This document shows, piece by piece, positions 1-64,000 of a stretch of DNA of 64,000 nucleotides. The position numbers and the translations under genes are program-made. This stretch comes from Klebsormidium nitens (Eukaryota > Plantae > Klebsormidiophyceae), in contig DF237155.1 in NCBI GenBank assembly GCA_000708835.1, positions 79,496-143,495 on the forward strand, written 5' to 3'. Below the pieces are notes generated by a model. That model did not search any database. It was not told the DNA's origin and was given only the letters and a program-made list of their open reading frames with translations. Within the stretch, counting starts at the first letter, position 1; every line of letters begins with the position of its first letter.

Positions 1-1372
1 CTTGCGGCCGGCTCAGCATCCGTAACACCGGTGTCAAGTCCCTTGCGTGCAGCCCCGTCATCAGGTTCTCTGCTGGCAAGTAACCCTCAGGAGCGACACG
101 ACTTTTCAAGTGCCACGCATGCTGACATGGCCCTGCACAAACGTAGGAAACACTGTGAACGATGATAGATAAAGCACTTGTGCTGACATCATCACAAGCT
201 TGCGTGCAGGTGACAAGTGGCGGGTCCTGACATGCATGCAAAATAATATATCCTGGCAGCCGCCTGATGCACCAGTATACCTCAGCAAGGCTGAGATGGA
301 TGTGCGCACTGCCATTGGGCCGCATGGGCACCTGATTCTGGAAAGGAGATTGTATAATCAACTAAGAGGAAGAGGCATGATCCACGCAAGTCGCTCCATC
401 CTGGATGTTATTCGACGTACTGCAAAATGCTCCAATGAAAATCACATGAGAGCTAAAACAAAGGTTATTATTGACACAAAGTCAAAAGCTAAAGCGAAAG
501 CCCAGCCAGAAAACACAATCACATATGAGAGATTCCTCGTCGGAGAAAACTGCTCAATACAAGAGCAAGGTGTCGCCATCAACGCCGCAGTTGTGGTCGT
601 GTTATGAATGCACACTAGAGGCACGAAGTTGGGTTTAAGCAGCAAAGACCACCCATGACCGTTTCTGTTCAGAATCTTCTTGCTGGAACCATCTAACCAA
701 TTCCTGGACAAACGCCGAACAAACACCCCCGGCACTTCCATCAGAGCAGAACCTTCCGCTTCAAAGACAAAAGCGCAACACTGACAGTTTGAGGACTAGA
801 TTAACTTAACACATGCCTGTTGGCAAACTTTACTAGCTGCCTCCAAAGACAAGATTTTTAGATGTGGCCAAAGGCCCTTCGGCGATTGCATTTTTTGTTG
901 CACAGGTGCGCTTCTATAGGAGCAGAGTCCTCTGAAGCTTGGGCCAGGAGCAATGACAGCCACATTGATTAGATTCTCAGCCCCTTATTACTGGCAGTCC
1001 TGTTGCACAAGTGTGTACTCAGCGCCTAACGACGGAAAGGGATAGGCTGAAAGCCCAGTCGCAGCAAAGTCCGAAAGGACCCCCAACTTCAAGGCTTGCA
1101 TTGCATCAAGACGAAGGCGCAATGGTGCAGAAGGGAGCAAGACTCTTACCTATCTTGCAGTTTGAAGTTAAGTGCGGCCCCTTGCTTTGTGATGCACCAG
1201 GTTTAGCTACAGGATACTTGGAGAAGCAGGTCCTGAAGGGAAATGAGTGAAGCATTAACCACACATTGGATGTGACACAAAATGGTGGGCAATAAGTACA
1301 GAAAGATTTGTTCCTCTATGGCAGAATTTTGCAAGGAAGACAGCGGTGGAACATACCCACACACTCAAGTTT

Positions 1373-1612
1373 GAGCTTTCGGCGCACAAAGTCCGCCATT
1401 GAAGGCATTGGCTAATCGCCATTTAGAGATACGAACGCAGTCACGTATCTCTGAGCCCCCAGCGCACAAAGTCCGCATGGTGAGAGCGTGGGCTTATCGC
1501 CTTATGCCAGGGTGTAGGCTGATCGCCTCACCCAATGCTTGGGCTTACCGCCTCGACACATTCAGCAACCCGGGCTTAGCGCCTCACAATGGGCTTAGCG
1601 CCTCAGAGGGGA
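1373..1612. ncRNA. Structured hairpin-array element, copy 1 (candidate intronic RNA or cis-element)
   Basis: Six GGC-N5-GCC stem-loops, two GCGCACAAAGTCCGC motifs, and an AGAGATAC/GTATCTCT stem. Paralogous to 1972-2214. Confidence 0.5.
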
Positions 1613-1971
1613 CAAGACGAAATCTTTGAACAAAGCAAACCAAATGGGTAAGCACCAATGTATCCCAAACTCACATTGCTCAAGATGCAAGCATGAACTG
1701 TTAAGCAAGATTCCAATTCCTACCTGACTTGCAGAGGTATCAGGTTGCTGCTTGCTCTGTCTGTGGTACACCGAGTTCACGTCCACGATGTCTAAGGAAG
1801 GAGGTCCTGAACAAAACCAAGTATAAAATGGATCACAATGGGTGTGACACAATATTGGTTGACACTGTGAGCTTGTCTGTGACGAGCATAGCCAAGAAGT
1901 ACAGCGGTAGAGTACTTTAAAAATCCTACAATAAAGACAGGGATCGCAGAACGCCATAAAATCCTGGGATC

Positions 1972-2214
1972 GAGCCTTCGGCGCACAAAGTCCGCCATCG
2001 AAGGCATTGGCTGACCGCCAAATAGAGGTACCGACATCCACAGTCGCGTACCTCTGAGCCCCCAGCGCACAAAGTCCGCATGGAGAGAGCGTGGGCTTAT
2101 CGCCTTGAGCAAGGGTGTGGGCTGACCGCCTCACCCACTGCTTGGGCTTACCGCCTCCACACACATAGCGACCTGGGCCTAGCGCCTCATGTTGGGCTTA
2201 GCGCCTCGTGGGGA
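1972..2214. ncRNA. Structured hairpin-array element, copy 2
   Basis: Same motif order as copy 1, roughly 85% identical by eye, while flanks are much more diverged. The stem reads AGAGGTAC/GTACCTCT, a compensatory change relative to copy 1. Confidence 0.5.
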
Positions 2215-3299
2215 TCTGTTTTTCTGCTACTACTACTCTAGAGCCCCGCGTCAGGGCCGGTCAGGCATCTGATCGATGCAATGTGAGGAATCTTGAATGT
2301 GCGAGGCTTCTGACTTCACTCACTGCATGATGTTCACAGTGACTCTGAGTGTGGCTTGCACAAAGCGAGGGGGATTCCTTTCAAAAGCGCCCGGAATGGT
2401 TAGCAGAGCGATTTTCTAACCCCTAGATGAAAACCCGTGTGGCGTCGATCAGCTGATACCCTTGAAAGCGTGGTACGTCGATCAATCCTGATACGAATAA
2501 AGTTAAACCCAGTTTAACCTGTAGCCGACAGGCCGTTTCAGGTTGCGTAGGCACGAGCTTGGGCGAATCGCCATCTGCCACGTGTCACATTCTCTGTCAT
2601 TTGAACTCAGTCTTTGATTCCCCCGGGGCTCTCCACCGGGAAGTCTTCCAGCTTCAAGTACCGTATCGGTAATCGTAGCGGATATCGCCACCATTGCAAG
2701 ACACAGTGTGGGGACTCAAGGATGACAGGACTCAACCTTTGGGACCGACATGAAGTTGGCCGGGACTCGCCGGGAGGAACTGAGCACCGGCCTTTGACTT
2801 GACCGACTGATATCAACTGTCCGATTGGTGACATTTGGACAATCTGACGGCTGACATGTAATTGATGGCTTCATGTGATCAAGGCTGCAACTTCATGGCT
2901 GAAGGCTCACTTGAGAAAATGCTTATCCTGGCAGTTAGTGTACAGTCTATGTTACAAAACAGTTTCCCAAATGCTTCAAGTTAGCGCAGGCTGCAACTAA
3001 GCAGCTTGCCCGTCCTGCCCCGGGCGCTCCTTTTGTTATTCTAAGAATGTGTCGGTGTTCTCCAGACGACCTTGCTACCACCTTTGCCAGTTTTAAAGGA
3101 CACGTCTCCCATCGACAACCCTGATAAGCGCTCCAACCACACACACGTCGGTCACCAAGTCCCAGAAGAATCGGGTCAAAGCAGTGAAAGCTGTACAGCG
3201 AGGTGAGGTAAGGTATACTAGGACTCCACTTAGTTCAATTTGAGCAGCTTCTAAATGGGCGTCGTTCTAACACACATGACTCCTTACGAAACTGCCTGG

Positions 3300-6200
3300 T
3301 CACGTGCCTTCCATGTTTTCCGAGTCCTGCGGCGGCGGGTCGTCCTTTGCACTGTTTTGAATTACGATGCTGGGCCGCCTCCGATGAAACAACGGCGCGC
3401 CGGGGGTGGCGGGCACGCTTGCATTCGCAGACTGCTCTCGTTGGGGGGTGGAGAACGAGAGCGTGACGCCCGTGCCAAACCCCCGGGACACGGTCGGTAG
3501 GCCTCTCTCGGGGGGAGGCGTGGTCGCCCCCGTCCAGCTAAAACTCCGGTTAAAGGCGGCGGTTAGGGAGCCCTGGGGCGGGGACGGGGAACCTTGCAGG
3601 GGGCTCTGCCGGGCGCCTTGCTGGACCCCCCGGAACTCGGGGCTCGCCGACTGGTAAAACCCGGGCCGGGGAGTAGACGCAAAGCTCCCCCCCGGCTGCT
3701 GGATCGTTTGCATGGTCGCGCTCTTGCGCGTTCTACCAGCACTGCTCGGCTGATCGATCAGCGGAGGGATGAAGGTTGGGGGGGCGAAGATGCTTCTGGG
3801 AGAGGCCTTGTCGTGCTCGTCCCTGTCCTGGGCGTCGTCCTCCATGGCTGTGGCGGCCTGCGACTCGGGCCCAGACGGGGCCTCCTCTGACACCTTTTCC
3901 CGCCCACCAAAAGTGGGAGTCCCTGCTACGGCCGACGTGCCTAGCTTTGAAAGGGAAGAGTCTGCTTGGGGGCGGCGGTCGGAGGAGTGGAGACCGGAGG
4001 AAGACGGCACTGAGGCGCTCCGGCTGCGCGCCACCTGTAACAGGCGAGGCACAGCGTCAGGTCGTGGGGATATCGCGAAAACAGAGTCTGTGCTATTTGA
4101 TGCTGACTCGATGCTGGATACAAAGCCTTATGAAACTCGGTCGCTGCAAGAGACCCAATCACAGTATCCAAGATCGTACTACTCCTGGAAAGTGCAGGTT
4201 TTCCACTTAGAGAAATCCCTGAGGGCTACAAACTCTGGGCAGCAGACATGGTTGCGAACGTTGCAAATGTCATTGCAACGTCAATGAACGAAAGGAAGAG
4301 CTCAAATGCCCCTCACTTGCATGCAGCTCCCTCTGTCCGTGAAGCTTCCGTAGTCCGGCGAGCTCGTCAGCTCCAGACTGTTGGCTTTCAACCGCGGCTT
4401 CCACACCACTTTCCTCTCCCCCTGCTGCGCACTCCCCTGCCATTGCTTCCCGCCACTCGTCAGGGGGGGGAAGTCCTCTGTATCAGTCGGCCCCCACCCG
4501 GGGCTCATCGGCTCTCCCGGACTGAGCGGATCCTCCTTTCCGTCCATTAGGTTACTCGCCCCCGCTTTCCACTGGGGCGACTTCTGCTGATTTACAATCC
4601 CGCTTAGCGGAGGGGACTTCGGCGCCGTTCCCCAGAGACCCTTTGCTGGTCGTGGGGTGGTTCCAAACCCGTCTGCTAACCCCCTCGCTGACCCGGTTCC
4701 GCCTTGAGGACTCCACCCGGGCTTTTGCGCCGCTATACCATTTTCCGCACCGCCCCACTTGCGCACAGTTTGCGAATTCCACTGCGATCCCGCAGGCCGG
4801 AAATCCGAGATCGCCCGCTTCTCATCCTGCTCCCACCCAGCGTTCAGGTCTTTCTTCACGGTCGATTCCCCCCAGCCCTTTACCCGAGTAGTTTGCTGCC
4901 TCCACCCCCCTTTCAAATCCTCGTTCCTACCAGCATTGGACTGGAACGTCGCCTCGCTGGACATATCTCGCGTCTCCTTTTCTGTTTCCCTCTTCCCGTC
5001 CTGCAAGCCCTCTTGCCCCCCCGTTTCATCCATCATCGCCCCTTCCTGGGGGTCCATTTCCGGCACTGGCGATAGGACCGACTGTCCCCCCCCCGGTGCC
5101 GGAACCCACCCCGGCTTCCCCTCTACCACCCCCTCCCTCGCCCCCGACTCCACCCCCCGGTTAAGCCTAAACTCGGGCGGGTTACCCATGGCCAACGCCG
5201 ACGGTCCTAGCTTAAAACCGCTCGACACAGACTGGCCCAGACCGGAGGGGACTTGCGTTGGGGAGTGCGCAGTGGAGGGGGCTTGGCCGCGCATTTGCAG
5301 GGAGCGCAGCAGGGCCGCGCGGCGAAGGTTTGCAGACTGGGCGGGGTCGCTAGGGGAGGGAGGAAGACGGCTGTCCCCCTCCTTTTGCTGCAGCGCGTGG
5401 TGCCGAGAAGGGATGGCGTACGGGTGGGTGCTCGTGTGAGCTGGGATGCCCCATGCGCCAGGGCCTGAAAAAGACAAGCTTTCATCTCGTCAAGAGACAA
5501 AGTCCGAGGCTAACGAGGGGCAGAACTCAGATGGAAGATGCTGCAGACTGGTAGTACAGGCTTACAGGCAAAAAGCAGGGCTTCTCTCAGACGAATTGCA
5601 AGGGAACAAACTAACGAAGAGGAATGCAATCGCGCCACAGCAGGTTGCAAAGCCAGCCCAGCTTCGGCTTGACAAGGGGAAAATCTCCAAACACAAGCAA
5701 CTCTTCTTTGTCAAACAAAGCTTTCAGCAATAAAGCTTACCGGTAACCGCCGGAGGGACGGGGCTGGCCAGGCTTGAGGTCGCCAGGTTGGACGCTGCGA
5801 TCCCCCCTCCGTTTGGGCGCCTCCTCGTCCCGTCTGGGCCATAGGCAGCCTCAGGGGACTTGAACTGCGCCTCCTGCATCAGCATGTTGTTGCGCCGCCA
5901 GCTGCCAGGGCTGCTGTCGTCATCCGTATCGCCGTTGTCGTCGCTCATCGCAGAGTCGCCCTGGTTCGACATCATATCGTCCCTGCAGGGCGGAAGGTTG
6001 CTTCACATACGCCCATGGTGATTGAACATTGCAGCCCAGTAAAGGTCCTCACATGGGCCTTGTTTATTGTGCACAAAAGCTATAGGTGTGAGTGTTGCTG
6101 AAAGGTAGCCACCCATGTTCAATCACCCATATCCTCCTTGGAAAGCTCTCATTAGGAGTTTAGGCAATAGCGATACTCCAAGCAAGAAAGAAGAAACAAA

Positions 6201-7045
6201 GAGCCTATCTAGACCCTCACCCTCCGGCAGAGAGAGCGGCGGAGCTGTAACGGGGCAGGCTGCCCATGAAACGCTGCTCCATAAGCGACCCCCCCTCGCT
6301 GGGAAGCGAGCTGGATAAAAGCTCAGACATCGGGGGGCCGTCCGTTCCATCGTCTTTGGAGTCGCCAACTTTGAGAAGGTTCAAGCTGGAGGCCATCATC
6401 TGCATTGAAAGCATATTCACGCAATTGTGTCTTCAGGTTAAAATTTGTTCGTACAATGCAGTATTATTTTGTTGGTGAGGCCTGTTGTACCTTGATAGGA
6501 AACCATCCAGATCTGCTCGAGAGATTGTAGGAATAATATTCATGGGATAATTATACTAGAAGTGGCTTGTGCCACATAACTGCTTGCATAATGCATACTG
6601 CTTGCAAACAGGGCATTGTACGCCAGCACTGGAAAAGCACGGGTGACAGCACGTGTTGCAGCGGCAAATCTGAAGCGCTACTGCAGTATGAGTTACATTT
6701 AAGCATTTCGCAAAGTGTAACTTGACCTTATTCATATCCCGGCTGACGACATGCTCTGTCCTTATCAACCACCTCTCAATACACAGCATTGTGTCAAGCC
6801 CGCTCATAACATTTTCCGCTCACCTCCGTTAGATAGCGCTTGGACACATGATAATTGTCCAGCGTGACTGCATCAGCATCCACCGGCCGAGGCCGCTTGT
6901 TCGCGCCCGATGTTGGGAGGCCATCTAGCAGATAGCTGGTCTTACTGGGGCTTCCAGAAAAGGACCGCAGGCCCAGCCCTGGGGGACGGCCGCCAATGTC
7001 CCCCGTCATACCTAGCCGGGCCCTCACAAGGTATTCTGAATCCAT
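3300..7045 (-). CDS. Uncharacterised, largely disordered Ser/Pro/Gly-rich protein, 5 exons
   Basis: Phase-consistent GT-AG exons 7045-6824, 6399-6221, 5982-5741, 5464-4317, 4034-3300. Short ordered-looking motifs KRPRP..HVSKRYLTE-MMASSLNLL and LRRAALLRSLQMR. Start codon uncertain. Confidence 0.75.
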
Positions 7046-8085
7046 TGCTCTTACAGCGGGTATGGGTTACCGGTGATATTGCTTGATTGGACTACCTTCC
7101 ACAAAGGCTTATGTTTGTGGAAAAAACTGTCAAGTTTATTGAGAGGCCACTTCTCATCAACATGGATCAGATGTGGTGCGAATTACAATAACCCTGTCTC
7201 GATGACTGGAAAAAAAAAATGTACTGCTGAGCTCCTCAGAAAGAGAGGGGTCCATTTACACGACCTCAACGAGTCACTGCTAACATGGGGCCCGATTATC
7301 GCCCAATGTTGCCAGCCGGCTTCAAATCTCGAGCTGTCAAACTGAAGCATCAGAATTGGGGCTCTCCCCGCGATATTACAACCAGCCCCGTTGGGAACGC
7401 GACAGGCACTTCACGTCTCTGGCTGAAAGAAGCCGGGCATGGAACCCCAAATTCATCTGCTTTGGATGCCATGCTTTCTGCCAGGGTAGTGGCTGGCCCC
7501 TCCTCTCCTTCCACTGTTCCGATTCAGAATCCAGGGCCGCGCCATTGCCATTGGCATTGGCGTGAGGGCGCCATGATGCTGATGAATTTACCATATTACA
7601 TAACCCGAATCGACGGAGTCAATTTCGAGTGCGCGTGTTTTCGCGCAAGATCGTAGCTCTCCCGGGCTCCCGGCCCCTCCACACCGTACTGCAGATTCCA
7701 GGTCAACTTGCGCCGGTTTGTTCGCGCAGAGCCCGCGCAATATGACGATTCAAATTTCCTTCCAAGTTACCGGCACATGTCAATGTCATACTGTAAACCG
7801 CATTCCGTCAATCCGAATCTAGACTCATGATTCCGGTTGTAGCACAGGCAGGCGCAGGCTTGAGCGGAATGCAGAGATCAGCTCTTCCCTTTCAATCTGA
7901 AAACTTCAAAGTTTAGGGAGGGAGACGAGGAAGCAGGCCTGCAGCTGAGCTGTTGAGGCTCCTTGCTAATATTAGGCCTTCTCGTTGCAAGCAGGGCGTA
8001 AATAAGTCGTGCGGAAAGTTCTTGGAATTTGCACCAAAAAGCCACATCAAATCGAACATAAGCAGGGGTTGGGGAGGCAGACGCA

Positions 8086-11000
8086 ATGGCCGAGTCTTCA
8101 GGTAAGAACTGCCTCATCAATCTAGCGGACAGTGACAGTTCGCTGGCATGATGTGTTCGTAATTAGGGTTGAAGCCCCTTGCCCTCTATTGGTGGTGGCC
8201 CCGCTTCCTCCAATCATAAACTTTCTGAAACGGATGGCTTCTTTGCAGCCGCTCCTGCTAGGACCTGGGCTCAAGCTGCACAAACCAAAGAAGAGGAGGT
8301 GCCTCTGCGGACAGTTCAGATTGATGGCCTGGTAAGCCCTTCTTTGCACCCTAGGGGCACTCGTTTGGCAAAATTGAGGGGGGCACACCCTGCGCTTTAT
8401 CTTATAGCTCAGTGGGTTCAAAGTTTGCGGAGATGCAAGACTTACTCTGGAGATCCAAACTTACAATATGGTAATGGTTCGTTCCAGAGGATGGCATGCA
8501 TTCTGCACGTTCATGTCCCACACACGGCGTTCTCTAAATCTCAACACCCGTAGCATCAGGCGGTGGTAATGGCCACCGGCAGAGTCGGATAGATCGAGCT
8601 ATTTTGCCCAATTGTCCGGCACCCATCAAGCTGGAGGGATGTGCTCAGCCAGCTCCATTGTGGGGGAAGTCTCTGTCAACCCGGTCTCTGCTGGGAAATT
8701 GTGGTGGCGCCACACTTTTAAATCCGCGCGAGGGCGGTCGTTTTTGCTTGCAGGCACTGTTGAAGATCATCAAGCACTGCAAAGAGTTCGCGCCCAACCT
8801 CGTGACAGGGCAGCTGCTTGGCCTGGATATTGGATCCGTGCTAGAAGTCACAAACTGTTTCCCATTCCCAGTGAGTGTGCGTCATGCCAGGTTGTGTCAT
8901 AAACTTATCTGCAGTCGACTCAGGGACTGCAAACTCGCTTGAGGCATAGTTCAAGCCATCGGGGGGTCTCCTGAGAGCATCATCGAGCATTCCTTTTGAT
9001 GTATTTTATGAATTGAACATAGTTCATCAGCCATTTGGTCTCTTGCGCCCGCCAATTTCGAACAGATAAATGCCGGGGGCGATAGCACAAACGCTGGTTT
9101 CGTCCCCATAAAATGCAGCTCTTATAAGCTGAAAGAGGAGATGACCTCACAATTGGTACGTAGGGCGTTCAGTGATAGGATTGAAGAAGCACTGGCTTTC
9201 TTAGCTCGCACCTTGAGTTGGAAGTGCCATCACATGTTCAGAACCACAGAGGCCCTGCATTTCATGATCAAAGAGGTGACTCACAGGTTGTTCTGAAACT
9301 CAAGCTTTTGTGCAGACGCGGAGCGAGGAAGAGGAGGACGGCGAGGACAGCGCAACGTACCAGCTGGAGATGATGCGGTCGCTGCGGGAGGTGAACGTGG
9401 ACAACAACACGGTCGGCTGGTACCAATCCACGTACATGGGGGCCTACCAGAGCGTGGAGCTCATCGACACCTTTCTGCAGTATCAGGTGGGGGTTCCCTG
9501 CGGGGCAAAGTTTGGAGGGATGGTTGGTTGATAGAACGTGCCGCTGGTCCTGCGGTCCCGAGAACGATTGAATGTTATAAAACTGATTGTAAGGAGTAAG
9601 GGAATGGTGGAACTAGAAGCAGTGAGGAGGCCGTAAGGAAGACGATGGTTATTGTGCAACCAGAGATTCTAAGATTGGCTTGCTAAGGAAACGGATATCT
9701 GTGTGGTTAGTACCTGCGTGAAGCGGCGTGGAAGAGGAAGGACGGTGCAGGCGGAGGCTGTGGGTGTCTAGTATCTGAATGTGCGGATTTGAATCTGCAG
9801 GAGAACATCAAGCGGTGTGTGTGCATCATCTACGACCCGCAGCGATCATCGCAGGGCGTCCTTGCTCTGAAAGCACTCAAGCTCAAGGAGCCCTTCATGG
9901 AGGCTTACAAAAACGATGCACTTACAGGGGAGGGGTGAGTTGTCGTACGAGCCCTCGGCTTCTTAAAGTAGAATGTACGTTCATGGCATCCCAATCCAGA
10001 TGCAGCGTCGATCGTGCAGCATTGCGACTTGTGGTTTTGTGAAAGATGAGTTCTGATATACTTCGTCATGTGCCAGGTTGCGGCAATCGGGCATTTCATG
10101 GCCAGACATCTTCGAGGAGATCAAGGTAAGGGCTGGTTCCCTCTTTGCGAAGTTCTACTCCCCCCCTTATTGTCAGCACCAATCTGCAGCTTGCTTCTGC
10201 AACTTCTTGATGAGTCCGAAGTTGAGAGGAACTACCGTACGACGAAGGTATGATCCCAAACAGATAAATAATCATTTTGCCTCCGGAAAATTGGAAAGTC
10301 CGGATAAGCAGTCGGTGCTTTCTCGAACGTCAAACGGAAAGTATTCTCTGAGGCCGTATGGGTGTCTGGTACGTATCCATCTATTGGCATACGCCCAATA
10401 TATATGGGTACCGGGGTACTTCTCAACGATCAGAATTCGGGTCGAAAAATGGAAAATAATACATGATCTGGGCTCCCATGTGCTGAAATGATTGCTTTAG
10501 TTGAACCATACCTTGGTCGTATGGTACTAGAGGGCTCTACAGCCTTCACTAAAAAAGGTTGCGACTGTCTATCGGGCAAGCTTGCTTAGTAGGAATATCA
10601 GTTTCCTTCATTGCCGAGCCTGTATGTCCGGTCCTTCAATGTCGCGCCCCTTGATTTCCATCATCTCCCTTGGCAGGTGTCGGTCCACAACTCTGCTTTG
10701 GTCGGCGCGATGGTGACCGACATCCAACCAGAGGCTCCTGTCACACACGTAAGTCTTGTCGTGCCCTGCAAGGAGGAGGTATAGGTTGTGCTCACTCGAG
10801 TCGTGCTTGACGAGTGAGTGGCATAGGTGTCAAAGCTCACCAGATCTGATGAATGAGGAGGCAGATTGGCGAGTTGGCGGTGCCTGTTGTCGATTGGACG
10901 TCAGTGGAGTGTCCCTTGCGCCTGACGGCGCCATGATTGATGCAGGCGGACTTTGACCGGTTGAGCCTGTCCAGTGCCCCTTTCTTGGAGAAGAACCTCG

Positions 11001-12517
11001 AGTTTTTGATTCAGTGCATGGACGATTTGGGCCAGGAACAACAAAAGGTGAGCGCCTTTCCATACCACCTCTGCCGGTAATGTTACGTCCCATCGGTCCT
11101 TTTTTCCTCGGTCAGTGCGACTCGCGGTTGATCCTGAAAGCAGCATTTCCAGCAGGGCATCCAGAGCATCTAGTCCTGAAGAGAATATTGGAACAAGATA
11201 TGTGGTACTGAGAAATGAGCCAACCCTGGCTAATGGTTGCCCTCGCTGCAAGCTTCATTCGTCATCTGGTTTCCGGATACTGCAAATATGCCCTTTCGTC
11301 AGGTTTTTCGACTCAGATCTGTTAGGAGTCCCCATTGAATCGTCAGTCAGGGCCCCAAATGGTTCGACCTGATTGACGCTATGGGCGGTGAAAGATGGAT
11401 GTAAGCCTTCCGCTTCTCCTCTGAAGGACGCTTTCTGTTGCCCCTGTAAACTAGAGGGAGAACCATAAACGCCTTTTCCTACTGCAGGTTGGCAGTCAGT
11501 TTGTGATGTCTCCTTGCGCAGAAGCTTCACTTCTTCTGGTTCACGCTTCTGACGTGGCTCCTTGCGTATTATGCAGCAACAATACTACTATCGGGCAGTA
11601 ACTAGGCAAGAAGCGCAAAAGGGAGCGTGGCTGCTAAAACGACGGTAAGTGAAAGCGTGTGCTGGGATTGCTCTGTGTCAAACTCCGACCCATCTGCCAG
11701 AACCGGTAACCATGAGCCAATATCTGGTTTGCAAGTCCAGACAGTTGATGTCTGTTGGGTTACAGGAAGTCCGAAGGCTTCCCATGAAAAGCGGGTGCAG
11801 TTACCATGGACTGGGACGTTGGCCCAAACATAGCCTCACTCTATTTCTCGAAGCTTTTTCCTTCTCCAAAAATTGGCGCGTCTTCAAAATAGGGCGCCTA
11901 AACCTTTAGCCAACGGTTTGCTGATGTGCGTTTGTACCGTCTCTCCAGAGCGGAGAACGCTGCTCGGAAAGCTGCCGGGGAGGAGCCTCTGCCCGAGGAG
12001 GACTCGGCGAACCCCGCTTTCAAGCCCATCCCCGAGCCAAGCAGGCTGGACGGGTTCTTGATCACGAATCAGATCAGCAACTACTGCGGACAAGTCAACG
12101 GGTGAGCTTGGCTGCCGTGATCTGGATTACCATCTTGACTTCGTTTAGCTTGTTGGGTTGATTCATACTGGACTGGCTTAGGTGCTGATAGAGCCGTATT
12201 CAGGAAGCTGGCAGAAGTGGAATCTGGCAGAGGCGAAATATAAGCAGTTGGAAGTAGCATTGAGCAAGGGTTCTGTTCCAGTAATGCTTTGGAGCTGAAG
12301 ATTAGGTGCGCATAGAAGTCTGCATAATTGCTTTTGGCTTCCAACCGAGGAGCCTTCTCATGGGTCTTCGGCCTTCGTCTGCTCTCAGCCAGGCAGAGAG
12401 CATGTTTTGGGAGCTACGTTTCACTTCTCATCTACCTTTGTTCTTTCCTTGTGCAGGTTCGGAGGGCAAAGCTTAAGCAAGATGTATGTTATGGACGCTG
12501 TACATGAGGAGCACTGA
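8086..12517 (+). CDS. eIF3h: Eukaryotic translation initiation factor 3 subunit H (MPN domain), 11 exons
   Basis: Exons 8086-8101, 8249-8331, 8754-8870, 9316-9486, 9801-9934, 10077-10125, 10677-10748, 10946-11047, 11577-11644, 11949-12101, 12457-12517, all phase-consistent. Motifs [69 protein letters not shown]. Confidence 0.97.
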
Positions 12518-13307
12518 CGGGCAAACAACACTTTTCCGTTATTTTTCCGCGCATTGTTTGATCCGATTGATGCAGTCACCACCTTTTCGCATATTCAAAG
12601 TACAACTCTTGTCTCTGGCAAGCAAGAGCTGGGTTGGTAATTCTGAACAATGCCGCCTGCTGTTCAGGGGCCGTGTGCGCATGTTATTACCGCGCACACT
12701 GTGAGCAAGTCTGACGGTTTGCAATTGCTGCTGTCCTGTATTTGAGGTGTTTGTTAGTAGTCAAGCGGTGAATTATCCTTCTTGCATGCTGCTATCCCCC
12801 CTTGCAAATGGCAGGTTGAGTTGAAAACCTGAGATTTGTTGAATCGCGCATGCCATCTGCTGCAATTCCAGGCGACTGGTGCGAGCGGGTCCATAGCTGC
12901 CTATGCTGAAAGTACTCTTGGGTGGCCTCAAAGTGGGCGTAGGCCATGCATGGACACCCCAAGGCCATTTTCGGTGATGGGGGCCCAAACTGGCCGAAGT
13001 TGCAATCTGGTCCGTTGAAAAAAGACCCGGATGCACGGAGTGTGCATTTCCGGAGCTTTGAAATCGGACGCCCACTTGCAGTCGGCGGTGCAACATATCC
13101 ATGGGCCAAAGCCTGCGCTGATGCTCATGATGCTATCTGCCACCGGCCTGCAGCATGATGCCGCCTTCAAGGCCAATCGATAATCTGTGTACGTACTTCA
13201 GCTACAGTAGTAGCGTTGACACCCACACACCCACCCACGCCCTAGCTAGCGCAACGTTATCCGTTTGCCCTGCAGCTACAGCCATTCGCCTGGCCATGGG
13301 CGCTGTG

Positions 13308-13562
13308 CACGTGACCGCAAATTCTATACAAAGAAGGAAGAAATTCCACGAGGCACAAGTATCTACTGCTGCAGGGCGCGTCCGACGCCTAGTTGACCTT
13401 TTAAAGAGGATGCAATTACCGTTGTAGGTAGGCTGCAAGTTGCAATTACATTAAGAGCGGCACCAGCTGGGCTGCGTATCCTGAGAAGACCTCATCGATT
13501 GGCTCCGTAGTTCACGTGTTTCAACGCACCAATCACAAGCTGTCGCACTCAGTGACACGTGG
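13308..13562 (+). promoter_or_regulatory. Cluster of three G-boxes, one a canonical ABRE, upstream of the dehydrin-like gene
   Basis: CACGTG at 13308-13313, 13513-13518 and 13556-13561 (GACACGTGG). Function is inferred. Confidence 0.45.
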
Positions 13563-14016
13563 ACCACGAGGGGCGCATTCACTATACCCATGTCATATGC
13601 CGGCGCCGACTGCCACCTGCATGCAGCTCCTTGGACACTTGGCACAGCCTCAGGCAGCTGCTCTCGGGCCGCGGCGCAATGGGGGCCACTTTTCTGACCT
13701 CAGCGGCACTCCGCACCCTGAACAAGCTGCCCTGGAGGGTGATCGTCCTGCATTTCCAAATTCCAGCTGGAACATCCGCAATGCTGAAGACAGCAAGTAC
13801 GACCTTAAACTTACAAGCTGGAGATAAACGTTTGCTGAAAGGGTCAACGAAGCAAGCCAGCTGCTCGCAGGTCATCAACAAGCTTCTATCGTGGAGCTGC
13901 GTCTTGATCCGATTGACAGGGACCCCGCTAGTGTGCTACTCTCTACGCCGACGCGACAGCTTTTGCAATATTGCAAAGAGCCGCCTGCAACACCATTTTG
14001 GCTGACGTGTTTAAAG

Positions 14017-15036
14017 ATGGACAAGATCAAGCAGGTCATTGGAAAGAAGCCTCATGGGTCCGACCCAACTGGTAAGGCAACACTGTACTTACGCTGTTCA
14101 CTGCCATTATCTGCTTGGGGAATCACAATACGTGTCTTGTGTTGTCTACTAACCCTGTGCTTTCAGGAGTGTACCCTGGAGTCAAAGATTCTGACCAAGT
14201 ATCTTTCGGGCCTGAAGTAAAAGAACATAGGCCCTAACGATTTGGAATGCAGTCTGAGTCCGTCGAGAAATGATTAAAGCAAGGAATGTAACGCCTTTAG
14301 GAGGGACTGATGTCTACAGTAGTAAAGGGAAATTTTAGCATCGCTTCCTTCTATTGATGCAGATCGGACTATCTTGAAAAGCAACTCTGAAGCTATTCAA
14401 AAGATGCAGTCCACAAAGCACTTTCAAGATGCGCGCATTTCCATTATTTGGTCGTGGTTGCTTTCTTAAAGCAGATTGGTCCCGAGGTGGCTTCCTTCTT
14501 GTCTCTTTCATACTGATACATGTTGCTTCTTAAGTCAGTTCCTTGCTTTGCAAATGGAGATGTTATTTCCGTCTCCTGAATCCATTCCTCCGACGTCGAG
14601 TCTCTGAGCGTCGTTGATACGCTCACCTGACTATTTCCCCCCGCTCTCATCAGTTGCTGAGGGAACCCCCCAGGACAACCCATACACTGACGTGAACAAC
14701 GACGGCAGCGGCGGCGGCGGCCTCATCTCCAAGATGAAGCACGCTGTGAAGGGGCACCAACATGGCACACCGGAGTCTCAGGTCAATAACGAGATGGCCA
14801 CCGGGGGTGCGGCCACAGCAAACACCGGCGGGTTTGGGCTGCAGGACAAGGGGGTTAAGGAGGGGTCGATGGGGGAGGGAATGGGTTACATGGGGGGAAT
14901 GGGTCAAGGGGGAACTCCTGGGGCAATGGGGGAGGGTATGGGGCAGCCGCATAGCGGTATGGCGACTGGGCTGGAGCAGGGGTCAATGGGTGCGGGGGCG
15001 GGAAGACAGGGGGGGATGGGGACCGACTCGTACTGA
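14017..15036 (+). CDS. Small Gly/Met-rich hydrophilic protein, dehydrin/LEA-like (~145 aa)
   Basis: Exon 14017-14071 (MDKIKQVIGKKPHGSDPT, G|GTAAGG) joins in phase to 14654-15036. No Cys or Trp. Two K-segment-like motifs: MDKIKQVIG and GLISKMKHAVKG. An extra internal exon near 14167 cannot be excluded. Confidence 0.65.
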
Positions 15037-16366
15037 TTATGTGGCTGATGACCAGTCTAGTGCCAGCGTCAAATTTTGGGCACTTTTGCAAGTAGCACAG
15101 AGCATGGACGTTTACCAGATGCCAGTGTCAAAGTCTGATGGGCGTTTTTTTGAGTTAGCACAGATGGTGGACGTTGACATTTGCCTCAAAATTTTTTAAA
15201 GTATCAAGTTCAGTAGCAGCTAAAGACGCCAGCGTGTGCCTGCAGCTGACTCAATCTCGGGGTGAGCCGAAGTGGCTACTAGACCTTGTTAGATTGGGAG
15301 GACAGATGTTCATTGCTGCCATCAGATGTCGGCTAAGTCTGTTTATAATAATATGAGCAGTAAACGCAGTTTCTCCATTCCGCATCAGCCTACTGTGGTT
15401 ACTTGTGATATGTATCACAGCAGATTGAATCGATTCATGAGATTGTCTATGATCACATACAGAGAGAGTTGACTATAATGCTTTCCGTCAGTTCTGAGGA
15501 GCTGACGGGAGTCGTTCTATGTTACGTGCCACGTCATCTGGTAATGGCCGAACCGCTACTCTCATTTTGCAAAGGCTTCATGTTGAAACATACATCTGTT
15601 TAAGTAACTTGGTAGGTGCATCACAACGACTCAACACAGGTTGGCTTCATGTCATCCATGCGTCGATCCGTAAACGTCCGAACATCGTTAATTACTGGCA
15701 ACTGGACGAGGTGTATAAATTGATGGATACTTCAACAGTACAAACGGCAAAGAACGAGAAGACTTCGCATCGGTAGATTCGCTATTTGCGACAAGATCAG
15801 TGTGCAAACACATGTGGGATACACGGAGACGCGGCCCCACAGGTTGGTGTATGGGATAAGAATTCCCACTCCAGTACGTTACAGTCGGCGGCGCCCTTAA
15901 AGTCCCGCTTTGTCAAAGTTAAAACACCTCGTCGTGAGACGACCGTCACGGTAAAAGACGGAACAGGTGCAGCAGAAGCGTGGCCGACCTACACACGACG
16001 GCACCTCTTGTTAAGTGCAGACGGTCAATAATTGTGCGAAGACACGCTGGCAATAGAGCGGTTTGGCGAACTCATTGCTTAGATCGAAGGCTGTCATCCT
16101 GAAAAGGAAATATCTATGTCACGAGATCTCTAACGGAAGCACTCACGTCATTTCTAGCATAGCTACACCGTGCAAGGAGGCAGCGCTTTAAAAGATGGCA
16201 ACCGCGTTCCCTGGCCCTGAAAGATTTCTAAGAAGCCTTTTAACGAACGCCATCTCCTACCGTACAGCCTATTTCTCCAAAGGCCTTACGTTTTCCAAGG
16301 GCCCAACCTATAACAATTTCGACAGTCTTTATGCCAGATACTGTCCTCTGATCGCTTCTCAGCAAA

Positions 16367-17389
16367 CTAGGTGATGGCTTCACCGTTCACGTCCTTCAGT
16401 TCCGGCCGACTCTCCGATTCTGTCTTCCGCTCCCTGTAAGCAAGGTACAGCGCGGTCGCGGCCGCAGGTCCCAACGCGGCGGCGCCAGCCAGCGTGCAAA
16501 GGGCCGCCAGCGGCCCGTCCTCAAGCAAAGCCAAGTATGCGAAGCACAGGAACAGCCCCATGGTATCCAAGAGTACGTACAGCACCACCGCATCCGAGGC
16601 GCTTTCTGCCGTCACCACGGCAACGAACTGAGCGCGGGCCGAAGGATTGCTGACGAGAACGAGGCAGCTGAAGATGCGCCAGAACACGCCCAACGTGGCA
16701 GCGACCAAGAAGCATAAGAGGACGACGTAGTTGAGATGGCGAGCTTCGTTCCCTTGTCCTTCTTTCGAAGCCGCTTCCGGATCGTGGGAACAGCAGAGGG
16801 CTTGCGCGAGAATGGGAACCATAAGCGGGAAGAGCGTCCCGGCTAGGAAAAGCGCCCAATGACTGTCTTCGGCGACCAGAAACGGGCCCAGCAAGCCGAC
16901 GAGAGCGGAGAGCACGGCCGTGACGGTCGCCGCGTCGTCGCGCGTTAGCCGCGCCGGCGCCCTCGCGGCCGCGCTGAAGCGGCCGCGCGCGCCATCTGGG
17001 AAGTGGGCCGGCAGCCAGAGCAGCGAGAACGAACCGGAGGCGCCCAGAAAGGGCGTCAGGCCGAGTGCCACAATCTGGCCCGTTGCGTGCGCGCGCATTG
17101 ATTCTCTGACAGTTGACAGGAGGTAGATGCTGACCAGGCAGAGAAAGTCCCCTAAGACGAGCAACCCAACTGAGCCGTTGAACAGGGCGCTGAAAATTGC
17201 ATTTTGTGCGCAGAAGCCCGCGCGCAGAAGTGTCTCCAGCCTGGGAAGACTAGTAAGTTTCCACTCAGAGGCGCCACAGCTCTCGAGCAGGACGCGCGAG
17301 AAGGTGATGAGAAGATGAAGGAAGAGCGACGCGCCCAAAATCGCAGGGGGCGTACACGCGAGCATCTGGCGGCGGGTCAGGGGAGCCAT
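16367..17389 (-). CDS. Intronless multi-pass membrane protein, paralogue 1 (340 aa)
   Basis: Uninterrupted ORF. Start MAPLTRRQML placed by alignment with the two paralogues. Many hydrophobic helices; C-terminus LEDG..LGPAAATALYLAYRE. Confidence 0.8.
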   Translation of the reverse strand: MAPLTRRQMLACTPPAILGASLFLHLLITFSRVLLESCGASEWKLTSLPRLETLLRAGFCAQNAIFSALFNGSVGLLVLGDFLCLVSIYLLSTVRESMRAHATGQIVALGLTPFLGASGSFSLLWLPAHFPDGARGRFSAAARAPARLTRDDAATVTAVLSALVGLLGPFLVAEDSHWALFLAGTLFPLMVPILAQALCCSHDPEAASKEGQGNEARHLNYVVLLCFLVAATLGVFWRIFSCLVLVSNPSARAQFVAVVTAESASDAVVLYVLLDTMGLFLCFAYLALLEDGPLAALCTLAGAAALGPAAATALYLAYRERKTESESRPELKDVNGEAIT

Positions 17390-17943
17390 TGCGGACAAAA
17401 TAACTGGTCTCTTCCGTTGATATGCTTTGCGATGGGAAAACAACACGCAACGCTCTGAGAGGCAGAGGCAGTCGAGTAGAGTGGATTCTCGCAGGACACT
17501 CTTTTGTGTGCGGTTTTTAGTAAGCAGTGTGGGTATGACGGAGGGATTGTCGGCGATGCATGATGCCCGATATCCTGAAGCCGAGATCATCGAGACAGCT
17601 AGATTGAAGGTACAGTGATTGGAAGTAAACTACCCTGTAGTGTCAACTACAGACTCATGATCAAGTTCGACGTTGTCGGCAGCTGTCACTTGGGGCCTAC
17701 ATGCTAGACACCTGGCACCTCGCCACAGACTCACGGGCTGTTGCCGAAGGAAGGTCGTGCTATACTACTTGGCACGTTTCAACCGGTTAGGCGCACTGTG
17801 GTGGTCAGCGGATGCCTCGACTCCACTCATGGACTGCGCTGAGGCTGCCATAGGGCACTAGTCAAAAGTCCGGCTAGCTTTGAAACACGTTCGGTCGGAC
17901 TATCACAAGGGCTGCTGACACATACTGCGACTCTCCGTTCGCC

Positions 17944-19170
17944 ATGGCGCCCCCGACCCGCCGCCAGCTGCCGGCTTGCGCGCCGCCAGTCTTTCTTGGT
18001 GCCGCCCTCATCTTGTTTCGCGCAGCCGTCTCTCTGCTCCTTTTCCGGGCGTGCGGCGGTTCCCTTGCTCCCGTCACGACTCCGAGTGACCTGCGCCGCC
18101 TGATTGGCGTCGTCGACTGCACCCAAGCGACGGTTTCCGCGACCCTTGCCGACAGTCCAGTCCCGCTGCTCGTCTTCCTGGAGGTTCTGTTTCTCGAGGG
18201 TGTGTACCTGCTGTGGAGCGCCCAAGAGGGGCTGAGAAGCCGGTCTTTCTTTCCTTTTGCGTCAGTTCTGCTGCTGCCACTTGTTGGCCCGTGTGGCGCT
18301 CTCGCTGCGTTTTCCTGCCTCACTATATCCTCAACGGCGGTCGTGTTCCGGTCCTGACGGCCGCAAGTAAGCGGGCGCTCACGCTTCCTGAGCTCACCAA
18401 TGGGGATGCATTTCTAGCCGCGGTTGTGCCCGTCGTGTTCGCGGTGTGTCTAGGCCCTCTTGTGCTCCCCAAAGAGAGTGTCTGGGCGCTTCTTGCTGCG
18501 GCGGCCCTGTTTCCGGTCATCATCACTCTCCTGTGGCGCCCTCTGCGCGTCTGCGGCGCGCGAAAGCCGCCCCCGCCAAACCCTCAAAAGATGCCCACGC
18601 TCGAGCGCTGCCTCCTTCTACAGATGACGGCACAGTTTAGGAATAGTAAGCCGTAGGAATAGTAAGCTCAAACCAAACACTAAAAACCTAACCTATAAAA
18701 ACTACCCGCTTCGCACCCCTACCCACCCTAACCCCCAAACTAACCCTACCCGTCCCAGGCTGGTGAGCTTACTATTCTTAAAGCTTACTATTCCTAAACT
18801 GTGTCGGGAGCTTCTACAGTTCGTGACGCTAGCTGCCGCAGGTCTCGCCTGGCGCGTCTTCGGTTACTTGGTCATCGCCAGCGATCCGACGGTCCGGAAC
18901 AGCTTCTTTGCTCTGCTTTCAAAGGGAGATTTCATTGCAATTACTCCTGATATGCTCGCGCACTACTTTCTGCTCGAAGCGCTCGGGCTGTCGCTGTCCT
19001 TCGCGTATTTTGCTTTGCTCGAAGACGGTGCGCGGGCGGCTCTCGGCGTCCTGGGCGGAGCGCTCGCGCTGGGACCCGCGCCGGCTGTGGCGCTGTATCT
19101 GGCTTCCCGAGAGCGCCGAATTCACGCTGCTGTGGAGAAGGAGCAAGGCGCAGCCGAAAGTGTACACTAG
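17944..19170 (+). pseudogene. Membrane-protein paralogue 2, disrupted by a 1-bp frameshift (~18311-18314) and a MITE (18624-18810)
   Basis: Three ORF pieces align end to end with paralogues 1 and 3. Adding one T to the GCGTTTTCCTG run restores the frame. Removing the MITE plus one TSD restores LLLQFVTLAAAGLAWRVF. Confidence 0.8.
18624..18810. mobile_element. 187-bp MITE, probably Mutator-like
   Basis: 9-bp direct repeat CTTCTACAG at 18615-18623 and 18811-18819. 40-bp inverted repeats 18631-18670 and 18764-18803 (37/40 match). A/C-rich core. Confidence 0.85.
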
Positions 19171-19779
19171 TGGAAACGAAATCGTCGGTAATCGTGTGGC
19201 CTCCTCGTAGGACTAACTTGAGCCTTCAGAAAAGGACAGCATAGAGCGGACGACTCTGGCTCGAACATCGTTTCAAGGGTCTCTTATAGTAGAGACACTC
19301 ACATCGAAGGAGAAGAATTCCCATTTGAGACATCACACTTTGTAAAGATATCTGTCTTTGCTGGATGACGTATTTGCGCTTCATAATGAGGAATCCGGTT
19401 TACAGAGTCGAATCGTGTGTACCCACTGTCTCTCAGTATAGGTGAAACGTTCAAAAGGTTGCAAGTTCGTTCGGCAGGTCAGAAGCGACACCGCTTCCTT
19501 GTACAGGACACGGACTCCTAGACCAATTTTTCATGATGAATCAGATTGAGAATTGATTGGCACGATGAAGCACCCGGATCCGCTTGAGTATAATAAAACT
19601 ATATCCGTTCCCAGCCCTCTGCTTTGAGCTTGTTTCTGTCCGTAATTTGTAACACGTCCAAGTATAGCACAAAATCCGCCTGTCGTGGCTGAAACTTTGT
19701 TAGGAAAGCATCGTTCTGAAAAACCTACAGCTGTACACGCTTTCTGAGCTGCTGGTAATATCAGGCAAGTGCCCGTGTA

Positions 19780-20700
19780 CACTTCATCGCGAAAGAGTCG
19801 GGGGCCCCTGCAATCACATCGCAGATGTTCAAGGAGTCTTCCTGAATCCTGTTCAAGACCCTCGCAACTGTCGGTTAGGGTACCAATATCTTGTTCGTCA
19901 ATTGCACCTCAATTGCACCCGTAATGCTTAGGCAGAACTTTGCCAGGTTTCGTACTCATATCTTGTTGAGACCTGCCATAGCCGTGTAATGCATGCCCTC
20001 CCTTTTATAATGGGAATTGAGCCCATGAACAACATTCTATGAGTTGCAGTTCCTGCTATGAGCAGACGGCGTCGTTGTTGCCGTCTTCGACTTACAAAAT
20101 ACATCTCGGATTGCGCACCTCTTGAAGACATGTGCCTGAGAGTTTTATCTTTACAGAATTAACGCGCCATGTTTTGCAATTGAGTAGATGCAAGGTACAG
20201 GATAAACGTGGATTTTGGCAAGCATAATCTCATGCAATCACTCATCAACTGGATTCCACGTAGTTGCGTGCCGGTTTGGCGCAGTACTGAGCTCAACCAA
20301 AATGGACTCGAGCTTCGCTCAGCAGTATAAGTTTGAATTTGCTTGCATGGACGCCTCCATTGTTCAGCTTACTCATGGGGAGGACTCTGATCAGATTGCA
20401 CTGTATCAGAATCTTATGTCAACTCGAAGACTCTTGAAAGCGCCCACACGCGCTTTTCCCTTCAACTTTTTTGCACGAAAGACAGCAAGTATGCTACGGA
20501 ATGTGCCATCAATGCTTTTGCGCACTGTCGCACAATCCACCAGTTTGACAATACCACTGCTGCGGAAGCGACTAACGTGTTCCAGGACACAGTGTCTCTG
20601 ACAACGCCAACATGATTCTTAGACATTATGGAGTCATAGGGCAAATCTTTGTAACAAAAACGGCATCAGAGTGACGCCAAATGCTGGACACGCCGCTGAA
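19780..20700 (-). mobile_element. Possible highly decayed hAT-like transposase remnant
   Basis: Stop- and frameshift-ridden translation has HCV..IDGTFRSILAVF..FQE, KLILLSEAR..AQ..RNY and VARVLNRIQEDSLNI in the order expected for hAT HC(x)H, TRW and LQ motifs. The key residues themselves are imperfect. Confidence 0.25.
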
Positions 20701-20811
20701 ACAAGGTTTCAACTCAATTGATATTCTCAACCTTACATTTGCATAGCTTTGACGCCTGTGCGTACACGTCACTGACATCAGGCAAGCCGCAGAAATAGTG
20801 CATTTCAGTGC

Positions 20812-20865
20812 AAGGCAGAGAAGCCCACATGCCACGTCAAGGCAGGGAAGCACACATGCCACGTC
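20812..20865 (+). repeat. Two tandem 27-bp units, each with an ABRE-like GCCACGT
   Basis: AAGGCAGAGAAGCCCACATGCCACGTC and AAGGCAGGGAAGCACACATGCCACGTC (25/27 identical). Confidence 0.8.
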
Positions 20866-21327
20866 TGGTCGCGTTTCACGGATTCTGGTCGAATGCATCT
20901 TTCAAATTCGGAGCTATATGTCGACCTATTTTTTCGTACAACAGACGAACCTCTTCCAAACGGACCAATCTACAGGTACATCGACGGAGAGACAATGCAA
21001 ATCTTTGATCACACCTTTTTGAAAAGAGAGTCGTCAAGTAAGCGACTATCCCGCTACTCATCGACACGGATTTGACACGTCACGAGTTAAAGTACGCTGC
21101 ACGGTCCCCGGTGACCTCCATCTAAAACCAATTGTACTCATCCCAGAAGCGGTTGTTCTTTTCTTACAGTGAACAACATTCTCAAACGATTCTCAAAAGA
21201 ACGTTGATCTCTACGGTACTGTTTTCACTAAAACTGCCCGCCCATCTCAAAGAACACGCCTATTTTATATCTCCGGCTCGCAAATCTCTTCGCACTACGA
21301 TAACCCGATTTGAATCCCTTCTAGACA

Positions 21328-22335
21328 CTATTCTGCTTTCGCAGCCACCTCGTGCTCCGTTTTCTCAAGCCCTCCGCCCTTCTTCTCTAATTTCGTCAGG
21401 TGAAGAGCCACAGCCGGCGCGGGTCCCAGAACGAACGCCCAAGCCACCACACAAAATGCTTCCAGTGGCCCGACCTCGAGCAGAGCACAGTACGCAAAGC
21501 CAAGCGTCAGCCCAGTAAGAACCAGCAAGTAGATTTGCGCGACCATCTCGGAAGGCCCGACCGAGGTGCCTTCCGCCATGGAGAGCACCGCGCGGAACTG
21601 CGCCCAGGCGGACGGATCGCTGGCGACGAGCGAGGACGCGAAGACGTGCCACGCCCAGCCCACAGAGACAGCGATGAGGAAGTCGGTCTCTCCTGTCCTG
21701 AACGCAATCTTCATGTCTTCATCTTTGTTTCCGCGAATGGCCATGTGAAGACGCCAGAAGACAGGGACTCCGATGACCGGGAGAAGCATTGCAGCCGGGA
21801 TGAGCGCCCAGAGACCTGCCCGGACGACCAAGAGCCGCATTCCGAGCGCTGCGATGATGAGAAAGTGGGTGGTCGTGGACAAGGACACGTCTGCTTTTGC
21901 TACTGTCAGCCCATTCCTCTGAGCGGAAGCAATGATGTTGCACGGGGGCCAGAAGCGGAGGAACGAGCTGCGCGCGCACAGAATGGGGGCCAGGAGCTGA
22001 GAGGCTTTAGTCGGAGCCCGCGCGCGGGGCCGCGACTCGTCGTTGCCTCTCGCCACGACCAGCAGAAAGCAGATGTGGAGAAGACAGAGGCACTCCCCGT
22101 AAAAAAGCAGCGCCACAGGGTTGTAGAACACGGCGCGCAGAGTTTCAGCTTGGATGCAGAAGCACGCGCGCGCCGCTTTCACGAGCAGCGCGAGCGGTCG
22201 GGTGAGGGGCCACGCCGTTCCCCCGCAGCTCTCCGTAAGGCGCAAGCCCACGGCCGTGAGGGACAGCAGAAAAGTCGCGCCGAGGGCGGCGGCGGCCGCG
22301 CATGCCAGCAGCTGGCGGCGGGTCGAAGGCGCCAT
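21328..22335 (-). CDS. Intronless multi-pass membrane protein, paralogue 3 (335 aa)
   Basis: Intact ORF MAPSTRRQLLAC..LLEVG..LGPAPAVALHL, colinear with paralogues 1 and 2. Confidence 0.8.
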   Translation of the reverse strand: MAPSTRRQLLACAAAAALGATFLLSLTAVGLRLTESCGGTAWPLTRPLALLVKAARACFCIQAETLRAVFYNPVALLFYGECLCLLHICFLLVVARGNDESRPRARAPTKASQLLAPILCARSSFLRFWPPCNIIASAQRNGLTVAKADVSLSTTTHFLIIAALGMRLLVVRAGLWALIPAAMLLPVIGVPVFWRLHMAIRGNKDEDMKIAFRTGETDFLIAVSVGWAWHVFASSLVASDPSAWAQFRAVLSMAEGTSVGPSEMVAQIYLLVLTGLTLGFAYCALLEVGPLEAFCVVAWAFVLGPAPAVALHLTKLEKKGGGLEKTEHEVAAKAE

Positions 22336-24249
22336 GGCGAGTCGAGGAACGTGTGTCGATCAGCGAGAGGGAAGAAGCGAGAGATTAAGACGCGAGACGT
22401 CTGCGGGTGGCGGCCTTAAGCTTCTGCGCGAGCTCTCCGTGATGTGAGTCGCCCGTTTTGATGGATTTTGCCTTGATCAAGAGCAAAGACTCGTAAGCTG
22501 AGACAGTCTCAGAATGAAGACGACGTTCGCACCTGTTACAAAGGCTGAAACTTGTGAAGGGGGAGACAGTGCATGCATTTGCCCCTCGTAAGATGCTAAC
22601 ACGTGGCTAACCGTCACCATAAGACGAATCTTGGTGGTCGAAATCTTCGACGACTTCCTTAGCCGCCCCACGCATGCTTGGGTCCCCACCCGTCATCTGA
22701 GATGCAAACACCTGAGAGGCATACAGTATTCTTACGAGTGTCTCAGTCGACAGGGCAGCTAGTCAAGACCCCAAATGATGGGAGTGATCTGACTGCAAAC
22801 CCGCCTGCTATCGAGCTGATTCAAAACTACCGGGCCATTTCACCCGCCATCTGGCAGTTAAAGTTGGCGCTTAAAAAGACTGGCGAGTCGCAAGCAGAAA
22901 CGATTTCTTATTAGTCAAATCATGGCACCCTAGTATTACACCTGCTTAGCTTGCAAGATGCCATGGCATGCCCGCCGCCTTTACTGTATTCTGCGGTCTC
23001 AACCGTGACTCCGTTCAGCTACACAAATTCGGCGGCCTATTGAAGAACGTACATGCGCTGCCGGTCTAGCTGCTGCAGCACCGTCATGCCGCACTGAAGC
23101 GCGTACTAGAGAATCAATCCTCGAGGATCGTTGAATGATCGCAGCCTGGGCGAATCACAAATATGTGTACAGCTACCAATAGCTAAAGAGTACACAACGG
23201 TACTCGAGGATTTAGCAACTGGCCCCTGGCATGGATCATGATGCATGTGCGCTGATATGCGCAGTACTGCCCTAACCGTTGAGTGCATGGTCGATTAATT
23301 AAGTATACGTATACAACCGAGTGATTTCAGCACACAGACTTCACTGTCGCTATTCTTGGGCAAACAAAAGCGGCGGGGCCGGCCGCGCCCTTAACACAGA
23401 TTAGACGATCACATGAATTACTCGATTGAAGCGTTCATGGGATTACTTGTACGTGTAAACATGAGCCTATCTGCACAAATAGTTCGTCCCCTTTCCCATC
23501 GGTCCATTTCGGAACTTAAAAGGAGAGTTTGATGTAGTACCTCGTTCACGCACCGCTGGCATAAGCTTTGCCGGACGGTCTTACTCTGTTCAAAGAAAAC
23601 TTATATCTGGTGCAACCTGATCTGTCAGCTTTCTCCTTGGGAACAACTTCTGTCCTATCAATCGGTTAGCGCCAGCTTTAATGAAAGCCTTGCAAGGGCA
23701 TCGCCGTGCAAGTATTTGCACTTGGCATAATCAAGCGACCGGAGTCTGTGCACTTTCGCACCAGGAAAAGCGCCAGCTTTTACACTAGCGGTAGTCTGTC
23801 ATAGACAAGCCTTGCGTGGATGGGGCCTTGATGGCTGTCCGGCGGCTCTGAGAAGCGTAACCCAGACCTTTGTTTGCACCACAAGCTGCCCTAAACCCTC
23901 AGTGCGCCTGCAATGAGCGTGCGAGAGGAGCACCATCACATTAGTTGCTTTCGAGACACACCCTTTTGCGTTCTGAAAGTCCTACGGTCGTCGATATCAA
24001 ATAGATGCACTCGCAGATTATTCTGGCCCCCTCTGCGGTTGCCTGTGCACCTCACTAACTTGGGCAACGGAAGCGAGAACGAGCATGAGTGGTCTTCTGC
24101 ATTGCGTGCTCGATCAAGCATTGTGTCTACGCAACAGAATCTGACTTTGTAGGGGCGAACGCGGACGCACAGCTCACCGGCTATTCGCAGGTTTGCCATT
24201 GCAGGCGGCGGCTTGGAAAGCGGTGCTGTTCAGGGCTGAACACGAGTAC

Positions 24250-27200
24250 TCAGGCCGGTTCCCTGTCATCTCGGACGTTGTAGTTGCGGACCTGGGGCGG
24301 CTCCGCCTGCCGTCGCTGCTGGACGGCTTTCAGCTTGGCGCGCTGGCTGGCGGTGCCCTGCAATGACAAAGAGCAATTCGTTGGTGGACTGAGCCAATGA
24401 TGCGAAGGAGGAGAAGCTTCTTGCCTTGCTGCTGGAAACAAACGGGGCCATTTGGAAACTGGTCTGAGTACAAATACAGCGGGTCAAGACCACGAAGAAT
24501 GTGAAACTAAGATGCACATGAAAGGGAAGTCTGTTCCAGCAGGAGGAGCTTCTTCGTAAGCATGGGGACGTAAACGAATATTAAAATTGAGCGAGGGTTC
24601 ACGTCTCCATCACCGCACGCAAATCAATAATAGGCCATGTAGCATTCGATTCCACGGCGTGGTAAGCGTGGCAACATAGAGAGGCCAGCCCAGCAAATCC
24701 AAGCGCCTGCTCAACCGCAAAGGTCTCACCTTGTGAATGATCTCCACAATCGTCGGCCTTGGTGCTTGAACCCCCGCCACTACAAACGGAGCCCCGGCAG
24801 GCGGCATGGCGCCCCCTTTGCTGACGGCCGCTGACCTCACCCCCTCGGTGGGCTTCCCTTGCGCCTCTCGTACGGCATTCGTCTGAGCCGTGAGAGGCCT
24901 CGTGGTAACAAGCGGCACCGACCTCTGCCCAACAGGCGGTCTTACGAAGGGCGCAGGAAGTTCGGGTTTTGGGTCCGCCACAACTGGGTTAGGAAGGTTC
25001 ACAGAGGGGTTAGCGGCCGTCCGTTTCTTCAAATCCGCTCGCAGGGCGTTACTGAGCTCCATCAGACGGTCCCTCTCCTCACCCAGCCGCCGCACTTCTT
25101 CTAGCGCTAAAGACAGTTGCTCGCCCGGCGGCGCATGACCCATACCTAAACCCTCATAACCCTGCCCAAACCCACTTCGCCCCGCGCCTGAACTTGGTGC
25201 ACTTTGCCCGCGCTCGGGCCCGGGCCCAATCCTTGGGAGGTGTGCAGGCGCATACAGTGGAAAGAGTCCGGGTGGCGGCTCATTCACACCAGGGTGCTGC
25301 AGGCTTTGCACAGTGGTGAGAACAGGCTCCAACCGGGCGCTCATCTGCGCCAGCCGCTGCTGCACCGTGCCCAGCTCATACCGGAGCTGCTCCACCTCGG
25401 GCGTGTTCACACCGCCCCCGCCAGCACTTTCTCCGTGGTTTCCCCCCTGGCCCTCTATCGACGTTACACCTGCCACGTCAGCAACAGAACCTCCCCCGGC
25501 TCCCGTCATATGGTTGCCTAACCCGGCCGAGCCCTGCGGTTCAGATCCAGCCTTTGTTCCGCCCCCAGCCGCAACACCCAGAGACTCCTCCTCATTTCGG
25601 GCGCCCTCCGTCCGTGCGGGTCCCGTTCGCGGCGTCATGGCGACCACTGCCCTCTTCTGTAGCTCTTCCATTTCGCCCCGCATATGGTGCACCACCGCCC
25701 GGATCTGCTCGTTCTGAGCCGCCATCCCCGCCAAGCTGCGCCGCAGGAGCTCATTCTCTTCCTCGAGCTCCTCGTTTCCTGCTAACTCTCCATCCCCTGT
25801 AATCCGAAACCCAGAATGCTCGTCGTTCTCATACCCACTTCTTCCGGCCCTTCCGCTCTCGACCTCCTCCGCCGCATCTTCGTATGCCTTGAAAAGCTTA
25901 TGTGGGCGATCCCTTGGTGACTTCAACCCTCCCCCGGGGCCTGGCGATGCCGCGAAGCTCATGTGCAGGGAAGGAATTGGCGACGGCGCCGGCAGGGGGG
26001 ATCCCAAAGAGCTTGCGCCACCCCCCCGATGCGGGACTGCAATTGGGGGTGGCCTTTTTGCTCCCGAAAACGCACCTCCTGGCGTAGGGGCAGTGGACGG
26101 GCGTGGAGGTACAAAGCTTGGGGGACTTTGAGGCCGCTGTTGATGGGTTTTGACGAGTCGTTGCAATTCGTGTGCCAGTTCTGCCGCGCGCTCTTCGGCC
26201 TGCTTGTGGAGGGCGTTGGCGTGGTCGCGCTGCTGCTGTAAGCTCAGAATGAGAGCCTCGCTGCGGGCGACGGCCCGGCGCTCCTTCTCCTCGGCATCCT
26301 GCGGAGGAGGAGGGCAAGGCAGAGTAAAGACGCGGGGCTGGGAGCGGACAGGATGGGATGTCGTGAGCGGTCCTACAAAGGCAGACCATTGTTGACGGTG
26401 CCGATTAGGCAAATGATAATAAGGACGGAGAGCAGTTGCGCATTTGTGACCAGCACCCTTGCTGAATTCCGAGGACGTGAAACTGGTAGTGAGCAGGCGC
26501 AGTAAATTGCAAATGCAGCAAAGCGCTCTGCTACAAGTAGCCCAGGAGACGTCATGACCTAAGAGAGCAAACTTAATTCCTGAGAGACGAGAACTAAACC
26601 CAAACCGCATCAGGAGAAAAGACGCGATTTCCAAGGAGCACCAGGCCCAACACGCGCCCAACGGGTGGAGCTATCGCCTACTGACCTGCTCGCCTCTCAA
26701 CGTCGCCTGGACCACCTGCCTCTGCAGTTCCTTTTCCCTGGCCGCCCCGGCGACCAGCTGCTCTTTGTAGTTCGCTACATCCGCCCGCCGTTCCTCCAGC
26801 GTCCGCTGCGCCGCATCCAGCTTGGATTGCGCCGCATCTAGTTCCGCGCCCTTGCGCCACAGCTGGTCGGTCAACTCCTGACGCGTTTGCTCCAAGCGAT
26901 GGTCTTGGTCGGCGCTTGCGGCAAGGGCTGCGTCGAGGCTGCGCTGGGCGGCGGCCGTTTGCTCCTCCAGCTTGAGCTCTAGCTCGTGCACCTGCAAAAC
27001 GAAGAAAGGAGAGAAATCTGAGCTTTGAAATCGACCTGCTTTCTAACGGTTGCAAAAGCAGGGAACAGCGTCTTTTGCGGATCACGGGCGTGAAGCAGAT
27101 CGAAGGCCGCTTCTGTTGGTGTATTACAGTCCAGGCTTTCGAGGATGATGAATGCTGGGGCAAACAGCGTTGTTGCCCGTACACGTCAATTGACGGATCG

Positions 27201-30200
27201 ATGAGTCGGTAACCGATAGGAATAACGCTGACCCTATGCTGAAACCTTTCTACTGTGGTAATCCCCATGTAATATGGTAATCGCCATGAAAGAAGCCCTC
27301 TACGACCGAACGAATCAAAACAGAGATCCATTCAACGATCCTTCCCATGCGGTCACAAAGCAGAAGGGGCCGCAGGCTAAGAAAAGTACCGCTTCGAAAG
27401 TCAAGCTCCTCTTCACATTTCCAACTTCGTACCAAATCACGTACCAATCCACTAAAGATCGAACTTGAGACCTGGGCTGACCTGCTTCTTATAGCTCTCC
27501 CCCTGCTCCAGTTTGTGCGCCTCCGCTTCTTGGGCCCGCTTCACCGCCGCCGCCACCTTCGCCTTCAGGGCCGCCGCCTCGTCCTCCGACCGGCGGGAGA
27601 TGCTCGCGAGTTCGGCCGCATGCTCCTGCTGCTGTCGAGACATCATCTGCTGCACCGCGCTCAGCGCCGCCACCTGGAGAGGGGCACTCTGCCAAGTTGG
27701 TGCTCAGCGTAAACTCTTGGTGACATTTTCCCAAACAATTTCCTCAAAGGAGGAAGCCTAATCTCGGAACCTTCGCACTAATCAACTTAACCTTAGTAAG
27801 TTGGACCTCAGCGCCGCCACCTGGAGATGAGCAATTTTGCAAGTTGGTGCTCGGCGTAAGTTCGGACGGTATTCCTTGCTGAAGAAAGCCTGACGTCTGT
27901 TTCCTTCCCAAGGGCAACTTTTAGCTCAGTAGTCGGACGGCGCTACTTTCGTCTGACGCGTTCGCCAACTGCGATCGTGTCGTTACTGTCAGTGCAGATG
28001 TGCTCCCAATATTGGCATGCCGAATGCCGAATCTGGGCTGATCCAACTTGCCATTGAAATGCCTCCGTTGACGACTCCCACCGAAGAAAGCAGACGCTCA
28101 CCAGTTCCGTCGTCTTGTCCCCGAAGTCCTCCTCCATCTCTTCGTTGCGCTTCAATGAAGCGTTCAGCTGCGCCTGCAGTTCCGCTCCCTCTGTTTCTCG
28201 CAGCTCGCGCACTTTCTCCAGCTCCCACGACAGGGCCTGCCACCGGATTCAAATCTCAGCATAAGAAGCGGCAGCTATGGGGCGGAGATGAGTAGTAAGT
28301 TCACAGCTTCAGGAGCAACTCGCTTGAAATAAGTGCTCGCAGTTCTCGTGGGCATCGAAGAATTTATTTAGATACGTGATGCGTGCCACGAATCGTCGGC
28401 GGCAAGGCGTTCGATTAAACAGAGTAACTTTGACACGAGCAAGGCTTGAGAGTCAAATTCCATCGGACTTCGAAGTTCTTCAGTTGTCACGGTAAGAATC
28501 GCACTCCGTATGCATATAACACGTGAAGCCTGCAAGGACTTGCTCTTGCATTCGAGCCGAGTGCATCTCACCCATGCAGCGTTCATGATAGAGCACATGC
28601 CTTGCAAAATTGCCAGAAGGGAAAGAGTCAGGCCAATTGAGCGGGTTTACCTCGACTTGTCGCTCCTTGGCCTCCAGAGTAGCGCGCAGCTTGGAGCTCT
28701 GCAAGACACGCACTTGCATTTGATACGCCAACTATCCAACCGTCGCAGTTTGAGGGCTCGTAGCAGACAGCTAAGTCAGAGCAGGTTGACAATAGTGCCA
28801 AGGAGAATTTAAGCGACTTGAGCAAAGACAAGCGGAGCCAAAGGTTACAACAAGGCCCCATCTTCTGTGATGTAAAGAGATTGATCTACTTACTATCGGC
28901 CGCCAAAAACACATCCTGCCCTCGAAGAAGCATAAGGTTAGCGCGTCTGCGTCCAATCTTACATCGTCCTGTAGCTGCTCGACCCCCTCTTCCATCATGC
29001 GCAACTTCCGCTCCTGCACGCCGGTCACCAAAATCAGCTTCTGATTCGAGAGCAAGGGGCCTCCGGCAATCAGAAAAAGTAACCTTTCCCTAACCTGGTC
29101 AGGGTAGCTCTCTAGGATGCGCCACTTAAGAGTGCAACTCTTTACTTTAGCACTCGATGGTTGAACAAGTTTTGGAGACTGTCAAAGATTGGATCGATCC
29201 AGGTTAGATGCGAGAAGATTCATGGGACTGGAAACCCGAGTCTCTGACATGCAAGGCTGATCCTGAGAAAACGACAGCAGGACTGACCAGTTTCTTGCAT
29301 TGCTGCTCGGCGCCAAACGTTTTCGCAGTGGTCTCATCCAGGCACAGCTGGCTTTCTGTCTCCTGCTTCAGCAGGTTCTCCTCGTACTGCCGCGTCAGCT
29401 CTCGCCGCTGCAGGTCCAGCGCCTCCTGGGCCTCTGCCACCTGGCGCATCAGGTCTGCCGAAAGCAGGGCCGTGCTTAGCAACCCAGAAGGTTTCTCTCC
29501 AAAACACTGAGCGCACTTTGCGTAAAGAGCACTCTTCTCATTGCGACAACAAGAGGTCGTCAAACAAGGGCTGGAGCGAATATAGAGGGCACGGTGCCAG
29601 TGCAACTGAAGCAGCAGTATGGTGCAAACAGCGTCCTCAGCAGATCCTTTTGCGGTTGCATAGGTCAATCCGTGCAGAGAGCTGCTCACCGCCGTTGATG
29701 GCCTCAAAGGCCTGCCGTTGTTTACGGAGCTCTTCCTCGCAGTGCCACTGTGCTTGTTCTACCTGCTCCCGCGCCTCAACCACCTTCTGCCTGGAGTGCG
29801 CCGCATCCTCCTCGGCTCGTCTCCGCTCCTGCATGGAAATGAGTTGAGGTGAAACAGGTGCCCGGCGAGAATGATCGGAGTGCTTGAGGTCGCAGCTTTG
29901 TATGGGGTCCTTCCTTATGGGAACCAAGATCTCCTCCTGCCAAATCACGAGGAGCCATTGAAGGTTTCGAGTCGGTGAATTTGGCGTTTGTCAATTCCAA
30001 TGTTCGATCTGCTTCCATAAGCGACTGATGCACTTTCCTTAAACCCATCCTGGGCCATCCACCATACAAATGCATAGTCTCTAGCTTTCACAAACACACA
30101 GGGCACCTTCACTCAGAAGAGAAGGGAAAGGGGGCAGAGCGGCATGAATATTAGGTCCCAGGTCGGCCTATGCTTCATCTCATACGATTTCGAAAGTCAT

Positions 30201-31027
30201 GAGTCCCAAAAAGCAAAGAGAACATGTTATTTCAGCGTTCCAAAAGCCTGGCACGCCAAGCACGAGGCAAGCCTGATTCTTTCCAAGAGTCTCCTATGCA
30301 CGTCAGGCCCCTCACCTCCTGCAATTGAGCCTCAGCATCTGCAAGGGCTGAGCGCGCCTCCTTGAGAAGTCTTTCCCCATCAACCACTGCTGCTTGCAAT
30401 CCGGAGAAAGAAGCATCGTAGGCCTCCAGCTCAAAATCTCGTGCTTCCAAGAGGCTCAAGTTGTACTGCTCAGAAGAAGGGAAGGGGTGCTTTAATTCGA
30501 GATCACGTCTAATTGTCTTTTGATCCAGCATTTGAGGTAACATAATACCCTGTTTGAGGACTTGCTAGAGGCACAAATACTCCGCTGTGCCGTGCTAGGT
30601 CAAATGTCAAAGAGCCTGTGATCACAGACAGAGAATCAGAAGGAGGCATACTCACCTGGAAGTCTTCCTGAAGCTGTGTGAAGTTGTCGGTGACTGCATC
30701 CAGATCAGCTTCCCTGGACAGCAGCTGCAAGAAGACCCGGCAGTATTCAGAGTCATTTCTCACACTGAGTTGGTTTCGCCCCTGTCCAAGTCAAGCACAA
30801 CTCAGTGCGACTCTTTACAGAGTGGCCTCACACCAAAACCCACTTGAAAGTCTCACAGAGCAGCTTGTGGCACAGTTGCGAGCAGTCAAGAGCAGATAGG
30901 AATCAGCGCAATCTATACTGACCTTCTCCTCAAGCTTCTGGATGCGCTGCTCCCAAAGACTGACAATCTCCTTCTCCTTCTGGTCAATCAGATTCTTGAA
31001 GAAGCCCTCATCAGACGCCCGCACCAT
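24250..31027 (-). CDS. CCDC57: Coiled-coil protein homologous to centriolar CCDC57, 13 exons
   Basis: Phase-consistent exons 31027-30923, 30724-30656, 30465-30316, 29828-29690, 29454-29288, 29013-28963, 28698-28651, 28236-28102, 27673-27482, 26991-26686, 26298-24730, 24357-24250 (12 traced; a further small one may exist). LQEDFQYNLSLLEARDFELEAYDASF, ERDRLMELSNALRADL and terminal VRNYNV match my recollection of CCDC57 motifs. Confidence 0.8.
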
Positions 31028-34000
31028 CCTAAGGGTAAAGAAAGTTAGAAAGGGCTTCAGGGACCAGATAGAAACACTGAGACGTTCTGACCTCATCTGA
31101 CCTCATGTTGGAACACAGTATCTTGGCAAGCTGACCAAGTGACGCACAATGTACCGCTCAACATTTAGCTTCTCTGCGGTGAGTGGGCAATAAGCGTGGA
31201 AACACACAGCATTGCCTCATCTTCCAACTCATGATGCGTCTTCCAAAGCTAAGGAGGGAGGGCTATGGGGTATAAAATTCTGACATGTCAAGTGCTGAAG
31301 CAAGATGGGGCGCAGCAGAGTCTTTGCAGGGTGCTGAGAACCAGTGGTCCTGCTCCTGTAGGCCCTAAATTGAACTCTTCTGCATTGGCTCTTCCCTGCC
31401 GGCTAAAGAAAAGGCTTCACCAACAACTGGACACTGCAAAATAACCTTTGTTGCACGCCTTATCGACAGCGAGAGGGCAGCAACCAGCACTCTTTTGATG
31501 CGGAAACGAATGAGCACTCCAGGTCAAAGATGCAATCTGACCTTCAAACGGATCGCAAGTATTGCAGCGGCCTCTTTACTAAGCTCTTACAGTCTGCCCA
31601 AGGGTTTTACCTCAAGCCTCAGTTGTTGGCTTGCTATCCTTATGCGATGCTGCAGCATACCGCGGGCATACCGCCGTCCCTGATCGTGGTTTAAAGTTCT
31701 ATTAAATCTCATGCTCCTCCAAGATTGCGACACTGGTGGACCTGCCCAAAGGTCCTCTCTTCAATTCCATCTTGTAGGCAGTTGGGAATCGCGGATGGGG
31801 CGTAGCCCAGCTTATCATTGAACCAATTTCTGATGTAGCCCACATGTGCCCAGGCAAACCAGATCTCTGCCAGCTCACAGACCGATTCAGCACCACCATG
31901 TCACAGAGCCAAAAGCAAGGGCAGGTCTAGGTCTTTGACAATTGGGATCATCATTGCTTCAGGACACCTTCAAGTTCCAACCCGCCTTCCGATGAATGCC
32001 CTCCATGAATGAATCCCAAATGGGTATGTACTGTCGTTCTTCAGAGTTTGAATTTGAAGTTTGAGCTTTCAACTTGCCTAAAAGTTGCATGACATTGAAG
32101 CAGCGCCCCCTCAATGCTCATGCAGACTCGGAGTCAAAGGCCGGGGGCTGGAATGCGACTCCTAACCGCGGGTTCGAATTTGACTAACCCCGAATCCTAT
32201 CTTACGGGGTTCAAGGAGGGAGGGGGTGCCTATCAACGGTGGCGGCTACGAGCGAAGAAGCTGCGCGCGTGCTGTAACGGGTTTCCATCGGACTGACTGT
32301 GACTTGACTCTTGAGTGTCTACGATTCTTGAACTTCATGGCGCCCTGAGATTCATCAAAGGTTGCGAATCGGCGGCTACCAATTTAATCTTCCCATCTAA
32401 ATAGGTATACAATTACACTTATAACCATGATTTCACTTTTCTACTTTTCCAATTCGACAAGCACCCACAATGTCACAATGACAATCAGGTCGGATCAGTG
32501 ATGCAATGAGATAGCGAGATCTCAGATAGCCAGGTTTTGAGGCATGAGTCTGATGAGTGCTGTGGCCGCGGCACTCTGGCACGCGTACATGGGACTCTGA
32601 TAAGCTGATAATTGGCCTTGGCCAACGCGAAAACTCGCGGCCGCAATCGTCTTGATTACTTCGTCCTGTAGTATCCTTAGGTATCATCCTACCTAGTTTC
32701 AGTAATGTGATCACATGATCATCATATGATGCATGCACTCCATGTCCCGGGCCCAGATGATCGAGGTATATTCTCTCGAGTATCTTCAGCCGTTTGACTT
32801 CTGGGTCGTTGACCACGGCTCTGAGTCGGCGGATCCAGCTTCTATCAAATACATACAGTCGAGAAGGGACCTTCAAGTTCACTTCATAGAGTCTCATCGG
32901 TGAAATTGGACACACGGTGACGGTTAATTAGCGCTATGCAGAGGTATGAACATCTAAGAGCTCAACGTAGTCGCGGCCTCGTTAGGGGACCGGTTAACGT
33001 TGATGCCAGGTTTATTCACGTAAATTAAACGCCCCCTTCATGGTGGATAAGTTGACGATACATCATGATACGATCGAGACTGCAAGTACAACATGCCTTG
33101 ATGGCTTCCCTAGCTTATCAAAGCTTTGTGCCACACACATCTGCACATCCGGTAGCCACAAGACGGTTGTCTGAAGGCAAGTCACGCTGATTCAAGGTCG
33201 CGAGTTCTGAGCTACTTGGTGTGACACTAGAAATCTTTGATGAGGAGCCTGCTGTGTCTGACTTAGAGATGGTTGACCGAATTGCCTACTCAAACGGCTC
33301 GAAGGGCCGCGTCAAGCCAAAATTTTGTCAAGGAATTTGCCTCAGTTCTGACGGCCACCTTGGGAAATCACAGCCTTGTTTGAAAATCATTTGTCCAGGG
33401 GCCTTTCCTCTACATTGCACCGGTCATTTTTCAAACCATAATAGAAAAACAACTCTTAAGGCTTCAACTTTTCAATCAAACCTCAGAAGCTCTGGTGGTT
33501 CATTCCGTTTGACAGAGAGATCTTCAGACAACCATCAACCCAAGAGTATTGCTCTCTTTGAAGCGCTTGAGGTAATCTGCTGCATGTCAACCGCACCAAA
33601 AGGCACTAAAATCGGAAGCACCTACCTGAGATGATTGTTGGGAAGATTAAAACTGAATGTCATTGAAAAACAATCAGAGCGCCTTGACACAGCTTGGAAG
33701 CTCCCTCTGCAAACGTTGGCTGACAAATCTGATCAAAGATGGAACTGCCAAGAGGTTGACCTGAATGATGTTTCTTTTGATTCACTCTCTCGCTGCCACA
33801 TCAGTGGGTTTGACTGAACCAACAGGACACAGTGCCACAAATGTTCAATTCAGATCTTAAGCACAACCCAGAAAGCAGGCAGCGATGTTATTGAAGGCAG
33901 TAGAAACAGCAATAATCTGGCAGTTTGCTGAAGTCTAGACTTCAATCTGGATTTATTGCCAGTACACCATGACCAAGGCAGTCAAAACCAGCTTGTTCCT

Positions 34001-34116
34001 ATGATTATGTCAAGTGCAACAAGAAGTACCTGCACCTAATGAAGGACCACCATGCTCTAACTTTGATGCTCACCGTCGAGTGGCACCTTTTACAGCAGCA
34101 GAATATCTTTGACCTT

Positions 34117-34894
34117 TTATAGAGCTGGCTCTACTTCGGCCAGGACCTCTTTCGCGCTTTTGTATTCTTCACTTTCTTGCAAGCTTGCATCTGCCTCTCC
34201 TTCCTCCTGTATGGAAGTTGGAAACAACATGTTTAGAAGCGGATTCCATACTTGATTGTCCATCCAAAGGGTGGTGGCTGCTCCAGGTTTCATCCGTAGC
34301 AGATTGTGTGTTTCTGAGATGCAAAATAAGCAGCGTTATTTGATAAGGGCGCCAAATAGGCCAAATATGCAAAGCAGCTCACCACCGCTGACTGTAGATC
34401 CTGAAACGCGTTCTGCAATCTCTTCTTTGCATCTGGGATCATCATTTGTGTCTCCCCCAGCACACTCTCCTGCAAGGGAAAGCCCGGCTTAGACATGGTT
34501 CATTTGCTGCTGAAGTAATTTGAAAGCATAAGAGCAGAGTTCAACATGTAAAAGCTCAGGCTAACCATGAACCAGTATGTGCAGGCCTTCGTTCAGAGAC
34601 TGCTTTTGTATGAGAGTGTCACTCTTTTTCTTGTTTCAAAATTGTCAATTGAAGAATCAGAACCCAAAATAGTGAAGCACAGAACTCATGAATTGCTGTG
34701 ATATCAGTGTCTCAGAAATTGGACTACGGAAGCATGAATACCTGCTGCTTCAGGTCGTGAGAGTCAGCCCCCTCTGCCTTCATCTTCTCTGTCCGAGCTA
34801 ATTCCATCTGGAGCTCCTTCTCATAGGAATTCACCTCTTTGAACACCCGCTTCAAAGTCCCCGTCTTTATTTTGATGTTCTTTTGAGACGCCAT
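34117..34894 (-). CDS. TBCA: Tubulin-folding cofactor A (109 aa), 3 exons
   Basis: Exons 34894-34742, 34469-34383, 34206-34117. Sequence MASQKNIKIKTGTLKRVFKEVNSYEKE..DLKQQESVLGETQMMIPDAKKRLQ. Confidence 0.95.
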
Positions 34895-35673
34895 ATTGCT
34901 TTTCTCTTTATTTCTCTTTAGTGCACCTGATTTTCAACACATCGAAGGATATTAGCCAATCCGACCAATCAGGAAGCTTTCATTCAAGCATGCCCCGTTG
35001 ACCTCCAAAGTTTTTGCAGCGGCTCCTAGGTTGCTGAATGCGTCAGCTCAAATGCCTCCTGCTTTCTGCGCTCGTTGAAACGACGAGCTCTTCCGTCAGC
35101 GACTTTCGGTTAGCCTCCAGCGTAGCCAGGCCCGGGCAGTTCACCATAGAGCGGCCCGCGCGATTGAGAGGTCGGTAGGTCTCAGAGCTCAGGTAGTCTA
35201 GGACGCCCGAGTTCGCAGTGCAGACTTGCACACTCTGTCTAGGGTAGGAGGATCCTAAGGCTAGAGACCGAGATCGAGGCTCGACTTGTATATTTTCGGA
35301 CTGTTGGCTTTGCCGACCCATTTATACCGGGCTCGTGTGTGTGTGTAGCTCTCAAATTTCCAAGCACCAGGTGGCATAACCCACCTCGATGACCAACTTT
35401 GTGACAGGCACCCGAACGCCTGACCAGCTCAGGCCCCGGGCGTAATATTGGAACTTTCGGCTTACTTTAATTTACAAGGCCCCGAATGAACCGAGCGTGG
35501 GGAAAGTCCTACCGGCCACCTACCGTTGCAGCAGTAATGCACGAGGTTAACTGCTGCAACCAAGGGAACATGAGATGTCCAAAGCCCAAGGCTAAGCTAG
35601 GCGCTGCGCCTGAGCTGAGCTGAAAACCGGGTGTTGCACCACTGGCACCAAGGAGGACGCCAGGGCATCACGT

Positions 35674-38600
35674 ATGATGAACGGAGCTTCTTCTGTGACC
35701 AGCTGCAATGTTGCCACCAATCCTGACTTCGAGGCTGGCTCAACAGGATGGGGCCCGATGGGAGGGTGCCGACTGCAGATCTTTTCTGCAACACCGGGGC
35801 CGTTCATTCAACCGCAGTCTGGGCGCAACTACCTGGTGGTTACTGGCAGGACTCAGGTGAATGATCTCAAGCCTAGAAGTGAAGAAACTCGTGATCACTG
35901 AGGAATGCTGCACAAGAGCAGGTGATGATCAGCCCCGTCAGTACAGCGCATTCTGCCGATGACCATCACGTAGGATGCTCATTCTCTGCATGCAAGTCTT
36001 GCTTTTCCCCTCCACTGTCCCGCTGTGCTAGACCCGGAGTGATTGTGCCTCCAATGCACCATTAGAGTTCTTCAAGTCAGGACAGACTGGGTCACTGCAC
36101 CACCACCGTTTTTCAATGAGCCAATGCTGAGAACCCTGGCACTTGCTCCTCACCCCCCAGATATTCATACAGGTGGTAGGATGGCAGTCATCAAAGCAAT
36201 CTGCGCTGTTTGACTAAGCTTCCCAAACTCCACTGTCACCTTTCAAGAAGTTCCTTAAAATAACTTCCCCCTTCAATATGAGCCACCACCAAGTACAGGT
36301 CAATGATAGGTGGGGTACTGTGGGTGTTTGATCTGGGATGATTGCTCACAAGGCTTTCAGTTTGTCCAACGCAGGAGTGGGAAGGCATCTCTCAGCACCT
36401 GCAGTTTGAAAAGTCAGTTCCACATCTCATATATGCGTGGGTCCGAGTTGCAAACGCCCCCACAGCAACTGTGACGGCCACACTGTCAATCGGACAAGCC
36501 CCCAACGTCCGATACATACCCGTTGGGAAGGTGAGAAGTTGTGACACTGAAAGTATCACAGACATGTGTGCTTGAGGACACTTGCCCCAAAGTGATGCAA
36601 CAGATACGTTGGAATGCCAAGGAGAAATGTTTAGTGTGTGTATAAAGTGCAGATTGGTGTCTCAAGCTTCAGATCAACTTGTGGACAACGTCCAAAAATA
36701 TCAGACTCCAACGAAATGAAGCTGATTCTTCTCTATCAACCTCTTCCAGGTTGTTGCGAGTTGTAACGAGTGGGTGCAACTGGTCGGCAGCTTGCAGCTC
36801 GAAGCTGCAGACCCGCCCCTGGGTAATCTGTATTTCTCTGGTGCCCCTCCTGGAGTCGACATCCTGCTGAACAACGTCTATGTCCTGCGTGACACCCTGA
36901 TTGAGCAAGTCTTGTCGTCTGCACAGCCTCAGGTATGTACTTTTGCATCGTTTTCATTTCGCTTCATGTAAGCGTATGCTGGATCTCTGAGTGCTTTCAT
37001 AGGTTCTGCCGTCGGATGTTTCCTCGGAAGGCCCTTTTTCCACGGTTAAGCTTTGATACGTAGGCGTGCATGTTCTCTAAACTGACCTTCACCGATCGAA
37101 AGCGGCCTTTAAAGGTTCCTTGAAAATACTCACATGCTGCTTTCGAAAATCAACACTATTCTGCAACTCACGATTCCACCACTATACTCAAGAGGGAAAA
37201 CTGAAACGGAACAAACGAAACTCCATGATAAAGCCGACTTTCTCTTTACAGTCGGGCCCTTACAACGTTCTCCGGAACTCTGATTTCAGCGAGGGCGCCT
37301 TCTGGTGGTTCCCAGCGGGGGCCTGCCAGACCCAAGTCTTTGCGGGCAGTGCGCAGGTGTCCCCAAAAAGGTAACTCACGTTCGTTGACAATCTACAATT
37401 CTGGATATATGTGCGTTACACCGAAGCCGTGACTCTTCACTGAGTTGGACCTTTCCCTGCTCGACTTCCTTCCGTGACCATGAGTCGAAGCCGCCATGAA
37501 TGGGAACCTGCATTTGTGAATTCAAAGCTTAAAAACTGGATGTGCCATGATCCTGTCCATCATGCACGTTTCTAACCCATCGCCTTGCTCTGCCCCAGCG
37601 GCGCGTTTTTCCTCTGCACCTACCAGAGAACGAACCCATGGGAGGGCCCCGCGCAGATGCTGACGGGCAAGCTTCGAGCGGGCTTGGAGTACCGCCTGTC
37701 CGCAAGCGTGCGGGTGGGAAACGCTCCTTCGGCACAGGTAAGAGTGACTTCCTGTCGGTCCTTCACGTCTGCCTAAAAACGTTAGCCGTTTTCACTGGGT
37801 TCAATCTTGACCAGCGGTAATCGCGCGGAACAAGGACTGGGTTCTTGAATCATAACGAGGCGTTGCGGACATTGCTCGGGTCCTGACCTAAATGAGAATG
37901 AACGTCCTCTCGACCCTCCGTCATCGACACTTCTGTTTGCAGCCACTCGGACTTAGATAGCCGCACGTTTCTCCATCGATTTCTCGTTTCTGCAGGTGAA
38001 AGCGAGCTTGCGGGTCGAGTACGGTCAACGAAGCAGTTTCGTATACGTGGGGGCGGTCACTGCGTCCGATCAGAACTGGACCGACTTGAAGGGCGCATTC
38101 ACATTGGACGAGGTGCCCTCACGCTCCCACCTCTACTTCGAAGGCCCGGCCGCGGGAGTCGACATCCTGTTGGACCAAGTGGAGCTCGCGCCGGCCGACG
38201 TAACAAGGCACTGCCGGCAGGTATTTGGCATGTCTATCTCTCAGCGCTACGTTATTGTACTTGGTGCTGGAAGACGGCAGTTGACGCCTGCGGCCTCATC
38301 CCATTCTGCTCGTCGATCCGTGCCAGGAACTTCACTGTCACCGGTTGGAAGCTTCGTGGTGCAAGATTAAGATTTCGTTCATATGGTGGTTTTCCTCTAT
38401 TTCTTCCTGCCGTTCAGATGCAGAGGAATATTTTGTAAACTGACTTGACGCTTCGTTCTTTCAAGACCGTGTCAGCTTAAAGCCCATGTCAGATCGCGAA
38501 GCCTCCCAAAAGACTTCTCCCGAGCTCTCACAAGTGTCCCTTCCACAAATATCCCCAGAGCACGCCTGACGTCAAAGTAACACACTTTCGCATCGCCGTC

Positions 38601-41600
38601 AATGCCCCGGTTTGCAGAGCGCGGCTACCACCGGCGTTAACCTCGTCCAAAACCCCGACTTCCAACGCGGCACCGACTGCTGGATGCCCTTCGGAGTCAC
38701 CTTCGAGCTGGTACAAACCGGGCCCCTGCTGCCCCCGGGCGGCGGTCCGTACCTGCGCGCCTGGAACCGGTCTGCCACGTGGCAGGGCCCCGCGCAGAGC
38801 TTCGGCGGTAGCACGATCAGGCCGGGGGCGGAGTACGAAGTGAAGGCACTGCTGAGGGTCGCGGGCGCATCTTGTGCGCCCCTGCAGATGGCAGCCAGGG
38901 TGAGACGCGAGGCAGCAGAAATCTCCGCTTCGTTTCGTGTCCTGTAGGTCATCGAGAGTACTCTGTGCACGGGTGCCGAGGACGGAGACTGGGGCTCTTT
39001 TTGCAGCTTTCATGGCAAAGCAGCCAGTGGTTAAATGGTTCTTTGCAGGCCCTGACAAGGGGTAAAGTCCAGCTGCCTAGTCGTTTTGAAACATGCGACT
39101 TTCGTGCACCGCGCAGCCATTGCGTGGAGCGTCTTCAGAGTGCTTCGGTCGAACGGCCTCTGCCGCTACCCTCAATACGTGACTTTCGCAACTGAAGTTG
39201 GTCGTAAGGCATTCGCCACCGGCTTCGACCATAAGAAAGATCCCGGAAATCGCTAGCGGGAAAAGCCGTTTCTTAGAGTCCCTCTTCGGATTCAGAAGCG
39301 GACCTCGGTGAACTGTCCCTTTCCATTTTGAGACTGCATTTCTGCCGACTCACTATGCGCCCGCGGCTCGTGCTTTGCAGATCACGTTCACGGACGGCAA
39401 GCAGGACTACCATTTTTGCGGTGACTTCGAAGCCACGGACGACGCCTGGGCTGAGCTGGCGGGCACTCTGAGCCTGGACCGGCCCGCGAAGGAGGTGCTG
39501 CTATACGTCCAGAGCGCTCCCGCGGGAGTGGACATTCTGCTCGCGCGCATGTCGCTGGTGGAGGTCGACCTGGCGCAGCACAGGCAGCAGCTGGCGGAGC
39601 AGACGGATAAGGTGAGCGGAAAGACGTATGTGGATTCAGATGTTTTCGAGGAGGCCTGAGGAAATGGAACCGTTTGTTTTGCTTGACAGCCCTTTTGATG
39701 AAGCGCGTGAAAAGTTTGGCGTTGGACCAAATCGCCGAGTCTCGGTCGAGAAGGCCTGCTCCCATAGTCGCTGCAGGCGGCCATGCGAAGCGGATCGAAT
39801 GGAGCCTACTTGCCTCTCAAAGGTTTCTTGAACAGCGTTTCGCTGTGAGACGCATTGAGCTGAATGACATTTACTGCGGGAACAATAGCTGAGAGGTCAT
39901 TCTCGGATGCAGTTGCGACGGCAGGACGTCGAGTTGGTGCTGTCTGACGAGAGTGGCAGCCCGCTGGCGGGAGCGCGCATTGAAGTCAACCAGGTCAAGC
40001 GCAGCTTCCCGTTCGGCTGCGTGTCGGGACCTCGCAACGTGCAGAACAAAGTGTAAGTTGCCGGGCCTGGCACAACATGCTCTTACCCTTAGAGAAACTT
40101 TGCCAACTCAGCTTTTACCTCTTGATTAAGCCCGCGTTGAAGTGACTGTGAGATAATCGAACAAGAAGCATGACGCGTTGATCTTGACCGCCTTGTTACA
40201 GTGATGGCTCTGGGCCCGCGCCTGGCGTCAGGGTACGTGAGGCGAAGGAGGGACCTACAGATGAATGTTTTGAGCCTTCTGGGAAGCCTTACCGTTCCCT
40301 CCACCGCAAGGGTTCAGGATGCGACGCAATCGCCGATCTTCGCCGGCAGCGGCATCCCTCCCCGGCCGATTGTCGATCATGCTGAGGCCTCAACAGGATC
40401 ATCCGCCAGCTCGGCAAATCTTTCGAACATTCAGAAGTCCTGAGAGCTGAGTTCCGATGCTGCGCAGGTGGGAGGCGTACTTTCTGAAGACGTTCAACTG
40501 GACGGTGTTCGAGAACGAGATGAAGTGGTACCATACGGAGGGCCAGCGCGGCCAGCTCAACTACCGCGACGCGGACGCGCTCATGGCCTGGGCCGACAAG
40601 CACGCGCTCAAAGTGCGCGGCCATTGCATCTTCTGGGAGGTGCGCGCTCGCGCTTAAAACCATCTACTGAAGCTTAGTCCAGTGGTTGTTTCTTTTAGAA
40701 ATCTGCAGAAGCGAAGACCGGTACTTCATCCTCAAGTTCGACCAACCGTCGAATTGGAAGAGCGGTATCTCAGCATCGATTCGTGCGATGGGGGTGTCAA
40801 AGTAGTAAGTCGGGGAAGTTCATACCAGACTGATTGCCAGATTGTGAAGTTGTAAATGTGATTCAATTCCCGGTTTCCCCTTTTGCAATGGATAAGCATT
40901 CCGAGACCAGCTCGGCCATCACACTGGAGCGTTTACCACAGGCAGTCAGAATTCATCTGGACCCGCCTGTGCATCTTCGGCCATCGCGATCAAAGATTAA
41001 AAACGGTTCGACAGGGTAAGAAGCAGACCTGACGCACTGATTGGACCGTTTCCTCACACGCACAATACTCCCCCAGGTAGAGAAGGGCGGCATCCCCGGG
41101 TGGCTCTGCCACGTGCCCCCCGCAGAGATCGCCCCCCTGGTTGAGAAGCGCCTCGAGATCGTGGAGCGGTACAAGGGCCGGCTCGCGCACTGGGACGTGA
41201 ACAACGAGATGCTGCACGGGGACTTCTTCCGGTCGCGCTGCGGGGAACAGATCATCCCGCACATGTTCCACCGGGCGCACCAGGTCGACCCGGGGTGCAA
41301 GCTGTTCGTGAACGACTTCAACGTGCTGTGCGGCGGGGACACTAATTCAGGGCCATATCGGTTGCGGGCGCAGGTGGGCGGTTGGGGAGCGGTGGTTTTT
41401 GACACCTTCTTGTCTGTTGCGATTGCTTTTTCTTGTGTTCATGCTCAAAAGGTAGAAAAAGCGGTGGGGGTTGAGATAGCGGTCGGTTGTGACGGATGTC
41501 TCATGTGCTGTGGATTGCGTATTCTTTTGTGCTCAGTCGGTAGGAAAGCGGTGCACAACCGAAGGCGCATAACTCAGCAAGGCGGGCAGTCTCCATCAAT

Positions 41601-42820
41601 TTTCCCATCGTTTTTTGTGAGTTTGGAAATCTCTTATGAGTAGGCTGCAGAGGCCCTGAGGGGCGAGACTGCATGCGAGGCGGCCTGTACTTGAGACACT
41701 ATCTTTATCGTGGATCAGCAGCTCGAAGAGGACTTTTGTGTACGCCCTTCAAGCCGCTGCCGAGCCAGCGTGGGAGCCGGCAAACGACACTTGCCTATGC
41801 AGCAACTTCAGTCCGTTCACTAATGGTTTTCGGATTCATCCTGCAGCGCAAGGCCGTCTAATGATAATTACCGCCGCACTTAACTTCTTTCCTCCGTGGT
41901 TCTCCCCAGGTACAAAAGCTGTTATCGCAGGGGGTGCCCGTGCACGGCATCGGCTGCCAGGCCCACGTGGACCGGCCCACCCCGGTGGGCGTCCGGCAGC
42001 GGCTGGACGTCCTGGCGACCACGGGGCTGCCCATCTGGCTCACGGAGCTGGACGTCAACCAGAAGGACGAGAACGAGAGGGCGGAACGGCTCGAGGTGAG
42101 GCGGACGCTTGGCTTGGCGTATGATTGGTCAAGACAAAAAGAGAGGAATCGATGCAGGTGGGATTTAGATGTTGGTAAGATGGAGTCCAGGTTTCGGTGC
42201 CCCAGAGTCAAAGCCGGTACATGAAAGGAAAAGCCTGAAGCGGGAGGTTTTTGTGGGTGCAGAAATTGGCTCCGCTGAGCATTTGGACGTGATGTCGCAC
42301 CCGCTTATTGGCCGGTCGGTCTCGACGCGTGAGCCGAGTAGACCTTTGGATCACAGGTTTCCGAACACATTGCATTTCAACATGTTACAATCATAGGGAA
42401 GCTTCGTATTGCAACCTCTTCTGAACGCCAAGCTAGTAGGAGTGTTGAGTTTCTGCGACGAAAGCCTCCTTCTTTGTGCAGGTCATTCTGCGTGAATCAT
42501 TCGGTCACCCGGCTGTCGAAGGCATCGTTCTGTGGGGTTTCATGGAGGGCTTCATGTGGACCAAGGGCGGAATCTTGGTGCGAAGCGATGGCACGCCGAA
42601 TGCGGCGGGGCGGTGCATGGAGGCGCTGCTCGAGGAATGGACGACCAAAGATATTTTAGGGCAGGTGGGGCCGGACGGCAAGTTTGTGTTCCGGGGTTAT
42701 CTGGGAGACTACGAAGCGAAGGTGACAGGAGCGGACGGTCTGGTGAGGAAAGGCGTGTTTACACTGGAACGGAACGCGGAGACGGTGCAAGCGGTTGTGA
42801 GACTCGAGAAAGTGCAGTAG
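35674..42820 (+). CDS. GH10 endo-1,4-beta-xylanase with three N-terminal CBM_4_9/CBM22-like modules, 13 exons
   Basis: Exons 35674-35856, 36375-36530, 36750-36932, 37252-37370, 37599-37737, 37996-38220, 38618-38899, 39381-39611, 39913-40052, 40468-40639, 41077-41373, 41910-42095, 42482-42820. GH10 motifs FENEMKW, RGHCIFW, WDVNNE, GIGCQAH, IWLTELD. Three N(P/S)DF..G..W..W(E/Q)G repeats. Confidence 0.93.
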
Positions 42821-44472
42821 GTACGGTCCGAATCACGGCAAGTGTATTCAATTATCGGCGCAAGTAACCAGGCGGGCGAGGTATTGATGGAAGGGGCAGA
42901 AGAGTTGAGACCCGCGAGTTGAGGCCGGTCGAATAGCGCCGGCGACCGCACAGGAGTCACAGCAAGTTGCAGCAGCCGGCCATTTTTTAAAGTCGGGCTT
43001 GTATCATTTCTAGCTCTTAAGCACGCACATGCCCCAGCTAATATGCTCTGCGAGCCATAAAAACGGGGTCCATGACCGCATCGGGATTCGCATCAAGTTT
43101 TGCGATTTTGGACCCACAGAGTTGATGTGCCGTGTTCGACCGAAATGCACGTCACCTGTACGTACATAGAGTTGAAGGTTATGGTATTTTCAATCCAAGC
43201 CCCCACGATCACGTTATTCAAGCAACCCGGCGAGCAGACAACTGGCTCAAACCAACGGCATGTTGGCTGATGGGATCGAGTCTAATTTGCTGCAGCCAAA
43301 ATGAGTGAGTTTTTGACTTGAGCACCAAATCCACCAGGGAGCTCTGATCTGGCTGCGCGTGCATCCACTAGTCTGTATTTCCGCAACATGGCGTTATTCG
43401 AACCACATGACGGCCGGTCGCCATGCATGTGCTGGCAATTTAATCTAGACAGGGTCTACTTAAGTATCACTTTCCACAGTTGCAGAATATAGAGTGCAAA
43501 TGATGTCAAGAGCTATAGCTGGCTCATGAGCAAGATGCAGCATCTTCTTGTTTGTAATACACGCATCCCGGACGCGCGTCAGACAGATTGCATGTTAGAC
43601 AGGACAAGAACTTAAAACATCTGACACTCTGACGACAGTCCCAAGGTGGCTGGCCCTTTGCTTAGTTGAGAACATACAGTCTTTTGTTCATATCACCACT
43701 ACGGCAACTTCGCGGATATATCCACCCACTCTTGCATATCACGATCTGGCAGGCCGTTGCCATACCTGCCTGCCAAACATGGATGAATATGGAAGACCGC
43801 CTTGTTCTCGTTTACAATCCCAAGTGCAGGGTACGTATTCCGGTTACAGCTGTCAGCCACACGGCACGCAAACTTCAACAGCCCTAGTCGGAGGAAGGAA
43901 CCTACACTTCCGAGACGTCCTTCTTCTACCGCCTGCTTCCAGGCCTTTGAGACGCGCTGCAGGCGCCCCAGCTCCCCTAGATCAAGGTCAAGTGCAGAAA
44001 GATAACCGCACTAGATCAACACATTGACGTCATCCGGCCGGCCGGTCTTTAAAGAGGCTGGGCGCTCGTTTGGACTTGGCTTGCAAAATTGGACGCAGAA
44101 CCCACGACTCACGAGAGCATTCTGTAGAGGGCATGAGCACACTCTGTAGAGACTGCTTTCAAGCATGCCCCAAGCATACCTATGTTGCAAAATGCAGACT
44201 TGAAGGCTAGCTCCCTGTGCAGCCCAAAATCGAGGGGGAGTGCGCAAAGTGATCGGTGGGCGGACACCCGGGTGATCACCATTTTTGAGTTACGACGAAG
44301 TAAGCCCTGACAGATCGCTGTATGAATGTTCCTAACCCAAAGGGTTATTGATCACCGGGCAGGACCCGACCGACGATTTGCCCATCCCGGAGTCCAGCCA
44401 CCACAGCCAGAAAGAAGTCTTTAACTGAAGTTTCATGACTAATTGGAGTGCGTTTCAAGTTCAAGTTCAACC

Positions 44473-47400
44473 ATGGCGCCAATGCCAATGGCTACATCTG
44501 TAGATCTGAGTTGCTGGAGGCCTGTGGGGTCCATTTGTATTACACAAGGGGTTCCTGAATCTGTTGCCAACCAAATTACAAGCAATCTTAAGAAACATGG
44601 TCTTCACTCCACCATACAAAGTAGAAGACCGCACAATGCCACCCTTTCAAGTCATCAGCAACCACCACCTCGCGTACAGCATATAGATTATCACTTCAAA
44701 CAGGTGCAGCTTAGAAACCAGTCAGCTCTCTTCTTCAATTTTAGCAGCATTTTCCGATCTAAACGCATTCGACAACACGTCCTCAAGCAGAGGAAGGGTC
44801 CACCCTGGCTGGCTGGCATAAAGAAGCGCACCCGGCAAAAATGTATTGAAGCCGTTAGAGCCATTGCTGAATCACAAGAACCTGAAGCTTCTCTTGACAA
44901 CGGCAATGAGGACAATGCGGACAAGAGAACGTGGCAAGACTGGTTGGGGCTGGCAACTAGTTTGTACCCCGTGTATGTCTCGCTGGGGGCACTTCTGGCG
45001 GTGGTTCGACCGTCATCCTTTGCATGGTTCTGTGCGGTGAGCAGCCAAGCAGAAAGCGCTCAGAAGCGCGAAAAACTGGAACTCCTGGTCCCTTTTCTGT
45101 ACCACCTCTAGATCTTTGTGCCCTGCCTCTGGCGCCCCCACCACTTCTTGTCGCTTAGCTCTCTAGTTGTTGATAATCAAAAGAGACCCTGGCAGGGTCT
45201 TGTCTGGCAATCTCTCTACATACTAACTAAGAGGTCTTGCACACCCCGAAGGAAGACCCCCAAAACTGACCTATCGCTGTTGCTTTCGCCAGGGCGGGCC
45301 AACTTTGTACAGCTCTGCTTTGGGGATCATCATGCTGTCTATGGGCCTCACAATGGGGTGGGAGGACCTGCGGGCCTTGTTACTAGGCCATCCCGCGGCC
45401 ATCGCATTCGGCTTTGCCGCGCAGTATGTCCTGATGCCGCTCCTAGGCTTAGTGGTTAGTCACGCGCTCGGGCTGCCCTCGGCGCTGGCAGCGGGGGTGG
45501 TTCTGCTGTCGTGCTGTCCAGGAGGGACTGCTTCCAATGTGGTGAGTCGCAGCACTATGCAAGCGCTGGTATCTTGCGTACTAACGAGGCCAGGTTGCTT
45601 AGAGAATGAAGTAGAGGTCAGAATCTTGTGTTGTCGGTGCCATCACAGATGGTGGTGAGTTGTCATATAGGAGGTTGGTCACAGTCGTCCAACGTGAGTT
45701 GTGCACACCGAAACAAGCATGTCTGCAGATGGACGCAACTGTCACATGAGGGGAGAGTAAGGCGACAGTTACTTTCCAAGCCTCCGCTGCTTGCACAATC
45801 ATCTCCAACCCCAACCGAGTTGCGCTTCTGCCGCAGTCCGAGTTATCCTGCTTCGAGCTGGTTTTCTCTTTGTTATCCAGGTGACCTTGATTGGGTATGG
45901 CGACGTCCCGCTGTCCATCATGATGACCATCTGCACCACCTTTGGAGCTGTGATCATGACGCCCTTCCTGATGCAAACACTGGCGGGCACGCTGGTGCCC
46001 ATTGACGCAGCGGGACTTGCGCTCAGCACACTACAGGTAAGGCAGTGCCACAACCAGACATGTACATTCCCTGGGTTCTAGAGGATCCGAGATTGGGCTG
46101 GAGCAATACCGACATCAGAGGAATGAAAATGTTTCAGAGATTGACCTGTTGAAGTAAGACTGAGCAAAGGCATGGCGGTATGGCTTGAACTTTTTCACAG
46201 CCCATACTGTGTGCGTTGATGAACCGAAAGTCGGTACAAGCTTTTGTAGTAATTTCAGAGCACTCACTGCCATCCAGGCTTCCAGTTAGCCACAGAGTCA
46301 TGCTGTCACCATCAGCCCTCACCACCCTGTTTTCCAGCTAGCCAGCGGCATGTTTTAGACCACTGCTCAGCTTCGTAATTTCAGACCGGCCGTAGAAACG
46401 CAGATCATTATACCAAAGTGTCCCTGCCAAATATTCATCATCTCCTGCGGATTTTCTTTTGCAACATACGGAGTCTCTCTTCAAGAGAATGTTGAAGAAT
46501 ACGGACTCGCATGCAGCAGCTCTTCCAACCAACCAACGAGCGCTACGGTCATTGATCGTTGCAGGTGGTTCTCCTCCCCGTGCTCCTGGGCATGACGTGC
46601 AAGAACTACTTTCCCCGGGCCGTCGAGAAAGTCCTCCCTTTTGCGCCCTTGACCGCGGTTTTAACGTCGTCACTGCTGGCAAGCAGGTAATCTCCCTTCT
46701 GTGCACTCTAGGAACGAGGAGATTGGGGCAATCTGAGAGGGATCGACTATCAGAAGAATCACCGTTCGCATGTTGTTGAAATATTCCAGCCAACGGTTCA
46801 TCGGTTCATGTTTCAAACACTTTGACTCTGAGGTCAGGAGCAGATGCGTGGAAACCCCACACACTTTCTGTCTGTGAGACACTCGTCTATGGTCCTTGCG
46901 GTAAACGGTGAACGTGCGATTTTCAGCCGCTAAGGCGAAAGGCAGCGGTTGGGTATTGTAAGGGAACTATTCTCCTTGTAGAAGGCGGGTCTGTTGGAAT
47001 GCCTGCCGATCAGCAGGGTCTGGAATCTGCAGACAGTGACTGTTCTCTTCCATATCTCAAGAAATGTGACAGGCTCGTATCTTCAGTAATAGACGTACCA
47101 CCTCGGCCGCTTTCGGAGTTTCCCCTCACTTTTGATCGTTAAACTCCGTGACGATATGAACATTGTGTCTGCGTCAACTCCTGACGTCACGAGCACTTCA
47201 AAGCTTTTTGGGTTCCAACTTTCTTCACCGTTCCTCGCAGCGTGTTCTCGGCCAACGTCCCCCTCTTCCAGCTCCCCTCCGGGGCCGCCGTGCAAGCGGC
47301 GCTCGGCACAGCTTCGCTAGCGAGCGACGCAGTGCTCCCCCTGGGGCGTATTGTTGCGGCCGTGTTTCTGGTTCACGCAGGGGGTTTCGGACTGGGCTAC

Positions 47401-47960
47401 CTGGTCGCGGTGTTAGCGGGGTTCAAGGAGGCGAGACGACGGGCGATCTCGATTGAGGTGAGCCGGCAAAGTGGAGAACCAGATCTGAGGCTGGCTGGCT
47501 CGATTGGTGCCGCATTCCGTTTTGGAGCCCGAGCGTCGTTGAACATCAGGACCAAAGCATCAACAAAGTCAATTTGAGAAAGTCCTCTCTTGTCAAGATG
47601 TCCGGAGGCGACGCCTTTGCCTTGGAAAGTTACTCTTTGCTCAGGAGAATAGGATCACGGGACAGGGATGGGCGACGGTAACGCTTTAATGCATTCCCAA
47701 CGCTTTGCCACACTGTCGCAAAAAATCGTCCTTAACCACTTTCCGTTTGCGTGCCTCAGGTCGGCATGCAGAACGCGTCGCTGGGTGTGGTCCTCGCGAC
47801 CAAGCACTTTGCCTCGCCGCTGACGCCCCTCCCGTGCGCCATCTCCGCCATCATGATGAACGTCATGGGCAGCAGCCTCGCGGTCGCATGGCGGCGACAG
47901 GGGGCCCCGCGAGAGACGGACGCGGTCGATACCTCACTAATTACGGAAGAGCGTTCTTGA
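44473..47960 (+). CDS. Bile acid:sodium symporter (BASS)-family metabolite transporter, probably plastid-targeted, 6 exons
   Basis: Exons 44473-45036, 45293-45541, 45881-46036, 46565-46686, 47241-47457, 47760-47960. Motifs [36 protein letters not shown]. Long Ser/Arg-rich N-terminal extension. Confidence 0.93.
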
Positions 47961-49222
47961 CACAGAGTGTTGCGTGCGAGAGGATTTGGTAGTCTAGAAC
48001 TGGGATGTGCGATGAGAAGCAACTGAGAATGTTTTTGCGACTGCATGTACCATTGTCGCGACGTTTGACTACGCAGGGTTTCTTAGAGATTCAGCATCTA
48101 TAAAAAGCTTTAGTACTGCGCAGCGGTTGCGTGCTCTGAGCCCGCGTTTCTCGCATAGATTGAGCGTATGCGAATATTATCAAACTTGGTTGAGATCTTC
48201 CAACCGAGCCTAGCTGTCAAGCCAAACGTTCACCAGCCAAAAGAAGATGTAACCAGTAGCTCTTCGTCATCGACTTGAACCGGACTCCGTCGGACGTGGT
48301 AGATTTATATGGTCCAGCCATTATACTCTCCAGAAAAAATGCCTTGCAATAATGGAAATAGGTACCGGTAAGGGCCGTTTCATGGACATTGTGAAACGGC
48401 ACTGGACATGTATACTCGGCGCGAGTCAGACAATCTGGTGACTCATCAGATTCCTACACTGGATTCTCCTAGGGAATAGAAAGTAAGTGTCTCGGTGCTG
48501 AAACATGCCACACGTACGAGCATGGCCGCCCACCCGGGTGGGCGGCAGCTCTTCGATCCGAAGAATGTGCATCATCAAGTGGCCAGTATGCCAATTATCC
48601 ACAATATTTGCATGCATGGCCGGCATGCATGTGTGCCATCTCTTGCATTTGACCGTTCAACATCCACATGCACCGGCTAATTGGGTTTGATATTGCGAGC
48701 CGCCGAGCTGCTTATAGCTGAACATGCTATTCGGATATAGTGGCGGGCCGCGCGCGGCTGTTTGGTAAGTTATATACAACGTTTGCTGGGATATCTGTGA
48801 TCAGTCCACAGGCGACTCGAGATCGAGGGTCATGCATCTGCGAATGCACATAAAATCATCTATCTTAACGGGGCAGACTGTTTTGCACGGCCGCCGCGCG
48901 GCGGCGGCGATGGCCATTGAAGTGCAGTCGAGCTAGGGCGGGAGCTGGCGGTTATACCTAAGTGCGGAGCTCTGGCTCGAAGCTCTAGTATATATGTTTA
49001 CTACAATCATATACAGGAGTTCCTTAAGAAGAGTTATGATGATGGGCATGCGCATGTGTTCATGCACATGAGTGGCGGGTCCGTCAAATATTGCCGTAAT
49101 TCTACTACCGTCGATACACGGGGCACCAGATTTGAGAAACTTTGAAAGCATCAGCAAACTTCTGGGTGTCACTCAACAACACATTGGATAGAATTGAGCG
49201 CATGTCTGCATGCTTCAGATCC

Positions 49223-51225
49223 TCACGATGATTGACGCCCGCTCTTGTCTGGACCCATTCTCTTGCGAGTCCGGTAGGTTAGAGACAACCGCCTGAAACC
49301 TATCGTCGGCCTTCCACGCTTATTTTTCGGAATCTCGTGCTGCCACCTTATCCGTGCATCATCACGCATAACTACTATACTTCTAGGTTCGAGCCAGATC
49401 TCTTCTACTCTACCCGTTCTTGGAGCCACATTATTCTTGATACTCACGGGCAAGACACCTGGTGGAAGGTCGAGCTCGTGAAAGCGCATCCAGCAAGCGC
49501 TGTTGAGCGAAATGGAGACTACAGTGTTGCTGAACTCGAACTTGTCCACATGAGCCGCAATCCCCTGCAAAGTCGACTTCGATAATCATGTTCTGACATT
49601 CAATCGGCCACTTTAAACAGGAAGGAAGATCTCTTGGACAAAAACACACAAAGTGGAATTCGGCTGTGCCCTCGAAGAGGTTGTGATACCGGTCAATCAT
49701 AGCGAATTTTCATGCTACAAGCTCTCGTCTGTTGTCACGTTGATGACCCAGGAAAGAGAGCGGGTATAATCACTGCACACCACACTCAAGATGAGATTCA
49801 CAAGCTCCGACGTACACAAGGAACGCCCCTGAATTTTTCGAACAGAACATTGATCCCAGTATTGTCCAATGGATTTTGAGCCCGCTCTTACCTGGTCTTC
49901 GAGATACTCATTAACAATAAGGACAGTAGGTGCCTCCTCCCTAGAGTATACCCCTGCTGCGACCATCCGCTCAGTCAAGAAAGCTAACTCCTCGGGAATG
50001 GGAGGGGCGGCCGTGTTCTTCTCTCCAGTCCGCTTGGAGTAGACATAGTTGTGGCCTTCGAAAGGGGGCAGACAAGGTATCAGTTGCCTGGCAACAAGAA
50101 GTTCGCACTTGCAACACAACAACCGGTTTATACAAACAAGCGGAGGAGGATCGTCGACGTTGATCTGTAAACGCTCTTTTCAAGGGGATATACAACGGTG
50201 TTGAGGACCCTTTTGAGCTGACAAAATATGCCCATCACAATAGCTTTTGAGCAACTTTCACAACTTTGGCACAAAGCCTTATTCCAAGCCATCAGTTTAA
50301 GTACTTTTGAGGTGCGCAAAGTATCTCGAAAGGACCAGAGGTTCTATATCCCAACATAGGTTTTCTACGAATTTAAGCGAGTGGAGCGGGAGCAGAACCG
50401 CTGGAGACGCACGCAACCGGGGCAGGCGGTGTCAGGGCGCTCACCAAAATGAAGCGTCCGTCTTGCAATGTCTGTCCGCCACCGAAACTTTCCAGAATCA
50501 AGCAGCCGAATGATCTGCCGTTCTTCGTCCTTAGAGACAAAATCAAGGGAGTATTCCAGCCCAGGAACGCTTGGGACGTTCTTTCTCTCTGGCCTAAACG
50601 GTCTGGGCAAGGTTGCTGATACTGGCGCACTCAGACTACTCAACAAACCTGAAGGAGATGACACGAGCGGGCTGCCACTTGTATGCGGGGCATGTGTGGC
50701 CACTGAAGAGTATCCTTGATTCTTCCTATTGTTGCTTGAGGATTCTGTTTTTGATGAGGGGGGTAGAGGGGACCCGCTCTCTACCTCCTGTCTAAAAGCA
50801 TTGAAAGCTTGCTTCTGCCATTCAGACCCTTGTGCCCTGATTGACCGCAAACTGGTCCCTTGAGTTAAGGCAAATCTAGCTGTTGCAAGTACTTGTGGCG
50901 CTGGACTGCCAATGGTTGAAACAGCGATACTGTCCGCCTCTGGCTGCTCTTTTTCTAAACAGAAACTTTTGTTGGAAGTTTCTGCTAGGTAAGGTGACAC
51001 ATTAGCGGCGTTGTGAGAGGTCGAGCTGACGTGCGGTTTTATCTCGTCACTACCGACCAACCAATCGTTGACCTGGCTCCTTACAGGCAAGAAACCAACT
51101 TGGTTGGGATCAGACTTCGCCCTGCCTTGATTCACAGCATTGCGTTTGACTCCGTAGTCAAAGAGTGTCTTTGCAGTTTTGAGCCGCTTCAGTGGTGGCT
51201 GCCCAGGATGGCCCGCAGCTTGCAT
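49223..51225 (-). CDS. AlkB-like 2OG-Fe(II) dioxygenase with a long disordered N-terminus, 3 exons
   Basis: Exons 51225-50445, 50055-49892, 49564-49223. Motifs PGL...DFVS.DEE, IVNEY, GIAAHVD (HxD), EPRS..VM..DAR..WQHEI, RLSLTYR. Confidence 0.88.
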
Positions 51226-52283
51226 GACTTCACGCTTCTGCAAGCTCCTAGGTGCAGTTATGATATAAAAATCGCCACTACTGAAACATTCCACTGGAAA
51301 AACGAAGAGCTACTCGCGAGCTGTGCATCAACAACAGCGACACGCTATGCCTGCATGCAGCTGCCCCCCGATTCATACTTACAGAAAGCTGAGAAGAGGT
51401 ATTCTCAGATCTGTCGCTCCTGGATTCACGCTTGGGTGCCTGATTGGGTGACGCAAAGGTGGCACTGTTGCTAAAGCATCACCATGAAACGGGTTTGAAA
51501 ACTGATTGCCCCGCATACACCAATAAGGTTCTTCAGGGTTGAATTCCAACTCTCTTCTCAAGACACTTCTGGTCAACTTTTCGAATGAGTTTCAATCCAG
51601 CTCTGCCGCCCTAATAGATATATGCTGATCCAGCCCTGTAGGGAGGCTGCCAGTGCTGTGACTTGAGTCGGTGTAGATGTGCTGAGCTGCTCAGTGTTGC
51701 CGGCCATTGGCATGAGTGATCAAGACTTTGGCGGACGAGCATAAGGGATGGATCAGCGGACCACGTATGTGACTAACGGTGACGTGACCGCGCACAGTTG
51801 GTTCCGTTCAGCGCGCTCATCTGTCGAATCGCAAAGCCGTAAGTTGGGGGCAACCTGAATCGACGGTGCCACTTATCGACCCAACTTTAGGTCGCCGTTT
51901 GGTGACGTGCAAGCTCGTAACGGGGACGCGCCTATTGCCGTCGTATGATACTTCGAAGTACAGGAAAGAAGCCCGGCCTACGGTATCAAATTGGCACGAG
52001 TTTCCCAGAGAGGTGGAAGTCCTGCTTGCACAAGAAGGAAGAAAAGGACGCTACATATCTCTCCCCATACATTGACGTCTTTTCGAGCAAGCCCGCAGCT
52101 CTATCAAACGAACCAAGGTTATCAAGCGTAGCTCGCGTAGCCCCTTTCGCAACCTCACACCCTAATTCAGCGGAAAGAACGCATCAAAGGAGCGCGGGAG
52201 TGCGAAGTCAGCGCTAAAAGCTCATACCTCCGCTTGTCAGTATATGCTAGGGAGGCCCCCTTGGTTGAGATATCCAGTTTGTC

Positions 52284-55200
52284 ATGAGTAGAGGCAAGGG
52301 TTTGGCAGAGCAGGACCTGAAGAAGTTGAACGTCGAGAAATTGAACCCCCTGTCGCCGGAGGTGATTAGCAGGCAGGCCACTATCAATATTGGCACCATT
52401 GGCCATGTGGCTCACGGCAAATCGACAGTGGTCAAGGCAATTTCTGGTGTGCAGACTGTTCGCTTCAAGAATGAGCTTGAGAGGAACATCACAATCAAGC
52501 TGGGTTATGCCAATGCGAAGATCTACATGTGCGAGGATGACAAGTGCCCTAGGCCCATGACGTACAAGTAAGTTGCCATGACGCACCGTTCCTCTCTTCC
52601 TTTCTTCATTTGCTTGTCAGGCCCACCGATCCCTATCGCAGCTTTTCTGGGTTTGGCTTATCCCCATGATTTGAGGGGGTTGAATTGAATAGTTTTGTGA
52701 GAGTTGAACCCGCGGGGAAACTTGATTAGTTTCAAAGCAATTGACAGTCTCACAGGTTCATTGCTGGCATGTATTTACAGCTATTGGGTTTTTGCAGGGC
52801 GTATGGCAGCGGGAAGGAGGATACACCACTCTGCGATGTCCCGGGCTTTGAGGACAAGAGGATGAAGTTGCTGCGCCACGTTTCCTTTGTGGATTGCCCA
52901 GTAAGTTGCCCTCATTTGCGGAGTTCTTTGCTATTGCATTTTTACTGCATACTCACCCTTCATCAAGGCTTGACCGTTACCAGGCAGCTTCAGTCTCATA
53001 GGTGTGCCTTACAAGGTCTAGCGTGCGTTATGGCTTCTGGACCATTACCGTGGCTTTTGCATGGCAGCAATCAGGACGTCTGCCTTGTTGTCTCTGCTTG
53101 CATTGGTGGGATTCAGCAATTGTTGGGATATTTTTGGTGGCATTTCTCGCTGCATTCGCATCGGCACCAGTCATTGGCAAGATCAACTGCGGCTCATGTC
53201 ATTCATCGGCACAACCATCTTTGCTTGTTTTGCAGGGACACGACATTCTCATGGCTACGATGCTGAACGGTGCTGCCATCATGGACGGCGCCTTGCTGCT
53301 GATTGCCGGCAACGAAACGTGCCCTCAGCCCCAGACCTCAGAGCATCTGGCGGCTGTGGAGATCATGAAGCTGAAGCACATCATCATCCTGCAAAACAAG
53401 ATCGATCTAATCCAGGAGTCTGCGGCTGTGAACCAGCATGAAGCAATTGAGAAGTTTATTCAGGTCAGACAGGCATCTCATGGCATTGCAGGTTCAGGGT
53501 TGTTCGGTTTTGGGGTACATTGTACTCGAGGATCGAGAAACAGTGACTTGGATATTTTCATTGAGTATACGAATGTAGTGTTGTGTAGTTGGCAGCCGGA
53601 CGCACTGCTGATGCGGGGGTCTTTGCCGGAAAGTTTGTCAGTGTTTTGTATCCAGTCTATTGCAGCGTGGCTGTTCCATTTAGTAGGCGCTCAACCACTA
53701 CGCTTGAATTGTTGGACTAGTAGTTCTACATCTGATGGCTTCAACTCGACTTGATAAGCTCTCATGTCCAAATCCTCTTGGCAGGCACCAGAGGACGGTT
53801 CGGCCTGTTCCTTTGGTCAAAAAAACCCATAATGGCCTTTTAAACATTGGCATCAAGAGGACGCAGCACCAGAGATGGCTTGTTGCCCCAATTCGTGTCA
53901 CAGGTTCTCATGTGCTTTGCTGCCTGCTTCTCTGTCCAAAGGGAACAATCGCCGACGGTGCTCCAGTGGTGCCCATCTCGGCTCAGCTCAAGTACAACAT
54001 CGACGTGGTGTGTGAGTACATCGTGAACAAGGTCCCGGTGCCCATCCGGGATTTCACCTCCTCCCCCAACATGATCGTCATCCGCTCGTTCGATGTCAAC
54101 AAGCCCGGATCTGAGGTGGACGAGATTCAGGGAGGAGTAGCAGGAGGCAGTATTCTCCGGGTAAGCATCAATGGTCGACGTTAGCAAGTTTTTTCGCTGC
54201 TGCCAGGTCAATAAAACCCGCACTGCTTTTGAAAGCTGTCTTTCAATGTTGTCTTGCTTCTGACATCAATTGTCAGGTCGCCTTTTGCTTTTACTATGTT
54301 CCAAAAGCTGGTCGATTGCCAGCTGCCTGCAGTTCCCAATGATTAGAAAGTTATTAGCTCTAGCTGAGAAACCCATGCTGAGCAAACAGATATCCGTTGA
54401 ATGAGGGAACTGCAGGCAGCATCTATTCATCCTAGTAAAATACCAGAAAACCAGTGAGCCAGCTTGGCATTCAACAAGACGTTCACTTCAAATGCCAATG
54501 CATTCATGGCCTTCAGTGCTCCACTCCCTTCACCATCTACTGATGGCTGAACCAACTCGTTTGAAGCCTGTTCCTCGCACTGGTAGCTCTGCCGGGCTGC
54601 GGTAGGCGCGGCAATCCTGACCCATGCCGTATTTGTCGTTTTTGTGCCGATAGCTTGTCTGTTGGGCGAATGCATTGTTTGTTTCAAGATATGGAAGGTC
54701 ATCAAAGGGCGGGGTTTCCGGAAGCCAAGAATCTGCTCGCGAAGTTGTTTTGGATCGCATGGTGCTTGACATGCTGGGAACTGATCAGTCCAAAACACAG
54801 CGTTTCTAGTGACGGTTGCCCTCAGCCAATCGAGTGCCCATTTACATGATGCGTTTAAAGAGCTTGTTTCTGGTGGAATCCAGAAGCTGCAGCGTTTTTG
54901 GTCGGCTGTCGGGAGCACAAGCGTTATCTTCGCGGAACAGTAGTGTCCGCATAGTTGCCGTTACTGCGCCCATATGTTTCTTATATGGCGCAGTTGGCTC
55001 TTCATGCAGCTAAGTTCTTGTTGCAGTTGCTGGCGTGTTCCAACTCACTGTTGGCTTTGCCCAATGGTGCGGCATGTAATAATGGATGCCGCATACTTTA
55101 CACCTGCCTCGATATGTTTGTATTTGGTTTCTCTCGTTGTCTGGGAAACTGACCGCTAAGGTTAGCGAACTGCTCCTCTGTCCTTTTTGAACTTGCTTTA

Positions 55201-56512
55201 ATTCAAGCTACTGTTCAGGCTCGACCTCTGCTGTACAATCAGGGCCGCTTGTTATTTCAAGGGCTGTACCGGTCGTGACCTTGACTAACTCGGATCTGCC
55301 CCAATTGATTTGTGTCACTTGATGGCACCCACTTTGAGCGAATCAGACCCTGCGCAGAAGTCGTACTCGTTTGTTGCAAAGGTATCGGTATCACGACATG
55401 CAGAAACCCCATCTGTTCCGTTCTGTTCTTGACCCATCCGGTTTGTGTCCCTCAGGGCGTCTTGAAGGTCGGCCAGAAGATCGAGGTGCGGCCCGGCATC
55501 GTGACCAAGGACGCGGAGGGCAACCCCAAGTGCACGCCCATTTTTAGCCGCATCAAGACGCTCTTCGCGGAGCAGAACGAGCTGCAGTACGCGGTGCCTG
55601 GGGGGCTCATCGGGGTGGGCACGACGATCGACCCGACGCTGACGCGAGCGGATCGGCTGGTGGGACAAGTCCTGGGGGAGGTCGGGGAGCTGCCCGACGT
55701 GTTCACGGAGCTCGAGGTGAGTGCTCGGGGGAAAGCTCCGGGCAGAGACGCCTCGAGATGTTCTCGCTTGCCTGCTGTTAGGCTGTGCTTTATGGAGCTC
55801 AGGAGCGTTTGAGAAAAGGGCTCGGGGCAGGGATGGCTGGCGGTGGTTTCATTCGCTCGTGACGTACTTCTGTTCGGAAACGAAGAGTTGAGAGGACAGA
55901 TGATTGTCAATGGTGCTGTACCAGGACTCTGCTATTTTTGTCCATGAAACTTCGCCGTGAGGCCCGTTTCAGTTGAAGCGGCGCGGAACATGGTTGGCAG
56001 TCTTCTCAAAGTGTTGGCTTTTGTTGCGCTTAACGTCTCCTGTTACCCTTGTTCGATAAAAGATGGCAGTGACGTGGACGGAGGTTTCGTAATTTCAGAT
56101 TTTCAGTATGTGTATCTTATCACTTGTGCTTGGCAAGTCGGAGGCTCTTCGCTCATGGAAGTGGTTCGTTCGACTCTCAGCTGATCCCGCATATGGATGT
56201 TGATTATAGGTCAACTTCTTCTTGCTGAGGCGGTTACTCGGTGTGCGGACAAAGGGCAGCGAGAAGCAAGGAAAGGTGGCCAAGCTGGCCAAGGGAGAGG
56301 TTCTCATGCTTAATATCGGGTCCATGTGCACGGGGGCACGGGTGCTGGCCGTGAAGAGCGATCTAGCAAAGCTGCAGCTGACGTCACCAGTGTGCACGAG
56401 AGAAAAGGAGAAGATCGCACTTAGCCGAAGAGTAGAGAAGCATTGGCGGCTCATTGGGTGGGGTCAGATTCAAACTGGTGTGAAGCTTGATATTCCTCCG
56501 GTGTCTTTCTAA
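52284..56512 (+). CDS. eIF2S3: Translation initiation factor 2 gamma subunit, 6 exons
   Basis: Exons 52284-52567, 52798-52900, 53236-53463, 53942-54160, 55456-55716, 56210-56512. Motifs [45 protein letters not shown]. Confidence 0.98.
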
Positions 56513-57456
56513 ACACGCAGGGATTAGTTTGTGTACAGTATAAACGCAGGTCAGAACGCAAGTATTGAGCCAGGGTGTAGTGCCTAGTTCTCTCCTCATT
56601 CTACCCTTTCTCGTGGTGATCTCAGCCAAACCCTCATCTCCTAAATAATCTGCAATGAATCGATAACTCATTTTGTTGCTTAACATGTCATCAACAGAAG
56701 ATCATGAGATTCTAAACGTCTGTTGCAATACGAATATCGGCATGGCAAAGGCAAATTGTGAACGGGATAGCAATGGCTTCGGATAGATTCCTGAAGGTGG
56801 TTTGATCGTGTCCCGCTGGTCTAAGACTCATGCAAGCTGGCCAGGTCGCGACCTAGCTCACAATTTGCCTACCTATCATGAGCTAACAACGTGCGGACAC
56901 TCAACGCACGCTCAAGGTTCTTATTGCAGGAGTGCACAATTCAGAAGTGCAAAATGTTCACCGTCTCGCGTTGCCATGATGCAGGACTCTGCACAGAACC
57001 GTAGGATCTCAGAAAGAGCTCAGGACTGCATGAAGCAGTGAAGGCTGTTGCAAACAGTGCTCACATGCATGTGACAGCTGACCCTGAAATTGATGATTGT
57101 TCCTAACCCAAACCCGAATTCGTCGAAGACAGCTCAAGCTGTCGATTCGAGTCAACTGATTCGATTATAAGTTGGCAGAACTTGGTCCCGATTCGGGTTT
57201 CCAGATGACCACAGGCCTGATCATGTGGGCCAGAGCTGCCTGCATGGCCTTCCTGGCTGCAGGCAGGGGCGCCCTCCAAACTAAATGTCTTTTGTCTAAA
57301 AGCCCCAGTGGTAGTTCTGTAGGTCCCCAAAGAGTGCAGTTGCTTATTTGCAAGGGAGCTTGACTCAAAGGAATCTAGGAGCGACCGGGTCACTCTCTTC
57401 TTTCCAGGTGCTCAGGTGTGCAGAACGATTATAAAGGGATTTTACGGGCTCCAACC

Positions 57457-60400
57457 ATGATGCAAGCACTGGTGGACACGCCTGGGCTGCAGGGATATGA
57501 ACAAGTTCTGGTAAGTAGTCTCAGAACAAGCCGGAACGGAGCGGCCTGATGTCTTGAATGGTTATTGAGCCTCTGATTCTGACGCCTCTTTCAATCAGTA
57601 TTCTGCGACGTTCGCTGATCTTGCACCCAAAAGGATCGACGTTCTCTGGTGCAGCCAATTGTATTGTCCAGCTTGGACAAATATTGGTACCACAATGGGT
57701 GTATTGCGCTCGAATTACATCCATTGGAATCTGTCTTTCTTACTTAACAAGCCCCCTTGGCCTTTGGATGTCAACCAGCTTTGCTCCTCCACAGGATGAA
57801 GGGGTGATCCACGAGGGGCACGATGGCACATATGTAGACTCGCAGTATGAGGAGCACACAGCCAAGAAGCGGCGGAGGCTGGCAGGGCCCCGAGTCCCAG
57901 TAAGTCTTTTGCGGCTACAATGTGTCCCTTGCCCAATTTTCCCCCACTTTGCAACATCTGGAGTTGCTTGGCAAAAGAAGTGGGGTAGGTCGGGCCAAGG
58001 TTTAGTGATGACCAGAAAGCGGAGAAGCAAGGGGAACGGCGTTGCGTGCGACAAGTGTTGGGGGGTGATACAAATAGGCCCTCAGGGGCTGGGAGGGGGG
58101 GTTATCCTCAAATAACTTCCATATGTTCTGGAAGATTGTTGAACCGCCAGCTGCCACCAGCGGTGATCGCTCGTGTAGTGATGCGAATGTTAGAATTACA
58201 CCTTGTGTGGGCCTCTCGGCAAGTCGCAATCAACGGCACAGTCCAAGACGATCCTGCCATGCTAGAATTATATGTTGAGACCGCAGCATCGCAGACATTG
58301 CATTACCACAGTTTTTTGAGTCGCGTGCGGAAGGCAAGCATAGTGTCGCGAAAATTCCTTAAGGACTCAAAAACATGCACCCAAAAAGGAGGAGACACCA
58401 GACACCACTCTAACTTGTTTGTAAGAAACATTATCAACATGGTTCGTCAGAAGAATGCACTTGCTAAGGTCCGCACCACCATTCTGCAGGGACTGGCTGA
58501 GGCCCTGATAGCCCTCCTCCCTGGTCTCGACGACAAGTCTTTTCCGGAGGACATTCAAGACCTGGGGACCCGCCTCCGAGCCGCGCTTCAGCTCTTTGAG
58601 GCCAACCCGCCCCCGCGGTTGTTGGATGGCATGGATGGCAGGAGAAAGGCTGTAAGCACCCGGCCAAAGAGGGGGCCAGTGGAGGGGCAGATCTCATACC
58701 ACAAAAAGTGCAACTGGCCGGGGGGGTGCGTGAAGAACCCGTCGTTTGGGTATCCGGGGCAGGGGCGGGAGCGGTGTAAGGAGCACAAGGAGCCAGACAT
58801 GCTCAACGTAATTGACAAGTTGTGTGGTAGGACAGCTGTACTCTTTGCTATCTCTAATCTATGTCGAGATTCTTCTCAAGATCGATATTCTGAGTCATGA
58901 AGTCGCCTTGCTTCGTCTCTGCATCTTTGAGCTTGGTATGCTGTAATCTCGGTAGCATTTGTCTCTTTGTATGTATGTGAGCAGACCTTTTTGCGAAGCT
59001 TTTAGTTGAGTTCCCCTTTGTCTGTGAGTGGCTGCGTGTTGGGTCGCGAAAGTCAGTTCCTAGTGTCTCACTTCCGTTTGGCAATCTTATGAAAAGACAT
59101 TTGCAATAATCATGATCGTGCCCAGGTCTGATTAAAAAACTTTGTCACCGTCAAACCGCTGCGCTCGTCTTTGTCCGTCGGTCATATTTACCCCGAACAA
59201 CAACTTGTCCGATGCAGAGTCCTACCAATTTGAGAGCCGAAGCGGAAACACGTTCATATGACTGGATCGAAGGGGCTCTTCACCAGACTTCGTTTCGAAT
59301 GCAGGAATTGAAGGCTGTAGAAAACGGCCGTCGCAGGGCCACCCCGGCGGCCCCGCCACTCGGTGCAAGAAGCATGCAGAGCCCGGCCAGGTCAACGTCG
59401 CCAATAGGCGGTGCATAGTAAGCTCATCTTGCGTGGCACCTTGCCTCGTCAAACTCATGTTTTCAGTTCTTCCACGTCGGTGTACCGTGAATCAGCGCGC
59501 TGAGTGACCTGTTGCACCAGACGGGCAGCAGGACTGCTGTGAGGACGTGTTTGCCCTGTGCTGACGTCAGGGCAAAGACGTTTTCCCACATTCGCTCGGA
59601 TGGTCCTTCCTTGTTTCTGGTTCGAGGCTATGTCGTCGAACTTTTGCAGTGCGTTCTGTCCTCTTCGGATGCCTGCAAGCGGTGCGACCAACGCAAAAGC
59701 AAAGCGTACTGCGGTCATTGCCTCGTGCTGAAGTTCCTTCGAGTTCTCGACTCTTCAACCAGTCTGTCAGGCTGTTGTGGTTCCAACGGTTGAACTTTTC
59801 CAAATTGAAAGAGCTTTGAAGTTTCACGAAGCTTGAAAGGATTTGCGGAGTGTTCGCCGTCCTTCCTGAGCTTCTGACCGTATTTTCGATCAACCGATCA
59901 ACAAGCCCAGTGAACAACGAGCTCTTCATTCAGATGAGAACCTAGATAAAAAGGATGACCCGATCGCACCCATACCCTCCCTACGCCAACCCGACCCGTC
60001 GGAGCACAGTGTTCTTCTTGTACACTGCGCTAATTGTTCACTGCGTCGACTGGGAGGTCTGATTGTCGTCTGGCTGCACAATTATCACGGTTCTGAACTA
60101 CTCGACGTCAAAATTGGATCTTGCCGTCAGACCGGGCTACCACTTCCATTTGAGCGAATCTCGAGGAACCACCCTATGTTCCAACCCTATGTAAGCAGGT
60201 ATACCTCTTTCTGATAGACAACCAGAAGGATCATAACACCTGCAGTAAAAATCCTTGTTCTATCACTTCCCCTGTCCAATGTTTCCCATCTCGCCTCTCT
60301 TGTCCAGGTCGACGGCTGCCTCCAGTTGCCCGCCTTCGGCATCCCCGGAGCCAATCTCGCGATCCGGTGTGGCGAGCACGCAGAGCCCGGAATGGAACTG

Positions 60401-61388
60401 GTCGAGAAGAACTGTGCGGCAGGCGGTTGCAGCAGTCACGCCGCGTTTGGGTGGCCGGGCGGCAAGCCGGAGGTGTGCAAGAAGCACGCGTCCATAGGGA
60501 TGCTCGACGTCAAAAGCAAGCGTTGCAACTTTGGTGAGTGATCCGACTGTGACACCGGTCTGATGCTGCGATCTGGGTGTTGTGGAAGGGTGACGGGCTT
60601 GTGACGCTCTCCGCTTACACGATGTCGTGCATCCGTGCTTCTCGAAAAGCCGATATTTACTTGGAGATCACTTGACAATGTTGGTAGGTACGTTGGTCCT
60701 GGATCGGGTGACGGGTTGTGGCTGGATATTGGCTTGCCTCTTCCTCTTAGGAAGAGGGGAACCATAGGGATCGATCATTTGGGCACTGTACGACGCCGCG
60801 GCGCGGGCCCGCCGTTCGACGTGCTTGGGTTGGCCCGTTTCGACGATAAAACGTACGGTATTGCCTGGAATTCTGGACAAATAACGGTGCGACATTTTTT
60901 GGACTGGGGCCCCCAGTTGCACCTTACGAATCGAACACATTGGCTCGACCGGTGCATGGTGCAAGTCGCGGAACCGCGCTTCGTGCATGTCCGCGATGTT
61001 GACGCCGAAGTTTCGCGCTTGCCCCGGTTGGCTGGTTTCACGACCAAGACATCTACACCGTTGAAAGAGATATGGCCAGTCGATGCCAACTGCGATTATC
61101 AACCGTTGATGACGTTGGAAATCAAGGAAGAGGCAAGCCCTTGCCGTCGCATCGACGGCCAACCATGTTGTTGAAGGACAGCCCGGTCAGAAGGGGCGAT
61201 CGGTCACCTAGATCTGCATTTGGCCTTCGACTTTGTACACAGACTCGAAGGTACGTCTTTCAGAAGTAAAGTGTTCTGTCACTTCTGCAGGTGGCTGCGC
61301 AAAGCACAGGTCGTATGGCTTCCCCGGGCAAGGGCGGACTCGGTGTCGAGACCACGCAGAAGGTGGAATGATTGACCTGAGCCGGTAA
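57457..61388 (+). CDS. Protein with five C-terminal EsV-1-7-type Cys/His repeats and an unrecognised N-terminal region
   Basis: Phase-consistent exons 57457-57510, 57795-57899, 58151-58826, 59305-59417, 60308-60533, 61291-61388. Repeats follow CxxxGCxxxP(S/A)(F/Y)GxPG..CxxHxxxGM.(N/D)V, e.g. CNWPGGCVKNPSFGYPGQGRERCKEHKEPDMLNV. KKRRR motif near the N-terminus. Start uncertain. Confidence 0.8.
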
Positions 61389-63135
61389 CATAGCATACAG
61401 GAGGTTGTATCAATTGTCACTGTCAACACGTTGAAGCAAAGGTCGTAAGACTTTCCGTATACAGAAGACAATGAAGTAAGTAAATCAGTAATTGTGTTAT
61501 GAAGGTCTTTTTCAAAAACTACGTGGCCTCCAATTAACTTGAAGCCGCTGTAATAGACCGCTCAAGAATCGAGTTTTGGCATTGGATCAGCTCGACAGGT
61601 TGTTAACTAAAGGCGTGTTACTATAGTCGAGAGCCTCTGTTCGGGCCACCAGATTACAACGGAGTGGCTGGTAGCCGGCTTCGGCTGCCGATATTTAGGC
61701 CCACCAGCGATTCCGATAATGTTTCTCAAATCTGCATACGACATGGGATTCATGCGCAAACGTGGAACGGTTACCTTTTTTCCATATTCTGGGCCAGGCC
61801 ATTGCCCATGGGCGCTTGTGCATAATGCCAGATATGACGATTTATGTAGTATCATGGTTTGTTGTATCCATTGCAATTAATTTCGGATGTGAGCCGCTTC
61901 ACATATTAAGTGTAGTCCGGCCGGTGCGCAAATGTCCATGCCGAGTTTTACTTAATAAGTAGTTAGGGCCGCCGCCGCGGCGCCCTGCGCCATGCGTCTA
62001 ATACAAGCACTAGGTCTAATTGTTTGGTTTAGCTAACAGCAGTTCTTTCACTATATAATTGCATCCATCAGACGGTTTTCAGCTAGCTAGCTTCGAGTCC
62101 GATACGTGCGGAAAATTGTGAAACGCAGAATAATACTGGTACTTACTCGGTTGTACACGGGCAACGTTGACGATCTAACAACGCCCCTAACTCGCGACGA
62201 AGTTAAGAAATTTCGGATATGGATGAAGCGCAGCACGTTTTGTAGTGGTCAATCTGCATCATGTGCGCAAGACGATGCATAGTGGCGCATAGTGGTTTGG
62301 CAAGCCAGCAGCCTGGCAACCTGGACATGGGAAAATGGTCATCAGGCTTAGGGCATGCTTAATCGAGCTGTTCAACAGAGTAGGTAGCGCTGCTGGTAGC
62401 TTGGGGGCTTTTCAATAATTGAGATTCTGCCGGTGACCTACTGATCCACATGGCGGACTGGCCGTCAAGGAACAATCATGTTTTGACTAGATTGCCAGGA
62501 CGATCTGATGGATGACGATTCTGATGGAGGGATCTGACTGATCTGGGTGGGGAAGCGGGGGAGCCTGTAACGTCTGCATTAGTGGCAACCTTTTCATTTG
62601 AGACTACCAATATTTCTTGAACCTTGCTAGTGCAGAACTTCAATCGCCTGATTCTTTTAGGCAGCCAAAAATTCAAATGTTGCGGCATCACTGGCAAGCC
62701 TTATGCTCCTCACATCACTGACATCTCTCTGCTCCCAAGCTCATGAGTGCGCCAGAATTACTATGCAATTGAGCCAGCAATGATTGCCTTTTCTATGTTA
62801 CAAACCACCACTGTAGTTATTCTCATCTAGGGTGTTGTTGACAAACCCACCACTAAACACGATTGAAGTAATGGCGGTCACAGCATGGGTCCACACCCAG
62901 TCTGAAAACTTCTTTTCTACACATGCTGCTGCAAGTGTTTACTGTAGCATCGTCGCCAAAAGACTGGAGATACTCTAGGACCCTCGGATGGGTTGCATGT
63001 TCACACAACTATTGACCAGATTGGAGGTTGATGTATGCTGGAGCTCACAGAACGTAGACACCACCTGACGCCTCAGGGCTGCATTGCTCAGGGTGACAGC
63101 ACTGCAAGTGAAAGTCCTGCTGACATGCAAACTTG

Positions 63136-63411
63136 CTAGCTTCTCCCTGCTGAGTCTGAGCGCTTGGGAAGGCCCCAGTAGCTTCCCGTTGTTGGCTCCT
63201 TCTTCAGAGCTTCCTCCAAGCTCTCACCAGGCCTCTGATGATCAGCTAGCTGGTGCCCTGCCAAGCTTTCCTTTGCTTCTTCCAATTTCTGTACCCGCCC
63301 TCTGGTGGTGGTGGTGTCCCGTGTGTATGACACGTATACAATGCCGGCTAGCCCTACACCTACAAGAATCTGCGCTGCTATCTGCTTCGCGGATGCGGGG
63401 GTGGCAGCCAT
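63136..63411 (-). CDS. Small single-pass membrane protein (91 aa), unknown function
   Basis: ATG just after an acceptor-like ttccag. One hydrophobic helix (IAAQILVGVGLAGIVYVSY) followed by a charged tail. No family recognised. Confidence 0.5.
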   Translation of the reverse strand: MAATPASAKQIAAQILVGVGLAGIVYVSYTRDTTTTRGRVQKLEEAKESLAGHQLADHQRPGESLEEALKKEPTTGSYWGLPKRSDSAGRS

Positions 63412-63829
63412 GGCCTCCTCCTGGAACGAATGGCCTCATGCCACCAAATGAATGACATTGAAAGCGTCGTGTGTTCGTTAATTCTTGTCCATTCTGAAGT
63501 GCCCTTCGCTTCGCGTCATGCTTTCAAATAACGGATACAAATTAAAATCTTTTTTGGCAAATATAAGCGCTCAGTTAACGCTTAAAGACGGTTGCGGTAA
63601 AGTGCCGTTTCTGGAGCCTGTAAGATCAAACTCAGGCCCGCGAAAGGGGCCAGAATCCAGCGTCGAAGCTGCCGTCTCTTGGCAGCGAAAAGTTTGTGGA
63701 TTCGACGGAGGGACGGCATACGGTATTGCTATCAGAAATTAAAATACAGAGAAATGTGGCACAAATGCAGGAGTTGTCCTTGTTGAGGCATGTTGAGGCT
63801 CTCCATATTAATAAGTCTCGATTTTATCA

Positions 63830-64000
63830 TTTATGTTGAGTTAGGTGTATGTTGAGTTAGATCAGTACCCCGGGCGCAAACAAACTAAAAACCTAAACCC
63901 ATAGTTAACATGCTCCGCACCGGTACCCACCCTAAACCCCCAAACCAACCCCACCCGTCCCCCGGGCATGACCTAACTCAACATAGCCGTAACTCAACAT
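63830..64000. mobile_element. MITE related to 18624-18810, truncated by the window end
   Basis: Inverted repeats ATGTTGAGTTAGGTGTATGTTGAGTTAG (63833-63860) and CTAACTCAACATAGCCGTAACTCAACAT (63973-64000). Core aligns with the first MITE (CTAAAAACCTAA..CGCAC..TACCCACCCTAA.CCCCCAAAC..CCCGTCCC). TSD cannot be seen. Confidence 0.7.

Follow-up and report, generated by a model that had tools for sequence, protein, structure and literature searches.

A conserved motif-rich non-coding element at the first exon and first 5′ splice site of a Klebsormidium nitens transcript

INTRODUCTION

The locus described here raises the question of what kind of element is repeated at it. The window, i.e. the whole stretch of DNA that was analysed, comprises 64,000 nucleotides of Klebsormidium nitens (contig DF237155.1). 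Near its left end lie two direct copies of a sequence of about 240 nt. An earlier note, made from the letters alone, described the copies as arrays of GGC-N5-GCC stem-loops, each standing alone in a minus-strand intron, and proposed an undescribed intron-encoded RNA of the snoRNA/scaRNA kind or, as a fallback, a multivalent splicing element. Here we ask where the copies lie in the transcript, which of their parts are conserved between species, and to what extent they fold.

RESULTS

Two copies built from 13-nt motifs and 15-nt boxes

The statement that the two copies are better conserved than their flanks was borne out. In the window, a repeat finder paired 1373-1432 with 1972-2031 (88% identity) and 1438-1604 with 2041-2207 (89%), and in an alignment of 1140-1740 against 1715-2340, two units of about 600 bp, the flanks are far more diverged than both copies. 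For comparison, three relatives were obtained by protein search with the neighbouring upstream gene, and their contigs were compared. The closest relative is represented by the Logan contig L001, extended as L004, with exons about 80-87% identical in DNA. The parts of the two copies, and one isolated motif, are as follows.

1373..1612, minus strand: copy A, a paralogue of the leader and donor region, within intron 2
1972..2214, minus strand: copy B; 2214-2052 are part of exon 1, and 2051-1972 are the first 80 nt of intron 1
2193-2205, 2174-2186, 2143-2155, 2118-2130 and 2092-2104, minus strand: five exact 13-nt motifs, sense GGCGNTNRGCCCA, in exon 1 (span 2092..2205)
2007..2019, minus strand: sixth motif, GGCGGTCAGCCAA, which includes CCAAT, in intron 1
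2065..2079, minus strand: box 1, sense GCGGACTTTGTGCGC, 13 nt upstream of the 5′ splice site; extended hairpin 2056-2092
1981..1995, minus strand: box 2, same sequence as box 1, in intron 1; extended hairpin 1972-2007
2560..2572, minus strand: lone motif-like 13-mer with one mismatch, upstream of the transcript start; absent from the corresponding site of the relative

For the pattern GGCNNANCGCC, 15 occurrences were counted in the 64-kb window, against an expectation of 2.3, and 12 of the 15 fall within the two copies, at exactly the places where the twelve GGC-N5-GCC sites had been listed. Likewise, the 15-mer GCGCACAAAGTCCGC is found four times in the window, two per copy, in agreement with the two identical GCG..CGC boxes described for each. 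In copy B, the two identical palindromic boxes bracket the first splice donor. All motifs share one orientation and lie downstream of the mapped 5′ ends. An RGCCCA core is present in 9 of the 12 units, the exceptions being AGCCAA (twice), AGCCTA and AGCCCG. Tandem Repeats Finder detected no regular array, and the spacing of the motifs is irregular (19-31 nt). The 13-mer was not found in the window's other genes.

The third motif, GGCGGTAAGCCCA (2143-2155 and 1540-1552; 6982-6994 in L001), includes a near-consensus 5′ splice site, G|GTAAG. Use of this site was seen in no contig.

Copy B is the leader and first splice site of a spliced transcript

Contigs from one DNA run and three probable RNA runs (the type was guessed) were placed on positions 1-6000 of the window. 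Transcript evidence here means assembled contigs, in which start usage, minor isoforms and small RNAs are not visible. The splice joints 131/1149, 1231/1723 and 1805/2051 were each found in one spliced contig in each of two RNA runs from different studies. The ends of all three joints read CT..AC, corresponding to GT..AG on the minus strand, and none of the joints was present in the DNA run. The resulting gene structure is listed below.

2052..2254, minus strand: exon 1, a non-coding leader; RNA contigs reach 2228 (run X5) and 2254 (run X6)
2050..2051, minus strand: GT of the first 5′ splice site, sense AGAG|GTACGC, inside the 5′ arm of the 'long stem' of the earlier note
1807..2051, minus strand: intron 1, GT..AG, 245 nt
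1724..1806, minus strand: exon 2, 83 nt, no ATG, non-coding
1233..1723, minus strand: intron 2, 491 nt, which holds copy A
1150..1232, minus strand: exon 3, 83 nt, no ATG, a paralogue of exon 2
133..1149, minus strand: intron 3, 1017 nt
1..132, minus strand: exon 4, which continues past the left window edge

Because contigs extend to 2254, the true start lies at or beyond this position. The spliced contigs place the donor at 2051-2050, and copy B is therefore not intronic. Thus the claim that each copy sits alone in a minus-strand intron holds for copy A, which lies in intron 2, but not for copy B, of which 2052-2214 belong to exon 1 and whose 'long stem' contains the donor itself. At the homologous site copy A reads AGAG|ATAC (AT at 1448-1447), i.e. 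the GT has been lost. The exon part of copy B is accordingly contained in spliced RNA contigs; copy A was covered by no RNA contig.

The contig depth of the host transcript was 313 and 54 in two studies, and in the third run no host contigs were present (X5, X6 and X10 were compared), while the neighbouring gene had a depth of 133 in that run. This suggests that expression of the host is condition-dependent, with the limit that absence cannot be proven by contigs.

Coding potential

Reading frames were inspected exon by exon for exons 1-4. Three short uORFs are found in exon 1 and two more in exon 4, ahead of the first open ATG at 61. This ATG is absent from the relative, in which exon 4 is only about 65% identical. 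No conserved ORF was seen in exons 1-4 when the window and the relative were compared. The large ORFs downstream in L004 contain no Pfam domain, a 774-aa ORF had no match except itself, and no plus-strand coding conservation was observed between L004 and the contig L125 of a more distant relative. The host transcript may be non-coding, or it may carry a leader heavily loaded with uORFs.

Within the element, between 1 and 4 synonymous and between 6 and 9 non-synonymous differing codons were counted in all six frames. A protein-coding reading, or one as a conserved-peptide uORF, was rejected, as no frame has a synonymous excess. A stop-free frame without an ATG runs through the entire copy B in both species (window 1970-2197, minus strand; L001 6937-7230). 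A profile of this frame gave 0 matches in 1.84 billion protein representatives, and the frame is probably a side effect of composition.

One tandem duplication and a shared history of the copies

The units 1140-1740 and 1715-2340 are collinear and comprise the leader element, the remainder of the intron, the 83-nt exon and its donor. Since the alignment includes exons and splice sites, both copies belong to a single tandem duplication spanning about 600 bp; neighbouring collinear units of this composition are what a tandem exon-intron duplication consists of. The relative has the same syntenic layout, with an upstream copy at 6940-7168 and a downstream copy at 7597-7790 (L001/L004) and orthologous mini-exons at 7361-7445 and 7943-8027. 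The duplication is therefore older than the split of the two algae.

Identities among the four copies do not track orthology. Copy B of the window is 85% identical to copy A and 85% identical to the relative's upstream copy. Copy A and the relative's upstream copy share 81%, and the relative's intronic copy is 71-76% identical to each of the others. Copy B carries 9 private changes and copy A 17; a further 19 are either private to the relative's upstream copy or common to both window copies. In copy A, there are a 4-nt deletion, the donor change and two changes at otherwise invariant motif positions. On the simplest reading of these substitutions, gene conversion from copy B replaced the sequence of copy A once the two species had separated, and copy A has since evolved about twice as fast as copy B. 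The relative's intronic copy, evidently not refreshed in this way, appears as a decayed sequence.

Conservation is concentrated in the motifs and boxes of copy B

The element is known from two species, and the tests of selection and structure use four sequences. Copy B is the copy that has been kept between species. Comparing the window with the relative, its exon part is 87% and its intron part 88% identical, against 65-70% (aligned parts, with many gaps) for the rest of intron 1, introns 2 and 3, exons 3 and 4 and the proximal promoter. Within copy B, 84 of 87 positions in motifs and boxes are identical (97%), compared with 93 of 117 in the spacers (80%; Fisher p=2.7e-4). No such additional conservation of motifs was observed in the relative's intronic copy, where motif columns are 75% and the remainder 76% identical. 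Judged by this comparison of sequences, copy B is evidently under purifying selection, with the motifs and boxes as the apparent selected units. As conservation is equal on either side of the donor, a role in the mature mRNA only, e.g. in translation control, fails to account for it.

RNA folding

Two hairpins were of particular relevance.

2020..2058, minus strand: hairpin enclosing the 5′ splice site, −20.1 kcal/mol, z −3.3 in the window genome
2106..2142, minus strand: hairpin M4, around the fourth 13-nt motif, the only one that, with compensatory changes, recurs in copies A and B and in the orthologous copy

Folding of the whole element did not stand out, with z values of −1.8 for copy A (sense strand), −1.0 for copy B together with its leader and −2.2 for the orthologue. 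With RNAalifold, the covariation term for the four copies was +1.06, i.e. there is no net support.

The earlier note had also reported a long stem that differs between the copies by a double compensatory change. Both versions are present in the sequence, with the arms AGAGATAC/GTATCTCT at 1425-1432/1445-1452 in copy A and AGAGGTAC/GTACCTCT at 2024-2031/2048-2055 in copy B, but the orthologue has not retained the compensatory stem. The splice-site hairpin has −13.7 kcal/mol in copy A and is unformed in both copies of the relative (z +0.4 and +0.2). As the stem is absent there, the double compensatory change amounts to a single event confined to this genome. We estimate the chance of one such compensatory pair among the predicted pairs at about 10%.

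The twelve iterated stem-loops could not be upheld. With the motif fixed, the flanks of five of the six units per copy pair no better than shuffled flanks (fractions 0.39-0.81), and these five are bare 3-bp GGC/GCC mini-stems, which are themselves part of the repeated 13-nt motif. The exception is M4, with energies of −18, −18 and −25.5 kcal/mol, z values of −2.6 to −4.2, and flank-shuffle fractions of 0.065, 0.011 and 0.001. Compensatory changes in M4 are A-U to C-G and A.C / A-U / G-C. Boxes 1 and 2 can each be extended to a sense-strand hairpin of about 35 nt, for which G.U pairs are needed; the antisense hairpins are somewhat less stable. With the box fixed, the outer stems are weakly above chance (0.01-0.22). 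Covariation of these outer stems between paralogues was dropped as evidence, the alignment being ambiguous and the flank-shuffle test weak. M4 and the box hairpins are lost in the relative's decaying copy. In sum, instead of twelve hairpins the element has a single good one, with two more that are possible.

Searches for further copies and known families

No match to Rfam was obtained for the window at the gathering score, for the element at E<=1, or for 20 kb of the relative. When a profile of the four copies was run against the 64-kb window and about 66 kb of related loci (L004, and L002/L125 and L003 from two more distant relatives), nothing beyond the local pair in the window and in the closest relative was recovered. 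In this set, L125 stops about 2 kb before the expected 5′ end of the host and L003 550 nt past the neighbouring gene. The DNA-run contig depth over the copies is about 20, equal to that of the single-copy flanks, and the DNA-run contigs are interrupted only at a 28-nt stretch common to both copies. The repeat finder detected no inverted-repeat pair around the copies, and the earlier statement that terminal inverted repeats are lacking stands.

A metagenome scan for two 13-mers spaced 6-36 nt apart returned at least 120 loci, all of them unrelated bacterial-type tandem repeats, and no homologue. Nothing was found in a word-index search with the terminal exon of the neighbour. IRE, histone stem-loop, E2F, NFI and Pol III B-box were considered by eye against their consensus sequences and rejected for mismatches at invariant positions.

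Upstream region and neighbouring genes

Two blocks were identified upstream of the transcript.

2368..2400, minus strand: promoter block ACCATTCCGGG...GGAATCCCCCT, kept and collinear in the relative
2576..2586, minus strand: perfect G-box/ABRE-like block GACACGTGGCA, also at 6562-6572 in L004; about 365 nt upstream of the element in both

The promoter may respond to light or stress. The spacer that separates the neighbouring gene from the host promoter measures about 2.3 kb in the relative (L004 4653-6940) and about 0.7 kb in the window. The larger spacer carries a 252-aa ORF without Pfam match and an exact lone 13-mer at 5065-5077, and its enlargement may be an insertion.

The upstream neighbour (2905 to about 7045, minus strand) is spliced, with introns at 4032-4313 and 5464-5739. 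Its product is long and of low complexity, has no Pfam domain, and shows short matches to uncharacterised moss, fern and conifer proteins. An inverted repeat rich in G/C homopolymers at 5084-5104 coincides with breaks of DNA and RNA contigs, which probably reflect assembly difficulty and not biology. Downstream of the host, a convergent gene (L004 10845-12177, minus strand; L125 1928-3086) encodes a small Cys-rich protein with CCLRFW.CAICW.CSE..VQCCCFSC and a PQQAMGYPQ-type stretch, 62-67% conserved with the distant relative. Host RNA contigs may extend into the 3′ end of this gene. In the distant relative (L002/L125), a block with an ABC1/UbiB kinase gene and a large ORF has the opposite orientation to that in L004 and lies beside the neighbouring gene, so that gene order near the host locus differs between the two.

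DISCUSSION

Proposed function and alternative explanations

The best reading of copy B is that of a conserved, motif-rich control region near the transcription start, which comprises the first exon and the first splice site. The tandem duplication of about 600 bp took in the 83-nt exon along with the leader and intron 1. The second leader came to lie in intron 2, lost its GT donor and is decaying. That copy A still looks fresh in this genome is explained by an exchange of sequence with copy B, most simply gene conversion, that was later than the separation from the relative. The array itself could be a homotypic cluster of putative sites for one sequence-specific factor, and it would act in cis on transcription and first-intron processing of a condition-dependent transcript.

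Whether such sites are read in DNA or in RNA is the main point on which the explanations differ. We tentatively prefer, though at somewhat less than an even chance, that the motif array is read mainly as double-stranded DNA, i.e. as a promoter-proximal or downstream enhancer and not as RNA hairpins. This is favoured because the conserved feature is the letters and not the pairings, and because further copies of the motif are found ahead of the transcript start (window 2560-2572, with a single mismatch; L004 5065-5077, exact). It is also favoured because the RGCCCA core is the plant site II consensus and because cis-elements in plant 5′ UTRs are documented (PMC3022908). However, motifs of the same direction downstream of the 5′ ends also suit an RNA-level reading, M4 carries real compensatory changes, the box hairpins are stabler on the sense than on the antisense strand, the lone upstream motifs are not kept in position, and the selection and structure tests are limited to four sequences from two species. 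Several of these points are what one would expect of a pre-mRNA element, in which M4 and the two paralogous box hairpins bracket the donor and the GGC-GNUNA-GCC units bind an RNA-binding protein multivalently, thereby tuning the use of a weak donor (GAG|GUACGC), retention or stability. The fallback of the earlier note thus remains a live and serious rival, although a somewhat less probable one than the DNA reading: array and boxes do bracket the donor, conservation of 87% and 88% on its two sides fits a role in the pre-mRNA, M4 is stable (−18, −18 and −25.5 kcal/mol, z −2.6 to −4.2) with compensatory changes, the box hairpins use G.U pairs and are stabler on the sense strand, and the hairpins are gone from the relative's decaying copy. 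What weakens it is that five of the six motif units are 3-bp stems at shuffle level, that the outer stems of the boxes are weakly above chance (0.01-0.22), that the splice-site hairpin is unformed in the orthologue, and that there is no net covariation, with whole-element z values between −1.0 and −2.2. A more elaborate proposal, which seems to us unlikely, is a lineage-specific RNA platform: six GGC-GNUNA-GCC pentaloop mini-hairpins and the twin hairpins at the first 5′ splice site would bind one protein multivalently on the nascent transcript and would thereby govern how this stress-conditional and probably non-coding RNA is spliced or retained on chromatin.

The remaining explanations take the copies to be by-products, independent RNAs or insertions. 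It is improbable that the element has no function of its own and is a minisatellite-like leader, similar through gene conversion and local low divergence, whose copies are by-products of exon-border duplications. Conversion does best explain the similarity of A and B in this genome, and the intronic copy of the relative is decaying, but conversion within a genome cannot yield 87-88% identity between species beside flanks of 65-70%, and the contrast between motifs and spacers (p=2.7e-4) would be left unexplained. The proposal of a stand-alone structured ncRNA of about 240 nt, processed from introns like snoRNAs or scaRNAs, has been largely refuted, and we regard it as very improbable. It could draw on the intronic position of copy A and on the presence of several local hairpins, but the constrained copy is exon 1 with the donor and not an intron insert, the decaying copy is the intronic one, copy A is without an RNA contig, and neither box features nor an Rfam family, even at E<=1, were found. 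Two similar copies with sharp borders might also be taken for a transposon-derived repeat (MITE or SINE) that was inserted twice. We give this almost no weight, given that the copies belong to one collinear tandem unit that includes exons, are syntenic in the relative, have single-copy DNA depth and no visible terminal inverted repeats, and have no other copy in the 64 kb and the roughly 66 kb of related loci covered by the profile search.

This case shows that an intronic-looking repeat can be misread when transcript evidence is not at hand. The preferred reading, a conserved control region at the transcript start, makes the module a small, clean example of selected non-coding DNA in an early-diverging streptophyte, with a decaying copy as a natural 'control'. 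To our knowledge, few pairs of a cis-element and its factor are known in Klebsormidium. If a factor that reads the motif were found, it would provide such a defined pair and also a direct test of whether start-proximal arrays are read as DNA or as nascent RNA.

Comparison with known systems

Site II motifs (TGGGCY) cluster together with telo boxes in plant 5′ flanks and 5′ UTRs, and cis-elements within plant 5′ UTRs are documented (PMC3022908). The likeness to the present element is a short motif iterated near the transcription start, partly in the 5′ UTR. The core RGCCCA is the reverse complement of TGGGCY, but this is a resemblance only, as is the CCAAT in the sixth motif. Of the site II/TCP element, only this core hexamer is shared. 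In contrast to site II clusters, the unit here is 13 nt long, not 6, and has an invariant GGCG half. The array is situated 3′ of the mapped 5′ ends, extends into intron 1, and is found at one locus only, not across housekeeping or growth-related promoters.

Cases are known in which an RNA hairpin masks a 5′ splice site or lies beside it, e.g. the tau exon 10 stem-loop and TSL2 of SMN2. The donor hairpin of −20 kcal/mol in this genome and the two identical hairpins that bracket the donor resemble these cases. On the other hand, the orthologue does not form the donor hairpin, and alternative splicing has not been documented at this locus. With the MS2/PP7 operators and the CsrB/RsmZ sponges, the element shares an iterated unit with a fixed 'loop', G-N-U-N-A between GGC and GCC. 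It differs from them in having 3-bp stems, at shuffle level in five of six units, and in forming the 5′ end of a spliced transcript instead of a free small RNA.

Copy A resembles a snoRNA or scaRNA gene in standing alone within an intron, the host transcript having little coding potential. Here, however, C/D and H/ACA features and an Rfam match are lacking, the conserved copy is exonic, and the copy in the intron is decaying. The element is not evidence for a new RNA class. Measured against these systems, it is a conserved non-coding module specific to one locus, of a familiar kind though not previously described.
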